Shown here: one piece after another, positions 1 to 64,000 of the stretch | Position numbering within the stretch: position 1 is the stretch's first letter | How the letters are laid out: each line of letters starts with the position of its first letter | Assembly (NCBI GenBank): GCA_964386675.1 | Contig: CAYLTB010000001.1 | Span: forward strand, 2,353-66,352 | From: an uncultured Verrucomicrobiota bacterium | GTDB taxonomy: Bacteria > Verrucomicrobiota > Kiritimatiellia > PWTM01 | Length of the DNA stretch: 64,000 nucleotides | Direction: 5' to 3' | Notes under the pieces: generated by a model | Told to the model about the DNA's origin: nothing | The model's database searches: none | What the model saw: the letters and a program-made list of their open reading frames with translations, nothing else | Program-made: the position numbers and the translations under genes

Positions 1-33
1 GTCGCCGTCAACGGCGGGGCGCGAGATTCAGGC

Positions 34-62
34 TTGAAGCGAAGCCCCGCTGTTCCTATATT
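34..62 (+). promoter_or_regulatory. candidate sigma70-type promoter upstream of the V-ATPase operon
   Basis: TTGAAG (34-39), a 17-nt spacer, then TATATT (57-62), about 80 nt upstream of atpE. A purine-rich RBS GGAAGGGAG sits at 127-135 before the ATG at 143. Confidence 0.35.
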
Positions 63-142
63 CAACGCCCCTCGTTGTTGCGGCGCCGCCCGGTCGGGTG
101 CGTCCATTCGAGGGCGTGTTCACGCCGGAAGGGAGTGCGCCG

Positions 143-781
143 ATGTCCGAAGACCTTCAACACCTGATCGAGCGGATACAAACAGAAGCGATTGGCGAGG
201 CGGAGGCCAAGGCCGCGCGGATTGTCGCCCAGGCCAAAGAAAAAGCGGCCGCGATCGTCCGTGAGGCGGAGGCCAACGCCAAGGAAATCCTCGCGAAGGC
301 CGAACGGGAGTCCCAGGTCTTTGTCGAGCGGAGCCGGAAAACGCTGGAACAGGCCGCGCGCGACCTGTTGATCACCGTCGGCCAGGGCGTCGAGAATATC
401 CTGGAGAATATCGTCGACGAGTCGGTGGATCAGGCGATGGACACGTCGTTTCTGAAGGACATCCTGTTGCGGATTGCGCAGGCCTATGTGGAACGCGGCG
501 GCTCGGAGAACCGCATCCAGATCCTGATCGGCGAGAAGGACCAGCAGGAAATCATCCGCTTTTTCGCCGACAAATACCGACAGCACCTCGTGCAGGGCGT
601 GGAAATCCATACGGATACGGGCATTTTCAAGGGTTTTCGCGTGGCGATCTCCGACCGGCATGTCGTGCATGAGTTCACAAAGAAGGCGATCGCCGAGGCG
701 CTGTGCGCGTTTCTGCGTCCGCACCTGGCCGAAATCGTCCATCGCGCCGCCGAAGGCAAGGCGGCGGCGCCGCCGGCGTGA
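143..781 (+). CDS. atpE: V-type ATP synthase subunit E
   Basis: ORF 98..781. The protein MSEDLQHLIERIQTEAIGEAEAKAARIVAQAKEKAAAIVREAEANAKEIL is the typical Ala/Glu-rich coiled-coil N-terminus of V/A-ATPase E. The ATG at 143 with its upstream RBS is the likely start (alternative GTG at 98). It is the first gene of an E-X-A-B-D-I-K operon. Confidence 0.8.
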   Translation: MSEDLQHLIERIQTEAIGEAEAKAARIVAQAKEKAAAIVREAEANAKEILAKAERESQVFVERSRKTLEQAARDLLITVGQGVENILENIVDESVDQAMDTSFLKDILLRIAQAYVERGGSENRIQILIGEKDQQEIIRFFADKYRQHLVQGVEIHTDTGIFKGFRVAISDRHVVHEFTKKAIAEALCAFLRPHLAEIVHRAAEGKAAAPPA

Positions 782-812
782 GGCGCGGCGCGTCGGCCCG
801 TGGAGTCGGTTG

Positions 813-1364
813 ATGAGTTACGAATATCTGACCGCCAGCCTGCCGCTGTTGTTCTGGGGCGATCCGCCGCCGTTTCCGGCGGCGGAGTTCCGCAGCCGCT
901 GCGTCGGCGTACTGACGCCGGATGACCTGGCGGCGCTCGACCGCCTGCTGGACGGACGTCTCGATCCGGACGCGCCGGGATTCGAGGGCGCGTGGGCGGC
1001 CCGCGAGATCCAGTTGCGCAACGCCGCGGCCGCGGCCCGCGGCGCCCGCTACGGCGGCGATGCGCGGTGGGTCCGCCGCCCGCATCCCGGTTGGGATGGC
1101 GGAATCGAGCAAAGCGTGACCGACGCGTTCGTGAAGGAATCGCCGATCGAGCGCGAAATGGAACTGGACCGCGGTCGCTGGCGTGCGGTCGAGGACCTAG
1201 CCCGGGGACGTCCCTTCGGCCGGGAGGCCGTCTTTGCGTTTGCGCTGAAATTGCGCATTGCCGAACGGTGGGCCGCGCTTACCGACGACGCCGGGCGCGC
1301 GAAATTCGACGCCCTGCTGGCGGCGATCGAGGCCGGACCGCAGCCCTCACATAATTCGAAATGA
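813..1364 (+). CDS. V-ATPase operon-associated DUF2764-like protein (possible subunit C/F analogue)
   Basis: An ORF (MSYEYLTASLPLLFWGDPPPF...) sits between atpE and atpA, the same position as the conserved hypothetical gene in chlamydial/PVC V-ATPase operons. No other family is recognisable. Confidence 0.6.
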   Translation: MSYEYLTASLPLLFWGDPPPFPAAEFRSRCVGVLTPDDLAALDRLLDGRLDPDAPGFEGAWAAREIQLRNAAAAARGARYGGDARWVRRPHPGWDGGIEQSVTDAFVKESPIEREMELDRGRWRAVEDLARGRPFGREAVFAFALKLRIAERWAALTDDAGRAKFDALLAAIEAGPQPSHNSK

Positions 1365-1371
1365 GCGATGT

Positions 1372-3105
1372 ATGAGCGATAACACCGGAAAAATCGTCGG
1401 CGTAAGCGGCAACCTGATCACCGTGGAATTCGACAAGCCGGTCATACAGAACGAAGTCGCGTTTGCGATGACCGGCGACCTTCGGTTGAAGGCCGAAGTC
1501 ATCCGCATTCGCGGCCGTTATGCCGAACTGCAGGTGTTCGAGGACACGACCGGCCTCAAGGAGGGCGACGCCGTGGCGTTCACCGGCGAGCTGCTCGTCG
1601 TGGAACTCGGTCCGGGTTTGCTCACCCAGGTCTTTGACGGATTGCAGAACCCGCTGCCGCAACTGGCGGCGGAGTGCGGCTTCTTTCTGCAGCGGGGGAA
1701 ATATCTCGACGCGTTGCCGCGGGACCGCGCCTGGCCGTTCACTCCGAAAGTCCGGCCGGGTGCTTCGGTGACCGCGGGGGAAACGCTCGGAACGGTGCCC
1801 GAGGGTATTTTCGAGCACCGGATCATGGTGCCGTTCGGTTGGCGCGGTGCGTGGACCGTCGAGGAAATCGCCCCCCGCGGCGAGCACCGGGTAGCGGACG
1901 TCATCGCCCGGCTGAAAAACGAGGAAGGGCAGGTCCGCGAGGCGCGCCTGATGCAGTCGTGGCCGGTGAAGGTGCCGATTCGCGCCTATGCCGAGCGCCT
2001 CGCGCCGGCCCAGCCGCTGACGACGAAGATCCGCATCGTGGACACGCTGTTCCCGGTCGCGCGCGGCGGCACCTATTGCATTCCCGGCCCGTTCGGCGCG
2101 GGCAAAACCGTGCTCCAGCAGCTCACCAGCCGTTATGCCGACGTGGACATCGTCATCATTGCCGCCTGCGGCGAGCGCGCCGGCGAGGTGGTCGAGACGC
2201 TGCGCGAGTTCCCGGAGCTGACCGACCCGCGCACGGGCCGGAGCCTGATGGAGCGCACGCTGATCATCTGCAATACCAGCTCGATGCCGGTCGCGGCGCG
2301 GGAGGCCTCCGTTTACACTGCCGTGACGATCGCGGAGTACTACCGCCAGATGGGATTGCATGTGCTGCTGCTGGCCGATTCCACGTCGCGCTGGGCGCAG
2401 GCGCTCCGCGAGATGTCCGGCCGCCTCGAGGAAATCCCCGGCGAGGAGGCCTTCCCGGCCTACCTCGAATCGGTCATCGCGGCCTTCTACGAGCGCGGCG
2501 GCGTCGTGCGGTTGAAGGATGGGACCACCGGCTCGGTGACGATCGGCGGCACCGTCAGCCCTGCCGGCGGCAATTTCGAGGAGCCGGTCACGCAAAGCAC
2601 GCTCAAGGTGGTGGGCGCCTTCCACGGCCTCTCGCGGGAGCGGTCCGACCAGCGCCGATATCCGGCCATTCATCCGCTCGAGAGCTGGAGCAAGTACGAT
2701 GGCATCGTGAAGCGCGAGCAGGTGGAGCACGCCCGCCGCGTGCTGCGGCAGGGCAACGAGGTCAGCCAGATGATGAAGGTCGTCGGCGAGGAGGGCACCA
2801 CGATCGAGGACTTCGTCGTGTACCTGAAGGCGGAGTACCTGGATGCGGTGTACCTGCAGCAGGACGCCTTTCACGAGGTGGACGCGGCGACGCCGGCCGA
2901 CCGGCAACGCTACGTCTTCGAGCGCATCCACCGGATCCTCCAGACGCCGATGAAGTTTGAGTCCAAGGACGAAGCGCGCCGCTTTTTCCAGCGGTTGACC
3001 CAAACGACACGCGACTGGAACCGCGTCGCGCAGGACCACGAGGATTTTCCGGCCATCGAGCGCCGGATCGAACAGCTGATCGCGGAGGCCGCCGACTATG
3101 CATAA
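1372..3105 (+). CDS. atpA: V-type ATP synthase catalytic subunit A
   Basis: The start is [21 protein letters not shown] Walker A motif GPFGAGKT is present, and the non-homologous insert region and C-terminus are typical of the A subunit. The ATG at 1372 is in frame with ORF 1258..3105, and the stop TAA is at 3103-3105. Confidence 0.9.
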
Positions 3106-4468
3106 GGTGTACACCCGGATCGAACGCATCGCCGGCAACGTCGTGACCGTCCGCGCCAGCGATGTGTCCTATCGCGAGCTGGCGCAGATCGAGACCCGCT
3201 ACGGAACGTCGCTCGCACAGGTGATCCGCCTCGAAGGCGGCCGCGTGGACCTCCAGGTTTTCGCCGGCGGCCGCGGCATCTCGACCGACGCGCACGTGCG
3301 ATTTTTGCGGCATACGATGGAGGTTCCGTTCTCCGATGCGCTGCTCGGCCGCGTGTTCACCGGCAGCGGCGCCCCGCGCGACCGCGGCCCGGCGATCCAG
3401 GAGAACCTGATTCCCATCGGCGGGCCGTCCGTCAACCCGGCCAAGCGCATCATTCCGCGCCGCATGGTCCGCACGGGCATCCCGATGATTGACGTGTTCA
3501 ACACGCTGGTCGAGTCGCAGAAGCTGCCGATCTTCTCGATCGCCGGCGAGCCGTATAACCCGCTGCTGGCGCGCATCGCGCTGCAGGCGGAGGTGGACCT
3601 CATCATCCTCGGCGGCATGGGGCTGAAGCACGACGATTACCTGTTCTTTCGCGACCTGCTCGAGGAGCAGGGGGCGTTGTCCCGCTCCGTGCTGTTCATC
3701 CACACCGCGGCGGATCCGACGGTGGAGTGCCTGCTGGTGCCGGATATCTCGCTGGCCGTCGCCGAGCAGTTCGCGCTCCAGGGCAAGCGCGTGCTGGTCC
3801 TGCTGACGGACATGACGAATTTCGCCGACGCGCTCAAGGAGATCGCGATCACGATGGAGCAGATTCCGTCGAACCGCGGCTATCCCGGCGACCTCTACAG
3901 CCAGCTCGCCGCCCGCTACGAGAAGGCGGTGGACTTCGACACGGCCGGCTCGATCACCGTACTGGCCGTCACCACGATGCCCGGCGACGACGTCACGCAC
4001 CCGGTGCCGGACAACACCGGCTACATCACCGAGGGGCAGTTCTACCTGCGCCACGGCCGCATCGAACCGTTCGGCTCGCTCAGCCGCCTGAAGCAGCTCG
4101 TGAACAACCGCACGCGGGAAGACCACCGGACCATCATGAACACGATGATCCAGCTCTACGCGGCCTACCGAGAGACGCTCGAGAAGCAGTCCATGGGCTT
4201 CCGGATGAGCGCGTGGGATAATAAGTTGCTGAAATATGGGCTGCGATTCGAGAACGAGATGATGGACCTCTCGGTCAACATCCCGCTGGAAAAGGCGCTC
4301 GATCTCGGCTGGCAGATTTTGAGCGATTGTTTCGAACCGGAGGAGACCGGCATTCCGACAAAGCTGACGGAGAAATTCTGGCCGAAACCGCCGTCGTTAC
4401 CGCGAGGGAATCATGAGCCGTCCACGGCAACCGTCGGCCCGGAAGGACCGACCCCCCGAATGGAGTAA
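3098..4468 (+). CDS. atpB: V-type ATP synthase subunit B
   Basis: [20 protein letters not shown]... is a V/A-ATPase B (non-catalytic) subunit. Its start overlaps the atpA stop by 8 nt (ATGCATAA). Confidence 0.9.
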
Positions 4469-4519
4469 CCCCGGACCGTCCATTCCCGGACAATAACGGG
4501 CGGTTTCTGGCCTCCGACC

Positions 4520-5125
4520 ATGGCCCGGATCAAACATACAAAGAACGAGCTGAAGGCGCAGCGCGACGCGCTGGCGCGCTTCGAGCGCTATCTGCCGACG
4601 CTGCTGCTCAAGAAGCAGCAGCTCCAGTTGGAAGTGCGTCAAATGGACGCGGCGATCGAGAAGAAGCGGGACGAGGAGCGGGCGGCGCGCGCGGCGATGG
4701 CGCCTTGGATTCGACTGTTCGCGGAGGCGTTTCCCTTCGCAGAATATCTGCGGATCGTCGAGCGGCGCCTCGGCGTCGGCAACATCGCGGGCGTCTCGAT
4801 CCCGGTGCTGGAGTCGCTCCGGTTTGAGCGGCGCCTGCCCGACTTGCACGACTCGCCGCCCTGGGTGGATGACGGCCTGGCGGCCCTGGAGCAGGGCGCT
4901 CGCCGGCGGGCGGAACTGGCCGTGTTGGAGGAGCAGCGCCGCCGCATCGCCGAGGAACTGCGGACGACGAGCCAGCGCGTGAACCTGTTCGAGAAGGTCA
5001 AGATACCCGAGGCGCGCGAGCATATCCGGGTGATCCGCATCTTCCTCGGCGACCAGATGACCGCCGAGGTCGCCCGCTCGAAGATCGCCAAAGGCAAGTC
5101 GGTCGAAAAGGAGCGCGCAGCATGA
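4520..5125 (+). CDS. atpD: V-type ATP synthase subunit D
   Basis: MARIKHTKNELKAQRDALARFERYLPTLLLKKQQLQ... is the canonical D-subunit N-terminus. The gene is 201 aa. Confidence 0.85.
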   Translation: MARIKHTKNELKAQRDALARFERYLPTLLLKKQQLQLEVRQMDAAIEKKRDEERAARAAMAPWIRLFAEAFPFAEYLRIVERRLGVGNIAGVSIPVLESLRFERRLPDLHDSPPWVDDGLAALEQGARRRAELAVLEEQRRRIAEELRTTSQRVNLFEKVKIPEAREHIRVIRIFLGDQMTAEVARSKIAKGKSVEKERAA

Positions 5126-6876
5126 TCGTCCCGATGAAACGGGTGACGGTGCTGTGTCTGGACTCGGCGCGCGAGGCGACCCTCGAACACCTCCGCGAGC
5201 TGGGGGTGCTCCACCTCGAACACGTCCGGCCCCCGGAGAACGATTCGGTGGAGGCGGCCCGCAAGGATCTGGCGTACTACCGGCGCGCCCTCGAGGTGCT
5301 TCCCGAGCGCTCCGCGGCCGCGCCGTCGGGCCGCCCGCCGCTGGAGATCGTCCGGGCCATCTGGGACTGCATCCATGAGCGCCAGAACCTGATGGAACGG
5401 CTGGAGACGCTGCGTCACGAACGGCAGCGCATCGCGCCGTTCGGCGACTTCGATCCCGCGGCTGCGCGCGCGCTGGCGGGCAAGGGGTTGAGCGTTCGAC
5501 TCTATCAGGTCGAGCCGAAGCAGGAACCCGTGGCGCCGCCCGGGACGGTGCTGCGGGTGCTGGGCCGGACCCGGGAGGCGACCTATTTCGCCGTCATCGG
5601 GCCGGCGGACGCGCCCGCACCGGCGGGCGCCGAAGTGCGGCTGCCGGAGATCGGGCTGGGAGAAATGGACCGGCGAATCGCCGAAGCGGAGTCGGCGCTG
5701 GAACGGAACCGGCTCGCGCTCGAGGTGTTTGCCGGCGACCGCGCCGCGGTGGCGGCGCAGGCCGCGGAGGCGGAAGATCGGATGGCGCTGCTGCAGGCGG
5801 CGGCCGGCATGGGCTCGGCGCAGCGTGTCGCCTGGTTGCAGGGGTATTGCCCCGAGGACAGCGCCGATTGTATCCGGCAGAGCGCCGCACAGGGCGGCTG
5901 GGGCGTGCTGATCGAGACGCCGAAGGACGGCGAGCCCGTTCCGACCCTGATCCGCAATCCGCGCTGGGTCCGGCCGATTCAGGCGATCTTCCGGCTGGTC
6001 GGCATTCTCCCGGGCTACCGCGAAATCGATATCAGCGCCGTGTTCCTGCTGTTCTTCAGCCTGTTCTTCGCCATGCTCGTCGGCGACGCGGGCTACGGCG
6101 TCCTGTTCCTCGGCCTGACCGTCTGGGCACGGAAGCGGAGGGGCGGCCGGCCGAATCCGGCAATCGCGCTGATGCTGATCATGAGCGTCTGTACGATCGT
6201 CTGGGGTATGCTGACCGGGACCTGGTTCGGCCTGACGTGGCGCCCCCTCGTGCCTTCGCTGACCCGAAACGAGACCGTGATGGGGCTGTGCTTCCTGATC
6301 GGCGCGGTGCAATTGAGCATCGCGCACGTCTGGAATATGGCGCGCCAGCGGCGCTCGCCGCAGGCGTTCGCGCAGCTCGGCTGGCTGGCCATCACGTGGG
6401 TGATGTATTTCGCGGCCAACGCGATGGTATTGAACCGGCCCTTTCCGCGCTTCATGCTGGGCGCGCTGGCGGGCGGGGTGCTGCTGATCGTGCTTTTCAT
6501 GACGCCGGTCAAACAGTTGAAGACCGAGTGGTTCAATCATGTGATGCTGCCGCTGAACCTCGTCAGCAGCTTCGTGGACATCGTTTCGTATATCCGCCTC
6601 TTTGCGGTGGGCACGGCGACCGTGTCGGTGGCGCAGGCCTTCAACAACATCGCGCTGGGCAGCGGCGGCCCGATCGGACTGGGCCGCGGAGTCGCGGCGG
6701 CGCTGATTCTTTTTGTCGGCCACGCCTTGAACCTCGTACTGGCCGGCATGGGCGTGATCGTCCACGGCGTGCGGCTGAACACGCTGGAGTTTTCGGGGCA
6801 CCTGGGGATGCAGTGGACCGGACTGCCCTACCGGCCGTTCGCGCGGGCGGCGGGCGCGTCCGAGGACAAGATATAG
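5122..6876 (+). CDS. atpI: V-type ATP synthase subunit I (a subunit)
   Basis: An ATGA overlap joins it to atpD. The N-terminal half is soluble and the C-terminal half is polytopic membrane protein (FFAMLVGDAGYG... multiple TM segments), as expected for subunit I/a. Confidence 0.85.
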   Translation: MIVPMKRVTVLCLDSAREATLEHLRELGVLHLEHVRPPENDSVEAARKDLAYYRRALEVLPERSAAAPSGRPPLEIVRAIWDCIHERQNLMERLETLRHERQRIAPFGDFDPAAARALAGKGLSVRLYQVEPKQEPVAPPGTVLRVLGRTREATYFAVIGPADAPAPAGAEVRLPEIGLGEMDRRIAEAESALERNRLALEVFAGDRAAVAAQAAEAEDRMALLQAAAGMGSAQRVAWLQGYCPEDSADCIRQSAAQGGWGVLIETPKDGEPVPTLIRNPRWVRPIQAIFRLVGILPGYREIDISAVFLLFFSLFFAMLVGDAGYGVLFLGLTVWARKRRGGRPNPAIALMLIMSVCTIVWGMLTGTWFGLTWRPLVPSLTRNETVMGLCFLIGAVQLSIAHVWNMARQRRSPQAFAQLGWLAITWVMYFAANAMVLNRPFPRFMLGALAGGVLLIVLFMTPVKQLKTEWFNHVMLPLNLVSSFVDIVSYIRLFAVGTATVSVAQAFNNIALGSGGPIGLGRGVAAALILFVGHALNLVLAGMGVIVHGVRLNTLEFSGHLGMQWTGLPYRPFARAAGASEDKI

Positions 6877-6921
6877 GATGTCGAACCGCGGAAAACGGAA
6901 CAGGTAAGGAGAAGATCGGAC

Positions 6922-7386
6922 ATGGATGCAACGGCAATGCAACTGTGGGGCCAATTTGGTGCGGCGGCGGCGCTGGGGCTTTCGGCGGCCGGCTCGGCGC
7001 TCGGCGCGGGTACGGCGGGCATGGCGGCCATCGGCGCGTGGAAGAAGTGTTACGCGCAGAGCAAGGCGGCGCCGTTCATTCTCGTCACCTTCATCGGCGC
7101 GCCGATGTCGCAGACGATCTACGGCTTCATCCTGATGAACAATATGCTCGGGAAGCTGGCCGCCGCCGGCGCGGAATCGCTGCCGAAAATCGGGCTCATG
7201 CTGGGGGCGGGGCTGCTGGGCGGACTCGGCATCGGCGTCTCCGCCTGGTTCCAGGGCAAGGCGGGCGCCGCAGGGGCCGATGCGCTGGCCGAGACCGGCC
7301 AGGGCTTCGGCAATTACCTCATGACGCTCGGCGTGGTCGAGACCGTCGCGCTGCTCGTGATGGTGTTCACGCTGATCAGCCTGTAG
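6922..7386 (+). CDS. atpK: V-type ATP synthase proteolipid subunit K/c
   Basis: A 154-aa, Gly/Ala-rich, four-helix proteolipid is encoded. A strong SD (AAGGAGAAG) lies 8 nt upstream of the ATG, and it is the last gene of the operon. Confidence 0.85.
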   Translation: MDATAMQLWGQFGAAAALGLSAAGSALGAGTAGMAAIGAWKKCYAQSKAAPFILVTFIGAPMSQTIYGFILMNNMLGKLAAAGAESLPKIGLMLGAGLLGGLGIGVSAWFQGKAGAAGADALAETGQGFGNYLMTLGVVETVALLVMVFTLISL

Positions 7387-7478
7387 GCCGCCGTTCACGG
7401 CCCGGCCAGCGCCGCGCCCGCGCGCGCCGGCGGGGGGACAGCGTCGGCGCTGTGCCGCCGCGGAAAACGCGGCCCGCG

Positions 7479-7508
7479 TTGGGAAGCGCCGCGGGTTGTG
7501 CTATAATC
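7479..7508 (+). promoter_or_regulatory. candidate sigma70-type promoter with extended -10
   Basis: TTGGGA (7479-7484), a 17-nt spacer, then TGcTATAAT (7499-7507). A consensus -10 with a TGn extension is rare in this GC-rich context. It lies 40 nt upstream of the ORF starting at 7547. Confidence 0.45.
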
Positions 7509-7546
7509 AAAGGCGCGGCGGGGCCCGCCGCGGCGGGGGTGCGGTC

Positions 7547-7993
7547 ATGCCCTTCGAGCAAACACGCGACATCCTGGAAAAGGCCCGCGGGTTTCACCGC
7601 GCTTTGGCCGCCTATTTCGAGCGGCTGGAGCAAATCGCGCCCAAAGAACGGGTGCGCATGGTCCTGGAATATCTGCGGCGTCACGAGCAGGCCATGGACG
7701 AGGAGCTGAAGTCCTTTGAGGCCCATGCCGCGCGGCCGGTGCTGGAATCCTGGTTCAAGTACGCGCCGGAGTCCGTGCAGGAGGCGATCCAGCGGCTCGA
7801 AATCCGCGCCGATATGACCGTCGAGGAAGTCGTGGACATCGCCCTGAAGCTGGACGAGCAGTTGCTGGCGCTCTACGGTCATGCCGCGCGCCTGGCGCCC
7901 GACGCCGCGGTGCGCGAGCTGTTCTCGAACTTGCATCGAGAGGGATTGCGCGAGCGCGCGCGGATTCTGCGCGCCGTGAACGAGCCGGACTGA
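7547..7993 (+). CDS. hypothetical protein
   Basis: A 148-aa ORF (MPFEQTRDILEKARGFHRALAAYFERLEQ...) with its own promoter. No family was recognised. The first ATG of ORF 7496..7993 lies inside the promoter, so 7547 is preferred. Confidence 0.5.
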   Translation: MPFEQTRDILEKARGFHRALAAYFERLEQIAPKERVRMVLEYLRRHEQAMDEELKSFEAHAARPVLESWFKYAPESVQEAIQRLEIRADMTVEEVVDIALKLDEQLLALYGHAARLAPDAAVRELFSNLHREGLRERARILRAVNEPD

Positions 7994-8045
7994 GACGGGC
8001 GTTCTGTCGAACCGAGCTGACACCCCGTGGGCGAGCGGCCCGCCC

Positions 8046-9365
8046 TCACGCCAGGCCGGCGCGCCGCAGTACCCGGCGGCGCTGCGCGCGGGCCTCGGCC
8101 CGCGTTCGCTCCTCGTCCAGGGTCGTCAGGCGGCCGTCCTCGAAAAGAATCCGTCCATCGCACAGGGTCAGGACGATGTCGGTGGCCCGGGCGGAATAAA
8201 CCAGCGTGACGGCGGGATCTTCCGAGGGCACGGCGTGGGCGCCGGAAAGATCGACCAAGATCAGGTCGGCGCGCTTGCCGGGGTCCAGCGTGCCGAGTTG
8301 GGCGTCCAGACCCAGCGCGCGGGCGCCGCCCTCGGTGGCCATCCGCACAATTTCACGTGCGGGCAGCGCGGAGGGGCCCAATCGCAGTTTCTGTACGAGC
8401 CCGGCCATCCGCATTTCCTCGAACATGTCCAACCGGTTGTTGCAGGCCGCACCGTCCGCGCCCATCGAGACGCACACGCCCATCGCCAGCAGTTCGGGGA
8501 TCGGCGCGATCCCGGAGCCCAGCTTGGCGTTGGCCGTGGGGCAGTGCAGCACGCGCGTTCCGGTTTCGGCCAGCAGACGCCGTTCGCCGTCGTCGAGGTG
8601 TACGCAATGCGCCAGGCAGGCCGTCGGCCCGGAGATGCCCACGGCGTGCAGGTAGTCCACGTTGCGCCGACCGGTGCGCTGTCGGACCCACTCGACCTCC
8701 GCGGTCTGTTCCGATGCATGCGTGTGCAGGATCAGCCGGCGATCGCGCGCGTAGGCGGACGCCTCGCGCAGACTCGCGGCGCTGCAACTGAGCGCGAACC
8801 TCGGCGCCACGGCGAGACCGAGCCGCGGATGGGCCTCCCACCGGCGCAGCAGCAGTTCACAATCGGCGAGCGAGTCCTCCACGGGCACGGCAAGCGGAGG
8901 GTAGCCGCCGGTCTCGTCCATCAGGCAATGGCCGATGAAACCGCGCAGTCCGGCCTCGGCGACGGCCTCGAACACGGCGCCGGTGTGGCGCACCGTTTCC
9001 ATGGAGAGAAACGTCGTCGTGCCGCCGCGGATCAGTTCAGCGCAGGCCAGGCGGGCGGAGGCGCGGATCGAATCCTCGTCATGGGCGGCTTCGAGCGGCC
9101 AGATGAAGCGGTTCAGCCACGGCAGCAGCGGTTCGTCCTCCGCCGCGCCGCGGAAGAGCGTCTGGCAGAGGTGCAGGTGCGTCTGCACGAACGCGGGCAT
9201 CAGCAGGGCGCCGTCCGCGTCGATGCGCACATCCGCGCGCGCGCGCAGGCGGCGGCCGGCCGCCGCGATGCGCCCGTCCTCCACCAGGACCCCGCTGTCG
9301 GGAATCGGCGGACGGTCCACGGCCGTCCACAGCAGCGCGTTGCGGATCAGGATGCGTTCGCCCAT
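8046..9365 (-). CDS. amidohydrolase family protein (MTA/SAH deaminase or chlorohydrolase-like)
   Basis: A 439-aa protein (MGERILIRNALLWTAVDRPP...) with metal-binding HxH near the N-terminus (AFVQTHLHLCQ) and an HTHASE motif. These are typical of the MtaD/guanine-deaminase amidohydrolase family. Confidence 0.75.
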   Translation of the reverse strand: MGERILIRNALLWTAVDRPPIPDSGVLVEDGRIAAAGRRLRARADVRIDADGALLMPAFVQTHLHLCQTLFRGAAEDEPLLPWLNRFIWPLEAAHDEDSIRASARLACAELIRGGTTTFLSMETVRHTGAVFEAVAEAGLRGFIGHCLMDETGGYPPLAVPVEDSLADCELLLRRWEAHPRLGLAVAPRFALSCSAASLREASAYARDRRLILHTHASEQTAEVEWVRQRTGRRNVDYLHAVGISGPTACLAHCVHLDDGERRLLAETGTRVLHCPTANAKLGSGIAPIPELLAMGVCVSMGADGAACNNRLDMFEEMRMAGLVQKLRLGPSALPAREIVRMATEGGARALGLDAQLGTLDPGKRADLILVDLSGAHAVPSEDPAVTLVYSARATDIVLTLCDGRILFEDGRLTTLDEERTRAEARAQRRRVLRRAGLA

Positions 9366-9390
9366 CAGAACCCGAGTCGCCGTCCGACGG

Positions 9391-9418
9391 TGGCAACACC
9401 CGTCGAACCGCGTATATT
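9391..9418 (+). promoter_or_regulatory. weak candidate promoter for ldhA
   Basis: TGGCAA (9391-9396), a 16-nt spacer, then TATATT (9413-9418), followed by an A-rich RBS region (AAAGAAAGAA) before the GTG at 9460. Confidence 0.2.
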
Positions 9419-9459
9419 GAATCTAGCGCAGCCGGACGCACAAAGAAAGAACGACCGCC

Positions 9460-10473
9460 GTGAATGCCGTCTCGATCGCCGTTTTCGACACCAAGCCTTA
9501 CGACCGGCAATTCCTCGAGGAGGCGAACGCGCGGTACGGGTTCGACCTGCGCTTTCTGCGGCCGCGGCTTGGGCGGGATACGGCGCGCCTGGCCGAAGGC
9601 GTTCCGGCGGTCTGCGCGTTCGTCAACGATGTGCTGGACGCCCCGACGGTCGAGACGCTGGCGACGGGGGGCACGCGCTTTGTGCTGCTGAGGTGCGCAG
9701 GCTACAACAACGTGGACCTATCCGCGGCCGCCGGTCGGTTGCGGATCGCGCGCGTGCCGGCCTACTCCCCCCACGCGGTGGCGGAGCATGCCGTCGCGTT
9801 GCTGTTGACGCTCAACCGCAAGATCCACAAGGCGTACGCGCGCACGCGCGACGGCAATTTTTCGCTGGCCGGCCTGCTCGGATTCGACTTGTTCGGCAAG
9901 ACCGCCGGTATCGTCGGCGCGGGCCGCATCGGCCGTGCGATGATCGGCATCCTGCGCGGTTTCGGCATGCAGGTGCTGGCGTACGATCCGTTTCCGGACG
10001 AAGATTTCGCACGCGTCTCCGGTTGCCGGTGGGCCGCGCTGGACGAACTGTTCCGCGCCTCCGACGTGATTTCGCTGCACTGCCCGCTGACGGCGGAGAC
10101 GCGGTATCTGATCCGCGCGGACACCATCGCGCGGATGAAGGACGGCGTCACGATCATCAACACCGGCCGCGGCGAGTTGATCCGTACCAGCGACTTGATC
10201 GAGGCGTTGAAGTCCCATAAGGTGGGGGCTGCCGGTCTGGACGTGTACGAGGAAGAGGAAGACATTTTCTTCGAGGACTGGTCTTCGGGCGGCATCGCGG
10301 ACGATGTCCTGGCGCGGCTGACGACGTTTCCGAACGTGGTGGTGACCGCACACCAGGCCTTCTTCACCGCGGAGGCGCTGCGCAACATCGCCGAGACCAC
10401 CCTCGAGAACGCTCGGCGGTTCTTCGAGGGCGCGCCGGTGCCCCATGAGATCTGCGGCCGGTGCACGGTCTGA
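9460..10473 (+). CDS. ldhA: D-lactate dehydrogenase (fermentative 2-hydroxyacid dehydrogenase)
   Basis: Near-colinear similarity to E. coli LdhA along the whole length. Matching segments include VFDTKPYD, CAGYNNVDL, VPAYSPHAVAEHA, NFSLAGLLGFDLFGKTAGIVG, SDVISLHCPLT, LDVYEEEEDIFFED and HQAFFTAEAL. The start codon is GTG. Confidence 0.92.
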   Translation: MNAVSIAVFDTKPYDRQFLEEANARYGFDLRFLRPRLGRDTARLAEGVPAVCAFVNDVLDAPTVETLATGGTRFVLLRCAGYNNVDLSAAAGRLRIARVPAYSPHAVAEHAVALLLTLNRKIHKAYARTRDGNFSLAGLLGFDLFGKTAGIVGAGRIGRAMIGILRGFGMQVLAYDPFPDEDFARVSGCRWAALDELFRASDVISLHCPLTAETRYLIRADTIARMKDGVTIINTGRGELIRTSDLIEALKSHKVGAAGLDVYEEEEDIFFEDWSSGGIADDVLARLTTFPNVVVTAHQAFFTAEALRNIAETTLENARRFFEGAPVPHEICGRCTV

Positions 10474-10529
10474 GCCGGGGCGGCGCATTGCGCTTGATGC
10501 GCGCGGACGGTTGAGCTATTCACGATTCC

Positions 10530-11096
10530 ATGCTTCGAGCCTGCTCCATCGCGGCGGCCGGAATGGCGCTGCTGTGCGGTTGCGCCGGATTCTGGGAGGA
10601 TCCCGGACGGATAGCGCAGCAGCAGCGCGAGGACGAACTGTTGCGCGAAGAGCGCGATCGCCGGCTCATGGGCCGCATCGAGACGCTGGAAATGGAAGCG
10701 GCGGCGTTGCGGCGCGATCTCGACCAGTCGCGGCGGGCGGCCGATACGGCGGGCCTGTCGCGCGTGCGCGCGCTGGAGGAGAAGATCGCGGCGCTGGAGC
10801 AGCGGTGGCGCGACAGCGAGGCCGCTCGCGAAAAAGACCGCCGGGAAATCGTCGAGGTTTTGAGCAAGCGCATGGCCGAGCTGCTGCAGTCCTCCGGCGC
10901 CGGCGGACGGACGGGCGTCCCGCCGCGGCGCGCGCCGAACCGCGCCGGCTGGGAGCATGAGGTCAAGCCCGGCGAGAGCCTGTCCACCATCGCGGCCGCC
11001 TATGGCGCGCGCGTCGCGGATATCGTCGAGGCCAATCAATTGCGGGACGCGCACATGATCCGCGTGGGGCAGAAGTTGTTCATTCCGGAACCGTGA
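10530..11096 (+). CDS. LysM-domain lipoprotein with coiled-coil region
   Basis: A lipoprotein signal with lipobox (MLRACSIAAAGMALLCGC) is followed by a charged coiled-coil segment. A C-terminal LysM domain is present (HEVKPGESLSTIAAAYGARVADIVEANQL...GQKLFIP). Confidence 0.7.
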   Translation: MLRACSIAAAGMALLCGCAGFWEDPGRIAQQQREDELLREERDRRLMGRIETLEMEAAALRRDLDQSRRAADTAGLSRVRALEEKIAALEQRWRDSEAAREKDRREIVEVLSKRMAELLQSSGAGGRTGVPPRRAPNRAGWEHEVKPGESLSTIAAAYGARVADIVEANQLRDAHMIRVGQKLFIPEP

Positions 11097-12223
11097 CGGC
11101 GGACGCACGGGCACATCGCGTGAGCTGGTTTCTTCAAAAAAGCAACGGCGTCGAATACGGGCCGACCGACCTGGAAACGCTTCGCGCGTGGGCGGCGGAC
11201 GGGCGTATCGCGGCGGACGATCTGATCAGCCGGGATCGCGCAACATGGACGCCGGCGTCGAAGGAAGTGCTGCTCGAGATCGAATGGGTCGTCACCACCG
11301 ATCAGGGCGATGCCGGCGGACCCTGTCACCTGCGGCTGTTTTCCGAATGGCTGCGGGAGGGCGTCCTGTCGCCGGATACGGTTGTTCGCAACGTGCGCAA
11401 TGGTCGGCGCGTCGTCTTGGGCGAATTGTTTCCCGACCTGGTCGCGACCTTGACGGCGGCGAGCGCCGGGCCTTCGTCGGTTTCGGTCCCCGCCGCTGCG
11501 TCCGAGACCGGAACCGAGGGATGGGCGGCGTCCGTCGCCGCGGCGGAGCCGTCCGCCGATGGAATTGCAGGACCGCCGGAACGGATCATCTGGCAGGCGC
11601 TGGCACGTGAACGGGACGCCCTTCTGGATGAGGCGCGCAAGTGGCATGAGCGCCATGACCGGGAATGGGAGGCGGCGCGGAAACGCGAGGAGGAGTTGAC
11701 GGCCCGGTTGCGGCAGACGGAGCAGGAACTGATCCGTCTGCAATCGGCGCTGGAGGGGGCGCAGCAGGAAATCCAGGGGTATCGCCGCGAGCGCGAGGAA
11801 GTCGCCGAACAGGGCCCCTCGCGCGACTGGGCGGCGGCCTACTTTGCGCTCGCCCGGACGCACGACACGCTGACCGCCGAGCTCGAGCAGAAAATGCGCG
11901 AGTTGCAGACGCTGCGCGAGGAAGTGGTCGCCGTCAACGCGGCGGCCGAGGAACGGGCACGCCTGGCCGACGCGCAGGTCGCCACCGAACGCCGCGCGGC
12001 GGACGAAGCCCGCCGCGCGTTGGCCGAGTCCGAGCAGGCGCATGAGGCGGTGCTGCGCTCGCTCCGCGAGCTGAACGACCGGTACATCCGCCTGCGGGAA
12101 CGGTATGCCGCTGTGATCGCGCCGGGTAATTCCCCGGCGCCCGCGCCGTCCCCGCCGGGCACGGCGTCGCCGGGCGCTGACGCCGCGCCCGCCCCGGGGC
12201 CGCGAATCCGATTGTTGCGCTGA
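11093..12223 (+). CDS. DUF4339 (GYF-like) domain coiled-coil protein
   Basis: The GTG start overlaps the upstream stop (GTGA). The N-terminus WFLQKSNGVEYGPTDLETLRAWAADGRIAADDLI matches the DUF4339 signature. The remainder is a long Glu/Arg-rich coiled coil with a Pro-rich tail. Confidence 0.6.
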   Translation: MTADARAHRVSWFLQKSNGVEYGPTDLETLRAWAADGRIAADDLISRDRATWTPASKEVLLEIEWVVTTDQGDAGGPCHLRLFSEWLREGVLSPDTVVRNVRNGRRVVLGELFPDLVATLTAASAGPSSVSVPAAASETGTEGWAASVAAAEPSADGIAGPPERIIWQALARERDALLDEARKWHERHDREWEAARKREEELTARLRQTEQELIRLQSALEGAQQEIQGYRREREEVAEQGPSRDWAAAYFALARTHDTLTAELEQKMRELQTLREEVVAVNAAAEERARLADAQVATERRAADEARRALAESEQAHEAVLRSLRELNDRYIRLRERYAAVIAPGNSPAPAPSPPGTASPGADAAPAPGPRIRLLR

Positions 12224-12446
12224 TGGGCCGGCCTGCGCACCCCGTCACGCCGAATCCTTCGGGATGCTGCGCGCAGATAAACCTGCAGCGCCTTGGCCTT
12301 GCCCGCACGGACCGGGCATCGCGGCCGCGTCGTTGGCCCTCCGGATCTGCGCGCTCCTGTCGCGGTGCGGAAGCGGCGCGAGAACGTCCGCCACCCCCGC
12401 TATCGGGCTCCGAGCCTCTGGCGGGCGGAGGCAGGCGAATCCGCCG

Positions 12447-14288
12447 TTACTCCACCGTCACGCTCTTCGCCAGGTTGCGCGGCTTGTCGATGTCGGTGCC
12501 GCGGGCCATCGCGGCGTAATAGGCCAGCAATTGGAGGGTGACGACGTTGACGATCGGCGAGAGTTCCTCGAGCACTTCCGGAACATAGAGCGTGTCTTCG
12601 GCGAGGGCGGCGGCGGTGGCGTCGCCGTCGTTGGCCACGGCGATGATGCGGCCGTGGCGCGCTTCGACCTCCTTCATGTTGGAGATCATCTTCTCGTACA
12701 CCTCGTCCCGGGTGCGGGTGCAGACGCAGACGACCGGCAGGTATTCGTTGATCAGCGCGATCGGTCCGTGTTTCAGTTCGCCGGCGGAATAGCCCTCCGC
12801 GTGCTGGTACGAGATTTCCTTGTTTTTCAGCGCCCCCTCGAGTGCGGTCGGATAGTTGTATTTACGGCCCAGGTAAAGCGAACTCGGCCCGTCGTGGTGC
12901 TTGTCGGCAACGGCGCGGATCGCATCCTTTCGATCCAGCACGTAGTGAATCGCGTCAGGCACGGCGCGAAGTCCTTCCAGCAGTTCGATGGCTCGGGCCG
13001 GATCGAGTTCCTCGCGGAGCCGCCCGATATGGACGGCCAGCAGCACGAACGCGGCCAGTTGCGCGGTGTACGCCTTCGTTGAGGCCACCCCGATTTCCGG
13101 GCCGGCATCGGTGTACAGCACTGCGTCGCTCTCCCGTGCCAGCGTGCTGCCGCGGACATTGCAGATCGAAAGAATCTTGCACTTCTTCCGCCGGGCCAGC
13201 CGCACGGAGGCGAGCGTATCGGCGGTCTCGCCGGACTGGGAGACCGCAATCACGAGCGTGTCTTTCTCGATGCGCGGCCCGCGGTAACGGAACTCGCTGC
13301 CCAGGTCTGTCTCCACCGCCAACCCGGTCAGGTTCTCCAACAGCAGCTTGCCGTAGAGCGCGGCATGATAGGCGGTGCCGCAACTGACAATCATCACGCG
13401 CCGCAGAATATGAAAATAATCGGCGCTCAAGCCCAGCTCTTCGAGCTGCGGTCGGCCGGCGTCATCCACGTGGCGCTGCAGCAGCGCGCGAATGACGCGC
13501 GGCTGCTCGTGGATTTCCTTGAGCATGAACGTTTCGAAGCCGGCCCGCTCCGCCGCCTCCGGTCGCAGGTCCACGTCCCGGAGGTCCGGCGCCGCCGTTG
13601 AGCCGTCGAGGCGGGTGACCTCGGCGCCGACCGCGCGGACGACGGCCATCTCGCCGTCGCGCAGGTAAATGGCGCGGCGGATGTGCCGCAGGATGGCCGG
13701 CACGTCGCTGGCGATGAACATCTCGCCCTCGCCGAGTCCGACGATCAGCGGACTGCCCTCGCGTACCGCGTACAGTGTGTCCGGCTCATCTCGCGTCACG
13801 ATGCCCAGCGCGAAGGCGCCGCGCAACCGCCGCAGCGCGCGCCGCAGCGCCTCTGTGAACGAGGGCGCTCCCGCCCGCACTTCCTCCTCGATCAGCCGGG
13901 GAATGACCTCGGTGTCCGTCTCCGAGGCGAAGACATGGCCTCGGCGCTGGAGTTCGACGCGCAGCTCGGCGTAATTCTCGATGATGCCGTTGTGCACGAC
14001 GGCGATCCGACCGCGGGAATCGAGGTGCGGATGGGAGTTGGCCTCGGAGGGCTCGCCGTGGGTCGCCCAGCGCGTATGACCGATCCCCAGGCGTCCTTCG
14101 ATCGGTGCGGCCGCCAGTGCCTCCTCCAGGCAGGCTAGCCGACCAACGCGCTTGCGCACCACCAGTTCGCCCGAATCGAGCAGCGCCACGCCGGCCGAGT
14201 CATAGCCGCGATACTCGAGGTTGCGCAGACCTTCGAGCAGGCGGGGCGCGGCGGGTTGCGGGCCGACGTAGCCGACGATGCCGCACAT
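12447..14288 (-). CDS. glmS: glutamine--fructose-6-phosphate aminotransferase (isomerising)
   Basis: The start is MCGIVGYVG (Cys2 nucleophile). A GATase-2 domain is followed by two SIS domains and a C-terminus ending KSVTVE. The protein is 613 aa. Confidence 0.93.
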   Translation of the reverse strand: MCGIVGYVGPQPAAPRLLEGLRNLEYRGYDSAGVALLDSGELVVRKRVGRLACLEEALAAAPIEGRLGIGHTRWATHGEPSEANSHPHLDSRGRIAVVHNGIIENYAELRVELQRRGHVFASETDTEVIPRLIEEEVRAGAPSFTEALRRALRRLRGAFALGIVTRDEPDTLYAVREGSPLIVGLGEGEMFIASDVPAILRHIRRAIYLRDGEMAVVRAVGAEVTRLDGSTAAPDLRDVDLRPEAAERAGFETFMLKEIHEQPRVIRALLQRHVDDAGRPQLEELGLSADYFHILRRVMIVSCGTAYHAALYGKLLLENLTGLAVETDLGSEFRYRGPRIEKDTLVIAVSQSGETADTLASVRLARRKKCKILSICNVRGSTLARESDAVLYTDAGPEIGVASTKAYTAQLAAFVLLAVHIGRLREELDPARAIELLEGLRAVPDAIHYVLDRKDAIRAVADKHHDGPSSLYLGRKYNYPTALEGALKNKEISYQHAEGYSAGELKHGPIALINEYLPVVCVCTRTRDEVYEKMISNMKEVEARHGRIIAVANDGDATAAALAEDTLYVPEVLEELSPIVNVVTLQLLAYYAAMARGTDIDKPRNLAKSVTVE

Positions 14289-14321
14289 AGTCTTTCCCCT
14301 TCACGCTGAAGAATGGGCCGG

Positions 14322-14368
14322 CGTCAAAACACAGCGCCCCTCTCCACCGCTGCGATAGAGAGGGGCGC
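14322..14368 (-). terminator. rho-independent terminator downstream of the prepilin gene
   Basis: A perfect 11-bp GC-rich inverted repeat, GCGCCCCTCTC (14334-14344) and GAGAGGGGCGC (14358-14368), has a 13-nt loop. On the minus strand it is followed by UGUGUUUUGA. It lies 28 nt after the stop of the 14396..15121 gene. Confidence 0.6.
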
Positions 14369-14395
14369 CCGCGCAACGTACAGGGTCGGGCCGAA

Positions 14396-15121
14396 TTACA
14401 GGCCGGTGCCCGGCCGCAACACCGTGTTCGTGTACATGTTGCCGTTGATGTCCACGCGCTTGAAATACTCGTTGGTGAAGGTCAGGAGCTTCAGGTCGTC
14501 GCGCATGATCGGCGGGCAGGAGAGTCCCTTCGTCACCACGACCATTCCGCGCTTGCCGAACGGATTGGCGTTCTCCGCCAGTTGATCCACGAAGCCTTTC
14601 GCGTCCGCGCTCAAGGTCGCATTCATGATAGCGAACGGTTTCGCCGAATCGCCGCCGAGGTTGCGGGTGAACATCGCCGGCGCCGTCTCAGAATACGACT
14701 CGTTGATATCGCCGACGATGCACCAGGCGTTCTTGCCGTTGGTGAGGAAGTCATTCCGGTCGGTCGCGGACTTGATGCCGGAAGCCGTGAAGAAGTTGTA
14801 ACCGACCGTCATCCACTCGCTCGTGATCATGTAGTCGAAAAATCGGCTGGACGTGTCGAACCTGAAGTTCGGGGCGTCAAAGGTCGCGCCGTATTTCGGC
14901 CACGAGTTGACCGCAGAAATCATGCCCTCGGTATCGCGCATGATGATGGTCTGGACGATGCTGCGGCCGTTGGCGGCGGCCGCCGTCAAACGAGCACGGA
15001 ACAGGCCGTTGTTGATCTGCGGTAAAATAATGGAAACCAGAATGCCGATGATCGCGATGACGACCAGCAGCTCGACCAGGGTGAATCCACGCCGACGGAA
15101 CGCTTTCAGCAGCATCTTCAT
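14396..15121 (-). CDS. prepilin-type N-terminal cleavage/methylation domain protein (DUF1559-type pseudopilin)
   Basis: The N-terminus is MKMLLKAFRRRGFTLVELLVVIAIIGILVSIILPQ, the class III signal (G/FTLVE) typical of PVC DUF1559 proteins. A strong RBS GAGGAG lies 7 nt upstream of the ATG at 15121. The gene is monocistronic and followed by the terminator. Confidence 0.8.
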   Translation of the reverse strand: MKMLLKAFRRRGFTLVELLVVIAIIGILVSIILPQINNGLFRARLTAAAANGRSIVQTIIMRDTEGMISAVNSWPKYGATFDAPNFRFDTSSRFFDYMITSEWMTVGYNFFTASGIKSATDRNDFLTNGKNAWCIVGDINESYSETAPAMFTRNLGGDSAKPFAIMNATLSADAKGFVDQLAENANPFGKRGMVVVTKGLSCPPIMRDDLKLLTFTNEYFKRVDINGNMYTNTVLRPGTGL

Positions 15122-15322
15122 ATTCCGACTCCTCAATGGTTGCATCCCACGCATCTGCTTACGCCCCGGGCTTCCCGATGCGTCGTTTTCCATGCGCGAC
15201 ACGGCCAACATACGAAAACCGCACCCATCGCGTCAAGGCGTTTGTTGCATTATTTTGGACAAGCAAAAAGCATCGTCAAACCGGGACGCGGGGGCTATGT
15301 TTCCGGGTCGGACACCGTCATC

Positions 15323-15871
15323 ATGCAATGGACGCTTCACCAATGGACCGCGGGCATCGGCGCGGCCCATATTGTGCTCGGCGTGATCGCCTGTGCGACG
15401 CCCGCGGCCGCGCGTCGAGGATTGGCCGGTTTTCCCCGGAACGCCCTTGCCGGCCGGGTGCTTTCCGCCGCGGCTTTTTTCTGGTGCGCGCGCCTCGTGC
15501 GCGCGGCCTCGCTGGGGTCCTTCGATTTTGTAAAACCCTGGCTGTATGTCGCGGCCGTCGCGGCTTGGCTGGCGGCCATGGCATTCATGGATGAACTGCT
15601 CGGGCCGCGCGCGCTGGGCGGGCTGCTGCTGCTGGCCGCCGCGCCGTTGCTGGAGGCCGCCCGGTTGCATCCCGCCGCTGCCGGCCGCGTCCTGTCCGTG
15701 CTGGGCTATGTCTGGGTCGCCGCGGGCATGACGTGGGTCGCGGCGCCCTGGAGGTTGCGCAACCTGGCCGCGGCCGTGACCCGAACGCCGGGACGGTTGC
15801 GGGCGGCCGGCGCCGCATCCGCCGCGGTGGGCGCCGCGTTGCTGACCCTCGCTTTCACGGTGCTGGCATGA
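15323..15871 (+). CDS. hypothetical membrane protein
   Basis: A 182-aa protein with about four predicted TM helices (HIVLGVIACATPAAA..., AAFFWCARLV..., LYVAAVAAWLAAMAF..., LLLLAAAPLL...). Its stop overlaps the next start (ATGA). Confidence 0.5.
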   Translation: MQWTLHQWTAGIGAAHIVLGVIACATPAAARRGLAGFPRNALAGRVLSAAAFFWCARLVRAASLGSFDFVKPWLYVAAVAAWLAAMAFMDELLGPRALGGLLLLAAAPLLEAARLHPAAAGRVLSVLGYVWVAAGMTWVAAPWRLRNLAAAVTRTPGRLRAAGAASAAVGAALLTLAFTVLA

Positions 15872-16848
15872 CCCTGCGCCCCCGCCTGCTCGTGCTGCGC
15901 GGCGGCGCCATCGGCGATTTCGTGCTGACGCTTCCCGTGCTGCAGGCGCTCCGCGCGCAGTGGCCGGAAGCCCACATCGAGGTCGTCGGTTATCCGCACA
16001 TCGCCGAACTGGCCCGTGTGGGAGGCTGGGCGGATCGAATCGAGTCGCTCGACCGGGCGCATTTCGCGCGTTTCTACTCGCTGCGGCCGGAACTCGGCGA
16101 GGAATTGGTCCGCTACGTGCGGTCGTTCGACCTGGCCGTTTCGTTTCTGCACGATCCCGACGGCACCGTCTGCCGCAACCTCAAATCCACCGGCATCCGG
16201 CAGGTGCTGTACGTCTCGCCGGTCGGTCCCGCGATTCACGCGACCGACCATCTGCTCCGGGCATTGGAGGCGCTGGCGATCTATGCGGCCGGCACCGCGC
16301 CCCGTCTCAACTGGCCGGCCGCCGCAGTAGCGGAGGGCCGCGCGCGCCTGGCCGCCGCGGGCGTCACCGGCGCGCCGCTGGCGCTGCACGCGGGCAGCGG
16401 AAGTCCGTCCAAAAACTGGCCGGCGGGCCGGTTCGCGGAACTCGCCCGCGCGGCGCGCGACTCCGGTTGGGCGCCCTTCTTTCTCTGGGGCGAGGCTGAC
16501 GCGGTTCCGGCCGAGGCGCTGCACGCGGCCCTCCCGGATGTTCCACAGGTTACGGGACTCGAGTTGGTGGACGCGGCTTCCGTGCTGGCGGCATCCGCGG
16601 CCTATGTCGGCAACGATTCGGGAATCACGCACCTGGCGGCGGCGCTCGGTTGTCCCACCGTGGCGATCTTTGGACCGAGCGATCCCGCGATCTGGGGGCC
16701 GCGGGGCGACAACGTTACCGTGCTGCGCGCGCCCGGCGGACGACTCGCCGACTTGACGGCGATCCGCGTATGCGCTGCGCTCAGCGCCGCGGCATCGCCT
16801 GGGCCGCCGCGATCCGCATGGCCGGAACCGCCTCCACCGGGACGGTGA
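15868..16848 (+). CDS. glycosyltransferase family 9 (ADP-heptose:LPS heptosyltransferase-like)
   Basis: LLVLRGGAIGDFVLTLPVLQALRAQWPEAHIEVVGYPHIAEL matches the N-terminus of RfaF/RfaC-type heptosyltransferases. The C-terminal part GNDSGITHLAAALGCPTVAIFGPSDP is the conserved GT9 motif. Confidence 0.8.
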   Translation: MTLRPRLLVLRGGAIGDFVLTLPVLQALRAQWPEAHIEVVGYPHIAELARVGGWADRIESLDRAHFARFYSLRPELGEELVRYVRSFDLAVSFLHDPDGTVCRNLKSTGIRQVLYVSPVGPAIHATDHLLRALEALAIYAAGTAPRLNWPAAAVAEGRARLAAAGVTGAPLALHAGSGSPSKNWPAGRFAELARAARDSGWAPFFLWGEADAVPAEALHAALPDVPQVTGLELVDAASVLAASAAYVGNDSGITHLAAALGCPTVAIFGPSDPAIWGPRGDNVTVLRAPGGRLADLTAIRVCAALSAAASPGPPRSAWPEPPPPGR

Positions 16849-18718
16849 TCCCGACGATGCCGGCGCGCGCGCAGAAACGCAGGCCGGCGAGGTCGTCCGG
16901 AGCAAGACCGCGCGCCCAAACGGCGATGTCGTGCCGCACGGATCGCGCCTTTCGCACCGCCGTTTCCAGCAACTGGCCGACGCCGTCGATGTCGAATTCC
17001 TCGGGCCGCGCATCCGCGGACTCGGCGGATTGACCCCGGCAGGCGCGCGTCAGCCGCGGCACATCCAGCAACAGCAGTTCGGCATACTCGGCCCAACGGT
17101 CCGCGAGCAGCGCGTCGCGCGGGGTCGCCACCAGATATCCGCGGCAATGCGACAACGCGCCGTCCGGCCATGCCCCGTTCGCCGAGACGAGCAACCAGCC
17201 GATGCCGGCGGGGGGGGCGGACAGCGGCCCCGCGGTCTCGATAAGCACCGGCAGTCCCCGCGCGGCCGTGCGGCAGGCCTCGGCCGTCCGCCGTTCGCGC
17301 GCGGCGCGCGGCGCCGCATCCTCGGCCGCGGCCGCCGGTCGAAACACAATGCCGTCTGCCGCCAGCCGCCGCGCCATCCGAATCCCGCCAAGGTCGTCGG
17401 TTTCTGCGTGGATCGCCGGCCGTCCCGGTTTCAAGGACCATTCACAAAGGGTGCGGTAGAGCTCAAAGTCGGGATGTCGGCCGGCAGCCCGCGCGCCCCG
17501 TCGGAAGGCCTCGAGCAGCGAGCGGGCGCGCGCGCCGCCCGCCGGCTGCGGTTCGCTCCAGAACTGACGGATGTCCTCGGCGGTCAGGCCGGCGAGCGCC
17601 TCGTCGCGCGTCAGCAGCGCCGGCTCGCCGCGCTCCGCAGCCATATCCACCGCCCACCGCACGGCGGCGCGCCCGGCCCGGCGGGCCGGAGCGGCGTCCG
17701 TCACGACCAGTCGGCCGCTTTCGATTACGAACCGCGCCTCGTGGGGATAATGCCAGCGGCGTTCCAGGGCGCGCAACACGGCCAGCACTTCCGCGTGAGC
17801 GTGGCGCAGCATTTCCGACGGCTCCAGCGCTAGCCGCTCCAGCGGCGCCGGCGCCGCGTCCGCCGTCTCGAAGTCATCCTCCTGCGCGCGGACCAGATAG
17901 TGGCCGACCGGTCGGTCCTCGCCGGTCAACGGATCCCGCGATACCGCCCGCACGACGGCGGAGTCGCCATCCAGATGGCCATACGCCATGGCGCAGACCG
18001 TGACGGCGACGCCGAGCGGCGGAGCGCCCCGTGCGCCGGCCGCCCTGCGGCCGTCGCCGTCGCGCCGCCACCGCTCGTAGGCGGCCAGCAGCACGGTCCG
18101 CAGTTGCTCGGACGGGTCTTGCGGAAAAGGTCGGCCGGTGCGCTCGAAAAAGACGCGCTTGTATAAGTCGCAAAGCTCCCGCAGACAGGCGGCATCGAGC
18201 GCGCGTTCGTCCGCCGCGCGATACTTCAGCAGCAACCGTCGCCGCGCCGTTTCGAAGTCGGCCTCCCGGCAGCCGGCGACGATGACCCCGTAGCGGCGCA
18301 GCAGGCGACGATAGGCGTCCCAGGCGGCCCGCTCGCTGCCGACGGCGGTCGCGAATCCCGGCACGGAGCGGTCGTTCAGACCCAGATTGCCGATCGGCGG
18401 CACGCCGGCCTCCCCGCTGTCCACGGAGACCAGCAAGGGCCGCGCGGGATATCCGAAGCGGGCGCCCCCGGCGCCGTCCAGCGAACGCAACCGATCCCGT
18501 AATTCGTCGGCAAAACGCGGCGGCCACCGACGCTGGTGGCGGTCCAAGTAGGCGCACACTTCAGCGGAGACGGTGAACCCCGACGGCGTCGGCAGCCGAG
18601 CCGCACTCAGCTCCGCCAGCCGCGCACCGCGCGCGCCGAGCAACAAGCGGGGCGTACGTCCGGTCTCGCCGCCACCAACAGCGGCGCCAAAGGGGAAGAT
18701 ATATTGGCGATCGGCCAT
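16781..18718 (-). CDS. PEP/pyruvate-binding (PPDK_N-like) domain protein lacking the phosphohistidine swivel domain
   Basis: The start MADRQYIFPFGAAVGGGETGRTPRLLLGARGARLAELSAARLPTPSGFTVS matches the PPDK/PEP-synthase nucleotide-binding N-terminus (KYIFPF..GGKGANLAEM..LPVPPGFTI). No GGxTSHAAI phosphohistidine motif was seen downstream. The start was chosen at the Met preceding the conserved block. Confidence 0.55.
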   Translation of the reverse strand: MADRQYIFPFGAAVGGGETGRTPRLLLGARGARLAELSAARLPTPSGFTVSAEVCAYLDRHQRRWPPRFADELRDRLRSLDGAGGARFGYPARPLLVSVDSGEAGVPPIGNLGLNDRSVPGFATAVGSERAAWDAYRRLLRRYGVIVAGCREADFETARRRLLLKYRAADERALDAACLRELCDLYKRVFFERTGRPFPQDPSEQLRTVLLAAYERWRRDGDGRRAAGARGAPPLGVAVTVCAMAYGHLDGDSAVVRAVSRDPLTGEDRPVGHYLVRAQEDDFETADAAPAPLERLALEPSEMLRHAHAEVLAVLRALERRWHYPHEARFVIESGRLVVTDAAPARRAGRAAVRWAVDMAAERGEPALLTRDEALAGLTAEDIRQFWSEPQPAGGARARSLLEAFRRGARAAGRHPDFELYRTLCEWSLKPGRPAIHAETDDLGGIRMARRLAADGIVFRPAAAAEDAAPRAARERRTAEACRTAARGLPVLIETAGPLSAPPAGIGWLLVSANGAWPDGALSHCRGYLVATPRDALLADRWAEYAELLLLDVPRLTRACRGQSAESADARPEEFDIDGVGQLLETAVRKARSVRHDIAVWARGLAPDDLAGLRFCARAGIVGITVPVEAVPAMRIAAAQAMPRR

Positions 18719-18903
18719 GGGGCGCCGCGCGCGCTCCGACCGAATCGCGCGGCGGGTCCAACCTAGCATATCGGCGCCCTGCGGCCAAGATCCCGCGCGG
18801 ATGTTTTCGCTTGCCTGTTGCGGGGAATCGGTTACCGTGCTAGCCCGCACGGAGACGTGTTCTGCCGGAAAATCCGGCGGCAGCGCAGAAAGAGGTATTT
18901 TGC

Positions 18904-19848
18904 ATGAAGATGACCCGTTGGCTGGCCGCGGCGGTTGCCGCGTTGCCCTTGGCGCGCGCCGGGGCCGGACCGATCGAACCCAAGCGTGTCCCCGAGAACG
19001 CGGTCTGGGTCGTGCATCTCGACGTGGAACGGCTGAAACAGACCGAGGTCGGCAAGTTCCTGATGGAGCAACTGAAGACGCCCGACGCGGAGCGCCAGCT
19101 CGCCGCCGCGCGCACGGTGTTCGATTTCGATCCGCGCGAGAACCTGCTGACGATGACGCTTTTCGGCAACGACTTCAAAAACCCCGCCGTCGTTGCATTG
19201 GTGCAGGGCAAATTCGACGCCGAACGGCTCGCGACCCTCGCGGGCGGACAACCCAACTATCTGCAGAGCGACTACGCGGGCAGCATTGTGCATCAGTGGG
19301 ACGACCGCAACAACGGCCGGACCATGTTCGCCGCCTTTCCCGCCGAGGGATGGATCGCGGCGGGGTCCGACGGGGAAGCGCTGAAGGCGGCGCTGGACGT
19401 CCTGGGCGCGCGAAAGCCTTCCATGGCGGGCAAGGCCGGATCGTTCCTGCCCGCGCCGTCGAATAACCTGCCGATGCTGACGATCGCGCTTTCGCTGGCG
19501 AACGCCGAGTTGGGCGCCGACGCGCCGCCCGCCGTCAAGGAGGCGCGGTCTGGAGCGCTGACGATCACGGAACTGGCCGGCGAAGTGAGTCTGGACGTCG
19601 CGGTCGAGTTCGCCAACGTCGAGCGGGCCGCCCAGGTGCGAGACCTGGCGGCGGGTTTCGTTGCAATGGCAGCGATGAACGCGCAGGAGAATCCGGAACT
19701 GGCGGAGCTGGCCCAGAAAGCGCAGATCACACTCGATGGCGCGACGGCGCGCCTGCGGCTGCGGATGCCGGCCGCCAAGCTGCGGGAAGCGGTGTTGAAG
19801 ACTATGCAGGAGCAAGCGCCGGCGCCCGCGCCGGCACCGGACCGCTGA
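18904..19848 (+). CDS. secreted hypothetical protein
   Basis: A signal peptide (MKMTRWLAAAVAALPLARAGAG) is followed by 314 aa with no recognised family and a C-terminal (AP)n tail. Confidence 0.5.
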   Translation: MKMTRWLAAAVAALPLARAGAGPIEPKRVPENAVWVVHLDVERLKQTEVGKFLMEQLKTPDAERQLAAARTVFDFDPRENLLTMTLFGNDFKNPAVVALVQGKFDAERLATLAGGQPNYLQSDYAGSIVHQWDDRNNGRTMFAAFPAEGWIAAGSDGEALKAALDVLGARKPSMAGKAGSFLPAPSNNLPMLTIALSLANAELGADAPPAVKEARSGALTITELAGEVSLDVAVEFANVERAAQVRDLAAGFVAMAAMNAQENPELAELAQKAQITLDGATARLRLRMPAAKLREAVLKTMQEQAPAPAPAPDR

Positions 19849-20288
19849 CGCTTTCGCCATTGCCAGACAGGCCGGGATACCGGCAGCCCCGTAGGTCCGG
19901 CGGCCGGTGCCGCTTGCGCGGCCGGCCGCGGTATTCCCGGCGTGCGCGCGGCGGATGGAGCCCGGATGTCAGTTGCGTCGGTCGCTCTCCAGGCGTCCGC
20001 TCCACGGCCGCGGCGCGTCCGTCCTTCCAACGCCACCGCCCGGCGCAGACGCCTTCCTTCCTGAAGGGCCGGCGGGATCCGCGCACCGTACCGCGAGGGG
20101 AATCGCCCTGCAATGGGGCGCGTCGCCGCGCGGCGTTCGCTAACCGTTTGCTCATGCAACCTGAATAGAACGCCAACACGTTGCGCATATGTTCACCGAA
20201 GCGCTGACCGGGGCCGCACGCGCGAACGGAATGCCGGCGCCGGTTCGGTGAGACACGCAGGGGGAATGTCCCCGGAAAGGAATGCAGA

Positions 20289-21272
20289 ATGCGCAACGCA
20301 ACAAAGACGGTGCTTGCGGCCGCCGTGACTTTCGCGGCCGCCGTCGCACGCGGAGAAGGCAAAGTGGATCCGAGATTGCCGGAATACAAACCCGCACAGG
20401 GCGTTTCCGGCGCCATCAAGAGCGTCGGATCGGACACCATGAACAACTTGATGACGCTCTGGGCCGAGGGGTTCATGGCCTTCTATCCGAACGTGCAGAT
20501 CGAGATCGAAGGAAAAGGCTCTTCGACCGCGCCGCCCGCGTTGATCGCCGGGACGGCCCAGTTCGGCCCGATGAGCCGGATGATGAAGGCCAAGGAAATC
20601 GAGGACTTCGAGAAGAAGTATGGCTACCCGCCGACGGAACTGCGGACGGGGGTGGACGTGTTGGCGGTCTACGTCAACAAGGACAACCCGATCAAGGGAC
20701 TCACGCTCCCACAGGTGGACGCCATCTTCAGCTCGACGCGCCGGGGCGGGTGGACCGCGGATATCCGGACCTGGGGTGATGCGGGACTGGACGGCGCCTG
20801 GGCGACCCGTCCGATCAGCCTCTACGGCCGCAACGCGGCCTCCGGCACATACGGCTTCTTTAAGGACCATGCCCTGTTCGGCGGCGACTTCCGGGATTCG
20901 GTGAAGGAGCAACCCGGCAGCGCTTCCGTGGTGCAGGGAGTGGCGAGCGAACTCGCCGGCATCGGGTACAGCGGGATCGGTTACCGGACGGCCGACGTCC
21001 GACCCGTGCCGCTGGCCAGGGACGCCGGCAGTCCGTACTTCGAGGCCAATGCGGAAAACGCCTATAACGGCAACTATCCGCTCGCGCGGTTCCTTTACGT
21101 TTATATCAACGTGAAACCCGGCGAGGTGCTCGACCCGTTGCGCCGCGAGTTCGTCCGGTACATCTTCAGCCGCCAAGGGCAGGAAGACGTCATCCGCGAC
21201 GGTTACCTCCCGATCGACGCCACTGTTGCCCGTGAGATGCTGAAGGCCATTGGCATCCAAGCGGAGTTCTAA
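20289..21272 (+). CDS. pstS: phosphate ABC transporter substrate-binding protein PstS
   Basis: A signal peptide precedes SGAIKSVGSDTMNNLMTLWAEGFMAFYPNVQIEIEGKGSSTAPPALIAGTAQFGPMSR, a PstS/PBP-type phosphate-binding fold. It is the first gene of pstSCAB. Confidence 0.85.
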   Translation: MRNATKTVLAAAVTFAAAVARGEGKVDPRLPEYKPAQGVSGAIKSVGSDTMNNLMTLWAEGFMAFYPNVQIEIEGKGSSTAPPALIAGTAQFGPMSRMMKAKEIEDFEKKYGYPPTELRTGVDVLAVYVNKDNPIKGLTLPQVDAIFSSTRRGGWTADIRTWGDAGLDGAWATRPISLYGRNAASGTYGFFKDHALFGGDFRDSVKEQPGSASVVQGVASELAGIGYSGIGYRTADVRPVPLARDAGSPYFEANAENAYNGNYPLARFLYVYINVKPGEVLDPLRREFVRYIFSRQGQEDVIRDGYLPIDATVAREMLKAIGIQAEF

Positions 21273-21296
21273 CCTCGAATCCTGGGAGCCAGAAAA

Positions 21297-21626
21297 ATGA
21301 ACCGTTCATGGATTCTTTCCGTGATGGCGGCTGCCGCCGCGGCGGCATTTGCCGCGACGCCCGAGACCCCGCCGGTCCCGCCCGCTACACCCGCCACGCC
21401 AGACGCGCCGGCCGCGAAGAAGAACTATGACAAGCCGGGTTTCGCGACCGCGCTGGACAAGCACGGCCGGTTGTGGGTCTTTCGAGCCGACTCGAAGGAA
21501 TGGGCCGAGTTTCGGGAGAAGGGCGAGCCGGCCAAGCAGGTGGTCCGCCCGCGGTCCGGACCGGACGGACTGACACTGAAGGCGCCCGACGCCGAAACGC
21601 TTGACGCCTATCTGGCGGCCGAATAG
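21297..21626 (+). CDS. small secreted Pro-rich hypothetical protein
   Basis: A 109-aa protein with a signal peptide (MNRSWILSVMAAAAAAAFA) and a PVPPATPATPDAP stretch, lying between pstS and pstC. Confidence 0.4.
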   Translation: MNRSWILSVMAAAAAAAFAATPETPPVPPATPATPDAPAAKKNYDKPGFATALDKHGRLWVFRADSKEWAEFREKGEPAKQVVRPRSGPDGLTLKAPDAETLDAYLAAE

Positions 21627-21745
21627 TCGGTCAGCTTCGGACAAAAGAAAACGCGCGCCGCGGGCGCGCGGGCCCGCGGCCCGCGCGCACCGCGGCTGTC
21701 AAACAGCGAGACGCAAAGGGCCGGGGGGAATCGGCGGCGAAGGCC

Positions 21746-24349
21746 ATGGAAACGCAGGCGCAGAAGTCGTTCACAGGACGCACCCGGGACCGGCGCACCC
21801 GGCCGATCGTCAAGGTCATGGACCGGGTGGCCCGTGGATTCATCGCCTTCGGCGGCATCAGCACGATCGTCGCCGTGGCTACGGTGTGCGTTTTCCTGGT
21901 TGCAGTGGTCGTTCCGCTGTTTCGGCCGTCTCGCGTGGCCGAAGCCGGCTTCGCCGTCCTCGATTTCGTGCACGCGCGCACGCCGGCCCGCCTGGCCGTC
22001 GACGAATACGGCGTCCTGGCATGGATTGCATTCCGCGACGGCGGACTGGTGGCCTTCGAACTCGAAACCGGCAAGCCGTTGGGGGACGAGGTGCGCCCGT
22101 TCGGCGACGCGGCGCCCACGGCGTGGAGCTTCAATATCGAGGGAGCCGATTTTTGCGTCGGATTCGACGACGGCACCGTTCGTCTCGGCGCGGCGGAGGT
22201 GCAGGTGGATTTCATCAGCGAGGCGCAGGCGCCGCCGTCGGTGCGGGACACGCCGATCGGTGGGCGCGCGCGCCACGGGGATGCGGTGTATGTGCACACC
22301 CAGCCGGGCCAGTTTCGCCGGCACAGCTTCCGCGTCGGCCTGCGTCCGCCGCTCGCCGTGGGCGCGGACCCCATCCGCCAGGTGGGCCACACAACGCGGT
22401 CCGACGGTTCCATCGTCGCGGTGCTCTCGGGCGAGACGCTGACCGTCAACCACGTGACGGAAATCCGGAACCTGTTGACCGGCGAGTCCACGTCCCGCGC
22501 GCGCCGGACGGATGTTCCGTATGCACTGCAGCCCGAGCATGGCGAGCCGTCGCACCTGCTGCTTTCGCGCCTGGGCGACCAGTTGTACGTCGTCTGGGAG
22601 GACGGTTACGCGCGCCGCTACGACACGCGGGATACGGCCCGGCCGAGCTTTGCCCAGGAATTGCGGATGACGGACGCACCGGGGGAGCGCCTCACAGCGC
22701 TCGGTTTTCTGCTGGGCCGGACCACGCTGCTCTCGGGCGACTCCGAAGGCCGGGTCCGCGCTTGGTTCACCGTGCCGGACGCGCAGTCTCCGGACGGGCT
22801 CCGCCTTGCCCGGACGCGGGACTACAGCAGCGGCCGCGCCGCTGTGGAATCGCTGGCAACGTCGCCCCGGTCGCGGATTGCGGCGGTCGGCTACCGGGAT
22901 GGGCGCGTCGCGTTGTTCCAGGTCACGGCCGATTACCGGATGGCCGAAGGCCGGCTGCCGGGAGGCGCTCCGGCGCTCGCCGTCGCAACCGGCGCGCGCG
23001 GCGACCGGTTTTGCGCGGTCGGCGGTGGCGAATGCCGGACCTGGTCGATTCGCGCCGGGCACCCCGAGATCACCGCGCGCACCCTGTTCGCGCCGGTCTG
23101 GTACGAAGGCTATGCCGAGCCGCGCCATATGTGGCAATCCTCCGCGGGCGTGGATTCGTTCGAGCCGAAGTACGGCATCGTGCCGTTGATCTTCGGGACG
23201 CTCAAGGCGACCTTCTACTCCATGCTTTTCGGCCTGCCGGTCGCGCTGCTCGCCGCCATCTTCACCAGCGAGTTCATGCATCCGCGGGTCAAGATGCGCG
23301 TCAAGCCGGTGATCGAAACGATGGCCAGCCTTCCCAGCGTCGTGCTCGGTTTTCTCTCCGCGCTGGTCATCGCGCCGTGGGCGGAGTTCCGCCTGCCGCA
23401 AGTGCTGACGGCCTTCGCGCTCGTTCCGGCGACCTTCCTGCTGGGCGCCTTCCTGTGGCAACTGCTGCCCCGCGGCTGGGCGCTCCGGCTGGCCCGATGG
23501 CGGATCGTCTTCATGGCCCTGGCGCTGCCCGCGGGCGTCGCGGCGGCGGCCCGGCTGGGGCCGCGGGTCGAGCGCGCGCTGTTCGCCGGCGACATCATGC
23601 GGTGGCTGGACGGCCAGATCGGCGACGGATCGGGCGGGTGGATCGTCCTGCTGTTGCCCCTCGTTGCGGTATCCATCGCCGCGCTGCTGCACGGGCTGGG
23701 CGGGCCGTTCCTGCGCCGGCGCACCGCCCGCTGGACACGGGGCCAGGTCGCGGGGTTCGATCTGGTGCGTTTCGCGGTCGGGGTCCTGCTGACGCTGGGC
23801 GTCGTCGCGCTGCTCGCGCGCGGTCTGACCGCGCTCGGCCTCGATCCGCGCGGCGCGTCGCCCCGGCATTTCCTCGGCACCTACGTGCAGCGCAACGCGC
23901 TCGTCGTCGGCTTCGTCATGGGATTCGCGGTGATACCGATCATCTACACGATCAGTGAAGATGCGTTGAGCGCCGTGCCCGAGCACCTGCGGTCCGCGTC
24001 GCTCGGCGCCGGCGCCACGCCGTGGCAAACGGCGATCCGCATCGTTATTCCTACCGCGACCAGCGGGTTGTTTTCCGCCGCGATGATCGGCCTCGGGCGA
24101 GCGGTCGGCGAGACGATGATCGTGCTGATGGCCGCCGGCAACACGCCGCTGCTGCAGATGAACCTGTTCAACGGATTCCGGACGCTGGCCGCGAACATCG
24201 CCGTCGAACTCTCGGAGGCGCCGGTCGGCGGCACGCACTATCGGACCCTCTTTCTCACGGCGCTGGTGCTCTTCGCCCTGACGTTCGTACTCAATACGGC
24301 GGCGGAACGCGTTCGCGTCCGTTTTCGCAAGAGGGCCTTCAAGTTGTGA
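21746..24349 (+). CDS. pstC: phosphate ABC transporter permease PstC with long N-terminal periplasmic extension
   Basis: The C-terminal ~330 aa contain the ABC permease EAA-like region (EHLRSASLGAGATPWQTAIRIVIPTATSGLFSAAMIGLGRAVGETMIVLMAAGN). The N-terminal ~470 aa are one TM helix plus a beta-rich domain with WD40-like DG(R/T)V(A/R)L repeats. Confidence 0.75.
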   Translation: METQAQKSFTGRTRDRRTRPIVKVMDRVARGFIAFGGISTIVAVATVCVFLVAVVVPLFRPSRVAEAGFAVLDFVHARTPARLAVDEYGVLAWIAFRDGGLVAFELETGKPLGDEVRPFGDAAPTAWSFNIEGADFCVGFDDGTVRLGAAEVQVDFISEAQAPPSVRDTPIGGRARHGDAVYVHTQPGQFRRHSFRVGLRPPLAVGADPIRQVGHTTRSDGSIVAVLSGETLTVNHVTEIRNLLTGESTSRARRTDVPYALQPEHGEPSHLLLSRLGDQLYVVWEDGYARRYDTRDTARPSFAQELRMTDAPGERLTALGFLLGRTTLLSGDSEGRVRAWFTVPDAQSPDGLRLARTRDYSSGRAAVESLATSPRSRIAAVGYRDGRVALFQVTADYRMAEGRLPGGAPALAVATGARGDRFCAVGGGECRTWSIRAGHPEITARTLFAPVWYEGYAEPRHMWQSSAGVDSFEPKYGIVPLIFGTLKATFYSMLFGLPVALLAAIFTSEFMHPRVKMRVKPVIETMASLPSVVLGFLSALVIAPWAEFRLPQVLTAFALVPATFLLGAFLWQLLPRGWALRLARWRIVFMALALPAGVAAAARLGPRVERALFAGDIMRWLDGQIGDGSGGWIVLLLPLVAVSIAALLHGLGGPFLRRRTARWTRGQVAGFDLVRFAVGVLLTLGVVALLARGLTALGLDPRGASPRHFLGTYVQRNALVVGFVMGFAVIPIIYTISEDALSAVPEHLRSASLGAGATPWQTAIRIVIPTATSGLFSAAMIGLGRAVGETMIVLMAAGNTPLLQMNLFNGFRTLAANIAVELSEAPVGGTHYRTLFLTALVLFALTFVLNTAAERVRVRFRKRAFKL

Positions 24350-26307
24350 ATACCACGGTGGATGCCCGGTCGGAGTCCGGCCGCCGCCTCAGTCGCGACA
24401 GCGTCGCGCTGCTCGCCCACGGCGAGCCGGCCGTGTGGCTGATGGGCGGCGGGCTGGTGCTGGCGTTGGCGATGATCCTGGGCCTGCTGGTCTTCGTCTT
24501 CTATCAGGGCGTTTCTACGCTCTGGCCGCGCCGGGTCGAGCGCATCACGCTGCGGGACGGCCGCGTTCACATGGGCGAAGTGACGCGCGACGACCGCTAT
24601 CGCCCGTCCGAGAACGTACTGGCGTCGCTGCCGGAGGCGGTCGCCGCCGCCGCTCGCGCCGAGCTGGCCGCCGCCGACGGATGGGCCCACCGGCGGCTGC
24701 TGCGCACCGGCAACTACGAGCTCACCGGTGAACACTTCCAGTGGATCAGCGATTACCAGATCGCCGCCGAGGAATATCCGCCGTGGGCGGTGGTCCTGGA
24801 GCGCATGACCTGGGGTCGGTTCTATGGCATGCCCGTGGGTTTCCAGGTGCTGCATTACCCCGATGAGTTCGGCGACCAGCCCGATCTCGCCGAGCGCCGC
24901 CGGCTCCGTCGAACGCAGGCGCTGCAGATCGCCCGCGAGCTCGGGGCCGACCCGGCGCGCCGCGTACTGATCCAGACCGGCCCGCGGATGGTGGCGCCGG
25001 AGGAGCTGCCGGAGAACGCGATGGTCACGGCCGTCGTCGAAGTCTGGGAGGGGGCGGAATCGGCGTGGGACCAGTTCCTCCGCTGGCACGCCGGCGTGCG
25101 CGAACGCTGGCGCCAGCGGCGGTCGCTGGAGAAGTTCGAAATCGGGCGTATCAACCAGCGCAAGGAGATCGGCCGCCGCCGCCTGCGCGCCGTCGAATTG
25201 CGCCTGGAGCGAATGTTGGCTGCCGCCGGTCCCGACGCCCCCGCCGTTGCGCGAGTCCGCGCCGACCTCGAGCAGGAGCGCGAGGCCTTCGGCCGCCTGG
25301 ACCGCGCCACGGAAGAGGAATTCATCCGCGTCCGCGCCCGGATCGCGGCGCTGAACCGTGAAAACAGCCGCTTCCGGCTGGTGATGGCCACCGCGGACGG
25401 CGCCTCCAAGACCATCGAGCTGGCGGAGATCGTTCGGGGTTATCCGGCCAACCGGCTCACGTTCGCCCAGCGACTGGCCTTGTACGGATCGCGGTGGCGC
25501 GAGTTTCTGCTCGACGACCCCCGCGAGGCCAACATGGAGGGCGGTGTGTTCCCGGCGATCTTCGGCACGGTCGTCATGACGCTCGTCATGAGCCTGGTAG
25601 TCGTTCCCTTCGGCGTGCTGGCGGCGCTGTACCTGCGGGAGTACGCCAAGGCCGGCCCGCTCATTTCCGCCGTGCGGATCGCCGTCAACAACCTGGCGGG
25701 CGTTCCCTCGATCGTGTTCGGCGTCTTCGGGCTGGGCTTTTTCTGCTATTTTGTCGGCGGTCACGTTGACCAGTGGTTCTTCGCGTCGAAGCTGCCCAGT
25801 CCCACCTATGGCACGGGCGGTATCCTGTGGGCGTCGCTCACGCTGGCGCTGATGACCCTGCCGGTGGTGATCGTCGCCACCGAGGAGGCGCTCGCGGCCG
25901 TGCCGGGCTCCATGCGGGAGGGGTCCTATGCCTGCGGCGCGAGCAAATGGCAGACGATCCGCCGCATCGTGCTGCCGCGCGCGATGCCCGGCATCATGAC
26001 GGGCATGATCCTGGCCATGGCGCGCGGCGCCGGCGAGGTGGCCCCGCTGATGCTGGTCGGCGCCGTGAAAATGGCGCCGGAACTCCCGGTGGACAGCGTC
26101 TTTCCCTACCTGCATCCCGAGCGCAGCTTCATGCACCTCGGATTCCATATTTACGACCTGGGTTTTCAGAGCCAGAACAGCGAGGCGGCCAAGCCGATGG
26201 TGTTCACGACCACGCTGCTGCTGATCGCCATCATTGCCGCGTTGAATGTCGCCGCCGTCGTCATCCGCACGCGGTTGCGGCGGCGCTTCCATTCGGGAAC
26301 CTTCTAA
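24346..26307 (+). CDS. pstA: phosphate ABC transporter permease PstA with long N-terminal extension
   Basis: The GTG start overlaps the pstC stop (GTGA). The C-terminal [50 protein letters not shown] is the PstA signature. The N-terminus is one TM helix plus a ~380-aa charged coiled-coil region. Confidence 0.75.
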
Positions 26308-26323
26308 CGAGCACGAGGACACC

Positions 26324-27211
26324 ATGAACGTTGCCATCGCCGATCCTGCCGGGCTGGAGCGCGGAGCCCATTCCGGACGCAATGGCGCCGGGCGGTTGGC
26401 CGCCGTTGCCCGGGGCGAAGCCGTCCCGGCCGAAGTCCACGACGAACTCCACAACGAGCGGCCCGTGCTCGAAATCGAGCGCTTCAACCTCTGGTACGGC
26501 GAGGCGCAGGCGCTCTTTGACCTCTCGATGAATGTGCCGCGCGGCAAAGTGACCGCGCTCATCGGCCCCTCCGGCTGCGGCAAATCCACGCTGCTGCGTT
26601 CCGTCAACCGGTTGAATGACCTGGTGGACGGCGTCCGCATCGAAGGCTCGATGCGGCTGTTGGGACGGGAAATCTACGACCGCGCCGTGGACGCCATCGA
26701 GCTGCGCAAACGCATGGGAATGGTATTTCAGAAATCGAATCCCTTTCCGATGAGCATTTTCGAAAACGTCGTCTATCCGCTGCGGATTGACGGCGAGCGC
26801 AACCGCGCCGTGCTCCAGGAGGTCTGCGAGCGGAGCCTCCGTGGCGCGGCGCTCTGGGACGAGGTCAAAGACCGCCTCCACGAGAGCGCGCTGGGTCTTT
26901 CGGGCGGCCAGCAGCAGCGCCTGTGCATCGCGCGCGCCATCGCCGCGGAGCCCGAGGTGCTGTTGATGGACGAACCCTGCTCCGCGCTGGATCCGATCGC
27001 GACGAACAAAATCGAGGACCTGATAGACCAGTTGCGGGGCGAGTACACCATCCTCATCGTCACCCACAACATGCAGCAGGCGGCCCGCACCAGCGACTAC
27101 ACGGCGTTCATGTACCTGGGGCGGCTGATCGAATACGGCCCTACCGAGAGGATTTTCCAGAAGCCCCGGTTGATCGAAACCTACGATTACGTGACCGGCC
27201 GGTTTGGTTGA
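26324..27211 (+). CDS. pstB: phosphate ABC transporter ATP-binding protein PstB
   Basis: Walker A (GPSGCGKST), ABC signature ([16 protein letters not shown]), Walker B ([11 protein letters not shown]) and the C-terminus typical of PstB are present. The ATG at 26324 is in frame with ORF 26246..27211. Confidence 0.88.
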
Positions 27212-27284
27212 CGGCGCATTTCGCCTGTGCCATAGTGTACCGGTGGCGGCGGCCGAATACGCGGTCCGCCGCCGGGGAAATCTT

Positions 27285-28307
27285 ATGAACATAATCGGTC
27301 GGTGGCTGCGTCGGGGTTCGGCTTGGGCGGGCGTATGGGCGGCGGCCGCGGTGGCGCAAACGCCTGCCGCCCCTTTCCAGGCCCCGCGGGATCTTTTCAC
27401 GCCGGCGCCGAAACCGGATGCCGTGGTCGCTAAAGTCAATGGAACGGCCATTCTCCAGAAGGATGTGGCGCGCGAGGCGGATCGGGCATTCCAGCAGATC
27501 GCGTCGCAGGTGCCGCCCGAACAGGCGGCGGCGGCGCGGCGCCAGCTGGCGCAGCGGGCGCTGGAGGGGCTGATCATCCGGCACCTGTTGCTGATCGGCG
27601 CCGACCAGAAGAAGATCGAGGTGACCCCGGAGGAGATGGCCCAGGTCAAACAGCAGATTCAATCGCAACTTCCGCCGGGACAGACGCTCGATACCCTGCT
27701 CAAGGTCCAGAACGTTACGCCGGAGGAGTTCGAGGTGAACCTGAAACGCGACCTGCGCGTGCAGAAACTGATCGCCTCCATCGCCGAGCCGGTTCCGCCG
27801 CCGACCGCAGAGCAGATTCAGGAATTCTACCAGCAGAACGAGGCGCAGATGCTGGTGCCCGATCAGGTGCGCGCCCGCCACGTGCTCGTCCGGTCCCCGG
27901 AGTCTGATCCGCAGGCGCTGCGCGCGGACAAAAAGGCCAAGGCGGAGGAACTGCGCAAGAAGCTGGTGGCCGGGGCGGATTTCGCCGCGATCGTCCGCGA
28001 GCATTCCGAGGATCCGGGCAGCGCACAGCGCGGGGGCGAGTATGTGTTCGGCCGGGGCCAGATGGTACCCCCGTTCGAACAAGCGGCCTTCACACAGGAA
28101 ATCAATGCCATCGGACCGGTGGTGGAAACCGCTTACGGCTATCATATCATCCAGGTGCTGGAGCGTCGCGAAGCGCATAAGCAGACCCTGGAAGAGGCTT
28201 CCCCGCGGATCGCCCAGTTCCTGCAGAACCGCGACCGCCAGCGGCTGGTCGAGCAATATATCGAGTCGCTCCGCAAGGAAGCGAAGATCGAAACCCTGAA
28301 TCCTTGA
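27285..28307 (+). CDS. SurA/PrsA-like peptidyl-prolyl cis-trans isomerase (parvulin domain)
   Basis: A signal-like N-terminus (MNIIGRWLRRGSAWAGVWAAAAVAQ) is followed by a SurA-like chaperone region. A parvulin rotamase domain is present (HVLVRSPESD...GGEYVFGRGQMVPPFEQAAFTQEINAIGPVVETAYGYHIIQVLERRE). Confidence 0.75.
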   Translation: MNIIGRWLRRGSAWAGVWAAAAVAQTPAAPFQAPRDLFTPAPKPDAVVAKVNGTAILQKDVAREADRAFQQIASQVPPEQAAAARRQLAQRALEGLIIRHLLLIGADQKKIEVTPEEMAQVKQQIQSQLPPGQTLDTLLKVQNVTPEEFEVNLKRDLRVQKLIASIAEPVPPPTAEQIQEFYQQNEAQMLVPDQVRARHVLVRSPESDPQALRADKKAKAEELRKKLVAGADFAAIVREHSEDPGSAQRGGEYVFGRGQMVPPFEQAAFTQEINAIGPVVETAYGYHIIQVLERREAHKQTLEEASPRIAQFLQNRDRQRLVEQYIESLRKEAKIETLNP

Positions 28308-28349
28308 TGCGGCTCGCCCGCGCCCGCTCGGCCGCCGGCGCGCGACGAA

Positions 28350-29045
28350 TCAACCGTGCCGCCGCCATTGGCGGAGCATGCGGAAAAAACGGATCGTGTC
28401 GCGCAGCGGGCGGATTTTACTTTTCTCGTCGCGGTAGATCGTGCGGATGCGGACGGCGCCGATCCGGATGCCGCGCGCTGCCAGCAGCAGCAGGACCTCT
28501 GAATCGGAGTCGAACCGGTTCGACCGGCCGACCATAAAGGGCGTCACCGAGCAGGCGAACAGCCGGTAGCCGCACTGCGTATCGGGCACGTACTGGTTCA
28601 TTTCACGGCTGAGGAGCGCGCTCATGAACCGGTTGGTCAGGCGGCGGAGGAGGGGCATGCCGGCGGGATCGAACATCCGGTTGCCGATCAACACCGGCAG
28701 GCCGGTGCGTCGGTAGGCCTCGACGAATTTGGGGATCTCCGACGGATCATGCTGCCCGTCGGCGTCGAGGCAGACGACGGCTTCGCCGCCGTTCTGTCGG
28801 ACAAACTCGAAGCCGGTCCGTTGTGCGGCGCCCTTGCCCCGGTTGCGCTCGTGGCGCAGCACGGTGGCGCCGGCCGCCGCCGCGGCGGCAGCGGTCCCGT
28901 CGGGGGAGCCGTCGTCCACCACCACGACCGGGAAGCCGTGCTGCCGGGCGGCGGCCACCACGGCGCCGATCCGGCGCTCCTCCCGGTAGGCGGGAATCAC
29001 GATCCAGATGCCGGATCCGCCGGCGGATTTGCTCAACGTAGTCAT
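28350..29045 (-). CDS. glycosyltransferase family 2 (polyprenyl-phosphate sugar transferase-like)
   Basis: IWIVIPAYREERRIGAVVAAARQHGFPVVVVDDGSPDGTAAAA...LRHERNRGKGAAQRTGFEF is the GT2 (DPM1-like) signature. The ATG at 29045 overlaps the upstream stop (ATGA). An alternative start lies at 29087. Confidence 0.8.
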   Translation of the reverse strand: MTTLSKSAGGSGIWIVIPAYREERRIGAVVAAARQHGFPVVVVDDGSPDGTAAAAAAAGATVLRHERNRGKGAAQRTGFEFVRQNGGEAVVCLDADGQHDPSEIPKFVEAYRRTGLPVLIGNRMFDPAGMPLLRRLTNRFMSALLSREMNQYVPDTQCGYRLFACSVTPFMVGRSNRFDSDSEVLLLLAARGIRIGAVRIRTIYRDEKSKIRPLRDTIRFFRMLRQWRRHG

Positions 29046-29875
29046 GCCGCCGCCTCGCCGTGCCAGAAGTCGTCGAAGATGAACCACTGATGCGGATGCG
29101 CGCCGATCGTCCGCTCGAGCGATTCGACGATGCGCCGCTGCAGGGCGGCGATGTCGCCGGTCTCCAAAGGATCAATGGCCGGGTCGAATTCCATGACGTA
29201 GTGGTCGTCCACGCCGCGCACCAGAAAAGCGGGAACAATACAGGCGCGCTGGCGCGCCGCCAACACGGCGGGGCCCCGGGGCAGATGGGCGGGCGCGCCG
29301 AAGAACGGCACTGGACGGGTGTGCGGCGAGAAATCCCGATCGGCCAGTAGCGCCACGACGCCCCCCCGCCGCAGCGTGTCCCGCAACCCTTCCGCCGCGT
29401 GGCCCAGGGGCAGCGCCGTGAAGCCCCGCGCGTTGCGCGTCCGCTCAAAGAGCCGTTCCAACCGCTGGCTGCCGAACGGACGGTAGGCCGTTGTCGCTCG
29501 ATAGCCCCACAAGGACAACATCAGGCCGCCCAGCTCCCAGTTGCCGAAGTGGGCGGAGACGATCACCACACCGCGGCCCCGCTTGAGCGCCGATTCGAAG
29601 CGATCCCAACCGGCGACCGTAACGCGGTTTTCGATTTCCGCCCGCGAGGCCAGCGAGTAACGGAAGAAATCCACGAGGTACTTTCCGAAATACTGGTAGG
29701 TCTTGCGAACCCGCCGCTGAATGAACGCCTCGGACGCCCGGATGCCCCGGAAACCATAGATCCGCCGCAGATTCGCCGCGACGTTAGCGCGACCCGTTTG
29801 ATCGCGCGCAAAGAACCGGTCCGCCAGCCGGAGGCCCAGCCAGTAGGCGAACGGCAACGGCAATCGGCGGCTCAA
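29042..29875 (-). CDS. lysophospholipid/lipid A acyltransferase (LpxL/HtrB family)
   Basis: VVIVSAHFGNWELGG contains the HX4D-type acyltransferase active-site context, and overall the LPLAT_LABLAT family is recognisable. It is translationally coupled to the GT2 gene. Confidence 0.7.
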   Translation of the reverse strand: MSRRLPLPFAYWLGLRLADRFFARDQTGRANVAANLRRIYGFRGIRASEAFIQRRVRKTYQYFGKYLVDFFRYSLASRAEIENRVTVAGWDRFESALKRGRGVVIVSAHFGNWELGGLMLSLWGYRATTAYRPFGSQRLERLFERTRNARGFTALPLGHAAEGLRDTLRRGGVVALLADRDFSPHTRPVPFFGAPAHLPRGPAVLAARQRACIVPAFLVRGVDDHYVMEFDPAIDPLETGDIAALQRRIVESLERTIGAHPHQWFIFDDFWHGEAAA

Positions 29876-30029
29876 TTGCGCCGCCAGCCAGTATGCTGTA
29901 AAGTTTTCTATGATGGCTCGGTTTCCCGCGCCGCCCCGGCGTCGCGGCGGATGTTAGCCGATCGCCGCCCCGGCGGCCACTCGCCATTCCGGGGCGTCGG
30001 CGCGCCGGACACCGGCGCGCATCTGCCTC

Positions 30030-31121
30030 CTAGCGCAACAGCACGGCGTCGTCCGGTTCCAACCACACACGCAACCGTTCGCCGCATCCCGCCGTTCGCG
30101 GATGCAGCTCGAAGACTTTCAGGCGGACCGCCGCGCCGACCGGCCGGCCTTCCGCTGTCAGCGGTTCGACGACATGCTGCGCGACTTCGCCGAGGTAGAC
30201 GCTTTCCCGGACGGCCGCTTCGAAGACATTCGGCCCGTCCGACGGCGGTGCGTCCAGCCGGAGGGCTTCCGGACGCAGCGAGAGGGTTGCGGCGGCGCCC
30301 GGGCCCAGCGTCTCGGGCAGCGGCGCGGCGCTCTCGACCGCGCCCCACGGCGCGCGCAGCCGGACCCGGCCGTCCGTCGCCGATTCCACTGTTACCGGAA
30401 CGAAATTCGTCTCGCCGATGAAACCGGCGACAAATCGGTTCGCGGGGCGCCGATACACCTCCAGCGGCGAGCCGCACTGCTCGATCCGGCCGGCATCGAG
30501 CACCGCCAGCCGGTCCGCGATCGAGAGCGCCTCTTTCTGGTCGTGCGTGACGTAGAGCGCCGTCAGGCCGGCCGCCTTGCAGATGCGGCGGATTTCGCCG
30601 CGCATCTCCAGCCGCAGCTTCGCGTCGAGGTTCGAGAGCGGCTCGTCGAGCAGCAGGCACTGCGGTTGCACGACGAGCGCGCGGGCGAGCGCGACACGCT
30701 GCTGCTGTCCGCCGGAAAGCTGGTTGGGCCGGTCGCCGCCCCGCTCCCGCATGCGCACCATGTCGAGCGCGGCGTCCACGCGGGCGCTAATCTCGGCGCG
30801 CGGAACCTTCCGTTGTTCAAGTCCGAAGGCGACGTTCTCACGGACGGTCAGGTGCGGCCAAAGCGCATAGCTCTGAAAGACCATGCCCGTGTCGCGCACG
30901 TGCGGCGGCAGGCGCGTGACGTCGCGATCGCCGATCCGGATGGCGCCGGAGTCGGGCTCGCAAAATCCGGCGATGCAGCGCAGGAGCGTCGTCTTGCCGC
31001 AGCCGCTGGGACCGAGCAGGAAGAACAACTCGCCCGGTGCGATCTCGAGGTCAATGCCGTCGAGAACGCGCACGGCGCCGAAGGTCTTGATGATTCCGCG
31101 GATATGGACGGCCACGGCCAT
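30030..31121 (-). CDS. ABC transporter ATP-binding protein (PotA/FbpC/ModC-like, with C-terminal TOBE domain)
   Basis: Walker [25 protein letters not shown] and Walker B LLLDEPLSNLD are present. The C-terminal ~120 aa look like a TOBE/MOP fold. The ORF extends to 31196, and the start could be at 31196 or 31121. Confidence 0.8.
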   Translation of the reverse strand: MAVAVHIRGIIKTFGAVRVLDGIDLEIAPGELFFLLGPSGCGKTTLLRCIAGFCEPDSGAIRIGDRDVTRLPPHVRDTGMVFQSYALWPHLTVRENVAFGLEQRKVPRAEISARVDAALDMVRMRERGGDRPNQLSGGQQQRVALARALVVQPQCLLLDEPLSNLDAKLRLEMRGEIRRICKAAGLTALYVTHDQKEALSIADRLAVLDAGRIEQCGSPLEVYRRPANRFVAGFIGETNFVPVTVESATDGRVRLRAPWGAVESAAPLPETLGPGAAATLSLRPEALRLDAPPSDGPNVFEAAVRESVYLGEVAQHVVEPLTAEGRPVGAAVRLKVFELHPRTAGCGERLRVWLEPDDAVLLR

Positions 31122-31208
31122 GGGCGCGTTGTTTCCCGGGACCCGTTCGGCGGGTCGCTCGGCTGGGACTATAGGCGACTCGCGCGCGCGACGCAATGCG
31201 CGGCGCGT

Positions 31209-32576
31209 TCAGCCGGACGCCGGCAGTTCGGACGGCGGAATCGCGATATCCCCCGCATCGTCGAGCGCGTAACCCTGCCGCCGGACAATCTCGGGACCGG
31301 GCGCAAAATCGTCTCCCACCGCGCGCAGCCGTGCCGCCAGCCGGGCGTCCAGGCGGGCGATCAGCGGCGCTTGCGCGGGGTCGGCGATCAGATTGCGCTG
31401 CTGCCAGGGGTCGGCCGGATTGTCGTACAGCAGCCAGGGGCCTGCCAGCGAGCGTGCGTAGGTGTGGCGTTCATTGTGCAGCCCGCGGTATTCGCGTCCG
31501 CCGTTTGCGTAGCTCCATTCGTGGAACGGCACATAGAGGGCCAGCAGCGCTTCCGTGACGGGCGAGGGGGCGCCTTCCAGGATCGTGCGGCTGAAATCCC
31601 GGCCCTGAACCGTGTCGGGAACCGGCGCGCCGCAGAGCGCCAGCAAGGTCGGCATCAGATCCGGCGCGTCCACCGGCGAGGAGTCGGTCCGGCCGGTGAC
31701 GCCTTCGGGATGCGCCACGAGCAGGGGAATGCGGATGGACTCGGCCCAGGGCTTCTGTTTCCGGAACTGGCCCTGGCTGCCGAGCATGTCGCCGTGGTCG
31801 GACGTGAACACCACGATGGTGTCCCGATCGCGGCCGCTCGCGGCGAGGGTTTCGAGCAGCCTTCCGAACGCCGCGTCCAGCGCCGAGCCGTGCGCGTAGT
31901 AGCCCGCCAGCTGCCGGCGCGCCTCCTCCGCGGCCGAGTCCGGCACGTTGGGGGGCAGGCGGAGCCGCCGCGGATCGTGCAGGGACGCGTACGGCTCCGG
32001 CGCGCCGCCATAAGGGGAGTGCGGCGGTCCCCAGGAGAGAAACAGCGCGAAGGGCCTGTCGCCGGTCGCCTCCCGCAGGTAGCGGCAGGCCTCATCCGTC
32101 TGCGCGTCGGCGTCGTATCCCGCCCAGCGGCGGGGCCGGGGGTCGTCGCCGAAGTAGTAGTGGGATTCGCGGTAATGATGCGAGCACTCGAATCCCTTCC
32201 ACCAGTCGAAACCAAGCCGCCGCTCGGGCGGCACGAACGCCTTCCGCCCATGCCCGTCCAGGTGCCACTTGCCGATGTAGGCGGTGCGGTAGCCGGCGGC
32301 GCGCAGGCTGTCGCCCAGGTAGGGTCCCGCGTACCGCTCGCGCAGGCACTGGTCGTTGACCATTATGCCATGCCGGATCGGATATACGCCGGTCATCAGC
32401 GAAGCCCGGTACGGACTGCACACCGGACAGCCGGAAACCGCATTCGTGAAATTCAGGCTCCGCGCCGCGAAGGCGTCCAGGTGCGGCGTCACGGCGTTCG
32501 GGTCGCCCGCGTATCCGAACGCCTGCGCACGCCACTGGTCGGCAAAGACGAAGAGCAGATTGTAGTGGTCAGCCAT
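31209..32576 (-). CDS. sulfatase (formylglycine-dependent arylsulfatase family)
   Basis: NLLFVFADQWRAQAFGYAGD... carries the CSPYRASLMTG sulfatase signature (C-x-P-x-R) and GKWHLD. The start is chosen at MADHYNL at 32576 (the ORF extends to 32672). No signal peptide is evident. Confidence 0.8.
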   Translation of the reverse strand: MADHYNLLFVFADQWRAQAFGYAGDPNAVTPHLDAFAARSLNFTNAVSGCPVCSPYRASLMTGVYPIRHGIMVNDQCLRERYAGPYLGDSLRAAGYRTAYIGKWHLDGHGRKAFVPPERRLGFDWWKGFECSHHYRESHYYFGDDPRPRRWAGYDADAQTDEACRYLREATGDRPFALFLSWGPPHSPYGGAPEPYASLHDPRRLRLPPNVPDSAAEEARRQLAGYYAHGSALDAAFGRLLETLAASGRDRDTIVVFTSDHGDMLGSQGQFRKQKPWAESIRIPLLVAHPEGVTGRTDSSPVDAPDLMPTLLALCGAPVPDTVQGRDFSRTILEGAPSPVTEALLALYVPFHEWSYANGGREYRGLHNERHTYARSLAGPWLLYDNPADPWQQRNLIADPAQAPLIARLDARLAARLRAVGDDFAPGPEIVRRQGYALDDAGDIAIPPSELPASG

Positions 32577-33297
32577 GGATATCGTACGGCCCGCCGGCGG
32601 TGCCGACACGTTCCCGCGACGTCGTCTGCCCGTCAATAAAATATCGGGTTCGCCGCTCTCTTTTTTCAACATTTCCCCGGCATCGGCGAGACCGTTGACT
32701 CAAGCCGCCGCCGGCACACGTCGCGCCATTCCGGCCATCGTGGCCGGACGTCGCTCCCGAAACACGTCGAAAGAATGCGAAGAGAACGCCGGAAGCCGCA
32801 GACGTAACGTCGAATCGCCGCTGTTGGGAGTCGGTGTTGTTCCGGCACGGCGATATCTGTCGGCGGATCGTTCGCCGACGCACGTTGGAATATCGGGCCG
32901 ACACGCGGGCCGGTTTTTCGGAAGCATCGCCGACGCGCGACCGCAGCATGACCCGGCCCATGCCGGATGTTGAATGGCAACGTTATCGTTCCGCCCTCCA
33001 TCCCCGGCGCCGCTCCGGGCTCGATGTCCATGGGGGGCGCTCGGAGGAGTTGCCCAGGCTGCGCGTCTGGGCTGAAGAGTGGTCGTCACATCCGGCGCCC
33101 GCGTTGCAGCCGGAACGTCGGTGGAACCGCCGGTGGAATGGCAATGGCGGGTGTTGCGACTTTCCCGAAAAGCGACGGGACTGCCGGGACCACCTTCGAT
33201 CCTTCAGCTGCCGCTGTCGGCGGGCCGGCACCGCAATCCGCTTGTCAATACGGCGGCAGGGACGCATCCTGCGCACGTCCGGCGGAGACCCGCCATC

Positions 33298-35355
33298 ATG
33301 AACGACGATCCGAAAGACCTGCTGCTGGGACCGTATGCGACCCGCGTGACGGAGCGTTCCGCGGTCGTCCTGTGGCTGCCGCACGCCGGCGCGGCATCGC
33401 CCGGCCGGCTGTTCTATCGCCCGGCGCCCGGCGCGGCTTTGCGCGAGGCGCCGACGCGTCCGATCGCCTTTCCGCCCGGGCCGGAGACGCTGCGCGCGGC
33501 GGACGTGACCGGACTCGCACCCCACGCGCCGATCGAGTACGAACTTGAGATCGGCGGTGAACGCGTTTTCGGCTCGTTCTCCACGCCGCCGCCGACCGGC
33601 GCGCGCACGCCGTTCCGGTTCGTCATGTATGGCGACAATCGCTCCGGCCCGGAACGGCATCGGGAGGTGTTGGAAGGCGCCCGGCGCGACTTGCCGTACG
33701 TCTTTATCACCAACACCGGAGACCTCACCGCCAACGCCGCCTCCTGGCGGCAGTGGCGCTCGGAGTTTTTCGGCCCCGGCCGCGAGTTGTTTCGCCGCAC
33801 CGCCGTCTGGCCGGTGCGCGGCAACCATGAAGTGGATGCGATTCTCCTGCGCGCCTTCTTCGACCTGCCGGGACCGGAATGCTACTACAGCGTGGACGTC
33901 GGCAATCTGCACTACGTGGTGCTCGACTCCGAATTGCTCGACTTCGATCATGACCCGGCCGCCCACGCCCGGATGTGCGAATGGCTCGAACGCGACTTGT
34001 CCGCCACGCACGCCGACTGGATCATCAGCGCCAGCCATGTTCCGATCTTCAACATCGGCGGCGACGGCGCCGCCTGGGGCCGCGCCGACGTCCTCGATAT
34101 CCTTGAACGGCACGGCGGCGACATCCATATCAGCAGCCACTCGCACCTCTACGAGCGCTTCCGGCCCATCGGCCCGGCCGGCGGCAAGCCGATCATCCAT
34201 CTGGTCAGCGGCGGCGGCGGCGGGCCCGCCTACGAGCTGCGGCCCAGTCCGATCCTCGCGAAGAACTACTCGGGCCTGCATTACTGTTTCTTCGAGGCCG
34301 ATGGACTCCGTCTGGACATGACCGTGAAGGCGCCCGACGGCACGGTCGTGGACCGGCTGACGCTTGAAAAGCGCGACGGCCGCTTTGCGCCGGACCTGAT
34401 GCGCGATGCGCTGACCACCGCAGAGGCCGCCGACCTCGCTTATGTCGAATCCGTACGCCTTCGCGTGGACTACCTCGAAACGCCGGCGCCGGGGCGCGAG
34501 TGCCGCGTGGCCCTCCGGGCCCACGAGCGATTGCCGGCCGAGGCGTGGGTGCGGCTGGAGTCCGCCGCCGACGGCGGTTGGGCGGTCCCGCCCTCGGAAT
34601 TCGAAGCGGGCCGGCAGCCGTTCGAGCTTGCCGTGCGCGCGCCGGACAACCTGGAAGTGCGTTCCGGATTCGTGCGCCCCCCGCTGCGACTGCGGCGAAC
34701 CGTCGTGTTGCGCGGAATCGCTTATGCCGGCGGCGACGTCGCGCCATCGCTGACGGAGGCCTCCATCCGCCGGTTCATCCCGGACCCGGTCCGCGTGCCG
34801 GTGCCTCGGGCGCCGGCGGGCTGGTGCGTGGACGGCCGTCTGGAAAAGTGGCGCGCCATCCCGCCCGTCTCGCGCGCCGGCGGTCCGCCGAGCCGCGCGG
34901 TTCGGCTGGCGTGGGACGAAAGCGGGCTGTACGGCGCATTTTGGGACGCCGCGCCGCCGGGTGCGCCGCGCGGGGAGTACCTGGAATTCTATGTGGAGTC
35001 CGATTTCGGCCGGGCGCTGAGCTGTCATCGGACCCCGTGGGCGTCGAGTTTCCGCTTCTCCCCCGACCGTGCCGCGGGGCCCGGACCGGCGAACGCATCC
35101 TCCGGGTATGGTCCCTTGCGGCACCGACCCCGCGAGATCGCCGCGCGGTGGGACTTTGTGGACGGCGCCGCGGCGGTCGAGTTCCGGATTCCGGCCGTCG
35201 CGCTGGGGCCGGATCCGCTCGCGCCGGGCCGCGTGCTGGGGCTGCATTACCGGCTGTGGGCCGGAAATACGATGCTGGAAGAGTACCTCGACACCGAGGG
35301 CAAATCCGCCGTATGGATGACGCCGCTATATTGGGGCGCGGTGCGCCTGGCGTGA
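33298..35355 (+). CDS. metallophosphoesterase (purple acid phosphatase-like) with extra C-terminal domains
   Basis: The N-terminus has a PAP-like Ig/Fn segment (RVTERSAVVLW). Metallophos motifs are present (FVMYGDNR, GDLTANAASW, GNHE). Another ~330 aa follow at the C-terminus. Confidence 0.75.
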   Translation: MNDDPKDLLLGPYATRVTERSAVVLWLPHAGAASPGRLFYRPAPGAALREAPTRPIAFPPGPETLRAADVTGLAPHAPIEYELEIGGERVFGSFSTPPPTGARTPFRFVMYGDNRSGPERHREVLEGARRDLPYVFITNTGDLTANAASWRQWRSEFFGPGRELFRRTAVWPVRGNHEVDAILLRAFFDLPGPECYYSVDVGNLHYVVLDSELLDFDHDPAAHARMCEWLERDLSATHADWIISASHVPIFNIGGDGAAWGRADVLDILERHGGDIHISSHSHLYERFRPIGPAGGKPIIHLVSGGGGGPAYELRPSPILAKNYSGLHYCFFEADGLRLDMTVKAPDGTVVDRLTLEKRDGRFAPDLMRDALTTAEAADLAYVESVRLRVDYLETPAPGRECRVALRAHERLPAEAWVRLESAADGGWAVPPSEFEAGRQPFELAVRAPDNLEVRSGFVRPPLRLRRTVVLRGIAYAGGDVAPSLTEASIRRFIPDPVRVPVPRAPAGWCVDGRLEKWRAIPPVSRAGGPPSRAVRLAWDESGLYGAFWDAAPPGAPRGEYLEFYVESDFGRALSCHRTPWASSFRFSPDRAAGPGPANASSGYGPLRHRPREIAARWDFVDGAAAVEFRIPAVALGPDPLAPGRVLGLHYRLWAGNTMLEEYLDTEGKSAVWMTPLYWGAVRLA

Positions 35356-35383
35356 TCACCGGGGGCGCTGCGCGCCGCGCCGT

Positions 35384-35429
35384 TTCCAAGCCTTGGAAAA
35401 TGGCGGCGATTTTCTTCCAAGCTTTGGAA
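35384..35429. repeat. tandem pair of 15-bp palindromes TTCCAAGCCTTGGAA / TTCCAAGCTTTGGAA, 16-nt spacer
   Basis: Copy 1 is at 35384-35398 (7-bp arms) and copy 2 at 35415-35429 (6-bp arms). Copy 2 is nested in a larger hairpin whose stems are AATGGCGG (35399-35406) and CCGCCATT (35430-35437). The element lies between the convergent 3' ends of the phosphoesterase and gspF genes. The same element recurs at 55769-55814. Confidence 0.7.
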
Positions 35430-35523
35430 CCGCCATTGCCCCATCCGCCCGCGATCGGCGGCCCGCCGGTCGCCGATCGCCCGGCCTCAAGCGTCGATCG
35501 CCGCGCCTCCCGCCGCGTCCCGT

Positions 35524-36837
35524 TCAGTTCGTCTTGAGGCCGCTGGTCAGGTCGAATACGGCGGTCAGCATGCTGATGGCGACGAAGCCGACGAACACCG
35601 CGACCAGCAGGATGAGGACCGGCTCGATCAGCGTCGTGAGCACGCGAACTCGGCGCTCCAGCTCGGCATCGTACCGGCGCGCAATGCGTTCGAGCGCGCC
35701 GACGACGTCGCCGCTCTCCTCGCCCACGGTCAGCATGTCGGTCAGCAGCGGCGGGAAGATGCCGCCGGCGGTCAGCGGCCCGGAGATCGAGGCGCCGTCG
35801 GTCACGCGCTCGCGCGCGTCCTTCACGGCATCTGCGATGATGCGGTTGCCGAGGGTGGATTCGACGATGGCCAGGGCGCGCAGCACGGGCACGCCATTGG
35901 CCAGCAGCGCGCCGAGGGTCCGGGCGAATTGTCCGAAGGCCGCGGCCTGAACGACGGGTCGAAACAACGGCAGCCGCAGCAGGGCGCGGTCGCGCCACCG
36001 GGCGCCGGCGGGGGTCCGCAGCATGCGGCGCGCGGCCGGCACGGCGACCGCGAGGGCGATGGCCATCCACCAGCCGTGCCGCGCGAGCGCGCGGCTGACG
36101 GCGATCAGGGCGCGCGTCGAAGCCGGCAGCGCGCTGCCGAGCTCGGCGAAAATGGCCGTGAAGCGCGGCACGACGAAAATCAGCGTGAAAACCAGCGTCG
36201 CGGCGCCGACGAGCAACACGAAAAGCGGATACGCCAGCGCCGTGACCGCGCGTTCGCGCGCGGCGGCGACGCGCTCATAGTGCTCGGCCAGACGCGACAG
36301 CGTCTCGCCCAGCCGGCCGCTCTCCTCGCCGGCGCGGACCATTGAGGCGAAGAGCGGTGGGAAGATGGCGGGTCGGCGTTCGAGCGATTCGGAGAGGCTC
36401 GCACCGCGGACGATTTCATCGCGCAGTTCCTCAAACAGCGTCGAGCGCGCGCGGTCTTCACGACGCTGGGCCAGCGTGTGCAGGGCGCGGCCGAGCGTCA
36501 TGCCCGCGCCGAGCAGGTCGCTGATTTCGCGCGTAATCATGGAAAGTTCGCCCGGTTTCAGGCGGCGGCCTCCGCGCACGACGGCCCCGTCGCCGGGCCG
36601 CGCGGCCGCCGTTCGGGGCGCCGCCGGCAGTCCGGCCGCGCGGGCAGACAGGGCGGCGGGCGTGCCCGCGGGGGCGGCCGAGGCGGTCGTTGCGCCGACG
36701 GACGATTCGCGGATGTCGATCGGCGCCAGGCCCCCGCTCTGCAGGCGGCGCAGCGCGGCAGCGCGGTCGGGGACCTCGAGCACGCCCTCCACCCGCTCGC
36801 CGGTGCGCGACCGGGCGCTGTAGCGAAAGCGCGGCAC
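35524..36837 (-). CDS. gspF: type II secretion / type IV pilus inner-membrane platform protein (GspF/PilC family)
   Basis: Two T2SSF repeats and the N-terminal consensus (ERVEGVLEVPDRAAALRRLQSGGLAPIDI) are present. The GTG start at 36837 lies 2 nt after the gspE stop. The ORF extends to 36924. Confidence 0.8.
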   Translation of the reverse strand: MPRFRYSARSRTGERVEGVLEVPDRAAALRRLQSGGLAPIDIRESSVGATTASAAPAGTPAALSARAAGLPAAPRTAAARPGDGAVVRGGRRLKPGELSMITREISDLLGAGMTLGRALHTLAQRREDRARSTLFEELRDEIVRGASLSESLERRPAIFPPLFASMVRAGEESGRLGETLSRLAEHYERVAAARERAVTALAYPLFVLLVGAATLVFTLIFVVPRFTAIFAELGSALPASTRALIAVSRALARHGWWMAIALAVAVPAARRMLRTPAGARWRDRALLRLPLFRPVVQAAAFGQFARTLGALLANGVPVLRALAIVESTLGNRIIADAVKDARERVTDGASISGPLTAGGIFPPLLTDMLTVGEESGDVVGALERIARRYDAELERRVRVLTTLIEPVLILLVAVFVGFVAISMLTAVFDLTSGLKTN

Positions 36838-36839
36838 GC

Positions 36840-38558
36840 TCAGGTCTCCGTCAACGCCTCGTCTTCTTCGGAGACGCGGAGCACTTCCTCGATCGTCGTG
36901 ACCCCGTCCAACACCTTGCTCCACCCGTCGTGCCGCAGCGTGCGCAGGCCGTGCCGGAGGGCTTCCGCTTTGATCGCGTTGCTGGAGGCGCGGGCGACGA
37001 CCAGGGCGCGGACCGCGTCGTTGACCGTGAGTATTTCGTAGACGCCGGTGCGGCCGCGGTAGCCGGTGCCGCGGCAGGCCTCGCAGCCGGCCGCTTCGTA
37101 GATCGTCCGGCCAGTCAAGCGCGCCCGGGGGAACCCGACTTTTTCGAGCAGCGCGTCATCCGGCATCCAGGGGCGCCGGCAGGCGGCGCAGAGACGGCGC
37201 ACCAGCCGCTGCGCGACGATGGCCTCGATGGACGACGCCACGAGAAACGGTTCGATGCCCATGTCCACCAGGCGCGTCACGGCGCCGGCCGAGTCGTTCG
37301 TGTGCAGCGTGCTGAAGACGAGATGGCCGGTCAGCGCGGCGCGGATCGCGATCTCCGCGGTTTCCTTGTCGCGAATTTCGCCGACCATGATGATGTCCGG
37401 GTCTTGCCGGAGGATATGCCGGAGGCCCACGGCGAAGGTGAAGCCGATCTCGGGCTTGACCTGGATCTGGTTGATGCCGGGCATTTCGTACTCGATCGGC
37501 TCCTCGATGGTCAGGATGCGCTTGTCCACCGAGTTGATGGTGTGGAGCCAGGCATAGAGCGACGTGGACTTGCCGGAACCGGTGGGGCCGGTCACCAGCA
37601 GGATGCCGTGCGGCCGGCTGATCAAGCGCTTCAACAGCGCCTCGTCCTCGGCGCAGAGCCCCAGTTTGTCCATTCCGAGCAGCCCGCTGCGCCGCAGCAG
37701 GAGGCGCAGACTGACGCTCTCGCCGTACACGGTCGGCATCGTCGAGACGCGTACGTCGAGATCCTCGCCGCGGATGCGCAGTCCGATGCGGCCGTCCTGC
37801 GGCAGGCGTTTTTCGGCAATGTCCATGCCGGCCATGACTTTGACGCGGGAGATGATCGCCGACTGAAACCGCTTCAACTGGGCCGGAACGGGCGTCGGAT
37901 GAAGCACGCCGTCAATCCGGTACCGCACGCGCAGGTCGTTTTCCTGCGGCTCCAGGTGGATGTCCGTGGCGCCGTCCTGGTAGGCTTCCCAGACGATCTG
38001 GTTGACGAACTTGACGACGGACGCCTCCTGGTCGAGATCGTCAATGTTCTTGTTGAACAGCTCCGCCTCCGGCGCGATTTCGAGCGGCTGCGCCTGGTCC
38101 TGGATGATGGCGTCCAGCGTGTCGGCGCCGACGCCGTAGAGCCGCTTCGCGGCTTTGGCAATCTCGGCGGCCGCGGCGAGGGCGAATCGAACCTCGCGGC
38201 CGCCGGCCAGCCGCAGCGCATCGGCGAGGCCGGGCCGGAACGGGTCCGCCACGACGACGCGCAACGCGTCCTCCTCGATGGCGACGGGGACGACGTTGAA
38301 GTGAAACACGGTTTGGGTCGGCAGCAGCGCCAGCGTTTCGCGGCTGGGACGGATCTCCTCGGCGCGGAAAAAGGGAATTCCCATGGCCGCGGCGAGGCCG
38401 CGGAGGAAGTCCTCCTCCGGCGCGAAAGGACTTCGGACGACCGTCTCGACGACGGTCTGTCCCTTCGCGCGCGCCAACTGCAGAATCTCCTCCGCCCGCG
38501 CCCGGTCGAAGAGTCCCGTTGCCGCCAAAAGTTCCGCCGGTCGTGGTCTGCCAGGCAT
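36840..38558 (-). CDS. gspE: type II secretion / type IV pilus assembly ATPase (GspE/PilB/MshE family)
   Basis: A T2SE N-terminal domain is followed by a RecA-like ATPase with Walker A GPTGSGKST, Asp box, Walker B and tetracysteine-like CAAC...C motif. The ATG at 38558 (MPGRPRPAELLAATGLF) was chosen within ORF 36840..38723. Confidence 0.85.
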   Translation of the reverse strand: MPGRPRPAELLAATGLFDRARAEEILQLARAKGQTVVETVVRSPFAPEEDFLRGLAAAMGIPFFRAEEIRPSRETLALLPTQTVFHFNVVPVAIEEDALRVVVADPFRPGLADALRLAGGREVRFALAAAAEIAKAAKRLYGVGADTLDAIIQDQAQPLEIAPEAELFNKNIDDLDQEASVVKFVNQIVWEAYQDGATDIHLEPQENDLRVRYRIDGVLHPTPVPAQLKRFQSAIISRVKVMAGMDIAEKRLPQDGRIGLRIRGEDLDVRVSTMPTVYGESVSLRLLLRRSGLLGMDKLGLCAEDEALLKRLISRPHGILLVTGPTGSGKSTSLYAWLHTINSVDKRILTIEEPIEYEMPGINQIQVKPEIGFTFAVGLRHILRQDPDIIMVGEIRDKETAEIAIRAALTGHLVFSTLHTNDSAGAVTRLVDMGIEPFLVASSIEAIVAQRLVRRLCAACRRPWMPDDALLEKVGFPRARLTGRTIYEAAGCEACRGTGYRGRTGVYEILTVNDAVRALVVARASSNAIKAEALRHGLRTLRHDGWSKVLDGVTTIEEVLRVSEEDEALTET

Positions 38559-38634
38559 GGACGCTGTCCCCGGGGAAAACATACCGGATTCCCGCCGCCT
38601 ACGGTAGCGCGAAAAGGAACTTCCGGCGGTGGGT

Positions 38635-40137
38635 CTAGCCGGGTTGGTCCAGCGCTTCGCGCACCGCCCTTCCGAGTTCATCGGAGGCGAGCGGCTTGCG
38701 CAGGTAACGCGCGACGCCTTCATCCAGCGCCTCGGTCACGCGCGCGGTTTCGACGAAACCGCCGACCAGCAGTGCCTTTTGCCGCGGGTTGGCGGCGCGC
38801 GCGCGGCGGAAGGTATCGACGCCGTCGAGCGCGTCGCCGAGCACCAGGTCAATGACCATCAGGTCCGCCGGCGGCTCCCCCTTGCGCGCGCGCTCCTCCG
38901 CCCACGCCAGGGCCGCCTGCCCGCTCTCGGCGACGCTCACGGTATAACCGAGCTGCTCGAGCATTCGGCGCGCTTCGTTGCGCGGCGCCTCCCCGTCGTC
39001 CACCACCAGAATATGCTCGCCGCCGCGCGCGCGCAGCGCCGGTTCCGCGGCTGCTTCGCCGGCGGCGACCGGCAGGAACAGCGCCAGCTCCAGTCGGCGG
39101 CCATCGCTCAAGGATCGCGCTTCGGCAAAGCCGCCGCAGCGTTCGGCGAACGCGTCCAGGTGGGCCAGTTCGAATCCGGAAACGGTGCGCCAGCCCAGCG
39201 TGCGTTCCGCGTAGTACGGTTCGAAGATCCGGTCCGCATCCTCCGGCTCGACCGACGCGCCAAACTGCGCTCCGAACACCGTGTAGTGCCGTTCGTCTTC
39301 CGCGCGGGCGGCGATGCGCTCGACCCGGGTACACAGCAGCACGGACGGTTCGTTGGACACGCGCACCGCCAGTTCGATCAGGCGCGCCAGAAATTCAGCG
39401 CCCGAAACGGGGCAACCGGTCGCCGGCGGCAGAGGATTGCCGAGGCGTTTCTCGATGCGGGTACCGGGGTGGCGATCGCGCAGCGCGGCATAACGCTCGG
39501 ATTCCAGGTACCGCTCGACGGCGCGGTTCAGGTCCCAGGGCGCGGTCGGCGGCGCGGATGCCGTGTGCAGCGCGGCCACGCGCTCGGCAAGCTCGCGCAG
39601 CGGCGACAGTGCCGCCGGCAACGGAGAGGAAAGAATGGCGTGCAGGTCGGCGGAAAGGCCCGCGGCGAAGCCCGCGATGGCGGCGCGCCGCTCCCGGCGG
39701 ACGGCGTGGCGGTCGCGCTCGTGGCGCTGCGCCTGCGCGCGGGTCCGTTCCCGCACCAGACGCCGGCGCAGGTCGCGCGCGTCGAGAACGAGCCGGATGC
39801 GGTGCGCGATCTCCTCCGGCCGGGCGGGCTTCAAAATGTAGTCGGCCGCGCCGTTGCGCATCGCTTCGACCGCGTTGGCCGGCGTTCCGTGGCCGGTCAG
39901 CACCACGATCGGCAGGTCCGGCATGCGGGCGGTCACGCGCCGGATCAGTTCCAGACCGTCCACGCCGTCCATGACCATGTCGGTGAGCACGAGGTCCGCG
40001 CCCTCCCGCGCCAGACAGGCGAGCGCCTCGTCGCCGCTGGCGGCGGTCGAGACCCGATACCCGTCGCGCTCGAGATTGACCGCCAGGCCGCTGCGCACGA
40101 TCTCGTCGTCATCCACGACCAGCACATGATGGCTCAT
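38635..40137 (-). CDS. hybrid response regulator: REC - degenerate HisKA/HATPase-like region - REC
   Basis: The N-terminal receiver is HVLVVDDDEIVRSGL...LVLTDMVMDGVDGLELIRRV...VLTGHG. The C-terminal receiver is HILVVDDGEAPRNE...VIDLVLGDALDG...KPL. The middle region has H-box-like and N/F-box-like motifs (IFEPYYAE) but poorly conserved G-boxes. An ATGA overlap joins it to the upstream kinase. Confidence 0.75.
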   Translation of the reverse strand: MSHHVLVVDDDEIVRSGLAVNLERDGYRVSTAASGDEALACLAREGADLVLTDMVMDGVDGLELIRRVTARMPDLPIVVLTGHGTPANAVEAMRNGAADYILKPARPEEIAHRIRLVLDARDLRRRLVRERTRAQAQRHERDRHAVRRERRAAIAGFAAGLSADLHAILSSPLPAALSPLRELAERVAALHTASAPPTAPWDLNRAVERYLESERYAALRDRHPGTRIEKRLGNPLPPATGCPVSGAEFLARLIELAVRVSNEPSVLLCTRVERIAARAEDERHYTVFGAQFGASVEPEDADRIFEPYYAERTLGWRTVSGFELAHLDAFAERCGGFAEARSLSDGRRLELALFLPVAAGEAAAEPALRARGGEHILVVDDGEAPRNEARRMLEQLGYTVSVAESGQAALAWAEERARKGEPPADLMVIDLVLGDALDGVDTFRRARAANPRQKALLVGGFVETARVTEALDEGVARYLRKPLASDELGRAVREALDQPG

Positions 40138-42155
40138 GCCGCGCCCTCCGCAACCGGCAGCCGCACGGTGAACGTCGCGCCGCGGCCGATCTCGCTTTCG
40201 ACCGTGATGTCCCCGCCCCGGGCGCGCACGAGCGCGTCCGTGATGCTCAACCCCAGTCCGGTTCCGCGGGCGCCCTTCGTGGTGAAGAAGGGCGTAAACA
40301 GCCGGGCGCGGACTTCCGGCGCGATGCCGACGCCCGTATCGCGGACTTCGATCCGCGCGCGCCCGTTCTCGCGGTCGCAGACGATGTGCAATTCGCCGCC
40401 GTCGGGCATGGCGTCCCGGGCGTTCATCATCAGGTTCATCAACACCTGCGCCAACTCGCCGGGCGCGATCCGCAGCTCGACGTCTTGCGAGCGCAGTTCC
40501 ACCCGCAGACGGACGCCGGACTTCTCGAGGGCGGAATGCAGCATCTCGCGGACGAAGGCGAGCGCCTCGCTGACGCGGCACGTGGGCCGCGTGTCGTCGG
40601 GCGCGGCGCCCAACCAGAGCAGGCGCTGCACCAGGCCGCGGATCGTTTCGATGCCGCGTTCAACCATCGCGAGGCTGGCGCGGCGCGGGTGGTCGGCGGG
40701 CAGCGCCTCACGCACGGCCGCCAGGTGACTGAGCATGCCCTGCAGCGGGTTGTTGACCTCGTGCGCGACGCCCGCGGCCAGCAGGCCGAGCGAGGCCAGC
40801 CGGTTGGCGCGTTCCAGCGCGGCCCGCTCGCGCGCCTCCGCCGTCTCGCGTTCCAGCCGGATGCGCTCCTCGACGGCGCGCCGGCGTTCGGTGATGTCCT
40901 TGACCAGGCCGTCGTATCCGACCAGCCGCCCCTGGGCGTCGCGGCGCGGCGCCGGCGTGTTGCGGACCCAGCGGACCTGGCCGTCCTTTCGGACGATCCG
41001 ATGGTCGAGGGGGGCCGCCTCGGCGCCGGCCAGAATGGCCTGCGCGTGCGCCAGCACCGCCGGACGGTCTTCCTCCGGCACCATGGTCAGCCAGAGGAAC
41101 GGATTGGCGGCGAAGTCCTCGGCGCGGTAGCCGGTCACCGCCTCGCAGCCCGGTCCGTGTTGGGTTGCGACCGGCCGGCCTTCGCTGACCTCGACGGTGT
41201 ACACATAGTCGGTCACGGTGGCGAGCAACCGACGGTACCGCTGTTCGCTCTCCCGCAACGCCAGTTCCGCGAGCTTTCTTTCCGTGATATCGGAGATCAT
41301 CGCGATCTTCGACAACCGTCCGTCCGGATGGCGGATCGGCGAATTGACGACGTAGTACCAACGCCGGTCGAGCGGGCTCTGCACTTCCCAGCGCACCGTT
41401 TCGCCGGCGAACACGCGGTCGTTGACGCACCAGGGGCAGATCTCTTCCCGTCCGTGCAGGACACGGTGACAGGGTTCCCCGACGGCGTTGCGGCCGGTGC
41501 GTTCGATCAGCCGCGCGTTCATGAATTCGACGCGGTAGTCCTGCGAACAAATGTAGATCAGCCCGTCATACGCCTCGACGATGGCCTGGTAGCGCGCCGC
41601 CGTTTCCCGCCATTGCTCTTCGACGCGTCGCCGCTGGGCGACCTCTTCTTCCAACTGGGCATTCGCGGCCTGCAAGGCCGCCGTGCGGTCTTCCACGCGC
41701 CGTTCGAGGCCGGCGCGGTACTCGGCCAGCCGGGCTTCGGCCTCGCGCCGCTCGGTGACGTCGAGAACAAAGCCCTGAAAGTGCGTCGGGCGTCCGTCCG
41801 CTCCGCGCGCGATGATGCCGTTTTCCTCGACCCAGCGGGTCCGGCCGTCCGGGCACTGCAGGCGGTAATCCAGCGCGTATTCAGTTGCGCCCGCGGCAAC
41901 GCGCGCGTCCAGGTTGCGTTCGACCCGGTGGCGGTCTTCCGGCACGATGAATTCCTCGTACAGCGCGCCCCGCGCCATCAGGGCCTCGGGGTCGAGACCC
42001 CAGCGGCGCGCGTTCTCGGAGACGTATCGGATCGGCCAACCGGGCCCGGCGTCCCAGCGGAACACGACCGCGGGGCTGCCCTCGATGACGGCGCGCCATT
42101 CGCGCAGCCGTTCCGCGTCGCGCTGCCCGGCGATTTCCTGACCGGTCGGTTCCAT
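40134..42155 (-). CDS. cytoplasmic multi-PAS sensor histidine kinase
   Basis: About three PAS/PAC modules are followed by HisKA (LAAGVAHEVNNPLQGMLSHLAAV) and HATPase_c (LMNLMMNARDAM...DTGVGIAPE...GTGLGLSI). No TM segments are present. The start MEPTGQ at 42155 lies 11 nt downstream of the preceding stop. The ORF extends to 42197. Confidence 0.8.
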   Translation of the reverse strand: MEPTGQEIAGQRDAERLREWRAVIEGSPAVVFRWDAGPGWPIRYVSENARRWGLDPEALMARGALYEEFIVPEDRHRVERNLDARVAAGATEYALDYRLQCPDGRTRWVEENGIIARGADGRPTHFQGFVLDVTERREAEARLAEYRAGLERRVEDRTAALQAANAQLEEEVAQRRRVEEQWRETAARYQAIVEAYDGLIYICSQDYRVEFMNARLIERTGRNAVGEPCHRVLHGREEICPWCVNDRVFAGETVRWEVQSPLDRRWYYVVNSPIRHPDGRLSKIAMISDITERKLAELALRESEQRYRRLLATVTDYVYTVEVSEGRPVATQHGPGCEAVTGYRAEDFAANPFLWLTMVPEEDRPAVLAHAQAILAGAEAAPLDHRIVRKDGQVRWVRNTPAPRRDAQGRLVGYDGLVKDITERRRAVEERIRLERETAEARERAALERANRLASLGLLAAGVAHEVNNPLQGMLSHLAAVREALPADHPRRASLAMVERGIETIRGLVQRLLWLGAAPDDTRPTCRVSEALAFVREMLHSALEKSGVRLRVELRSQDVELRIAPGELAQVLMNLMMNARDAMPDGGELHIVCDRENGRARIEVRDTGVGIAPEVRARLFTPFFTTKGARGTGLGLSITDALVRARGGDITVESEIGRGATFTVRLPVAEGAA

Positions 42156-42166
42156 GAACGTTCCGT

Positions 42167-44596
42167 CTAGGCCCCCCGGAACTTCTCGTAGGGCCACATA
42201 GCCACGCCGCCCTCCATCACTTTGACCCGCGGGAAGCCGGCCGCCCGCAGGATCAGCGCGGCTTCGTAGCCGCGGATCGAAAGCGCGCAGAACGTCACGA
42301 TCTCGCGGTCGCGCGGCAGTTCCCCGAGCCGTCCGCGCAGCGCGCCCAGCGGGATCGAGCGGGCGCCCGGCAGCCGGGTCTGCTCGTATTCCAGCGGCGT
42401 GCTGACGTCCAGCAAGACGAAATCGTCCTTGCGCTGGATCCGCTCCCAGACCTCGGTGGGCGTAACGCCGTCGAGCAGTCCGTCCAGCTTGTTGCGCGCC
42501 ACATTGGCCGCCGTAATCAGGTTGTCCATCGCCGGCGAATACGGCGGCGCATAGCCGAGATCAAGCGCCGCGATCTGGTCCACCGTGAAGCCGGCCGTGA
42601 TCGCCGTCGCCGCCACATCCACCCGCTTGTCGCCCTGCCCGGGACCGATCGCCTGCGCGCCCAGCAGCCGTCGCGACCGTCGGTCCGCGACCAGCTTGAG
42701 CATCAGCAGCCGCGCTTCCGGCAGGAAGTGCTCGCGGTCGGGCCCCGGCACCAGCACGCTGACCGGATCGAAGTCTGCCGCGCGCGCCTCGGTCTCGCTG
42801 AGGCCGGTGCGGGCCGCGCAATAGTCGTACACGTTGCAGATCGTCGTGCCCAGCACGCCGGGGAAGAGGTCGTTTCCGCCGCACAGGTTGATCGCGGCGA
42901 CGCGGCCCTGCTTGTTCGCCGTCGAGCCCAGCGGAATGTAGCAGGGCTGTCCGGTGAGCCGGTGGACGGACTCGACGCAGTCGCCCACCGCGTAAATATC
43001 GGGGTCCGACGTGCACATCCGGGCGTCCGTGCGGATGGCGCCGGTGGGGCCGAGGTCGAGACCTGCGGCCGCCGCCAGCGCGGTCTCCGGCCGCACGCCG
43101 GCGCTCAGGATCACCAGGTCCGTCGGGATCTCGCCGCCGTTCGTCTCGACCGCGGCGACGGCGCCGTCGCCCCGGAAGCCGCGGACCTCGACCCCCGTGC
43201 GCACGCGCACGCCGTTGGCCTCCATGTGCCGTTCGATCAATAATGCCATCTCCGGGTCGAACATCTGTAGAATCTGCGGCAGGCGCTCGACGATCGTGAC
43301 ACGGCAACCCCGCAGCGTCAGCGCCCGGGTCATCTCGACGGCGATCAGTCCGCCGCCGACGAGCACGACGTCGCGGGCGCGGTGCTCGGCCAGCGCGTTA
43401 CGGATGCCTTCGGCGTCGCGAACGCCGTGCAACGTAAATATGTTGCGCAGCCCCACGCCCGGCAGATTCGGGATCACCGGCCGCGCGCCCGTCGCCAGCA
43501 CGAGCTTGTCGTACGGGAGCCACTGCTCCGCGCCGTCCTCGAGCCGCCGCACACGCACGCGCCGCTGCGCGCGGTCGATCTCGACGGCCTCCGTGCGGTT
43601 CAGCGTCCGGACGTTCTTGACGTTCTGGAAGAAGATCGGGTCCCGCACCACGCCGAGCGGCGTCGAGAGCAACTGCTTCTGATCGGCGACCACACCGGCA
43701 ACGTAGAACGGCAGCCCGCACCCGGCGTACGACAGCAGGTCGCCGCGCTCGACGATCGTCACCTCGGTCTCCGCCCGCAGTCGGTTGACCTTCGCGGCGA
43801 CTTTCGGGCCCGCGGCGACGCCGCCGATGATCACCACGCGGGGCCTTCGCCGGCCTTCGGCGTCCAGCGCCTCCCGCTCCGCCGCGGGGACGGCCGCCAG
43901 CTCGATGCGGAACGCCGCTCCGCCCAGCGGAGAGGCCGCCACGGAAATGCGGCCGCCCGCCGATTCCACCACCGCCTTCACGAACGCCAGGCCCAGGCCG
44001 ACGCCGGGCCGCGCCGATCGGCGCGCCTCGACGCTGCGGTAGAACGGCTCAAATATCTTCGCGCGCTGTTCCTCCGGCACGCCGATACCGGAGTCCTCCA
44101 CGGTCAGCGCCACCGTTTCCGCGGACGGCGCCTCGACGCCGATCCGGATCCGGCCATGGTCGGGCGTGTACTTGATCGCGTTCGACAACAGCGCATGCAA
44201 CGCCTCGGTCAGGCCCTCCGCCCCGATTCGCGCCCATGCGGGTTCCGCGCGGATCGCGTAGTCCAGCGCGATGCCGCGCCGCGCCGCTTCCTCGGTGAAC
44301 GATTGACCCGCGCGCCGCGCCTCCGCCGCCGCGTCCGCCGCGCCTTCCTCGCCCGCGCGCGGACGGACGATCATCAGCATTCGGCGCACGCTTTCGATGG
44401 CTTCCTCGATGCGGCGGTCCGCCTTCGCCAACAGGTCCTTCTGGCGGGGGGTGAGCTGCCCGGCGTACTCTCCGAGCAGCGTTTTGACAATGGAACCGGC
44501 CGCCGCGACCGGCGCTTTGAGCTGGTGCGCAACGTGGCCGGCGAATTGCAGAGGGTCGTCGGTATTCCGGGATTTCGGGTCGGATGCGGACGTCAT
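42167..44596 (-). CDS. histidine kinase fused to CoA-disulfide reductase/NADH oxidase-like FAD oxidoreductase and rhodanese domain
   Basis: A single 810-aa ORF. Residues ~1-290 are HisKA+HATPase_c (H-box FAGHVAHQLKAPV; N-box LLSNAIKYT; G1 VEDSGIGVPEE; F IFEPFYR; G2 GVGLGLAFV) with no N-terminal sensor or TM. Residues ~300-700 are a pyridine-nucleotide-disulfide oxidoreductase with the CoADR/Nox active-site context VVIIGGVAAGPKVAAK...SYAGCGLPFYVAG. The last ~100 aa are a rhodanese domain with catalytic Cys loop (VTFCALSIRGY). Confidence 0.75.
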   Translation of the reverse strand: MTSASDPKSRNTDDPLQFAGHVAHQLKAPVAAAGSIVKTLLGEYAGQLTPRQKDLLAKADRRIEEAIESVRRMLMIVRPRAGEEGAADAAAEARRAGQSFTEEAARRGIALDYAIRAEPAWARIGAEGLTEALHALLSNAIKYTPDHGRIRIGVEAPSAETVALTVEDSGIGVPEEQRAKIFEPFYRSVEARRSARPGVGLGLAFVKAVVESAGGRISVAASPLGGAAFRIELAAVPAAEREALDAEGRRRPRVVIIGGVAAGPKVAAKVNRLRAETEVTIVERGDLLSYAGCGLPFYVAGVVADQKQLLSTPLGVVRDPIFFQNVKNVRTLNRTEAVEIDRAQRRVRVRRLEDGAEQWLPYDKLVLATGARPVIPNLPGVGLRNIFTLHGVRDAEGIRNALAEHRARDVVLVGGGLIAVEMTRALTLRGCRVTIVERLPQILQMFDPEMALLIERHMEANGVRVRTGVEVRGFRGDGAVAAVETNGGEIPTDLVILSAGVRPETALAAAAGLDLGPTGAIRTDARMCTSDPDIYAVGDCVESVHRLTGQPCYIPLGSTANKQGRVAAINLCGGNDLFPGVLGTTICNVYDYCAARTGLSETEARAADFDPVSVLVPGPDREHFLPEARLLMLKLVADRRSRRLLGAQAIGPGQGDKRVDVAATAITAGFTVDQIAALDLGYAPPYSPAMDNLITAANVARNKLDGLLDGVTPTEVWERIQRKDDFVLLDVSTPLEYEQTRLPGARSIPLGALRGRLGELPRDREIVTFCALSIRGYEAALILRAAGFPRVKVMEGGVAMWPYEKFRGA

Positions 44597-44604
44597 GCCG
44601 CGGA

Positions 44605-45237
44605 TTATACCGCCGGTCCGGTGCGCGGCAACGGCGATTCCGGGCGCTGCGCCGCGCGCCAGTCCACCGGCGTGTCGAGGTCGAACCGCGCGCCCTCGTC
44701 GTCGCAGGGAACCTCCGCCACGCGGCCGACCGGCGCGGCGGCGAGCACGCCGCGCAATCCGTCCGGCGGGTCCGCGCCGCGGAGCAAGACCGGCCGCCAT
44801 TCCGCCGCCAGCAGCGGCGGATGCCCGCGGCGTCCAGCGACTCGCGGATGCGCCACGGCCACACCGGGCGTCAGCGCGGCGATCAGGCGGCGCAGGGTCT
44901 CCGATCGTACGAAGGGGATGTCCGCCGGGTGCACGAAGAAACCATCCAGATCCGCGGGCAGCGCCGCCACGCCCGTCCGCACCGAGGAAAACATCCCGCG
45001 CGACGGGTCGGGATTGACGACGGCCGGAACGCGCAATCCCGCCAGCCGCCGGATCAATTCGTCCGCGCCGGGCGCGACCACCACGCGGGGCTCGGCGACG
45101 CCCGCGGCGCGAAAGGTTTCGACCAACCGCTCGATGAGCGTTCGGCCGTCTATTTCCAACAGCGGCTTACAAGCGCCCATGCGCCGCCCGGCGCCCGCGG
45201 CCAGGATCACCGCGCCGATCATCGGAGCCGAAGGCAT
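44605..45237 (-). CDS. MobA-like NTP transferase (molybdenum cofactor nucleotidyltransferase family)
   Basis: MIGAVILAAGAGRRMGACKPLLEIDGRTLIERLV is the MobA/MocA glycine-rich nucleotide-binding N-terminus. The gene is 210 aa and lies 8 nt upstream of the HK-fusion gene. Confidence 0.7.
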   Translation of the reverse strand: MPSAPMIGAVILAAGAGRRMGACKPLLEIDGRTLIERLVETFRAAGVAEPRVVVAPGADELIRRLAGLRVPAVVNPDPSRGMFSSVRTGVAALPADLDGFFVHPADIPFVRSETLRRLIAALTPGVAVAHPRVAGRRGHPPLLAAEWRPVLLRGADPPDGLRGVLAAAPVGRVAEVPCDDEGARFDLDTPVDWRAAQRPESPLPRTGPAV

Positions 45238-45276
45238 CGAAAATCCCCCTGCGAAGCGTTCGGCACGCCTACACCT

Positions 45277-46503
45277 TCACGCCGGGTCCACCCGGCAGAT
45301 CGCGCCCTTGAGGTAAGCCGTTTCGGGCACGGTCGCGAGGACCGGATGATCGAACGGCTGTCCGAGCCACTCCAGCACGCGGACCTCCCGGTCCGCGTCC
45401 AGCGCCGCCCAGCCGAGCATCGTCGCGAATTCCTCGTGAGAGACCAGTCCCGAGCACGAGAAGGTGGCCAGGATCCCGCCGGGCGCGAGCAGCTTCAAGG
45501 CCAACCGGTTGATGTCCTTGTAGGCGCGCAGCCCGCGGTTCATCTGTGCGCGGCCGAACACGAACCGCGGCGGATCCAGCACGACCAGGTCGAACACGCA
45601 CCGTTCCGCTTCCAGTTGGCGCAGCGCCTCGGGCCCGTCGGCCCGCCGATATTCCACCGGACAAGCGGTGCCGTTGAGTTCGTGGTGCCGCCGGGCCCGT
45701 TCCAGCGCCGGCGCGGAAGAGTCCACGCCGAGAATCGCCGAAGCGCCGCCGCGGGCGGCCTGCACTTCGAACGCGCCGGTATAGCAATAGACGCTCAACA
45801 CCCGGCGGCCGGCCGCCCAGTTCGCCACGCGCGCGCGGTTTTCCCGCTGATCCAGGAAGAAACCGGTCTTCTGACCCGAAAGCGGGTCGGCCTCGAAGAC
45901 CAGACCGTCCTCCCGGATGCGCACCGGCGGCGCAATCGGGTCGCAGAGCGCGGCGACGGCGTCCGGCGCGAGGCCCTCGCGGCGCACGGCGTCCGGTTCC
46001 GCCAGGACCTGCACGGCGCGCGCGCCGGTGCGTTCGCGCAGCCGGGCGAGCACGCCGGGCAGGAACGGCAGCCAGGCGCGCGCGTGCAGCTTGACGACCA
46101 GCAGATCCGCGTAACGATCCACGATCAAACCGGAGAGCCCGTCCCCTTCGGCGAAGACCAGCCGCCAGGCGTCGGTGGGACGCGCCGGCGAATGGGCCGC
46201 CCAATATTCTTCGCGTCGCCGGAGGGCGCGATCGAGCAGCGCGCCGATCTGCGTATCGTCCAACGGCGTGTCGCGATCCCAGGACAGCACGCGCGCAGCC
46301 AGTTCGGCGGTCGGATGCCGGAGACCGCGGCCGAGCCAGGTGCCGTCGGCGGACACAATATCGGCCACGGGCGCGTCCGCCCGGCCTTCGACGCGGGCAA
46401 TCGCGCCGGAAAATACCCAGGGGTGGCGGCGGCGCAGGCTGCGGTCGCGCCCCGGTTTCAGGTGCAGGATGGCCGGCGCCGCGGACGTTTCAGTCGAGCT
46501 CAA
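45277..46503 (-). CDS. rlmI: class I SAM-dependent rRNA (cytosine-C5) methyltransferase RlmI/RlmK-like
   Basis: An N-terminal PUA-like region (RRRHPWVFSGAI) is followed by a methyltransferase fold (VLSVYCYTGAFEV, motif I; DLVVLDPPRF, motif IV with PP dipeptide). Confidence 0.75.
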   Translation of the reverse strand: MSSTETSAAPAILHLKPGRDRSLRRRHPWVFSGAIARVEGRADAPVADIVSADGTWLGRGLRHPTAELAARVLSWDRDTPLDDTQIGALLDRALRRREEYWAAHSPARPTDAWRLVFAEGDGLSGLIVDRYADLLVVKLHARAWLPFLPGVLARLRERTGARAVQVLAEPDAVRREGLAPDAVAALCDPIAPPVRIREDGLVFEADPLSGQKTGFFLDQRENRARVANWAAGRRVLSVYCYTGAFEVQAARGGASAILGVDSSAPALERARRHHELNGTACPVEYRRADGPEALRQLEAERCVFDLVVLDPPRFVFGRAQMNRGLRAYKDINRLALKLLAPGGILATFSCSGLVSHEEFATMLGWAALDADREVRVLEWLGQPFDHPVLATVPETAYLKGAICRVDPA

Positions 46504-47905
46504 GGGTGTCTCCTCGCGCAGGGAGCCGGACGTCGGAAAACCCGCGGGCGCGCAGGGCCTCGGCCAACGCGGCGCGCGCGTCGGCTTCGCCGTGGACGAG
46601 GCATACGCGGCGGGGACGCACGCGTTCCACGTAGGCGATCAGGTCGTCGCGGTCGGCGTGAGCGCTGAACGCGTCGAGCCGGAAGACCTCGGCGCGGCGC
46701 TCGAACTCATCCCCAAAAATGCGCACACGGGCGGCGCCTTCGGCCAGACGGCGGCCGAGCGTGTGGGCGGCCTGGTAGCCGACCAGCGCGATGCCGTTGC
46801 GCTCATTTCCGATGCCGTGTTTCAGGTGGTGCAGGATGCGGCCGTGCTCGCACATGCCGGAGGCCGCCAGCACGACGCAGGGGCGGTCCGAGGCGGTGAT
46901 GGCCTTGGATTCCTCGACGCTCGCCGTGAACCGCAGCCAGGGCGGTCGCATGACGCAGCCGATGCGCTCGCGCAACTCGTGGAACTCTTCGTCCAGATAG
47001 CGCGCGCTGCGCTCGAAAACGCGGGTGACGGCGGCGGCCATCGGGCTGTCCACGAATACCGGAATCTCCGGGATCTGCCCGTCGGCCAAGAGGCGCGCCA
47101 AGTGGTAGATCACTTCCTGCGCGCGCTCGAGGGCGAAAGTCGGCACGAACAGCTTGCCGCCGCGGTGCAGGACGCGACGCACGACCTCGCCGAGCTGGTC
47201 GGGCGCGGATTCCACGGGCCCGTGGAGGCGGGCGCCGTAGGTGCTTTCGATCACGAGCGTGTCCACGCCGCTCATGTATTCGGGGTCGCGGATCAGCGGC
47301 AAGTGGCGGCGGCCGAGGTCAAAGGCGAACCCGAGCCGGTGGGGGCGGTGTCCGGCCCCGTCGAGGTCGAATACCGTCAGGGCGGCCCCGAGGATATGGC
47401 CGGCTTCGAGAAAGGTCACCCGCACGCCCGGGACGACTTCGACGGGGCCGCCGTACGGATAGCCGCGGAACAGCGTCAGCGCCCGCTCGGCGTCGGCGGT
47501 GGTGTAGAGCGGAACGACCGGCGGCAGACCTTGGCGGTTGGTCTTCTGGTTCAGGTAGGCCGCGTCCTGCTCCTGGATGTGAGCCGCATCGCGCAGCATA
47601 ACGTCGCACAGCGCGACAGTCGCGTCGGTGGCGGAAATGCCGCCCCGGAACCCCTGCCGCGCCAGGGTAGGGATGTTGCCGCAGTGGTCCACGTGCGCGT
47701 GGGAGAGCACGAGGTGATCAATGCCGGCGGGATCGAACGGCAGCTCGGCGTTGACGCGGCGGGATTCCTCGCGGCGGCCTTGGTAGAGGCCGGCGTCGCG
47801 CAGCAGGCGCCGTCCGCCTGCCTCCAGCAGGTGCATCGAGCCGGTAACCGTGTCCGCCCCGCCCAAAAAGGTCAGGCGGCGGGGAACTGCCGTGTTAGAC
47901 TGCAT
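46490..47905 (-). CDS. MBL-fold beta-CASP family nuclease (RNase J/CPSF-like)
   Basis: TFLGGADTVTGSMHLLE is followed by the HxHxDH motif (LSHAHVDHCGNIP), then beta-CASP motifs and a C-terminal zinc-ligand His. The ATG at 47905 was chosen within ORF 46490..47926. Confidence 0.75.
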   Translation of the reverse strand: MQSNTAVPRRLTFLGGADTVTGSMHLLEAGGRRLLRDAGLYQGRREESRRVNAELPFDPAGIDHLVLSHAHVDHCGNIPTLARQGFRGGISATDATVALCDVMLRDAAHIQEQDAAYLNQKTNRQGLPPVVPLYTTADAERALTLFRGYPYGGPVEVVPGVRVTFLEAGHILGAALTVFDLDGAGHRPHRLGFAFDLGRRHLPLIRDPEYMSGVDTLVIESTYGARLHGPVESAPDQLGEVVRRVLHRGGKLFVPTFALERAQEVIYHLARLLADGQIPEIPVFVDSPMAAAVTRVFERSARYLDEEFHELRERIGCVMRPPWLRFTASVEESKAITASDRPCVVLAASGMCEHGRILHHLKHGIGNERNGIALVGYQAAHTLGRRLAEGAARVRIFGDEFERRAEVFRLDAFSAHADRDDLIAYVERVRPRRVCLVHGEADARAALAEALRARGFSDVRLPARGDTLELD

Positions 47906-47932
47906 GGGCGGACATTGAACCCGCACGCGCCC

Positions 47933-48706
47933 ATGAAGTCAAAGACGAACCCCGACCCCGGCGCCCTGTACGACGCCCTGTTCGCGCGCTGGGGACCGCA
48001 GGGCTGGTGGCCGGCGCGCACGCCGTTCGAGACGGTCGTCGGCGCCATCCTCACGCAGCATACCGCCTGGACCAATGTCGAGCGCGCGATCGCGAACCTG
48101 CGGAGAGCGCGGCGGCTGACGCCCCGCGCGCTGTGGGCGACCCCGCCCGCCGTGCTGGCGGAGTTGATTCGCCCAGCCGGCTACTTCAACGTCAAGGCAC
48201 GCCGGCTGCGGGCGTTTATCGAGCGGCTGTTCGATCGCTTTGGCGGCCGACTCGACCGGCTGTTCGCAATGCCGACCGGGGCGCTGCGCGCCGAACTGCT
48301 TTCGATCCACGGCATCGGGCCGGAAACCGCGGACAGTATCCTGCTCTACGCCGCGCTGCGTCCCGTCTTTGTCGCGGACGCCTACGCGCGCCGCGCGCTG
48401 GCGCGGCACGGGTGGGTGGATTTCCGCGCCCCGTACGATGCGGTGGCGTCCTTCTTCACGAACCGGTTGCCGCGTGACACGGCCCGGTTCAACGAGTACC
48501 ATGCCTTGATCGTCCGATTGGGCAAGGAACAATGTCGAGCGCGGCCCCGATGCGAGGAATGTCCGTGGCGCGGCTGGCTGCCGGCGGGTGGCGCGCGGCC
48601 TGGGCGCTGGCCGCGGCGGCGGTCGCCGGCGGGTGCCGGACGGGCGGGGCGGTCCCCGAGGGGTTCCGGCCGGCCGACGAAACGCTCGCGCAGGTCGTCC
48701 GCGTGA
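47933..48706 (+). CDS. HhH-GPD superfamily DNA glycosylase (endonuclease III-like)
   Basis: Helix-hairpin-helix LSIHGIGPETADSILLYA with the GPD region is followed by a partial FeS-type Cys cluster CRARPRCEEC (three of four Cys). The 3' end is uncertain: the frame stays open ~45 codons past the last conserved motif and overlaps the next gene. Confidence 0.6.
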   Translation: MKSKTNPDPGALYDALFARWGPQGWWPARTPFETVVGAILTQHTAWTNVERAIANLRRARRLTPRALWATPPAVLAELIRPAGYFNVKARRLRAFIERLFDRFGGRLDRLFAMPTGALRAELLSIHGIGPETADSILLYAALRPVFVADAYARRALARHGWVDFRAPYDAVASFFTNRLPRDTARFNEYHALIVRLGKEQCRARPRCEECPWRGWLPAGGARPGRWPRRRSPAGAGRAGRSPRGSGRPTKRSRRSSA

Positions 48707-48930
48707 ACGACGAGCGGGGCTTCGTGATTCTGGATTGCCTCGTGCCGCCGGGCGAAGGCGAGGAACTCACGGTCTGGCGCGACGATCAGCGGGTGGCCTG
48801 GGTGCGGGTGACGGCGCGCCGCCGTCCGCCGTTCGTCGCGGCGGACATCCTGGCGGGCGAGCCGCGGCCGGGCGATCTGGCACGCGCCGAGCGGACGGCG
48901 CCCGCCGAAAGAACGGAGACACGACCATGA
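48532..48930 (+). CDS. putative small lipoprotein
   Basis: It has a lipoprotein-type signal (MSVARLAAGGWRAAWALAAAAVAGGC). Its stop overlaps the tatA start (ATGA). The likely real start is at M7 or M10 (48550/48559). It overlaps the tail of the HhH-GPD ORF in another frame. Confidence 0.4.
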   Translation: MSSAAPMRGMSVARLAAGGWRAAWALAAAAVAGGCRTGGAVPEGFRPADETLAQVVRVNDERGFVILDCLVPPGEGEELTVWRDDQRVAWVRVTARRRPPFVAADILAGEPRPGDLARAERTAPAERTETRP

Positions 48931-49121
48931 GACTGGGCTGGCAGGAAGGGTTGTTGATCCTCCTGGCAATCGTCCTGCTCTTTGGAGCGCGGCGGCTGCC
49001 GGAACTGGCGCGGTCGCTCGGCCGCAGCATCAAGGAGTTCAAGAAGGGCCGCGAGGAAGGCGCGACCGACGGCGCGGACGAAAAGAAGAACGGCGACGGC
49101 GGCCCGTCGTCCGCGGCGTGA
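48927..49121 (+). CDS. tatA: twin-arginine translocase subunit TatA/E
   Basis: MRLGWQEGLLILLAIVLLFGARRLPELARSLGRSIKEFKKG is the classic TatA TM helix plus amphipathic helix with the FG...LP hinge. It is 64 aa. Confidence 0.85.
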   Translation: MRLGWQEGLLILLAIVLLFGARRLPELARSLGRSIKEFKKGREEGATDGADEKKNGDGGPSSAA

Positions 49122-49136
49122 CGGTCCGATCGCCGA

Positions 49137-50327
49137 TCAGCGCTTCAACTCGGGGACGCCGCGCATCATCGGGCCGGGCATCATGCCGATGTCCCGTTCT
49201 CCGGGCCCGCCTCGGCGCGGCGCAAGCGAAACCACCTCGGGCACGTTCTGCTGGCTCAATTGGGCGCGAAAAGTTCGGAACAGCGGGTCGTTCTGCAGGG
49301 GCCGGAAATCCTCGTCGCTCATCCACTGCAGCACTTGGGAGGCGCCGAAGAGTTCGACGGCGCGGGTCAGCGTCCGAATCGTTTCACCCGCCTGCTCCTG
49401 CCGCGCGAAGGCCAGGGCGAGGTTGTAGAAGGTGGATTTGTCCGGCGACTCGCCGCGCGCCAGTTCCGCGAGCTGGCTGACGGCCTTCACGTATTGGCCC
49501 AGCCGCAGGTAGGCCAGCGCGAACAACTGGCGGGTCTCAACGTCTTCCTGGCGGGAGTCTGCGATCGAACGCAGGTGCACCAGGGCCTGGTCGTACCAGC
49601 CGCCATCGAGGCAGATGCGCGCCGCCAGCTTGCGACCGGCGAGATCGGCGGGCGCGGCGTCCAGGTACCAGCGGACCATGTCGTACGCGTCCGCGAAGCG
49701 CTCCGCTCCGAGCAACGCCGCGGCCAGCCGTCGCCGGGGTTCCGGATCGCGCGGCTGCGCCTCGATGATCTCCGACAACAGCCGGCGGGCATCGTCAAAC
49801 CGTCGCTGGTCCATCAGGTGGTCGGCCAGGGCCGACTTGAGCTCCAGGTTGGTCGGCGCCGCAGCCAGTTCACGCTCCAGTCGTTCCAGCGCCTCGGCGG
49901 CGAGACCGCGGGCGGCGAGCGTGTCGGCGGCCAGTCGGGTATCCCGGGCGCGGTCGGGCAACTCCCGGAGCCGCGCCACGCTGAAGCGGGTGATCTCCGC
50001 GGTGGACGCGGACTCCGGCGCTTCGCGGGCGGGCGTAGACAGCGATGCCGGTAGGGACGGCGCGGGCCGGGCCGGCTGGGCGCGCGGCATTTTATGCGCG
50101 CGGTACGCGATGAAGATAACGGTCCCAACCGCGGCGACGCCGACCAGCTCCCAGAACAGCCGGGATGACCTCCGCGCGCGATGGCGGGCGAGCGACCCGG
50201 TCCGGCGTGCCAACGGAGGAGCGACGCGTGGCCGTGAAGACCGCGTGGGCACCACCGGCGGCGTTGCCTCGCGGTCGCGATATAAATCCGCCGACCTGCC
50301 CGGCGGCACTGATTCTGAGTCGCTCAA
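49137..50327 (-). CDS. membrane-anchored tetratricopeptide-repeat protein
   Basis: An N-terminal TM segment (LFWELVGVAAVGTVIFIAY) is followed by multiple TPR-like Ala/Leu/Arg-rich repeats. The start is uncertain. Confidence 0.5.
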   Translation of the reverse strand: MSDSESVPPGRSADLYRDREATPPVVPTRSSRPRVAPPLARRTGSLARHRARRSSRLFWELVGVAAVGTVIFIAYRAHKMPRAQPARPAPSLPASLSTPAREAPESASTAEITRFSVARLRELPDRARDTRLAADTLAARGLAAEALERLERELAAAPTNLELKSALADHLMDQRRFDDARRLLSEIIEAQPRDPEPRRRLAAALLGAERFADAYDMVRWYLDAAPADLAGRKLAARICLDGGWYDQALVHLRSIADSRQEDVETRQLFALAYLRLGQYVKAVSQLAELARGESPDKSTFYNLALAFARQEQAGETIRTLTRAVELFGASQVLQWMSDEDFRPLQNDPLFRTFRAQLSQQNVPEVVSLAPRRGGPGERDIGMMPGPMMRGVPELKR

Positions 50328-50466
50328 GAGTCCGGATTCCTGGGGGAATAATCCCGATCCGCATAACTATCCGGCTTGATAGAAGCAAACCGCAGGCAAG
50401 TCAAGCGGAGTTCCATGAGAAAAACGTCAACGACGCCGGCCGCGAAGTGGCCCGTCCCGTTGCAGG

Positions 50467-50811
50467 TCAGTCCTGAAAACGGATCGCCTCGCCTTCGACC
50501 CGCGTGACGTGCCGGGTGAAGAGAATCCACCATTGGAAATACGACTCGACCGTCACGTCAATCAACGCATCCGCGCCGCGCGAGCGGATCGCCGCGTCCA
50601 CGGCCTCTCGGATCGTATTGGATCCGGTGACCGGCAGGATGCCGAGCAACAGGACATAGCTGTCGGTCTTGGCGACGCGACCGAGCTTGACGTACTTCCG
50701 GTTGTTGATCGGGGTGGTGGAATCCGAAATTCCACCGGGAAAATGTGCGCAGCCGGCCAGCAGCAAGGCCGCCAACGCAGCGGGCGCCAGACGATTTCGA
50801 CGAGAATTCAT
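50467..50811 (-). CDS. small lipoprotein
   Basis: MNSRRNRLAPAALAALLLAGCA contains a lipobox. It is 114 aa, and the family is uncertain (TRL-like). The ORF extends upstream to 50970. Confidence 0.5.
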   Translation of the reverse strand: MNSRRNRLAPAALAALLLAGCAHFPGGISDSTTPINNRKYVKLGRVAKTDSYVLLLGILPVTGSNTIREAVDAAIRSRGADALIDVTVESYFQWWILFTRHVTRVEGEAIRFQD

Positions 50812-50866
50812 GGCGTTTCCTTTCGGGTTCTGCACGATCGCCGTGACCGTGCCCGGAAGACTAATC

Positions 50867-51793
50867 TCAGGCGTCGGCGCCGTCAACCGATGGCCGCAAG
50901 CGCTCCCACGGCGGGGTGTCCGGCAGCAGCGCCTCGAATTCCGCGGTCCGTTCGCCCTCGTACTCCGCACTCCACCCGCCGCGGAGGAAGCGCGGGAACG
51001 CCTCGCGGCGCAATCGAGACCAGGACTCCGGTTCGCGGCCCGGAAGGATCGGGAAAAAGGCCGCGCCCGCTTCCCGCGCAGCCTGCCGGTCGCCGGGCGC
51101 GTCGCCGATCATCAGGACCCGGCCGGCGGCGTACCGCCCGCGCGCGGCCCGGTCCAGCATCTGTCCCTTCGTGCCTTGCGCCGGCCCGAGGATCGCGCGA
51201 ACCAGCGGCAGCAGACCGCTCTCGCGCCATTCGCGGATCACGGCCTCCTCCGGCGTCTGCGATACCACGACCAGGTCCGAAGCCGCCGCCATTGCGGCGA
51301 GCGCTTCCCGGACCCCGGGGAACGGCGGCGACGACGGCAGCTCGCGCGCCACGCGCGCATTGACCGCAAGGCTCCACTCGAGCAACCGCCGCAGTTCCGG
51401 TTCCCCGGTCCGCTCGGTCTCCGCGCGCAGTTCATCGAGGCTCAGCGGACGCCCCGATGTCACGAACCGCCGCAGCGGCCCCACGTCCGGCAGCGCCACG
51501 CCGGCGCGGCGCACCTCGGGCCGCCGGGCCAGCAGCTCGAAAACGCGCAGCAGCGCCGGGAACCGGTTGGAACCTCGCCACGTCGAGCGCAGGTTCACAA
51601 ACTCCGCGGTCTCTCGCAATTCGCGTTCGATCCGTTCCAGACCCCAGCACCGGATGATCTCCGGATGAAAGCAGCGAATCTGTTTCGGTCCCATCGTGTC
51701 GAATACGCAGCCGTCCGAATCCACCGCGACCAGTGTCGCGTGGCGGGGCGTAAAGCCGGCCGGGTTGGATAACGCATCCTGCATTTCAGTCAT
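50867..51793 (-). CDS. HAD-superfamily hydrolase
   Basis: Motif I is VAVDSDGCVFDTM (DxDG). Motif III/IV is MIGDAPGD. The cap region is large (308 aa total). Confidence 0.6.
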   Translation of the reverse strand: MTEMQDALSNPAGFTPRHATLVAVDSDGCVFDTMGPKQIRCFHPEIIRCWGLERIERELRETAEFVNLRSTWRGSNRFPALLRVFELLARRPEVRRAGVALPDVGPLRRFVTSGRPLSLDELRAETERTGEPELRRLLEWSLAVNARVARELPSSPPFPGVREALAAMAAASDLVVVSQTPEEAVIREWRESGLLPLVRAILGPAQGTKGQMLDRAARGRYAAGRVLMIGDAPGDRQAAREAGAAFFPILPGREPESWSRLRREAFPRFLRGGWSAEYEGERTAEFEALLPDTPPWERLRPSVDGADA

Positions 51794-51951
51794 CTCCCTG
51801 CGGCGCGGCCGCGCGGAATGTCCGAACAGCGCCGGACGCCGGCCGGCGGCGCCGTCGCCTCATCGTGTGGGCCGATTCGAGGATCCTTGGACATTCGAGA
51901 TTCCGCGGTTCGCAGTCCATGCCGGCGTTCCGTCAATCCGAGGCCGCGCCG

Positions 51952-53817
51952 TCATCGCCGGCCGGAAGGCGGTGCGAGACCTCCCAGCGACAGCCGACGC
52001 AGCAACGGCCGGCGTTTCACGCGCTGGGCGCTCACCCGCCGCAGCACCCGATCGAGCAGCCGCACGGTCTCGACGATGTGCGGACCCTTGTTGAGCATTA
52101 CGCACTCGGCCCGTCCGCTCATCGCCGCGTCGGAGACTTCGGCGCGCGAGGGGAGGCCTTTCTTGGCCATGCTTTCCAATACCTGCGTCGCCCAGATGAC
52201 TGGCACATGCGCGGCCTCGCACAGCGCGAGAATTTCCTCCTGCAACTCGGCGAGGCGTTCGAAGCTCACCTCAACCGCCAGGTCGCCGCGCGCCAGCATA
52301 ACACCGACCGGCGGGCAGTGCATCGCCGCCAGCAGCAGTCGGGGCAGGTTTTCGATCGCCGCGCGGTTCTCGATTTTCAATACGATGCCCAGCCGCCGCG
52401 CCCGCAACCGCCGGAGCTCGGCGGCCAGCGCGAGGATGTCGCGCGGGTGCCGGACAAAAGACAACCCCACGAGGTCCGCCCACGGCGCCGCCGCGCGCAA
52501 GTCCGATCGGTCTTTCTCCGTCAGCGCGGGGACGCGCAGCGTCGTCGCCGGCAGGTTGATGCCTTTCTCGGCGCGCAATTTTGATCCGTGGGGCGCGGCG
52601 TGGGTGATCTCGACCTCGAACCGGTTGCGGAAAACGCGGCGAATGACGCCGCCGATCTTGCCGTCGTCGAACCAGATCGGCTGTCCGGGCTGTACGGCGG
52701 TGAAGACCTCGCGCAGCGTGCAGGGAATGCTGGCCGGCGTCTGGAGCGCGCCGTTCGGGTCGTACCGGGCGGGACTGCCGGGGACGGATTCCGAGGTCAC
52801 CACGAGCGGGTCGCCGATGCGGAGCACCAGGGGCAGCGCGACCTCCGGCAGCGGTCCGATGAAGCCCTCGGCGATGGTGCGGCCGCCGCGCCGCAACCGG
52901 TAGGGCGCGCCGTCCCGCAGGTACACGTGTGCGCCCGCCTGAGCCAGGAAACCCTCGGGTTCGCGGCCGACCAGCGTCAGCGTGCGGCGCAGGCCGCGCG
53001 TATCGAGCAGACGCAGCTGGTCGCCGGCGCGCGCGCGTTCGAGTAGGCCGGCATCCACGGGGAGTGCCGCCTCGACGAAGGGGTGCTCGACTTCGGGCGC
53101 GCCGCGCGGCGTCAGCAGCACGCGCGCCGGCTCGACGACCGCGCCCCAGACATTGCGGCGCGGACCGAATTCGAGCAACCGGCCGACCGGACGGATCGCG
53201 CCGGTGCGCAGTTTGGGGCCCTGCAGGTCCGCGTAGATCCGGCAGGTCCGGCCGAGCCGCCGTTCTGCGGCGCGCACGTGCGCGACCATGGCGCGCCACA
53301 CGTCCGGGTCATCGTGGGCGCAGTTGATCCGCGCGAGGTTCATGCCGGCCGCCATGCAGTCCTTGACGAGCTCCGGCCGCTCCGCCGCCTCCGTGGGCAG
53401 GGTGACCATGATGCGCGCGGACCGCCGCGCGGGCGTCGGCCCCAGCAGCGCCTCGGCGTGGACGGCCAGTCGTTCGCCGCCGCTCGCGGGCGCTCCCCGC
53501 GCCGATGTCGTCCGCGGCGGCGGAAGGTCCGCCAGCCGGCACAACGACTCGAGCACGGCCTCGATGGCGCACAGGACGTTCGCCTCGGCCCGGCCGAGCC
53601 GGCTCAGACCCAGCGCGGCGAGGTCCTGCTGCAGGCCGCTCAGGTCGCCGTTCCGGAGCGCCAGGTAATGCAGCAGGTTGCGAGCGCTGTCCCGGTGGGA
53701 CTCGTGCGCCTGCCGTACCGCGTGCGCGTGGCGCCGCGCCAGCGCGCGGGCCTCGCGCTGCAGAGCCCGAAGGACCGGGATCATCCGCCGCGCGATGTAG
53801 TCGGGCGCGCGTCTCAT
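51952..53817 (-). CDS. pyruvate kinase-like protein with N-terminal extension and enlarged B domain
   Basis: Pyruvate kinase core motifs are present: MNLARINCAHD (compare MNVARLNFSHG), IYADLQGPKLRTG, TEKDRSDL, VMLARGDLAVEV and MLNKGPH. There is a ~140-aa N-terminal extension and a ~250-aa insertion between the GPKLR and TEKD motifs. No C-terminal allosteric domain is present. An ATGA overlap joins it to the upstream ThyA-like gene. Confidence 0.65.
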   Translation of the reverse strand: MRRAPDYIARRMIPVLRALQREARALARRHAHAVRQAHESHRDSARNLLHYLALRNGDLSGLQQDLAALGLSRLGRAEANVLCAIEAVLESLCRLADLPPPRTTSARGAPASGGERLAVHAEALLGPTPARRSARIMVTLPTEAAERPELVKDCMAAGMNLARINCAHDDPDVWRAMVAHVRAAERRLGRTCRIYADLQGPKLRTGAIRPVGRLLEFGPRRNVWGAVVEPARVLLTPRGAPEVEHPFVEAALPVDAGLLERARAGDQLRLLDTRGLRRTLTLVGREPEGFLAQAGAHVYLRDGAPYRLRRGGRTIAEGFIGPLPEVALPLVLRIGDPLVVTSESVPGSPARYDPNGALQTPASIPCTLREVFTAVQPGQPIWFDDGKIGGVIRRVFRNRFEVEITHAAPHGSKLRAEKGINLPATTLRVPALTEKDRSDLRAAAPWADLVGLSFVRHPRDILALAAELRRLRARRLGIVLKIENRAAIENLPRLLLAAMHCPPVGVMLARGDLAVEVSFERLAELQEEILALCEAAHVPVIWATQVLESMAKKGLPSRAEVSDAAMSGRAECVMLNKGPHIVETVRLLDRVLRRVSAQRVKRRPLLRRLSLGGLAPPSGRR

Positions 53818-54701
53818 GGATGCTCGGCGTCGTGCGCGCGGATTTTGGCGAGCACCGCGGGGCCGGCCTCGTCGTAGATCTCGCGGATCGCGGGGTCGTC
53901 CATGCGATAGACGCGGTCTTCGAAGGCCGTCGTATCAAGACGGCGGAACAGCCGTTGCTCGGCGTCGGCGAGGTCCTTGCCATAGATGTGGAACGAGTCC
54001 GCGTGCCAGTGCAAGCGGCCCAGTTCGACCGGCCGCCCGCGGCGGCGCGCCACCGCGTCGGCCACGACGTCCCGCGTGAACATCACGAAGCCGAACATGT
54101 TCATGAAATTGGCTCCCCACGCGTCGTTGCTGCGGAAGCGGATGTTCGTGTTGAGCCAGCCGATCCCGTCCGCACCCTCGAGGATGCGGTACCAGATGGA
54201 CTGCAGGCACGGCGGATCGTAGCAATCGAGGTCGAGGTTCGGCATCCAGGTGATCATCTGCGCCTGCCGCGTGAACGGCTGTGCCGCGAGCTTCTCGATG
54301 ACCCGCTCGATCTGCGGTACGACGAAGGGGCCTTTTTCGACGCTGGCGCCGTTTTCAAACTCGCGCCAGACGCCGTAGCGGGCCAGCCGGCCATGGTAGG
54401 TGTATTCCCAGCGCGTGTCGGCGGGATCGTTGATGTTCTTGACCCAATGGTCCTTTGCGCCCTGCAACTCCAGCACGTATTCGCGCAGGTCCTCGATCCC
54501 GCCGGGAAACGCGCGGTGGATCATCGGGTCGCTCATCGGGCGTCGCACAGTGATGCCCATGGTGGCGTCGAGGCTGGGCGGGTCGCCGGGCCGGTCGTAC
54601 TGCGTGCGGAACCGCGTGCCGCCGTGATATAACGCCACCAGCGCCCGCTCGTAGGCCTCCGCCAGCGACTCGCCCTCGACGTGCAGCACGGGGATGTCCA
54701 T
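53814..54701 (-). CDS. thymidylate synthase (ThyA) family protein, divergent
   Basis: It aligns along the whole length with ThyA. LELQGAKDHW matches WFLQGDTN and QIERVIEKLAAQPFTRQAQMITWMP matches QI..V...LK.DP.SRRIIVSAWNP. The nucleophile is conserved in PPCLQSIWYRI (PCH..Q.Y), RSNDAW matches RS.D, and HADSFHIY matches GDAHIY. The start is at MDIPVLHV (54701); an alternative lies at 54731. Confidence 0.65.
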   Translation of the reverse strand: MDIPVLHVEGESLAEAYERALVALYHGGTRFRTQYDRPGDPPSLDATMGITVRRPMSDPMIHRAFPGGIEDLREYVLELQGAKDHWVKNINDPADTRWEYTYHGRLARYGVWREFENGASVEKGPFVVPQIERVIEKLAAQPFTRQAQMITWMPNLDLDCYDPPCLQSIWYRILEGADGIGWLNTNIRFRSNDAWGANFMNMFGFVMFTRDVVADAVARRRGRPVELGRLHWHADSFHIYGKDLADAEQRLFRRLDTTAFEDRVYRMDDPAIREIYDEAGPAVLAKIRAHDAEHP

Positions 54702-55382
54702 CGCGTTCTCCGGGTTCGATGCCGTTCGCACGGTAGCAATAACGCGACCCGCGCGTCAAACGCGTGCGGCGGCCCGAGCGCGGTCAATTACAGCGCCGCC
54801 AAGCGCGGGCTCATCGGCCTGACCAAGTCCCTGGCCGTCTGGGGCGCGCCCTATGGCGGCCGGGCCTGCTGCGTAGCGCTCGGCCCGGCGCTCACGCGGG
54901 CCGCCATGATCGACATCATGGGGGACTTGTACGATCCCTCGCCGCTGGAAATCACGCGCCATCCCGACGCCATCGACCGGCAGAGGCGCCTGATCGACCG
55001 CATTCATGCCCTGGGCGCGGAGGTGGTCATGTCGTCGCACCTGTCGTGTCTGCCGACGACGGAACAGGTGGCGGAACACCTGCGGGCCCTGCGGGCGCGC
55101 GGTCCCGACGTGGTGAAGATCGTCACGGGGGGGGGCGATACGGAGGGCGAACGGACGGAGGCGCCGCGGACCACGCTGGTCCAGAAGCGCGAGGTCGGGA
55201 TGCCGTTCATCCACTTCCGCAACGGCCGGTTCAGCCGTACGCACCGCTGCTTCGGACCGGCGCTCGGCCTCTCGATCGCGTTCGCCGTCTACCGCTGCGA
55301 ACCGCGCTACGGGATGACGCCGCCGACGATCCGGGCCATGAGGGCGGTGTTGGACAACCTCCACTGGAAGAACAGCGGATGA
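54681..55382 (+). pseudogene. type I 3-dehydroquinate dehydratase (AroD)-like ORF, apparently degenerate, with SDR-like fragment at 5' end
   Basis: The C-terminal ~150 aa align with AroD (AEVVMSSHLSCLPTTEQVAEHLRALRARGPDVVKIVT matches [38 protein letters not shown]). The Schiff-base Lys of the SMAKTG motif is replaced (HFRNGRFSR). The N-terminal 60 aa instead resemble the YxxxK region of an SDR (VNYSAAKRGLIGLTKSLA). The 5' end overlaps the convergent ThyA-like gene. Confidence 0.4.
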
Positions 55383-55768
55383 AGCGAGCACTGCGAAAAC
55401 TCAAAGGACCCGACCTGCCCTCCTCGCGGCCGACCTGCGGGCGTGCGCCGTCCGCGCAACGGCGCAGGAGGGACGACGGCGGGAGCCGCCCCCGCCGCTG
55501 TCGGACTCCGAGCGCGGCGAGCTTCCGCGCGAGGGCGCCGGGCTCGTGAATGCCGTGACCGCCCGGGCCGAGGCGCTGCGGCCGGCGGGGAGGGCGGGCG
55601 CACCTCGTCGTCGCGCCATGGGGCTTGAGAACGCCGAGTATACGGGTCCCGGAGAATCCATGGTCTGGGCGGCGGCGGGGTTAGCGAGGCGGGTGCGCGT
55701 GCTCGCGAGCCGGACCGTGAAAGATTGATGCATTCGGTCAGAACGCGCGACCCTGCAAGGGTGGAGGT

Positions 55769-55814
55769 TTCCAAGGCTTGGAAGTCGGCCCGCCCGTTTT
55801 TCCAACCGTTGGAA
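55769..55814. repeat. tandem pair of 15-bp palindromes TTCCAAGGCTTGGAA / TTCCAACCGTTGGAA, 16-nt spacer
   Basis: Copy 3 is at 55769-55783 and copy 4 at 55800-55814, both with perfect 7-bp arms. Spacing and architecture are identical to the pair at 35384-35429. The element lies 9 nt past the malQ stop in a convergent intergenic region. Confidence 0.7.
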
Positions 55815-55822
55815 GCCGCAGG

Positions 55823-57373
55823 TCAGCCGGCCGGCGGCGCGCGCCCGGCCGCGCGCGTGAGGCGCGCGAGCCGCGTCTTCGCCGCGGCGGTGAGCTGCGG
55901 CCACGCGAACCGCCACTGCCAGTTGCCCTGCGCCGTGCCGGGCGTATTCATCCGCGCCTCCGACCCCAGTGCGAGAACGTCCTGCAGCGGCGCGATCGCC
56001 AGCCGCGCGGGAGAGCGCCACGCGAGTTCGACCATCCGCGCGGGCGCCTTCGCCGGGTCGCGTCCCAACAGCGCCTCCGCCGCCCGCCGCGCCCGCGCGA
56101 CTTCGCCCTCCGCCGACGCGGCCGACGCCTCGAACCAGCCGCGCGCCGTGTCGTTGTCGTGCGTGCCCGTGTACACGACGCTGTTCTCGCGGAGGCGCTC
56201 CAGGCGGTCCGGCCGCTCCGCCAACTCGCCGAAGAGGAACTGCAAAACCTCCATGCCCGGCAGACCGAAGCGGTCGCGCAGGGCGCGGACCTCGTCGGTT
56301 ATGATGCCGAGGTCCTCCGCGAGGATCGGCAGCCGGCCGCCGAGTGCGTTGCGCAGCGCCGCCAGTAGCGCGTCGCGCGGGCCGGCGACCCAGCGGCCGC
56401 GCTCCGCGGTCGGTTCGGAGGCCGGGATTTGCCAATAGTCCTGCAAGCCCCGGAAGTGGTCGAGGCGCAGCCAATCCGCCCACGCGAGCGCGCGCCGTAC
56501 GCGGGCGATCCACCAGCGATACCCTTCGGCGGCGTGCGCCTCCCAGCGGTAGAGCGGATTGCCCCAGCGCTGGCCGGTGGTTGAGAAATAGTCCGGCGGA
56601 ACGCCCGCGACCACGGTCGGATGCCCTCGATCGTCCACGTGAAACAGGTCGCGGCGCGCCCAGACGTCTGCGCTGTCGTGGGCGACGAAGATGGGCAGAT
56701 CGCCGATCAGCCGGATGCCGAGCCGGGCGGCGGTGCGGCGCAGCGCCGCCCATTGGCGATCGAAGAGGAACTGGAGGATTTCCTCGCGGCGGATCTCTCG
56801 ATCGAGCCGCCGTCGCGCGGCGTCCAGCGCGTCCGGCTCTCGTTGCGCCAGCGGCGCCGGCCAGTCGGTCCAGGCCCTGCCGCCGTGCTCGGTCTTGAGC
56901 GCCATGAACAGCGCATAATCCGGCAGCCAATCCGCCTGCCGGCGACGGAAGGCGGCGAACCCGCGCTGCCGAGCGGCCGACGCCGCGGAGAACCGGTCCG
57001 CGGCCGCCTGCAGTCGCGCTCGGCGCGCCGGCAGGATGGCGCCGAAATCCACCCGCGTCGCATCGGTGATCGGAAAGCCTTGCAGGTCGCCGGCGGTCAA
57101 CCAGCCGTCGCGGCGGAGGTCATCGAAGCTGATCAGCAACGCGTGGGCGGCGAACGTCGAAAGGCTCTGGTAGGGTGAGTCGCCGTAACCGGTAGGGCCG
57201 AGCGGCAGAAACTGCCAGTATCGCTGGCGCATCGCCGAGAGCGCGCGCAGCCAACGGCGGGCATGCGGACCGATCTCGCCGATGCCCCAGGGGCCCGGCA
57301 GCGAGGTGACATGCAGCAGTAAGCCGGCGGCGCGCTCCGGCCGCGCGGCGCGGCCGGAGCGCTCAATCGTCAT
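55823..57373 (-). CDS. malQ: 4-alpha-glucanotransferase (amylomaltase, GH77)
   Basis: LLLHVTSLPGPWGIGEIGPHARRWL...YWQFLPLGPTGYGDSPYQSLSTFA is the MalQ N-terminal signature. GH77 catalytic region motifs follow. The start is at MTIERS (57373), and the ORF extends to 57481. Confidence 0.88.
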   Translation of the reverse strand: MTIERSGRAARPERAAGLLLHVTSLPGPWGIGEIGPHARRWLRALSAMRQRYWQFLPLGPTGYGDSPYQSLSTFAAHALLISFDDLRRDGWLTAGDLQGFPITDATRVDFGAILPARRARLQAAADRFSAASAARQRGFAAFRRRQADWLPDYALFMALKTEHGGRAWTDWPAPLAQREPDALDAARRRLDREIRREEILQFLFDRQWAALRRTAARLGIRLIGDLPIFVAHDSADVWARRDLFHVDDRGHPTVVAGVPPDYFSTTGQRWGNPLYRWEAHAAEGYRWWIARVRRALAWADWLRLDHFRGLQDYWQIPASEPTAERGRWVAGPRDALLAALRNALGGRLPILAEDLGIITDEVRALRDRFGLPGMEVLQFLFGELAERPDRLERLRENSVVYTGTHDNDTARGWFEASAASAEGEVARARRAAEALLGRDPAKAPARMVELAWRSPARLAIAPLQDVLALGSEARMNTPGTAQGNWQWRFAWPQLTAAAKTRLARLTRAAGRAPPAG

Positions 57374-58214
57374 GCGCGAGGCCCGTGATGACGTAGCCGC
57401 CCGACCGTTCGTCGGACTCGAGGGTGAGCAGGCCTCGGCGCTGCGCTTCTTCGAGCAGCGCGTTGAACGAACGAAACCCATGGTAGGCTTCGTTGAAGTT
57501 CGGGCGTCGGCGCTTCAGCGTCTGCTTGACCATCGAGCCCCAGACCCGCCCGTCGCCGCCGCGGTCGGCGAGCAGCTCCTCGACGACTTCGATCACATGC
57601 GCGATGCCTTCGCTGGCCGGGTCGCCGTCCGCGGCCGGCGTCTTCGCGGCCGCCGCGGCGGGCCGGGCGGCTGCGGCGGCCCCGGCGGCCGCCGGCGCGC
57701 GAGTCCGGCGCGGTTTGCGCGCCGCGCTGGAGGCGCGCGCGCGGGCGAGGTCGTCGTAGTAGATGAACTCGTCGCAGTTCGCGATCAGCAGGTCGGAGGT
57801 CGAGTTCTTCACACCGACGCCGATCACGGTCTTGTTGCTCTCGCGCAATTTGCTCACCAGCGGCGAGAAGTCGGAGTCGCCGCTGATGATCACGAAGGTC
57901 CGTACGTGCGGCTTCGTGTAGCAGAGGTCCAGCGCGTCCACGACCAGCCGGATGTCGGCGGAGTTCTTGCCGGACTGGCGGACGTGCGGCACGTCAATCA
58001 GTTCGAAAGACGCTTCGTGCATCGCGGCCTTGAACTCCTTGTAGCGCGCCCAGTCGCAGTAGGCCTTCTTGACGATGATGGGCCCCTTCAGCAGCAGCTT
58101 TTCGAGAACGAGCCGGATGTCGAAGCGCTCGATCTTCGCATCGCGCACGCCGAGCGCGACGTTTTCAAAATCGCAGAAGACCGCCATGCTGCCGGAGTCG
58201 GTGATTTCGCTCAT
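57363..58214 (-). CDS. NYN (LabA-like) nuclease-domain protein with C-terminal OST-HTH/LOTUS domain
   Basis: MAVFCDFENV...KAYCDWARY...IISGDSDFSPLVSKLRESNKTVIGVG is the NYN/LabA fold. The C-terminal ~80 aa (VWGSMVKQTLKRRRPNFNEAYHGFRSFNALLEEAQRRGLL) are OST-HTH-like. It overlaps the malQ start by 11 nt. Confidence 0.7.
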   Translation of the reverse strand: MSEITDSGSMAVFCDFENVALGVRDAKIERFDIRLVLEKLLLKGPIIVKKAYCDWARYKEFKAAMHEASFELIDVPHVRQSGKNSADIRLVVDALDLCYTKPHVRTFVIISGDSDFSPLVSKLRESNKTVIGVGVKNSTSDLLIANCDEFIYYDDLARARASSAARKPRRTRAPAAAGAAAAARPAAAAAKTPAADGDPASEGIAHVIEVVEELLADRGGDGRVWGSMVKQTLKRRRPNFNEAYHGFRSFNALLEEAQRRGLLTLESDERSGGYVITGLAHDD

Positions 58215-58396
58215 GGGTGTTATCCTTCCCGCGGCAGGATGGCGCGGGATGCGCCCGGGCCGCAACGCCCTCCATCCTAACGCATCGGCGGAGAAACACA
58301 ACGCCGGAGCGCCGACCGTTGCGCGCGCGCGTGCGCTCCGCTATCGTGGGCGCCGCCGCCGCGCCGGCGTTTTCACCGCCGCGGCCGCCCGATGCC

Positions 58397-59638
58397 ATGA
58401 AGGTTCTGGTCTGCGCCACCGGTCTGACCGGGCAGTTTGCCGACGCGGTGTACAGCACGAAATACCGCGCCAACGCGATGGCAGAGGCCGGTCTGGACGT
58501 AACGGTGATCGGCGCGCCCGCCGTGTACCCCCCGGGCGCGCCGCCGCTTCGAGGCGCGTACCGGTGCGCGATTGCGCGGCGCGCGGCGGCGGAGGCGGCC
58601 GCCGCGTCGGTCCTCCGCCGCCGCGGCCGCCTCGCCACGTACCTGTGGGAGCCGTTCGCCGTGTTGCGCGCCGCCTGGCGAACGGCGGTGCGCGAACGAT
58701 TCGATGTCTTTTTTGTCAGCCACCTCGAACCCGTGCTCGCGCTGCCGTTTCTGCCGGTGCTGGGCGGCGGCGCGGGACCGCAATGGGTCGCCCGCATGCC
58801 GATCATCTTTCCCCGCTGGCGGCAGTGCCGGGCCGCGCCGCGCGGCTTCGCCCTGCGCGCGGCGGCCAACCGCGCCGTCGCGCCCGCGCTGCTGCGGCGA
58901 ATGCCGCTGCTGTTTTGCTCGCCCTACGGCCCGCCCTTCATGGGCCTGCCGCCGCACCCCAACGCCATCTGGCTGCCCGACGGCCACGAGGACGCGACGG
59001 CGCAGGCGCCGCCGGTCCCCGAGGCGCGGCGGCGGCTCGGCCTGCCCACCGGCCGCCGGATGGCGCTGCTGTTTGGCGCGGCCAGCCGCGCCAAAGGCGG
59101 GCCGCTGTTGCTGCGCGCACTGGAGGGCCTTCCGCCGGAATTGACCGTCTGCATGGTCGGCGCGGTCGGCGGGTCGTACGAGGGGTGGGGCGATCGCGCC
59201 GCCGCCGACGCGCGCGGCTGGACCGAGTCGCTGATCATCGTCCCCCGTTATGTCACGGACGAGGAGATGCGGCTCTACTATGCGGCCTGCGACGCGGTCG
59301 TGATCCCGTTCGAACGCGACTTTCCCGGCGACAGCACCCACCTGCGGCGTGCCGCCGAATTCGGCAAGGCCGTGATCGCCTGCGACCAGTACCTGATCGG
59401 TGAGACCGTCCGCCGTTACGACCTCGGCTGGCTGTTCCCGCCGGGCGACGCGGAGGGGTTGCGGGCCGCGCTGGCCGATTTCGCGCGCGCGCCGGACGCG
59501 CGGTTCGGCGCGATCCGCGCGCGCGCAATGCGCGCGGCGCGGGAGCGCAGTTGGACGGAGGTCGGCCGGCGCTACCGCGAGCTGTTCGAGAAGCTGACGG
59601 CGGCCGACGGACGCCGAACGGGGGCCGGGGGTCCCTGA
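58397..59638 (+). CDS. glycosyltransferase family 1
   Basis: The N-terminus is MKVLVCATGLTG. The C-terminal GT-B Rossmann region is present (ASRAKGGPLLLRAL..., EMRLYYAACDAVVIPFERDF...E). It is 413 aa. Confidence 0.7.
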   Translation: MKVLVCATGLTGQFADAVYSTKYRANAMAEAGLDVTVIGAPAVYPPGAPPLRGAYRCAIARRAAAEAAAASVLRRRGRLATYLWEPFAVLRAAWRTAVRERFDVFFVSHLEPVLALPFLPVLGGGAGPQWVARMPIIFPRWRQCRAAPRGFALRAAANRAVAPALLRRMPLLFCSPYGPPFMGLPPHPNAIWLPDGHEDATAQAPPVPEARRRLGLPTGRRMALLFGAASRAKGGPLLLRALEGLPPELTVCMVGAVGGSYEGWGDRAAADARGWTESLIIVPRYVTDEEMRLYYAACDAVVIPFERDFPGDSTHLRRAAEFGKAVIACDQYLIGETVRRYDLGWLFPPGDAEGLRAALADFARAPDARFGAIRARAMRAARERSWTEVGRRYRELFEKLTAADGRRTGAGGP

Positions 59639-59690
59639 GCGGTCATCCGTGCCCCGTGCGAGGGCGGCGGGCTGGGGGGACGGGGCGCCG

Positions 59691-61913
59691 CTATAGAAGC
59701 GAGAGCGCGTCCACGTCAATGAGCAACAGGACGCCCGACGGCTTCTTTTCCGCCAGCACCGCCGCGCGGATCGCACGGTTCATCGCCCGCGCGTCGGCGG
59801 CGCGGACGATCACCTGCTGACGATACTGGCCCTGGATGCGCTCGAAGGGCGCGGGCGCCGCGTCCGAGACCTTCACCGCGCCGTCGGCCTCCGCGGCGGC
59901 GCGGCGCAGCGCTTCGGCCAGCCGCTCCATGTAACCGGCGACCGCCGCCCGGTCGGCGCCGCGCGCCGTCAGGCAGGTGAGCCGCGTGAACGGCGGGTAT
60001 TCCAACTCGCGGCGGAACGCCAGTTCCTGCTCATAGAAGCCTTCCAGGTCGAAGCGGCGCACCGCCTGGATCGCCGGGTGGTGCGGCGTGTAGGTCTGCA
60101 CGATGACCTCGCCGGCGACGTCGCCGCGGCCGGCGCGGCCGGCCACCTGCGTCAGCATTTGGAACGTGCGCTCGCCGGCCCGGAAGTCCGGCAGGTGCAG
60201 CGCCAGATCCGCGAACAATACGCCGACGAGCGTGACGTTCGGGAAGTCCAATCCCTTCGCGATCATCTGTGTGCCGACGAGGATATCGAGCTTGCCGGTG
60301 CGGAAATCGCCGAGGACTTCGCGGTAGGACTCCTTGCGCGTCATCGTGTCGGAATCCATCCGCGCCGCGCGAGCGCGGGGAAAGAGCTTGGCGAGGATCT
60401 CCTCGACGCGCTCGGTGCCGAGGCCGGCGTAGCGGAAGGCCGGGTCGCCGCATTTCGGACAGCGCTCCGGCACCGGCGTCCGCCGCCCGCACAGGTGGCA
60501 GATCAGCCGCTGCTCCCGTTTGTGATAGGTCGTCGAAACGCTGCAGTCCTCGCACTGCGCGACAAAGCCGCATTTCGGACAGATCAGCGACGAGGCGTAG
60601 CCGCGGCGGTTCAGGAAGAGGATGGTCTGCTCCGCGCGGGCGAGGCGCTCGGCGACCGCCTGCACCAGTTCCCGCGAAAACACGTTGGCCCGGCCCTCGC
60701 GCTCGGCCTCCGCGCGCAGGTCCACGACCTTGAGCAGCGGCATCCGGCGGTGGTCCACCCGGTGCGTCAGCCGCACCATCGCGTACTTGCCCGCGAGCGC
60801 GTTTCGGTAGGATTCCAACGACGGCGTCGCCGAGCCGAGCACGACCGCGCAGCCCTCGCGATGCCCGCGCATGACCGCCGTGTCGCGGGCGTGGTAACAC
60901 GGCGTCTCCGACTGCTTGTAGGAGTGCTCGTGTTCCTCGTCCACGACGATCAACCCCAGGTTCCGCACCGGCGCGAACAGTGCGGAGCGCGCGCCGACGA
61001 CGATGCTGGCGCGGCCTTCGTGCACCCGGTGCCACTCGTCGTGGCGCTCGCCTTCGGAAAGGTTGCTGTGCAGGATGGCCACGCGGTCGCCGAACCGCCG
61101 GCGGAAGCGCTCGACCGTTTGCGGTGTCAGCGAAATCTCCGGCACCAGCACGATCGCGCCCTTGCCCTGCGCGGCCGCGTGCGCGATCGCCTGCAGGTAC
61201 ACTTCCGTTTTGCCGCTGCCGGTGACGCCGAAGAGCAGCACCACCGGCGGCGTGAGCGTGTCAATCGAGCGCCGGATCGTTTCCAGCGCCGCCGTCTGCT
61301 CGGGCATCAATTCCAGCGGCGCGGAGGGCAGCAGTTCGCGCGCCGCCTCCGGGTCGCGCCGCACCACGCCCTCGCCGATGCGGACGAGCCCCTTCTGTTC
61401 GAGCGCCCGAATGGCGGCCGCGGAGACGCGCGCGCGTTTGGCCAGTTGGGCGAGAAAGATCTCGCCGCCGCTCATCAGCGCATCGAGCGCCGCCGCCTGT
61501 TTCGGCGCGCGGGCGCGCAGTCGCTCGGCGGCGCCGGGATCGGCCCCGGCCTCGGTCGGCGTCACGATCAACCGCCGCAGGTGGCCGGCCGGCGCACGGC
61601 GGACGACCGCCGGCAGCACGGCGCGCACCGCCGTCTCGATCGGCGCGATGTAGTAGTCCGCGATCCACCGGGCCAGCTCCGTGATCCGCTCCTCGATCAG
61701 CGCCTTCCGGCCGACGACCTCTCGGATCGCTTTCAGGTGCGGATAGTCGGACCGGTCCGCGAGCGCGACAACGATCCCGCGCCGCTCCGAGCGGCCGAAC
61801 GGCACGATCACCGGCGAGCCGACCCGCACTGAATCTTCCAGCTCCGGCGGGATTCGGTAATCGAACTCGCGGTTCAGCGAAAGTTCCACCACGACCTTGG
61901 CAATGCCCGGCAT
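59691..61913 (-). CDS. priA: primosomal protein N' (replication restart helicase PriA)
   Basis: The start is MPGIAKVVVELSLNREFDYRIPPEL (3' DNA-binding domain). Helicase motifs I (GVTGSGKTEVY) and II (DEEHE) are present. The Cys-rich zinc-binding region is CPKCG...C..C...CHLCG...CPKCG. Confidence 0.9.
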   Translation of the reverse strand: MPGIAKVVVELSLNREFDYRIPPELEDSVRVGSPVIVPFGRSERRGIVVALADRSDYPHLKAIREVVGRKALIEERITELARWIADYYIAPIETAVRAVLPAVVRRAPAGHLRRLIVTPTEAGADPGAAERLRARAPKQAAALDALMSGGEIFLAQLAKRARVSAAAIRALEQKGLVRIGEGVVRRDPEAARELLPSAPLELMPEQTAALETIRRSIDTLTPPVVLLFGVTGSGKTEVYLQAIAHAAAQGKGAIVLVPEISLTPQTVERFRRRFGDRVAILHSNLSEGERHDEWHRVHEGRASIVVGARSALFAPVRNLGLIVVDEEHEHSYKQSETPCYHARDTAVMRGHREGCAVVLGSATPSLESYRNALAGKYAMVRLTHRVDHRRMPLLKVVDLRAEAEREGRANVFSRELVQAVAERLARAEQTILFLNRRGYASSLICPKCGFVAQCEDCSVSTTYHKREQRLICHLCGRRTPVPERCPKCGDPAFRYAGLGTERVEEILAKLFPRARAARMDSDTMTRKESYREVLGDFRTGKLDILVGTQMIAKGLDFPNVTLVGVLFADLALHLPDFRAGERTFQMLTQVAGRAGRGDVAGEVIVQTYTPHHPAIQAVRRFDLEGFYEQELAFRRELEYPPFTRLTCLTARGADRAAVAGYMERLAEALRRAAAEADGAVKVSDAAPAPFERIQGQYRQQVIVRAADARAMNRAIRAAVLAEKKPSGVLLLIDVDALSLL

Positions 61914-62041
61914 GGGCGCGATGTTACCACCGCCGCGGTCCGCGGCGAGCGGAGATTGTCCCCCACGAAAGAGTTGGATTTTGGGCGGGCGGTCGGGCAT
62001 GCTGGCCGCCGCACGCGAAACAGGCAGGCCCGCGGAAGCGG

Positions 62042-63352
62042 GTGGAAAGGCGGATGCACATGGCAACCACAAACCGACGTAAAAACGCGGATCTCCGGGC
62101 CGCCTACCGGGCGGCGAAGCAGCACTACGCCGCCATCGGCGTGGACACGGAGCACGCGATCGCACGCGCACTCCAGGTTCCGATTTCCCTGCATTGCTGG
62201 CAGGCCGACGACGTCGGCGGCTTTGAAGTGCGCGAGGGCGCCGTGGACGGCGGCGGGATTCTGGCCACCGGTTCGCATCCCGGTCGCGCCCGCAACGGCG
62301 AGGAAATGCGCCGCGACCTGGAGACCGTGATGCGCCTGGCGCCCGGCGTTCACCGCGTCAACCTCCACGCGCTGTATGCCGAGACCGAGGGGCGCGCCGT
62401 CCCGCGCGACGAGCTGCGCACGCAGCACTTCGAACGCTGGATCGCATGGGCGCGCGCCCGCAAGATCGGGCTCGATTTCAACACCACCTTCTTCGCGCAT
62501 CCGCTCGCAAACGACGGCCTGACGCTGTCCCATCCGGACCGCAGCGTCCGGGAGTTCTGGATTCGACACGCCGTCGCCTGCCGCCGCATCGCCACGGACA
62601 TGGGGAAGGCGCTGCGCGCGCCCGTCATCCTGAACCACTGGCTGCCGGACGGACGCAAGGATTCCCCCGCCGACCGGTGGTCGCCCCGGCGCCGACTGGT
62701 GGAAGCGCTCGACCGGGTCCTGGCGCGGCATGCGGGCGTGGATCCGCGATGGTGCCGTGACGCGGTCGAGGGCAAACTGTTCGGCATCGGCAGCGAGGAC
62801 TATGTGGTCGGATCGAACGAGTTTTACGCCGCCTACGCGCTGACGCGCAACGTCCGGCTTTGCCTCGACATGGGGCATTTTCACCCGACGGAAACGATCG
62901 CCGACAAGATTTCCGCGCTGCTGCAGTTTCACGAGGGGTTGCTGCTGCACGTGAGCCGGCCGATCCGCTGGGACAGCGACCACGTCGTGATCTTCAACGA
63001 CGATCTGCGCGCCGTCTTCCAGGAGCTGGTCCGCGGCAACGCGCTGGATCGCGTCGCCCTGGCGACGGATTATTTCGACGCCAGCATCAACCGGATCGCA
63101 GCGTACGTCATCGGCGCCCGGGCGACGCGCAAAGCGTTGTTGGCGGCGCTGCTGGAACCCACGGCGGCGATTCGTCAACTGGAGGCGGAGGGACGCGGCG
63201 CCGAAAAACTCGCCTGGATGGAGGAGGCCAAAGTAGGGCCGCTGGGCGCCGTGTGGGACGAGCTGTGCCGGCGCGCGCGCGCGCCGGCCGGCGCCGACTG
63301 GATCGCGGCGGTGCGCGATTACGAGGAAAACGTGCTGCTCCGCCGCCGGTGA
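62042..63352 (+). CDS. rhaA: L-rhamnose isomerase
   Basis: It matches the RhaA family along its length (ISLHCWQADDVGGFE, FHPTETIADKISALLQF and others). It is about 430 aa. The start is ambiguous among Mets at 62042/62054/62060. Confidence 0.8.
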   Translation: MERRMHMATTNRRKNADLRAAYRAAKQHYAAIGVDTEHAIARALQVPISLHCWQADDVGGFEVREGAVDGGGILATGSHPGRARNGEEMRRDLETVMRLAPGVHRVNLHALYAETEGRAVPRDELRTQHFERWIAWARARKIGLDFNTTFFAHPLANDGLTLSHPDRSVREFWIRHAVACRRIATDMGKALRAPVILNHWLPDGRKDSPADRWSPRRRLVEALDRVLARHAGVDPRWCRDAVEGKLFGIGSEDYVVGSNEFYAAYALTRNVRLCLDMGHFHPTETIADKISALLQFHEGLLLHVSRPIRWDSDHVVIFNDDLRAVFQELVRGNALDRVALATDYFDASINRIAAYVIGARATRKALLAALLEPTAAIRQLEAEGRGAEKLAWMEEAKVGPLGAVWDELCRRARAPAGADWIAAVRDYEENVLLRRR

Positions 63353-63970
63353 TCACGCGTTCAGGAACGGGTTGTATTCCCGTTCATGGCCGACGGTCGT
63401 GGCGGGGCCGTGGCCCGGAAAAACGCGCGTATCGTCGGGTAATTCCAGCAGACGCTGCAGCGACGCGCGAAGGGTCTGGAAATCGCCGCCGGGCAGGTCC
63501 GTGCGGCCGACGCCCTCGCGGAAGAGCGTGTCCCCGCTGATCAGCCATCGTTCGTCGCTTTGATGGAAGCAGACGCTCCCGGGCGTGTGGCCGGGCGTCA
63601 AGATGACGCGCAGTTTGAGGTCGCCGATCCGCAGTTCGCCCGCCGGCAACGGACGCCATTGGGCGGGTCGGGCCGGCGGCTCCGGATACCACGGAGGCAT
63701 GCGATTCCATTCGCCGAACGCCCACGCCGCGTCGGCCTCGTGGAGATACACCGGCGCCGGATGGATCGCCAACAGGCCGTCCAGGCCGGCGCAATGGTCG
63801 AAGTGGCCGTGCGTCAACAGCACCGCCGCCAGGACTTCCCCGCGTTCCTGCAAGGCCCGGCAAACCGGCGCCGCCTCGCCCGGGTCCACCGCCACGGCCG
63901 CGCCGCGCCCGACAGTCAAGAGCAGGCCGTTGACCTCGAACGCGCCGGTCGTCACGATGGTCGGATTCAC
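63353..63970 (-). CDS. MBL-fold metallo-hydrolase (glyoxalase II/hydroxyacylglutathione hydrolase-like)
   Basis: The metallo-beta-lactamase motif THGHFDHCAGL (HxHxDH) is present, plus downstream His/Asp ligands (TPGHTPGS, GDTLF, FPGHGP). It is 205 aa. Confidence 0.8.
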   Translation of the reverse strand: MNPTIVTTGAFEVNGLLLTVGRGAAVAVDPGEAAPVCRALQERGEVLAAVLLTHGHFDHCAGLDGLLAIHPAPVYLHEADAAWAFGEWNRMPPWYPEPPARPAQWRPLPAGELRIGDLKLRVILTPGHTPGSVCFHQSDERWLISGDTLFREGVGRTDLPGGDFQTLRASLQRLLELPDDTRVFPGHGPATTVGHEREYNPFLNA

Positions 63971-64000
63971 CCGCCGGCCTCCGTCAGTAATTTCAGGAAA

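Follow-up and report, generated by a model that had tools for sequence, protein, structure and literature searches.

Long-form PstC and PstA of a Verrucomicrobiota phosphate importer carry large modules, predicted to be folded and periplasmic, in their P1 loops

The window analysed here, a 64,000-nt stretch of DNA from an uncultured Verrucomicrobiota bacterium, contains a pst operon in the order pstS, a 109-aa ORF, pstC, pstA and pstB (Table 1). Its four canonical products score above the cut-offs of their NCBIfam models: PstS with TIGR02136 (233.5 bits, cut-off 206.6), PstC with TIGR02138 (200.0 bits, cut-off 196.45, in two stretches divided by an internal insertion), PstA with TIGR00974 (241.8 bits, cut-off 193.45) and PstB with TIGR00972 (393 bits). 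These genes make up a PstSCAB operon for phosphate-specific ABC import, and its permeases are of the long, Pseudomonas type. Compared by eye, its PstS resembles that of P. aeruginosa, which is of the same TIGR02136 type. The G+C-rich palindrome lies within the 119-nt gap that separates the accessory ORF from pstC, and may form an intra-operon stem-loop. No porin gene is found in the neighbourhood of the operon in the window.

Table 1. Features of the pst operon and of its long permease subunits (window coordinates).
Feature	Position	Strand	Details
pstS	20289..21272	+	327 aa, periplasmic phosphate-binding protein, TIGR02136 type, PF12849
Accessory ORF	21297..21626	+	109 aa, between pstS and pstC
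G+C-rich 19-nt palindrome	21652..21670	.	pattern match only
pstC, long form	21746..24349	+	867 aa, 10 predicted TM helices
PstC TM1 (aa ~33-59)	21842..21922	+	hydropathy and charge count; AF2 helix 20-59
PstC P1-loop insertion, seven-bladed WD40-like beta-propeller (aa ~60-445)	21923..23080	+	AF2, Foldseek
PstC pre-TM2 motif VWYEGY...WQSS..D.FEPKYG	23081..23173	+	conserved; brings chain back to TM2
PstC second insertion (aa ~549-712), between canonical TM3 and TM4	23390..23881	+	alignment, hydropathy, AF2, conservation
pstA, long form	24346..26307	+	653 aa from GTG, 6 TM helices
PstA P1-loop insertion (aa ~60-396)	24523..25533	+	AF2; ~340-aa module
PstA antiparallel helical hairpin (helices aa 237-294 and 299-340)	25054..25365	+	~104 aa, aa 237-340
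pstB, ATPase subunit	26321..27211	+	TIGR00972

The two permease subunits are 2.2 to 2.7 times longer than PstC and PstA of E. coli (319 and 296 aa, respectively). An earlier note on this DNA had called them oversized, and they are: the ORFs lie where Table 1 places them, homologues are of like length, and the GTG start of pstA falls on the stop codon of pstC in a GTGA overlap (AAGTTGTGAATA, 24341-24352).

Both proteins retain the canonical permease core and the two phosphate-selectivity arginines. Their best sequence matches in the PDB are the solved E. coli PstC and PstA (9k3s). Residues 474-546 and 717-862 of the window PstC align with E. coli 67-139 and 169-314, respectively, while E. coli 140-168 corresponds to window aa 547-716; in PstA, aa 396-571 align with E. 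coli 73-231. R785 of PstC, in the stretch GLGRAVGETM, is equivalent to E. coli R237 and invariant in 69 homologues; R560 of PstA is equivalent to R220 and invariant in 64. In E. coli, R237 and R220 are the arginines that select for phosphate (PMC12976172).

In the E. coli PstSCAB structure, PstC and PstA have six TM helices each, and their TM1 is swapped onto the partner subunit, wrapping round it. The P1 and P3 loops contact PstS, with the P1 loops of both permeases reaching into its cleft, and the complex is held together by PstA-PstC contacts alone (PMC12976172). It is in the P1 loop, between canonical TM1 and TM2, that we find the extra modules of both window proteins. The earlier note was right in giving each subunit a large extra module, and wrong in placing it as an N-terminal domain ahead of the permease. 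Because the TM1-TM2 loop is periplasmic in the solved E. coli homologue, the inserted domains are predicted to be periplasmic, as had been proposed; charge counts following the positive-inside rule fit a cytoplasmic N-terminus and periplasmic modules.

In PstC, an Arg-rich cytoplasmic N-terminus precedes a first helix equivalent to canonical TM1. The chain then enters a module that is confidently modelled as a seven-bladed WD40-like propeller, in keeping with the WD40-like character first read from its repeats. The AF2 model has about 28 strands and a pLDDT of mostly 90 or more over aa 60-440, and Foldseek matches it to eIF3i, G-beta and WDR5 (E 4e-13, TMt 0.6-0.7, ~380-400 columns). Among Pfam models, no WD40 or propeller family reaches its gathering score, the sole match being PF25173 at 18.6 bits against 154. 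Many PstC homologues carry weak precomputed propeller hits. Conserved positions of the insert include Q189, R191, N242, R291, R375 and R377. The motif that follows, at which the E. coli PstC alignment begins, contains the residues W452, Y453, E454, W463, Q464, E473 and K475, invariant in the homologue alignment.

A second PstC insertion of ~165 aa holds four extra TM helices (~551-572, 586-605, 632-652 and 672-692); its periplasmic loop LFAGDI..WLDGQ.G.G.GGW is conserved. These helices had been missed in the earlier note. Together with the six canonical ones they bring the predicted total to ten, by hydropathy and AF2, against six in the solved E. coli PstC; the window protein thereby elaborates on the TIGR02138 family without falling outside it.

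The PstA insertion had been described as a ~380-aa coiled coil. An antiparallel hairpin of ~104 aa answers to that description; the rest of the ~340-aa module is beta-rich, at aa 60-170 and 341-367, and aa 171-236 make up a variable sub-insert. AF2 models aa 60-390 with a pLDDT above 90 and the TM region only weakly (pLDDT about 50). In segment lengths taken over 64 homologues, the hairpin is near constant in size, at 90-105 aa. Its arms of ~58 and 42 residues would span roughly 65-85 Å if straight, an estimate and not a measurement on the model. Conserved residues of the insert include R116, R120, N123, H130, W133, W147, E152, R153 and W156. The module has no significant match among solved structures in the PDB. 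Some PstA proteins carry an N-terminal extension known as DUF3333 (PF11812); Pfam finds it neither in the window PstA nor in that of P. aeruginosa. Altogether, structure prediction yields confident folds for both modules.

The accessory ORF encodes a signal-peptide-like N-terminus without a lipobox Cys (aa 1-22), then a Pro-rich linker (aa 23-45) and a single copy of a ~62-aa domain, here named GRLWVF (aa 46-109, nt 21432-21623), with no match in Pfam or NCBIfam. The small Pro-rich protein reported earlier between pstS and pstC is present, and it is a conserved, unnamed accessory domain rather than an incidental insert. The domain is 55-65% identical beside long pst operons of other phyla, adjoins 21 of 60 long pst loci (35%) and forms a family of 539 cluster representatives. 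A lipobox-like motif is present in about half of the family members, and the number of repeats ranges from 1 to 8. One protein (P0392) joins the domain to a TIGR02136 PstS; in one locus (L062) a Porin_O_P (OprP-type) porin encoded directly upstream of pstS has it as its N-terminal, periplasmic part. OprP-like porin genes lie just upstream of pstS in L004, L012, L022, L028 and L052.

Long permeases are common. More than 1,100 proteins match the window PstC over its full length at ~50% identity, and the long form spans more than 10 phyla and at least 588 species genomes, so the extensions are not specific to this contig. Lineages that have it include P. aeruginosa, Planctomycetota, Verrucomicrobiota, Acidobacteriota, Desulfobacterota, Nitrospirales and Spirochaetia. 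All of the 120 best PstC homologues measure 784-914 aa, with a query coverage of 91-100%; the best PstA homologues measure 543-765 aa. The architecture is kept without frameshifts in relatives, and the order pstS-pstC-pstA-pstB holds in every related locus that contains the whole operon. PhoU-like ORFs, judged by eye, lie 3' of pstB in at least 10 loci. The form is thus neither peculiar to PVC bacteria nor new, but widespread and little described; the window genes are typical members of a large family and not a new kind of system.

P. aeruginosa (NZ_CP070468.1; PstC WP_003123734.1, PstA WP_003096667.1) offers the closest point of reference, its two permeases being homologous by sequence across the extra modules and not in the core alone. 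The window PstC aligns over aa 16-626 with aa 27-605 of its P. aeruginosa counterpart at 29% identity (E 2e-62), the window PstA over aa 21-161 (E 9e-14) and aa 251-650 (53% identity). Both systems have the same PstS type and operon order (pstS-pstC-pstA-pstB). Both PstC proteins comprise TM1, a ~400-aa beta-rich P1 insert, the VWYE.Y/WQS..DFEPK motif and extra TM helices after TM3, and both PstA proteins TM1, a beta domain, a helical hairpin and the core. The P. aeruginosa PstC differs in having only the first two of the four extra helices, window aa ~627-707 being without counterpart, and its 558-aa PstA is shorter in the middle region. Its operon has phoU after pstB and no GRLWVF gene.

What the modules do is best approached from where they sit. 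We consider their most likely role, with a probability of about 0.5, to be that of a periplasmic cradle, a docking platform for PstS and accessory proteins. With TM1 wrapped around the opposite permease, as in E. coli, and P1 loops that extend into the cleft of PstS, the inserted domains would flank the PstS docking site, a placement taken from E. coli topology alone. Lying on either side of that site, they could form a cradle that captures, orients or retains phosphate-loaded PstS; propeller and hairpin would probably also serve as a landing platform for the GRLWVF domain. The docking or funnelling scaffold suggested in the earlier note agrees with the P1-loop position, the P1 loops of both E. 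coli permeases being those that reach the PstS cleft. The role of propeller and hairpin must not depend on the GRLWVF domain, as this adjoins only about a third of the long operons and is absent from that of P. aeruginosa. A docking role leaves the four extra TM helices of PstC without explanation. In the searchable literature we found neither a description of the inserted domains nor experiments on them.

Alternatively, and on the unlikely side, hairpin and propeller could act with GRLWVF (lipo)proteins as a trans-envelope conduit that couples the transporter to an OprP-type porin, so that phosphate is handed over across the periplasm instead of diffusing freely, in the manner of efflux adaptor hairpins with TolC or of Wzc with Wza. 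The porin fusion and the porin genes upstream of pstS speak for it, as do the tightly conserved hairpin length and the lipobox-like motifs and repeat numbers of the GRLWVF family, such as a spacer would have. However, a single porin fusion was seen, the accessory gene is missing from P. aeruginosa and from most loci, and the window operon has no porin gene nearby. By our estimate from helix length, the longer hairpin arm alone would also be too short to span a typical Gram-negative periplasm.

A wider and quite doubtful picture makes the long Pst a multi-component envelope machine, with GRLWVF as its dedicated docking module and a channelled or tethered phosphate route. Whether free, lipid-anchored in 1-8 repeats or fused to PstS or porin, the domain would dock on the propeller, the hairpin or both, plugging binding protein and outer-membrane porin onto the transporter, and phosphate would be routed to it from the outer membrane.

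The modules might instead have a structural or assembly role only, which we also hold to be hardly likely: domains and extra TM helices would make the PstC-PstA heterodimer more stable or fix it within the envelope, at peptidoglycan or a particular membrane region for instance, without being directly involved in docking PstS or delivering substrate. The extra PstC helices are out of reach of PstS and have to pack on the core; propellers are generic scaffolds; and added interfaces could matter because PstA-PstC contacts are all that holds the E. coli complex together. Against this, the inserts lie exactly in the loops that contact PstS in E. coli, conserved polar and Arg residues are found on the modules, and the fusion of the accessory domain to PstS itself hints at a link with the binding protein.

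A sensory or regulatory function, in which the modules would inform the Pho signalling complex or chemoreceptors of envelope or phosphate status instead of aiding transport, is improbable. Pho signalling through Pst uses cytoplasmic PstB-PhoU-PhoR contacts, and Nikata et al. in 1996 are said to have found that, in P. aeruginosa, transport but not regulation or taxis was lost once the hydrophilic domains of PstC or PstA had been deleted; both points count against the idea. In its favour, Pst transporters form part of the signalling complex with PhoR and PhoU, many long operons have phoU or response-regulator genes after pstB, and PstS of P. aeruginosa has an additional signalling role towards the chemoreceptor CtpL (PMC4926252).

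It is more improbable by far that the PstC propeller is an enzyme of phosphatase or phytase type, freeing phosphate beside the transporter. Its top structural matches are all non-enzymatic seven-bladed WD40 proteins, Pfam gives no match to phytase or PhoX families, and most of the invariant positions in the propeller are Gly, Trp, Asp or Arg, a conserved metal-binding cluster being absent. The idea draws on the propeller enzymes of phosphate scavenging, namely beta-propeller phytases and the phosphatase PhoX. An assembly or annotation artefact, with fused or frameshifted ORFs, is ruled out by the same architecture and length in hundreds of independent assemblies, complete genomes and isolates included, and is at odds with a GC3 of 0.83-0.87 along both ORFs and with the confident folds of the inserts.

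Bacteria take up phosphate at high affinity mainly through PstSCAB, a system linked to virulence. The current view of its mechanism comes from the short E. coli form, the 2026 cryo-EM structures included, whereas many lineages carry ~750 extra residues, predicted to be periplasmic, at the loops that dock PstS. The propeller, the hairpin of fixed length, the four TM helices and the accessory domain fused to PstS or porin are all testable parts, and P. aeruginosa is genetically tractable.

Among other known systems, a functional analogy to a cradle holding PstS is the P2 loop of MalF in MalFGK2, a large folded periplasmic permease loop that binds the substrate-binding protein, here maltose-binding protein. 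It differs in lying between TM3 and TM4, in its Ig-like fold and in its presence on one of the two permeases, and there is no homology. The periplasmic adaptor proteins AcrA, MexA, EmrA and MacA, like the polysaccharide co-polymerases Wzc and KpsE, resemble the modelled PstA module in their long antiparallel helical hairpin on a beta-rich or alpha/beta periplasmic base, and Wzc also in the arrangement of TM helix, periplasmic domain and TM helix. E. coli PstSCAB (PDB 9k3s, 9k3x and 9k3y; PMC12976172) has the same permease core, coupling region, subunit composition and selectivity arginines, and P1 loops that likewise are the elements reaching PstS; in contrast, those loops are short, both permeases keep to six TM helices, and its PstS belongs to TIGR00975 and not to TIGR02136.

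Five ORFs occupy the + strand of the window across 20289-27211. As read earlier, pstC and pstA overlap: their junction is AAGTTGTGAATA, in which the GTG start of pstA overlaps the TGA stop of pstC. The solved E. coli proteins are only 319 aa (PstC) and 296 aa (PstA) long, so that the size anomaly of their counterparts in the window is real. The claim of oversized permeases is thus correct as an observation, on the strength of the ORFs, the Pst family scores and this comparison. GC3 stays at 0.83-0.87 throughout both long ORFs, consistent with genuine coding sequence.

Features of the pst region and of related loci (positions are in the window unless a locus is named; L-numbers denote related long-pst loci, L081 being P. 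aeruginosa NZ_CP070468.1)
Feature	Position	Strand	Remarks
ORF upstream of the operon	16781-18850	-	689 aa; no Pfam match at E <= 0.001
Secreted-looking ORF	18904-19848		314 aa; no Pfam match
pstS	20289-21272	+	327 aa; NCBIfam TIGR02136 phosphate-binding protein, above curated cut-off
Accessory ORF with GRLWVF domain	21297-21626	+	109 aa
GRLWVF domain	21432-21623	+	aa 46-109
G+C-rich palindrome	21652-21670		19 nt
pstC	21746-24349	+	867 aa; above curated NCBIfam cut-off
pstC/pstA overlap	24341-24352	+	
pstA	24346-26307	+	653 aa from GTG start; above curated NCBIfam cut-off
pstB	26321-27211	+	above curated NCBIfam cut-off
Promoter-like site	27208-27236		overlaps pstB stop
SurA-like periplasmic chaperone/PPIase	27285-28307	+	SurA_N + Rotamase; 73 nt downstream of pstB
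Long pst genes, then short-form set	L061:2808-11823		uncultured Acidobacteria contig
GRLWVF-Porin_O_P fusion	L062:5415-6743		Thermoanaerobaculia; pstS follows at 6768
GRLWVF genes, further examples	L013:13058-13561, L057:13024-13356, L060:14054-15271		
P. aeruginosa PstC, RefSeq CDS	L081:1768-3801		677 aa
P. aeruginosa PstC, extended ORF	L081:1468-3801		~762 aa

The phosphate specificity of the E. coli transporter is attributed in its cryo-EM report to two arginines, R237 of PstC and R220 of PstA (PMC12976172). They align with R785 and R560 of the window proteins, which are invariant in alignments of 69 PstC and 64 PstA sequences, respectively. Because these selectivity arginines are kept and PstS is of the TIGR02136 type, the system is a phosphate importer.

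In the alignment to the solved proteins, residues 474-546 and 717-862 of the window PstC correspond to E. coli PstC 67-139 and 169-314, and residues 396-571 of PstA to E. coli PstA 73-231. Each single ‘N-terminal’ transmembrane (TM) helix is therefore TM1 of the canonical permease, with the large modules inserted into P1, the first periplasmic loop. The earlier note had described an N-terminal helix followed by an extra domain; the helix is there, but it is TM1, with the module placed in the TM1-TM2 loop. In the E. coli structure each subunit has six TM helices, the first of which is swapped onto its partner; from PstC and PstA alike, loops P1 and P3 reach up into the cleft that separates the two lobes of PstS (PMC12976172). 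By homology, both inserts are thus placed in the periplasm. The charge distribution agrees: nine K/R against three D/E precede TM1 of PstC, and the short loops on the cytoplasmic side are likewise rich in K/R. Cytoplasmic, unfolded extensions are ruled out by the E. coli alignment and topology, this charge distribution and confident AlphaFold2 folds. PstC has a second insertion, where window residues 547-716 correspond to E. coli residues 140-168. Besides a conserved loop on the periplasmic side, this stretch contains four hydrophobic helices (~551-572, 586-605, 632-652 and 672-692). Since the number of helices is even, the topology is preserved, with 10 TM helices in total.

The AlphaFold2 model of PstC, built with the 69-sequence alignment, has a mean pLDDT of 83.5, rising to ~90 or more over residues 60-440. 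This region is all-β, with about 28 strands. Foldseek matches it to the seven-bladed WD40 proteins eIF3i, G-beta, WDR5 and Thermomonospora WD40 (E ~4e-13, target TM-score 0.6-0.7), bearing out the WD40-like module previously suggested; at the sequence level the propeller match is sub-threshold only. The PstA model has a mean pLDDT of 73.5, with >90 over residues 60-390 and a poorly modelled TM part. A β-rich domain (strands within aa 64-170, 205-235 and 343-367) bears a projecting antiparallel helical hairpin, formed by helices 237-294 and 299-340. The coiled coil attributed to PstA in the earlier note is thus present as this one hairpin, while the rest of the module is β-rich; on these models the fold guesses are largely right. 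Conserved residues of the modules include Q189, R191, R291, R375 and R377 in PstC and R116, R120, H130, E152 and R153 in PstA. Across 64 homologues the hairpin is nearly constant in length (90-105 aa), which rules it out as the source of PstA length variation: the variable parts are the N-terminus and a sub-insert of 6-91 aa at residues 171-236. DUF3333, an N-terminal extension of some PstA proteins, has no match in the PstA of either the window or P. aeruginosa.

Among 8,000 scored candidates, more than 1,170 are PstC homologues at E < 1e-5, and the best 120 of them, 784-914 aa long, align over 91-100% of the query, mostly at ~50% identity. Long PstA homologues (543-765 aa) are equally common. 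Patterns taken from the propeller part of PstC alone, run against genomes at one per GTDB species, confirmed at least 588 long-form loci. The organisms named among them include Planctomycetota (Gemmataceae, Pirellulales, Phycisphaerae, Kuenenia), Verrucomicrobiota, Kiritimatiellales, Acidobacteriota, Desulfobacterota (Geoalkalibacter and the isolate Desulfatitalea alkaliphila), Nitrospirales, Spirochaetia, Latescibacteria, Krumholzibacteria, Hydrogenedentales, Anaerolineales, Myxococcales and the alphaproteobacteria Rhodomicrobium and Parvibaculum. Every related locus with enough sequence keeps the order pstS-long pstC-long pstA-pstB, and in at least 10 a PhoU-like ORF, recognised by eye, follows pstB. 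A PVC-specific architecture is ruled out by the species scan and the P. aeruginosa homologues. From these sequence comparisons, the long architecture is neither new nor restricted to PVC bacteria, and the window genes are typical of a large family to which those of P. aeruginosa also belong. In the Acidobacteria contig L061, long pstC, pstA and pstB are immediately followed by short-form pstS, pstC (291 aa), pstA (281 aa) and pstB; the two forms can thus occur together as separate, paralogous systems.

The accessory ORF between pstS and pstC ends in a conserved periplasmic domain of ~62 residues, the GRLWVF domain, with the motif KPGF.T...DGRLWVFR.GS.EL..F...GE.AK.V.RP.AGP.G.TLKAPD.ET.DAYL. 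Basic residues at five positions (R58, R63, K80, R84 and K95, window numbering) are nearly invariant and would suggest binding of anions as an alternative role. No Pfam or NCBIfam model exists for the domain. Searched with a profile, 1.84 billion cluster representatives yielded 539 members, 372 of them at E <= 1e-10. The 182 retrieved members carry one to eight tandem copies, most often two; about half have a lipobox-like motif, and 18 share an N-terminal domain resembling that of the member at locus L008, which matches Cytochrome_P460 only below threshold. The two nearest relatives likewise have the gene between pstS and pstC; Desulfatitalea, Geoalkalibacter, Kuenenia, Bremerella, Spirochaetia and others have it directly after pstB. 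The gene adjoins the long pst operon in 21 of the 60 loci with at least 1 kb beyond pstB, in several phyla. Two fusions tie the domain to phosphate uptake. P0392, a 481-aa protein from the cluster-representative search, scores 206.9 bits against TIGR02136, which makes it a bona fide PstS, and carries two GRLWVF copies at its C-terminus. Directly upstream of pstS in L062, one N-terminal copy is fused to an OprP-type outer-membrane phosphate porin (Porin_O_P, PF07396, E 2.6e-21). At five further loci (L004, L012, L022, L028 and L052), unfused OprP-like porin genes closely precede pstS.

Around the window operon, no PhoU or porin gene occurs within ~10 kb on either side; other neighbours encode a sulfatase, a pilin-like N_methyl protein and a lipid A acyltransferase, a set that is compatible with, though no proof of, a Gram-negative and possibly PVC host. 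The palindrome between the accessory ORF and pstC, CGCGCGCCGCGGGCGCGCG on the + strand, is a candidate intra-operon stem-loop that could separate the highly expressed pstS end from pstCAB. Adjacency to pst is not kept in related operons for the SurA-like gene, nor is that of the 314-aa ORF.

The searchable literature appears to contain no account of the function of the periplasmic modules or of the accessory domain. We infer that the propeller and the hairpin domain most likely act as a periplasmic cradle, which would capture, orient or retain loaded PstS and also receive GRLWVF-domain proteins. In the heterodimer TM1 is peripheral, and P1 leads from it to the central, PstS-contacting region, so both domains should flank the PstS docking site. 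The GRLWVF fusions to PstS and to a phosphate porin are compatible with a module that serves as a tether. Taken further, this reading would have a physical bridge extend to the porin in the outer membrane; such a bridge is possible, but its support is thin: a single GRLWVF-porin fusion was found, the accessory gene is present at about a third of loci and absent in P. aeruginosa, and the likeness to adaptor hairpins is generic. The cradle, for its part, leaves the four extra TM helices of PstC unexplained. An enzymatic propeller and a purely regulatory role of the modules are both unlikely. So is an artefact, since the long homologues of PstC and PstA, the repeated operon order and GC3 rule out misassembly or a frameshift.

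The closest comparison with a known system is offered by P. aeruginosa. A tblastn search of PLSDB identified record NZ_CP070468.1, which matches 85% of the window PstC and contains pstS-pstC-pstA-pstB-phoU. The record is labelled a plasmid and, as it carries the pstSCAB-phoU region, may be a chromosomal fragment. Its PstC is annotated by PGAP as a 677-aa ‘ABC transporter permease subunit’, and its PstA has 558 aa. The RefSeq PstC CDS begins within the periplasmic domain, without TM1; the ORF extends upstream, adding an Arg-rich N-terminus and TM1. In the searchable literature, we found no paper describing the extra domains of PstC and PstA structurally. That PstC and PstA of P. aeruginosa have long hydrophilic domains was reportedly noted by Nikata et al. 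in 1996 (Mol Gen Genet 250:692), who are said to have found them necessary for transport. A study of P. aeruginosa PstS published in 2016 draws its account of the transporter entirely from analogy with E. coli (PMC4926252).

Residues 27-605 of P. aeruginosa PstC align with residues 16-626 of the window protein (29% identity, E 2e-62), and the alignment runs from TM1 through the entire β-rich insert and the pre-TM2 motif to the second of the extra TM helices. Of the four extra helices in the window PstC, the P. aeruginosa protein has only the first two. The C-terminal PstC cores are 65% identical. In PstA, residues 21-161 (window numbering) align at E 9e-14 and residues 251-650 at 53% identity. 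With homology across TM1, the inserts and the core, the window proteins thus share the architecture of the Pseudomonas Pst system.

Follow-up and report, generated by a model that had tools for sequence, protein, structure and literature searches.

A clade-specific family of short, helically phased palindromic repeats in Kiritimatiellia: possible sites of a dimeric DNA-binding protein

Two intergenic regions of the window, which is the whole 64,000-nucleotide stretch of DNA analysed here, each carry a pair of 15-bp palindromes, and the question raised by this locus is whether the pairs are a local peculiarity, a signal at gene ends, or members of a wider family, and what could recognise them. 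The window contained exactly four matches to TTCCAA-N3-TTGGAA, which started at positions 35384, 35415, 55769, and 55800 and formed two pairs with a gap of 16 nt and a centre-to-centre distance of 31 bp in each. The initial annotation had described all four palindromes at these coordinates, including the second occurrence at 55769–55814, and its description was accurate. Dinucleotide-preserving shuffles of the window gave a mean of 0.05 matches and never gave four. When up to three mismatches were allowed, additional matches were obtained at chance level only, and the window therefore contains no further copies. The features are as follows (those listed without + or − are unstranded).

35384–35398, copy A palindrome 1, TTCCAAGCCTTGGAA (TTCCAA-GCC-TTGGAA), which extends to TTTCCAAGCCTTGGAAA
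35399–35414, copy A spacer of 16 nt, AATGGCGGCGATTTTC, whose first 8 nt pair with 35430–35437
35399–35406, 5′ arm of the copy A outer stem, AATGGCGG, an 8-bp stem that encloses palindrome 2
35415–35429, copy A palindrome 2, TTCCAAGCTTTGGAA (TTCCAA-GCT-TTGGAA)
35430–35437, 3′ arm of the copy A outer stem, CCGCCATT, peculiar to copy A
55769–55783, copy B palindrome 1, TTCCAAGGCTTGGAA (TTCCAA-GGC-TTGGAA)
55784–55799, copy B spacer of 16 nt, GTCGGCCCGCCCGTTT
55800–55814, copy B palindrome 2, TTCCAACCGTTGGAA (TTCCAA-CCG-TTGGAA), 9 nt past the malQ stop codon
33079–35355, +, neighbour of copy A, metallophosphoesterase-domain (Metallophos) protein, stop 28 nt ahead of copy A
35524–36924, −, neighbour of copy A, T2SS protein F (T2SSF, gspF), stop 94 nt past copy A
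54906–55382, +, neighbour of copy B, DHquinase_I-like gene (partial profile match), stop 386 nt ahead of copy B
55823–57373, −, neighbour of copy B, 4-alpha-glucanotransferase (GH77, malQ)

Pfam matches and the called genes of the window placed both copies between convergent genes, as the initial annotation had noted: copy A between the Metallophos and T2SSF genes, and copy B between the DHquinase_I-like and malQ genes. The larger 8-bp stem (AATGGCGG/CCGCCATT) that it had reported around palindrome 2 of copy A was real but is not a feature of the family described below. A complementary run of 8 bp at the outer-stem position was found in only 4 of 165 pairs, copy A included, which ruled out the outer hairpin as a family feature, and the other three pairs had self-complementary A/T flanks repeated by tandem duplication.

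The surroundings of the two copies gave several separate observations. The DHquinase_I-like product (158 aa, 54906–55382, + strand) covers positions 103–212 of a 230-position profile only, and the gene may therefore be truncated. The spacer after this gene is unusually long (440 bp), with copy B at its end. An NYN-domain gene (57363–58301, − strand) and the start of malQ share 11 nt (57363–57373), an overlap that suggests the two are translationally coupled in an operon. A sulfatase (31209–32672) and a gspE-gspF pair, which are typical for the Kiritimatiellia clade, are likewise encoded in the window.

We scanned one representative genome per species for a pattern of two palindromes 6–36 nt apart. 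At least 120 stretches in at least 48 assemblies matched, far above chance, and the claim that the element is a repeated one was thereby borne out. Among the matches listed, the named assemblies were nearly all Kiritimatiellia, Lentisphaerae, or Verrucomicrobiota MAGs (labelled Kiritimatiellia, Kiritimatiellae, Kiritimatiellales, Tichowtungia, Pontiella, Lentisphaerae, Verrucomicrobia, or Verrucomicrobiota), and the carrier genomes had GC contents of 44 to 73 % and originated from lakes, rumen, sediments, and groundwater; one MAG among these matches gave at least 23 separate 8-kb stretches. The 860 kb of loci listed contained 394 exact palindromes (0.02 expected), 83 sites with one mismatch (0.7 expected), and 44 sites with two mismatches (14 expected), and perfect sites made up about 78 % of all sites in these loci. 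No site was found in a control set of 80 metagenome loci from other taxa (398 kb), which were picked solely for encoding a malQ homologue. The best named matches of the window GspE fell in the Kiritimatiellia clade, too. A family of short palindromic repeats, interspersed in the genome and restricted to this clade, exists, and both sites of the window are ordinary representatives of it.

A search of the whole window against Rfam at gathering thresholds gave no match, and a search around copy A at permissive E-values gave one chance-level match only (E = 1.4). Full-text literature searches, directed at the motif and at repeats in Kiritimatiellia, found no earlier description of the family. Kiritimatiellia are abundant polysaccharide degraders of sediments, lakes, and rumen, and their molecular genetics is almost nil. 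The motif is usable as a sharp taxonomic marker for binning, and it is one through which gene callers extend ORFs.

Several matches stood apart from the main set. The IMG/VR contigs L128, L132/L136, L133, and L140 carried typical TTCCAA-KSM-TTGGAA pairs or arrays with 31-bp spacing and a C/G centre, and could derive from phages or prophages of the clade or be host fragments filed as viral. The viral contigs L127, L129, and L130 (~48 % GC) carried pairs spaced by 28 bp whose centre is A/T, and L138 (7607–7846) carried another palindromic repeat that matched the pattern, GGAGTTCCAAACTTTGGAACTCCGT, with 36–60 bp spacing; each of these looks like a different family. In L032, L039 (RUG11506, labelled Prevotellaceae, 44 % GC), and L041, units of the TTCCAAGCNTTGGAAC type formed direct arrays with a 21–22-bp period and conserved linkers; this is probably another repeat family from beyond the main clade, unless the bins are mislabelled.

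The full unit in the loci listed was tT-TTCCAA-K-S-M-TTGGAA-Aa. The central base was C or G in 99 % of the sites of these loci, the positions beside it (7 and 9) were symmetric, being K (T/G) and M (A/C), and two further bases on either side kept to the symmetry (T at −2 and −1, A at +1 and +2), which brings the unit to about 19 bp. The T-runs to which the initial annotation had drawn attention on the 5′ side of the palindromes are real and family-wide, and they are matched by A-runs on the 3′ side. Clusters contained one unit in 41 cases, two in 113, three in 21, four in 10, five in 2, and six in 3, and their density in the loci listed was about one per 12–30 kb. Start-to-start spacings were 21–22, 31–32, and 41–43 bp, with a few at 52, 62–63, and 73 bp, and the spacer gaps were 6–7, 16–17, or 27–28 nt. 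A Rayleigh test restricted to the 85 neighbour pairs outside the selection made by the scan pattern gave R = 0.85 at a period of 10.5 bp, with a mean phase of 0.0 bp. The spacing was genome-specific: bin-1020 had 32 bp in all but three of its 34 pairs (31/34), and 31 bp was the distance in all pairs of RZZM (14/14), JAQVYB (6/6), and CAZBEO (5/5). From the fifth base past the palindrome until the next unit the information was about 0 bits in every genome, and these results indicate that the length of the spacer is kept and its sequence is not. The central triplet was also genome-specific, with TCA/TGA in 76 of 77 sites of bin-1020, GCC/GGC in 25 of 39 sites of bin-260, and ACC in 4 of 4 sites of DAOLCW. 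When orientation was assigned by the central C or G, neighbouring units had the same orientation in 124 pairs and the opposite orientation in 74. The sequence and symmetry of the unit are conserved and its spacing is phased: a site of ~19 bp is letter-perfect across a class with 44–73 % GC, and the helical register is kept whereas the positions of the copies are not.

The genes in the loci were called with a codon-bias caller, which was checked in the window against Pfam and the called genes; this caller is rough and over-extends 5′ ends through arrays. The arrays were overwhelmingly intergenic, and most of the seemingly intragenic cases were over-extended 5′ ends of ORFs, in which all three frames were used; a peptide-coding repeat was ruled out by this use of all frames. 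Both neighbours were called for 108 arrays, and 72 of these arrays lay between co-directional, 19 between divergent, and 17 between convergent genes (67/18/16 %), against a background of 67/17/16 % for all intergenic regions. The link to convergent gene ends proposed in the initial annotation was not supported, since the enrichment that it had suggested looking for was absent across the 108 arrays, and 3′-end enrichment was ruled out in the same way. As the context of the family equals the background, the convergent place of the window copies is not a family property. In co-directional spacers there was no preference between the stop side (41) and the start side (31). The central base showed no strand asymmetry (C:G 108:112 at starts and 100:88 at stops), and the flanking T-runs showed neither asymmetry relative to the strand of the neighbouring gene nor an excess on the sense side of upstream genes. 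No gene family recurred beside the arrays among 659 predicted proteins, whether of transposases, of autoregulated binding proteins, or of another kind. The neighbour genes were mutually unrelated (secA, aminoacyl-tRNA synthetase genes, era, murF, sulfatases, and secreted proteins), and in many cases an array lay 0–30 nt ahead of a housekeeping gene, for instance secA, an aminoacyl-tRNA synthetase gene, or era. The family is independent of gene context and of strand.

An element that terminates transcription or stabilises RNA had also been proposed, and more generally UUCCAA-NSN-UUGGAA hairpins could act at the RNA level as terminators, 3′-end stabilisers, or protein-binding sites. Many copies must be transcribed because they lie 0–60 nt from start or stop codons, the palindrome forms the same hairpin on both strands, and the minus strand of copy A offers the 8-bp outer stem followed by UUUU. 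However, this outer stem is unique to copy A, RNA from either strand of the two window copies folded no better than shuffles (z −0.2 to −1.2), terminator scans found no terminator-like site at either window copy, and Rfam contained no matching family. A scan for sigma-70 promoters likewise found no sigma-70-like site at the two window copies. Only two of the six stem pairs are G-C, T-runs were not commoner on the sense side of upstream genes, and the sites were neither enriched at gene 3′ ends or in convergent spacers nor depleted from divergent ones. In degenerate array members 43 changes left bases unpaired, 18 gave G.T pairs, and only 4 were compensated, and a 10.5-bp phasing is meaningless for RNA. 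We consider an action as RNA highly improbable, and the idea of a terminator or RNA stabiliser was not supported.

In regard to the stability of the copies, copy B was identical, palindrome 2 included, in four independent assemblies of the same population. Relatives at greater distance gave a different result. Locus L227, whose GspE is 86 % identical, has the same convergent gspF/Metallophos arrangement, and its syntenic spacer is without copy A; four relatives found via GspE contained 0 sites in 38 kb. The syntenic loci L009 and L026 (~75 % nucleotide identity) have one array that is present in a single genome only and another that occupies the same position in both but is degenerate and has a different spacing. 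The malQ relatives in metagenomes were uninformative on the conservation of position because they were at most 54 % identical. The copies of the family thus turn over. Two features of these loci were seen besides. The gspF/Metallophos spacer of L227 (7470–8100, 631 bp) contains an unrelated AT-rich insert (39 % GC) bounded by inverted repeats TATCTCACACCTTCGAA / TTCGAAGGTGTGAGATA, with arms at about 7649 and 7779, which may be a small mobile element. L009 carries a (TTTCAAR)4 heptamer tract (~7665–7700) where L026 has a TTCCAA pair (2170–2215).

In genomes with mixed central triplets, neighbours shared the triplet in 48 cases against 32 expected, a number reached in 0 of 2000 shuffles, and they did so mainly in the same orientation; spacers were similar within arrays of L040, L024, L012, and L085. 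These results indicate that tandem duplication contributes, although 54 of the 102 neighbour pairs in the mixed-triplet genomes differed in triplet; local tandem duplication accounts for part of the arrays. Single copies inside genes were far above chance and occurred in all three reading frames. Because the copies are quickly gained and lost and yet are exact, some copying process must also operate, and exact copies without fixed positions, uniform dialects, and intragenic singles together indicate that new exact copies are actively generated. The uniform centre triplets and the unfixed positions point to active copying or drive, which simple selection for binding does not explain. By our own estimate the site holds about 27 bits of information, far above the need of a protein with hundreds of sites, and this excess together with about 78 % perfect sites suits propagated repeats better than transcription-factor sites.

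A generation of copies of this kind would suit a REP-like selfish or non-autonomous mobile palindrome, in which a hairpin of ~19 bp would be recognised single-stranded by a transposase or nuclease and copied into intergenic DNA, duplication would subsequently enlarge the arrays, and a role for the host, if any, would come second. Its high copy number, perfection and excess information, triplet dialects, positional turnover between relatives, intragenic singles, indifference to gene context, and tandem duplication (with the similar spacers noted above) agree with this, and strand symmetry alone is compatible with RNA or single-stranded DNA because either strand of a perfect palindrome folds into an identical hairpin. 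A GTAG/CGTC tag defines REPs, RAYT association is a further defining mark of GTAG REPs, and untagged REP-like families exist (PMC3733652); a BIME consists of regularly spaced REPs in alternating orientation (PMC2817692). We searched for the tags within 8 nt of 397 sites and found GTAG at 3 and CGTC at 9, below the random-position control of 5 and 21, and the flank profile was symmetric T/A only. The spacing is regular as in BIMEs, but the orientation does not alternate. The sole RAYT gene in the 120 loci listed, that of L085, has a GC-rich repeat of its own on both sides, unrelated to the family, with a TTCCAA array ~1.8 kb from the ORF, and on this small sample of one gene RAYT mobilisation of the family was rejected. 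Beyond ~4 nt of flank nothing was common to the copies, even within one genome, and pairs are therefore not copied as units; exact distances of two, three, or four turns are not predicted by hairpin transposition; stem changes were uncompensated; and the arms are identical across a whole class of 44–73 % GC, whereas REPs are usually species- or genus-specific. What stands of the REP-like claim of the initial annotation is a small dispersed palindrome; the tag, the alternating orientation, and the RAYT association do not stand, so that the family is REP-like only loosely. We regard mobility of the REP type as possible but doubtful.

The RAYT locus itself (L085:6159–7420, Kiritimatiellae MAG STF2_14, JAQVYB010000016) is a classical REPtron. 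It encodes a RAYT-like Y1 transposase with the HUH motif HVHFF, which was detected by phmmer (E = 2e-7) with an E. coli RayT sequence as the query. Arrays of a ~38-bp GC-rich repeat, unrelated to the TTCCAA palindromes, flank the gene on both sides, and the repeat core CGCGCCCTCGCGCCGCA lies at 6264–6553 and 7192–7406.

Two further explanations would assign the motif to a known type of recognition. If it resembled a DNA uptake signal (DUS/USS), a competence receptor would favour it and it would accumulate by biased uptake and recombination. Many near-perfect copies, clade-wide conservation with genome dialects, the lack of orientation and context bias, the intragenic excess, and the positional turnover speak for this, as does the abundance of Type II secretion and type IV pilus-like genes in these genomes and in the window. 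Uptake signals can also carry helically phased A/T tracts, as in the Haemophilus USS. They are, however, asymmetric 9–12-mers that occur about once per kb and largely as single copies, whereas the unit of the family is strictly palindromic, of dimer type, with a centre fixed at 3 bp; clusters occur about once in 12–30 kb, and most units stand in phased pairs and arrays, which an uptake bias does not require. To our knowledge, competence has not been documented for the Kiritimatiellia clade, and an uptake signal seems unlikely by a wide margin. The sites could also be operators of a specific transcription factor regulon, e.g. of the Lrp/AsnC type, since 15-bp 6-3-6 palindromes in clusters with two- to three-turn spacing resemble Lrp-family operators (PMC2995911) and in L066 an array precedes a highly conserved Lrp/AsnC gene by ~118 nt. 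Five of five orthologous Lrp/AsnC loci (L221–L225) were nevertheless without any site, and the lead to autoregulation given by L066 was therefore rejected. The array-flanking genes showed no functional or family enrichment, the sites are equally present in convergent spacers, and Lrp sites are AT-rich at the centre and degenerate, the opposite of the family (PMC2995911). A specific regulon is largely refuted already, and we consider it very improbable.

The Lrp/AsnC regulator of these loci is a protein of 159 aa (L221–L225:1740–3700; L066:~3362–3846) whose conservation in Kiritimatiellia is exceptional (73–94 % identity among the best 120 clusters). An Aminotran_1_2 gene always follows 3′ of it in the five loci with called genes (L221–L225). 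A sequence common to several of the regions upstream of it, AAAGGCTGGACGCC...TGTTATAC, could be the regulator's own operator or promoter.

We tentatively favour, with confidence a little short of even, the explanation that the units are same-face sites for a putative dimeric DNA-binding protein with an architectural and not a gene-specific role, in addition to a process that generates copies. The unit would most likely act as duplex DNA, and a conserved sequence-specific protein would occupy each unit with one dimer. Units two, three, or four helical turns apart would place the dimers on one face of the helix, where they could bind cooperatively and form a nucleoid-associated, architectural, or insulator-type complex; we infer the dimer, the cooperativity, and the architectural role. 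Identical arms, a constrained centre, and helical spacing fit recognition of one face of the duplex by a symmetric dimer. The conservation of sequence and not of pairing (4 compensated against 43 unpaired changes) and the independence of the element from context, together with its symmetry relative to transcription, argue for such a protein. Dimers of the Lrp family provide a precedent: the palindromic sites that they bind come in clusters, two or three helical turns apart and on one face (PMC2995911). Against a protein, the lone candidate binder, the Lrp/AsnC gene of L066, failed at the 5/5 siteless orthologous loci, and a tightly bound protein 0–30 nt upstream of housekeeping genes might interfere with them. 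The initial annotation had offered tandem sites for a dimeric protein about three turns apart as one option, and this part is retained on the phasing, the uncompensated conservation, the symmetric flanks, and the constrained centre; the part on convergent genes and terminators is not.

A letter-perfect site, set in helical register in numerous intergenic regions although its single copies do not keep their places, in combination implies a conserved, abundant factor that recognises this DNA sequence, which nobody has described, and probably an active creation of copies. More speculatively, and in our view rather unlikely, the family may belong to a genome-wide Kiritimatiellia system, of which two forms can be conceived. 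A chromosome-organising or insulator protein would assemble on in-phase arrays in a large share of intergenic regions, or a ruler-type mechanism would write short exact palindromes at fixed helical distances and leave the intervening DNA uncopied. We know of no described bacterial counterpart of either form.

The Lrp/AsnC (FFRP) operators resemble the family in their 13–15-bp palindromes with a 3-bp centre, clustered on the same face at two or three turns, and DNA wraps round oligomers of these regulators (PMC2995911). The family likewise keeps to one helical face at two or three turns (21–22 and 31–32 bp, plus 42–43 bp). Lrp operators are AT-rich at the centre, degenerate, and located at the promoters of a regulon, typically with the regulator's own gene among its targets, whereas the family has a G/C centre and about 78 % perfect sites in all types of intergenic region, and the regulator's own gene lacked the site in all five orthologous loci (0/5). 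REP and BIME elements are like the family in being small, high-copy extragenic palindromes that occur as singles, pairs, and regular arrays, are occasionally inserted into ORFs, and turn over. The general criterion for REPs is 20–40 bp, more than 100 copies per genome, and an extragenic location, and the unit of the family is about 19–23 bp long and overwhelmingly intergenic. REPs are imperfect palindromes of 20–40 bp, whereas the family is perfectly symmetric over ~19 bp, untagged, without alternating orientation, and without a tie to the RAYT gene of the clade; its arms are conserved class-wide and not in one species, and it is AT-rich in GC-rich genomes and not depleted from divergent (promoter) spacers. 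CRISPR arrays have 23–47-bp repeats, unique 21–72-bp spacers, few loci per genome, and cas genes; the family has a core of 15–19 bp, gaps of 6–7, 16–17, or 27–28 nt, arrays of 2–6 units, and many loci per genome. The DUS of Neisseria and the USS of Pasteurellaceae share with it many exact copies, conservation at the family level, dialects, and independence of context and orientation, but they are asymmetric, much denser, and without phased arrays. The sites parS, NBS, and matS (GTGAC-RNY-GTCAC) are high-information palindromes read by the organising proteins ParB, Noc, and MatP, respectively. A chromosome has between a few and a few dozen of these sites, isolated and with regional bias, whereas the family has many sites, mostly in phased pairs and arrays, with fast positional turnover. 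These sites and the family have in common near-perfect palindromes, wide taxonomic conservation, and independence of the function of nearby genes, and a dimer-type geometry is shared by matS (5-3-5) and the family (6-3-6).

Follow-up and report, generated by a model that had tools for sequence, protein, structure and literature searches.

A histidine kinase core joined in frame to a whole NADH-dependent persulfide reductase: a candidate redox sensor conserved in many anaerobes

The window, that is, the whole 64-kb stretch of DNA that was analysed, carries on its minus strand an open reading frame (42167..44596) that starts with an ATG at 44596, has a stop codon ending at 42167 and encodes a protein of 809 aa. 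This protein joins a HisKA/HATPase kinase core to an NADH-dependent persulfide reductase (Npsr), in the order DHp hairpin, ATP-binding domain, 17-residue linker, FAD/NADH disulfide reductase, dimerisation domain and rhodanese. A longer frame of 877 aa, opening with an ATG at 44800, was ruled out, as the added part, rich in Arg and Gly, overlaps the upstream gene out of frame; the start at 44596 was preferred because the homologues begin at the equivalent position. A sigma-70-like promoter (TTGCCG, 16 nt, TATAAT; 44604..44631, minus strand; 2 sites found against 0.3 expected) precedes the gene. Its -10 hexamer ends only 7 nt before the ATG, and the mRNA is therefore predicted to be leaderless or nearly so. 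A Pfam search for domains identified no TM, PAS or GAF domain in the 809 residues, and the frame opens, as an earlier note on this DNA had claimed, at the H-box of the DHp domain (His24) with no N-terminal sensor. The order of kinase, reductase and rhodanese given in the same note agrees with the Pfam matches, and the homologues have the same Pfam set.

In the window, the fusion gene is the first of an operon composed solely of signalling proteins. Its downstream partner (40134..42197, minus strand) encodes a 3xPAS-HisKA-HATPase kinase with a canonical H-E..N H-box; the longest frame for this kinase overlaps the stop of the fusion gene, and the JGI gene call begins at 42155. The third gene (38635..40146, minus strand) encodes a protein in which two receiver (REC) domains flank a degenerate HATPase-like middle. 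This REC-pseudoHK-REC protein, the sole receiver protein in the 64 kb, is a candidate phospho-partner. No hydrogenase, Rex or sulfur genes were found in the window.

Errors in metagenome contigs are frequent enough in general for a lost stop or a frameshift to have joined two genes here, but nothing specific to this contig points that way, and such an artefact is extremely improbable. A protein identical to that of the window was called on JGI contig Ga0116238_10000852, the spacing at the junction is constant, and orthologues encoded by the same single ORF (at 93%, 84%, 82%, 78% and 75% identity, besides over 100 others) come from independent JGI, ENA, NCBI and Logan assemblies. Altogether, the in-frame fusion was found in at least 120 protein clusters and in 54 non-redundant loci from independent assemblies, and all 120 homologues listed are of about 806-813 aa. 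The frameshift or missing stop that the earlier note had named as fatal to its reading was thus not borne out, and on these sequence comparisons we consider it confirmed that the kinase-Npsr fusion is genuine and conserved in many anaerobes. The carriers are PVC-superphylum and Desulfobacterota MAGs; among the carrier groups are Phycisphaerae, Kiritimatiellia, Lentisphaerae and Desulfobacterota from digesters and sediments. The searchable literature yielded no published description of a histidine kinase-Npsr fusion. In an NJ distance tree, fused and free Npsr are intermingled, with free enzymes nesting among the fused ones; monophyly of the fused modules is thus unsupported, an NJ tree on its own being weak evidence.

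Judged by its sequence, the enzyme half belongs to the Npsr type of NADH persulfide reductases. The FAD- and NADH-binding domains (residues 253-548; 42953..43840, minus strand) were identified by alignment and as a Pyr_redox_2 match of 227 bits, with a Pyr_redox match at residues 410-486, and are followed by the Pfam-defined pyridine-nucleotide disulfide oxidoreductase dimerisation domain (Pyr_redox_dim, residues 589-692; 42521..42832, minus strand) and by the rhodanese domain (Pfam and alignment, residues 712-801; 42194..42463, minus strand). The redox Cys293 (codon 43718-43720) sits in SYAGCGLPFYVAG, where it had been placed before. The other reductase motifs are GGVAAG (258-263), an STPLGVVRD loop of the AfNpsr type (311-319), GGGLIAVE (414-421) and GDC (538-540), and Glu437 is the acid that predicts a preference for NADH. 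Cys293 is present in 47 of 47 fused and 23 of 23 free proteins, the NADH site is invariant, and GGVAAG, GGGLIxxE, E437 and GD539 do not vary in the family alignment, Cys293, Glu437 and the FAD and NAD glycines being kept by 34 of 34 members; the loss of FAD/NAD motifs on closer alignment, also named beforehand as a possible refutation, was thus not observed.

The nearest solved relative of residues 253-801 is A. fulgidus Npsr (AfNpsr, 6PFZ; E 1e-146), with Cys293 aligning with the region of its active-site Cys. The same residues align end to end with Shewanella loihica Npsr (3NTA), B. anthracis CoADR-RHD (3ICR) and CoA-persulfide reductase (8A56), at E values that range over the four from 1e-146 to 1e-98. 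All share the single SxxxC redox Cys, the FAD and NADH folds, the dimerisation domain and the C-terminal rhodanese Cys loop, whereas the fusion alone has a histidine-kinase core of 250 residues at its N-terminus. The scores fall short of the NCBIfam CoADR equivalogs TIGR03385 (391.5 vs 578.8 bits) and NF007123 (356.8 vs 458). Because of these cut-offs, and because 6PFZ is the best relative, we use the name Npsr rather than CoADR: in the former description of a CoADR/Nox with a rhodanese, reductase and rhodanese hold good, but the CoADR label does not. AfNpsr (6PFZ), which is specific for NADH, is a reductase of per- and polysulfide and also acts as an NADH oxidase. The full-length alignment with it, together with a lid loop of the same type (TTYGAVR in AfNpsr, STPLGVVR in the fusion), suggests that the fusion protein also would bind CoA tightly and have NADH:per-/polysulfide reductase activity.

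The rhodanese active-site loop, also noted earlier, reads F-C770-A-L-S-I-R775-G (Cys770 codon at 42287-42289). Ser or Gly takes the place of the rhodanese Cys in 11 of the 47 fused proteins (23%), which belong to several separate clades, as opposed to none of the 23 free Npsr (p = 0.012), and in the fused loops the Lys and Arg neighbouring the active Cys are likewise relaxed. Since relaxation of the rhodanese Cys is confined to fused proteins and Cys293 is relaxed in none, the flavin/Cys293 centre appears to be the essential part. This pattern bears on one possible function, that of a dedicated sensor of persulfide, polysulfide or CoA-persulfide in which the rhodanese Cys would capture sulfane sulfur and hand it to Cys293/FAD, gating a normally active autokinase. 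The window protein does retain Cys770, Arg775 and Cys293, and the characterised Npsr enzymes prefer per- and polysulfide, with the rhodanese Cys as the proposed site of sulfur entry. The probable source, an anaerobic digester, would also suit such a sensor (P0039, a protein of a Lentisphaerae ADurb bin, is found in a sister JGI sample), and the hydrogenase neighbours described below are compatible with a switch between S0 and H+ as electron sink. However, the rhodanese Cys is dispensable in those 11 fused proteins, genes for sulfur oxidation, persulfide dioxygenase, TusA/DsrE or polysulfide reductase do not recur beside the fused genes, and the Gln that follows the phospho-acceptor speaks against an ordinary autokinase. 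The persulfide-gated kinase proposed in the earlier note has thus lost ground, and we now think it unlikely.

In the kinase half, the DHp hairpin (residues 15-77; 44366..44554, minus strand) was delimited by Pfam, alignment and AlphaFold, which predicts helices at 15-41 and 50-77, and the catalytic ATP-binding domain (residues 89-235; 43892..44332, minus strand) by Pfam and alignment. HATPase_c matches residues 127-234 with 89.7 bits, whereas HisKA (residues 17-82), at 24.5 bits, is slightly below its cut-off of 26.9. The AlphaFold model of the fusion protein is of a monomer. The H-box is A-H24-Q25-L-K-A28-P29 (His24-Gln25 codons at 44522-44527). Across 34 aligned family members the phospho-acceptor His24 is always kept, as are E131 and N139 (N box), D168xGxG172 (G1), F182/F185 (F box) and G198xGxG202 (G2), although the sequences are as little as 56% identical overall. 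The nearest solved kinase is 5C93 (residues 13-246, E 1e-18), and the DHp hairpin, the Pro at H+5 of the H-box and the N, G1, F and G2 boxes are those of class I HisKA kinases (PhoR/WalK/HK853-like). Unlike these, the fusion has no N-terminal sensor, TM or HAMP, and its sole extra module is C-terminal.

It further departs from class I kinases at H+1 and H+4. At H+1, where HisKA autophosphorylation calls for an acid, Gln (Gln25) is found in 34 of 34 members of the fusion family, against Glu or Asp in 71 of 71 other HisKA kinases. At H+4, where Thr or Asn is expected for phosphatase activity and is present in 61 of the 71 other kinases, the window protein has Ala28; the family has Ser in 26 members, Gly in 4, Ala in 3 and Thr in 1 (n = 34). 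Within the N box, N-4, usually Asn, is Ala or Ser in the family (Ala in the window protein), and N-8 is the invariant Glu131. The exchange of Glu for Gln at H+1 in CrdS (E372Q) abolished autophosphorylation and left phosphatase activity (PMC3510030), and a kinase-negative phenotype, without in vitro biochemistry, has been reported for NtrB E140Q. Because Gln is found at H+1 family-wide and CrdS E372Q lacks autophosphorylation, the kinase competence assumed earlier is weakened, and the Ala at H+4 in this protein tells against it as well. The phosphoryl chemistry of the family may be atypical, that is, slow, dependent on another base (e.g. Glu131), or biased away from autokinase activity.

These departures would also fit a protein that is no sensor, with Npsr as a plain enzyme and the kinase-like half in some other role: as a scaffold of the pseudokinase or phosphatase-only kind, as a tether by which the enzyme is co-localised or co-expressed with a signalling complex, or as the part that regulates the enzyme instead of being regulated by it. 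The fused Npsr halves are indeed indistinguishable from the free enzymes, sharing up to 87% identity with free Npsr genes, and a comparison of fused with free proteins found no Npsr position conserved only in the former, hence no hint that a docking surface has evolved. Stand-alone HQ-type kinase cores of 239 aa also exist, P0122 being one without an adjoining Npsr. As to split pairs, in which an HQ-kinase gene would lie beside a free Npsr gene, no remnants of the kinase module were found in 25 unfused loci. On the other hand, the invariance of His24 and of all ATP-binding motifs would be unexpected for a dead kinase, and the linker between the two halves likewise argues for more than an enzyme with an appendage. 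This linker (residues 236-252; 43841..43891, minus strand) is variable in sequence and conserved in length, the distance between the G2 box and the FAD motif being 53-59 residues in all 48 loci measured; AlphaFold predicts a short helix at residues 238-248.

The linker region is also where the earlier note had seen an internal ribosome-binding site. The GAAGG (43844-43848) followed after 6 nt by GTG (Val254, 43835-43837) is present as quoted, but in the window itself it does not exceed what chance would give, since SD-like matches of at least 4 nt, such as its AAGG, occur at 33% of random in-frame positions. The window's lineage is also without a Met at the ancestral Npsr start position. In about one third of the fusion family, an SD (GGAG, exactly 8 nt upstream) and the ancestral Npsr ATG are kept within the linker, a signal that emerged only on examining the Met at -6. 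It is therefore plausible that members of the family express the reductase separately as well, which for this gene is only conjectural, and the retained start would suggest, in keeping with the plain-enzyme account, that the gene also serves as an enzyme gene.

Gene neighbourhoods were compared for 54 fused and 25 unfused loci, neighbours being identified by phmmer with seed proteins against six-frame ORFs. A receiver is encoded no more than 5 kb away from 17 of the 54 fused genes but from only 1 of the 25 unfused ones (p = 0.008); 37 fused loci have no receiver within that distance, and the neighbourhoods are heterogeneous. In 10 loci a receiver of 124-133 aa with a shared D-x-M-M-E signature directly adjoins the fusion. 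The enrichment of receivers beside fused and not beside free Npsr genes, and the purely signalling operon of the window, run counter to the plain-enzyme account, which we consider rather unlikely. Rex directly adjoins 6 of the 54 fused genes, in lineages of 32-66% GC, and none of the 25 unfused ones. The Rex operator (TTGTGAAN4TTCACAA, up to 3 mismatches) was found upstream of fused genes in 1 of 52 loci, which is the background density, so that there is no sign that Rex controls the fusion gene itself. About 12 loci have genes for NuoF/NuoE/HydA-type hydrogenase or formate dehydrogenase, Hyp genes, or a group-4 NiFe cluster.

The explanation that we favour, tentatively and at a little short of an even chance, is that the fusion is a cytoplasmic, presumably dimeric trigger-enzyme redox sensor that would weigh NADH against sulfane sulfur or O2. 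As residues 1-250 contain neither a Cys nor any domain beyond the kinase core, the input can be sought only in the Npsr half. A HisKA-type core without N-terminal input is tethered by a linker of constant length to an Npsr, predicted to be catalytically intact, that would carry FAD, the rhodanese and a Cys293 probably bearing CoA. The redox poise of flavin and Cys293 would be set by NADH as the reductant and by per-/polysulfide or O2 as the oxidant, and might alter the hold of the Npsr dimer on, or its contact with, the CA/DHp core, thereby switching the flow of phosphoryl groups. In other lineages this flow would go to the small stand-alone receiver and, in the window, to the REC-pseudoHK-REC protein, which would be shared with the co-transcribed 3xPAS kinase. 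Judging from the neighbours, the usual output might be the control of NADH-reoxidising enzymes that produce H2 or formate. One might thus speculate that the cell picks protons or sulfur as its electron sink.

There are precedents for parts of this scheme. In PutA, NifL, MmoS and Aer, a regulatory output is derived from how far a bound flavin is reduced, and PutA is a complete flavoenzyme doubling as a regulator, with DNA or membrane binding as its output. The fusion resembles these sensors and trigger enzymes in concept, the flavin redox state being the putative signal. Unlike the kinase-linked sensors of the MmoS/NifL type, with their small N-terminal PAS-FAD, it has a whole disulfide reductase with two dinucleotide folds and a rhodanese C-terminal to the kinase, no PAS match, and a stretch of 23 residues ahead of the H-box. 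Among the known sensors, those for sulfane sulfur act as one-component thiol-switch regulators and those for NADH, Rex for instance, as repressors, and flavin-based kinases rely on small PAS domains. Reactive sulfur species, a possible signal for the fusion, are sensed by CstR, SqrR, BigR and FisR, which are dithiol one-component regulators, and B. licheniformis NreB, a sulfide-sensing kinase with a [2Fe-2S] PAS, provides a precedent for a histidine kinase able to report sulfide (PMC9918477, PMC13478379). None of these has a flavoprotein reductase, whereas the fusion has one, without an accompanying sulfur-detoxification operon.

Put together, the fusion could be the first two-component kinase with a complete flavoprotein disulfide reductase as its trigger-enzyme input, reporting NADH versus sulfane sulfur (or O2) and controlling the metabolism of hydrogen and formate in anaerobes of the PVC group and in Desulfobacterota. 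The role of general base would have passed from H+1 to Glu131, on the N-box helix, and in about one third of the lineages one mRNA would yield both the fusion and a free Npsr. That all of this holds jointly is rather improbable. The fusion protein is predicted to be soluble and to carry chromophoric cofactors, and should be amenable to study in vitro. If our reading is true, a kinase with a whole NADH-persulfide reductase as its input would represent a way of sensing that is new among two-component systems, and would give a direct handle on the choice that fermentative and sulfur-cycling anaerobes make between H2, formate and sulfur as electron dump. The presence of Gln at H+1 throughout the family provides a natural experiment on how HisKA kinases achieve catalysis, and the conserved internal SD and ATG are a clear example of a fusion gene from which the ancestral enzyme may still be expressed.

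On the minus strand, from the ATG at 44596 to the end of the stop codon at 42167, the window encodes an 809-residue protein in which a histidine kinase core runs into an oxidoreductase and a rhodanese domain, and kinase and oxidoreductase do share one true ORF, as the earlier note had held. JGI contig Ga0116238_10000852 has a gene call for exactly this protein, and the same domain order was found elsewhere by a search of 5.8 billion proteins: at least 120 homologous clusters of approximately 806-813 residues match 97-100% of the query length at 56-93% identity, and all the clusters listed share HATPase_c, Pyr_redox_2 and Rhodanese. Scanning genomes and metagenomes yielded 54 non-redundant loci with the fusion (<90% identity) and 25 with the free enzyme gene, which lacks the kinase half. 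In the 48 measurable fused genes, 175-180 residues separate the H-box from G2, and 53-59 separate G2 from the FAD motif. Given this constant spacing and the same fusion elsewhere, sequence comparison, within its limits, excludes a frameshift artefact. The fusion occurs in MAGs assigned to Phycisphaerae, Planctomycetes, Lentisphaerae, Kiritimatiellia, Verrucomicrobiota, Desulfobacteraceae and Thermodesulfobacteriota, and the source databases give it unspecific names ("FAD-dependent oxidoreductase", "NADH peroxidase", "sulfur reductase-like enzyme/rhodanese"). Full-text literature searches found no description of the architecture, and no NCBIfam model names the family, which is widespread, uncharacterised and built of two well-known modules.

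Pfam places HisKA at residues 17-82 with a score slightly below threshold (24.5 bits; cut-off 26.9), and also matches HATPase_c (127-234), Pyr_redox_2 (253-548), Pyr_redox (410-486), Pyr_redox_dim (589-692) and Rhodanese (712-801). The absence of an N-terminal sensor holds, as the Pfam and sequence check gave no TM, PAS, GAF or HAMP segment and just 23 residues precede the H-box; residues 1-250 contain no cysteine. The AlphaFold model (input alignment of 34 sequences; mean pLDDT 84.5, pTM 0.68) predicts a DHp hairpin of helices 15-41 and 50-77, a CA domain at 89-235, a short linker helix at 238-248 and the first strand of the reductase fold at residue 253. The sequence details first reported are all correct, with Cys293 in SYAGCGLPFYVAG and Cys770 in FCALSIRG. 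A near-consensus sigma-70-like promoter (TTGCCG-16 nt-TATAAT, 44604-44631, minus strand) ends 7 nt before the ATG, and no Shine-Dalgarno-like site precedes this ATG. The promoter position suggests that the mRNA may be leaderless and is in favour of 44596 being the true start. The promoter stands in surroundings of 70% GC, within the 3' end of the upstream gene (44605-45237, minus strand), which encodes a MobA-like/DVU_1551-family NTP transferase and ends 8 nt before the fusion ATG. This neighbour is not kept even in the 93%-identical relative (locus L085).

The closest solved relative of the enzyme half is the NADH-dependent persulfide reductase (Npsr) of Archaeoglobus fulgidus (6PFZ, E 1e-146, residues 253-801 against 2-550), followed by the Bacillus anthracis CoADR-RHD and the Shewanella Npsr. 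The archaeal enzyme is NADH-specific and also has NADH oxidase activity; its substrates are polysulfide and the persulfides of cysteine, glutathione and CoA, whereas disulfides are not reduced, and a tightly bound CoA sits beneath its TTYGAVR lid loop (PMC7969121). In the window protein the corresponding loop is the homologous STPLGVVRD, with G315, R318 and D319 invariant. Contrary to the name CoADR first given to this half, the fusion does not reach the NCBIfam CoADR equivalog cut-offs, and we therefore label it Npsr-type. On closer alignment its FAD and NAD motifs are intact: the glycines of both are kept in every protein compared (47/47 fused, 23/23 free), as are Cys293, GDC538-540 and Glu437, the acidic residue from which a preference for NADH is predicted. 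Free Npsr is 62-67% identical to the window module and up to 86-87% identical to certain other fused modules, as for the free genes of L145 (245-1927) against the fused module of L101, and of L157 (7986-9668) against that of L137. Neither of these two free genes has a kinase remnant upstream. Such likeness indicates recent or recurrent fusion or fission, or paralogous pairs of enzyme and sensor. Fused and free Npsr interleave in a distance tree and no Npsr position was found to be conserved in fused proteins only, so the module looks like an unmodified enzyme.

The rhodanese domain behaves differently from the flavin centre. Its catalytic cysteine is replaced by Ser or Gly in 11 of the 47 fused proteins, in several clades, and in none of the 23 free enzymes (p = 0.012), whereas the flavin-proximal cysteine is never lost. 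The lysine following the rhodanese cysteine, present in all 23 free enzymes, is relaxed in fused proteins, as is Arg775 of the same loop. This suggests that the essential part of the putative sensory module is the NADH/FAD/Cys293 centre and not the rhodanese sulfur-entry site. The narrower model of the earlier note, a persulfide sensor, is consistent with the window protein, which keeps its rhodanese cysteine (Cys770), but it is disfavoured by these family data and we consider it quite unlikely.

In the kinase half, His24, Pro29, Glu131, Asn139, D168xGxG172, F182/F185 and G198xGxG202 are invariant in the family. The residue after the phosphorylatable histidine (H+1) is Gln in 34/34 members (Gln25 in the window) against Glu in 67/71 and Asp in 4/71 of the nearest other HisKA kinases, and H+4, Ala28 in the window, is Thr/Asn in 61/71 of these. 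In the characterised kinase CrdS, E372Q (also A, D, G) abolishes autophosphorylation with full phosphatase activity kept, and phosphatase activity is lost in N375A; NtrB E140Q behaves as kinase-negative but phosphatase-competent, a phenotype described without in vitro biochemistry (PMC3510030). Relative to the N-box Asn139, N-4 is Ala in the window (residue 135, codon 44192-44194) and Asn in 63/86 other kinases, while N-8 is an invariant Glu (residue 131, codon 44204-44206), a position at which 47/86 of the others have Gln and 9/86 have Glu. These deviations may reflect a slow kinase, a general base relocated to Glu131 or a non-autokinase role; one might speculate that Glu131, Ala at N-4 and Gln at H+1 together mark such a relocated base. 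A non-sensor role, with the kinase half as pseudokinase or phosphatase scaffold or the fusion as a co-expression tether, is a somewhat unlikely reading that still deserves weight, given Gln25 and an enzyme module that looks unmodified; that the histidine and all the ATP-binding motifs are invariant speaks against a dead kinase domain. Stand-alone cores of the same type (238-239 residues, no sensor or Npsr) also occur in clusters P0122 (L172, 466-1185, next to a prepilin peptidase gene), P0125, P0129 and P0148, with an AHQ H-box, or AHH in P0148.

The possible internal start noted previously, GAAGG 6 nt before a GTG (Val254, 43835-43837), is present but unremarkable, since an SD-like match of at least 4 nt occurs at 33% of random in-frame positions; the linker of the window lineage contains no Met. 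Elsewhere, 19 of 48 fused members have a Met at -6 relative to VVIIGG, within M-x-x-P-[ML]-[KR]-VVIIGG, the exact N-terminus of free Npsr (L101, L103, L104, L106-L109, L111, L112, L114, L117, L118, L120, L128, L129, L134, L138, L139 and L143). In 17/19 this Met has a GGAG/GAGG core at a distance of exactly 8 nt on its upstream side, compared with 66/855 (7.7%) other in-frame ATGs (p = 3.6e-13), and the core is kept at the nucleotide level although the encoded residues differ (G-D, G-E, G-A, G-V, Q-E-D). Free Npsr genes carry the same AAGGAG-8 nt-ATG. Judging from these sequences, the fusion evidently originated when a kinase gene came to be read through into the 5' region of Npsr, and in about one third of the fused family, a claim that does not extend to the window gene, internal initiation probably continues to supply free Npsr.

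In the window and in its 93% and 75% relatives the fusion heads a signalling-only operon, followed by a 3xPAS kinase with a canonical H-E..N box (40134-42197, minus strand) and a REC-degenerate HATPase-REC protein (38635-40146, minus strand), the only receiver protein in the 64 kb. The latter is a pseudo-kinase between two receivers, with the F-box IFEPYY kept and G1 DxGxG lost. The neighbourhoods of the 54 fused loci vary but are not random. A receiver lies within 1.5 kb in 12/54 fused and 1/25 unfused loci, and within 5 kb in 17/54 and 1/25 (p = 0.008). Ten fused loci have a directly adjacent single-domain receiver of 124-133 residues (L097 2727-3161, L098 10527-10922, L112 2355-2738, L124 10565-10939, L138 10607-11002; also L103, L113, L125, L132, L133), forming two related groups that share a D-x-M-M-E...K-P signature, with an unusual D-x-M-M-E following the phospho-Asp and a (Q/E)KP(V/I)(D) C-terminus; these are candidate cognate partners of the fused kinases. 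A gene for a Rex-family NADH/NAD+ repressor (Put_DNA-bind_N + CoA_binding) is the direct neighbour of 6/54 fused and 0/25 unfused genes; in these six lineages, of 32 to 66% GC, it lies at most about 1.3 kb away, and in five it shares the strand of the fused gene (L112 5706-6326, L117 3049-3669, L124 6021-6662, L129 804-1592, L134 2-460, L137 10680-11552). No enrichment of a Rex operator was seen upstream of the fused gene. NuoF/NuoE/HydA-type NADH-linked [FeFe] hydrogenase or formate dehydrogenase genes accompany L087, L098, L109 and L124 (L099 and L002 match the NuoF seed more weakly, at E 1e-5 to 1e-6), HypABE genes L090 and L129, a Rex-Fer4_22-FAD/NAD-group-4 NiFe cluster L112 and L117, and AsrB-like genes further fused loci. 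Downstream of the L112 fusion (5706-11801, including Rex) are genes for Fer4_22, an FAD/NAD-binding protein, a ferredoxin and NuoH-, NuoB-, NuoC-like and NuoD/NiFe large-subunit proteins, which look like a group-4 energy-converting hydrogenase-like complex. NADH- or H2-related neighbours amount to approximately 15/54 fused against 1/25 unfused loci (p = 0.016), and no recurrent sulfur-oxidation or persulfide-detoxification gene was found at fused loci.

The best-supported reading, which we put forward tentatively, is that the fusion acts as a redox sensor of the trigger-enzyme kind. In it the Npsr half would stay an enzyme, and its redox poise, NADH against sulfane sulfur or O2, would be the sole input available to the sensor-less kinase core. 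The output would go to small receivers, and in the window to the REC-X-REC protein shared with the PAS kinase, and would often be tied to hydrogenases and formate dehydrogenases that reoxidise NADH. The known sulfur sensors comprise one-component regulators and NreB, a PAS kinase of the Fe-S type (PMC9918477, PMC13478379). The present family should interest those who study two-component signalling and the redox physiology of anaerobes.
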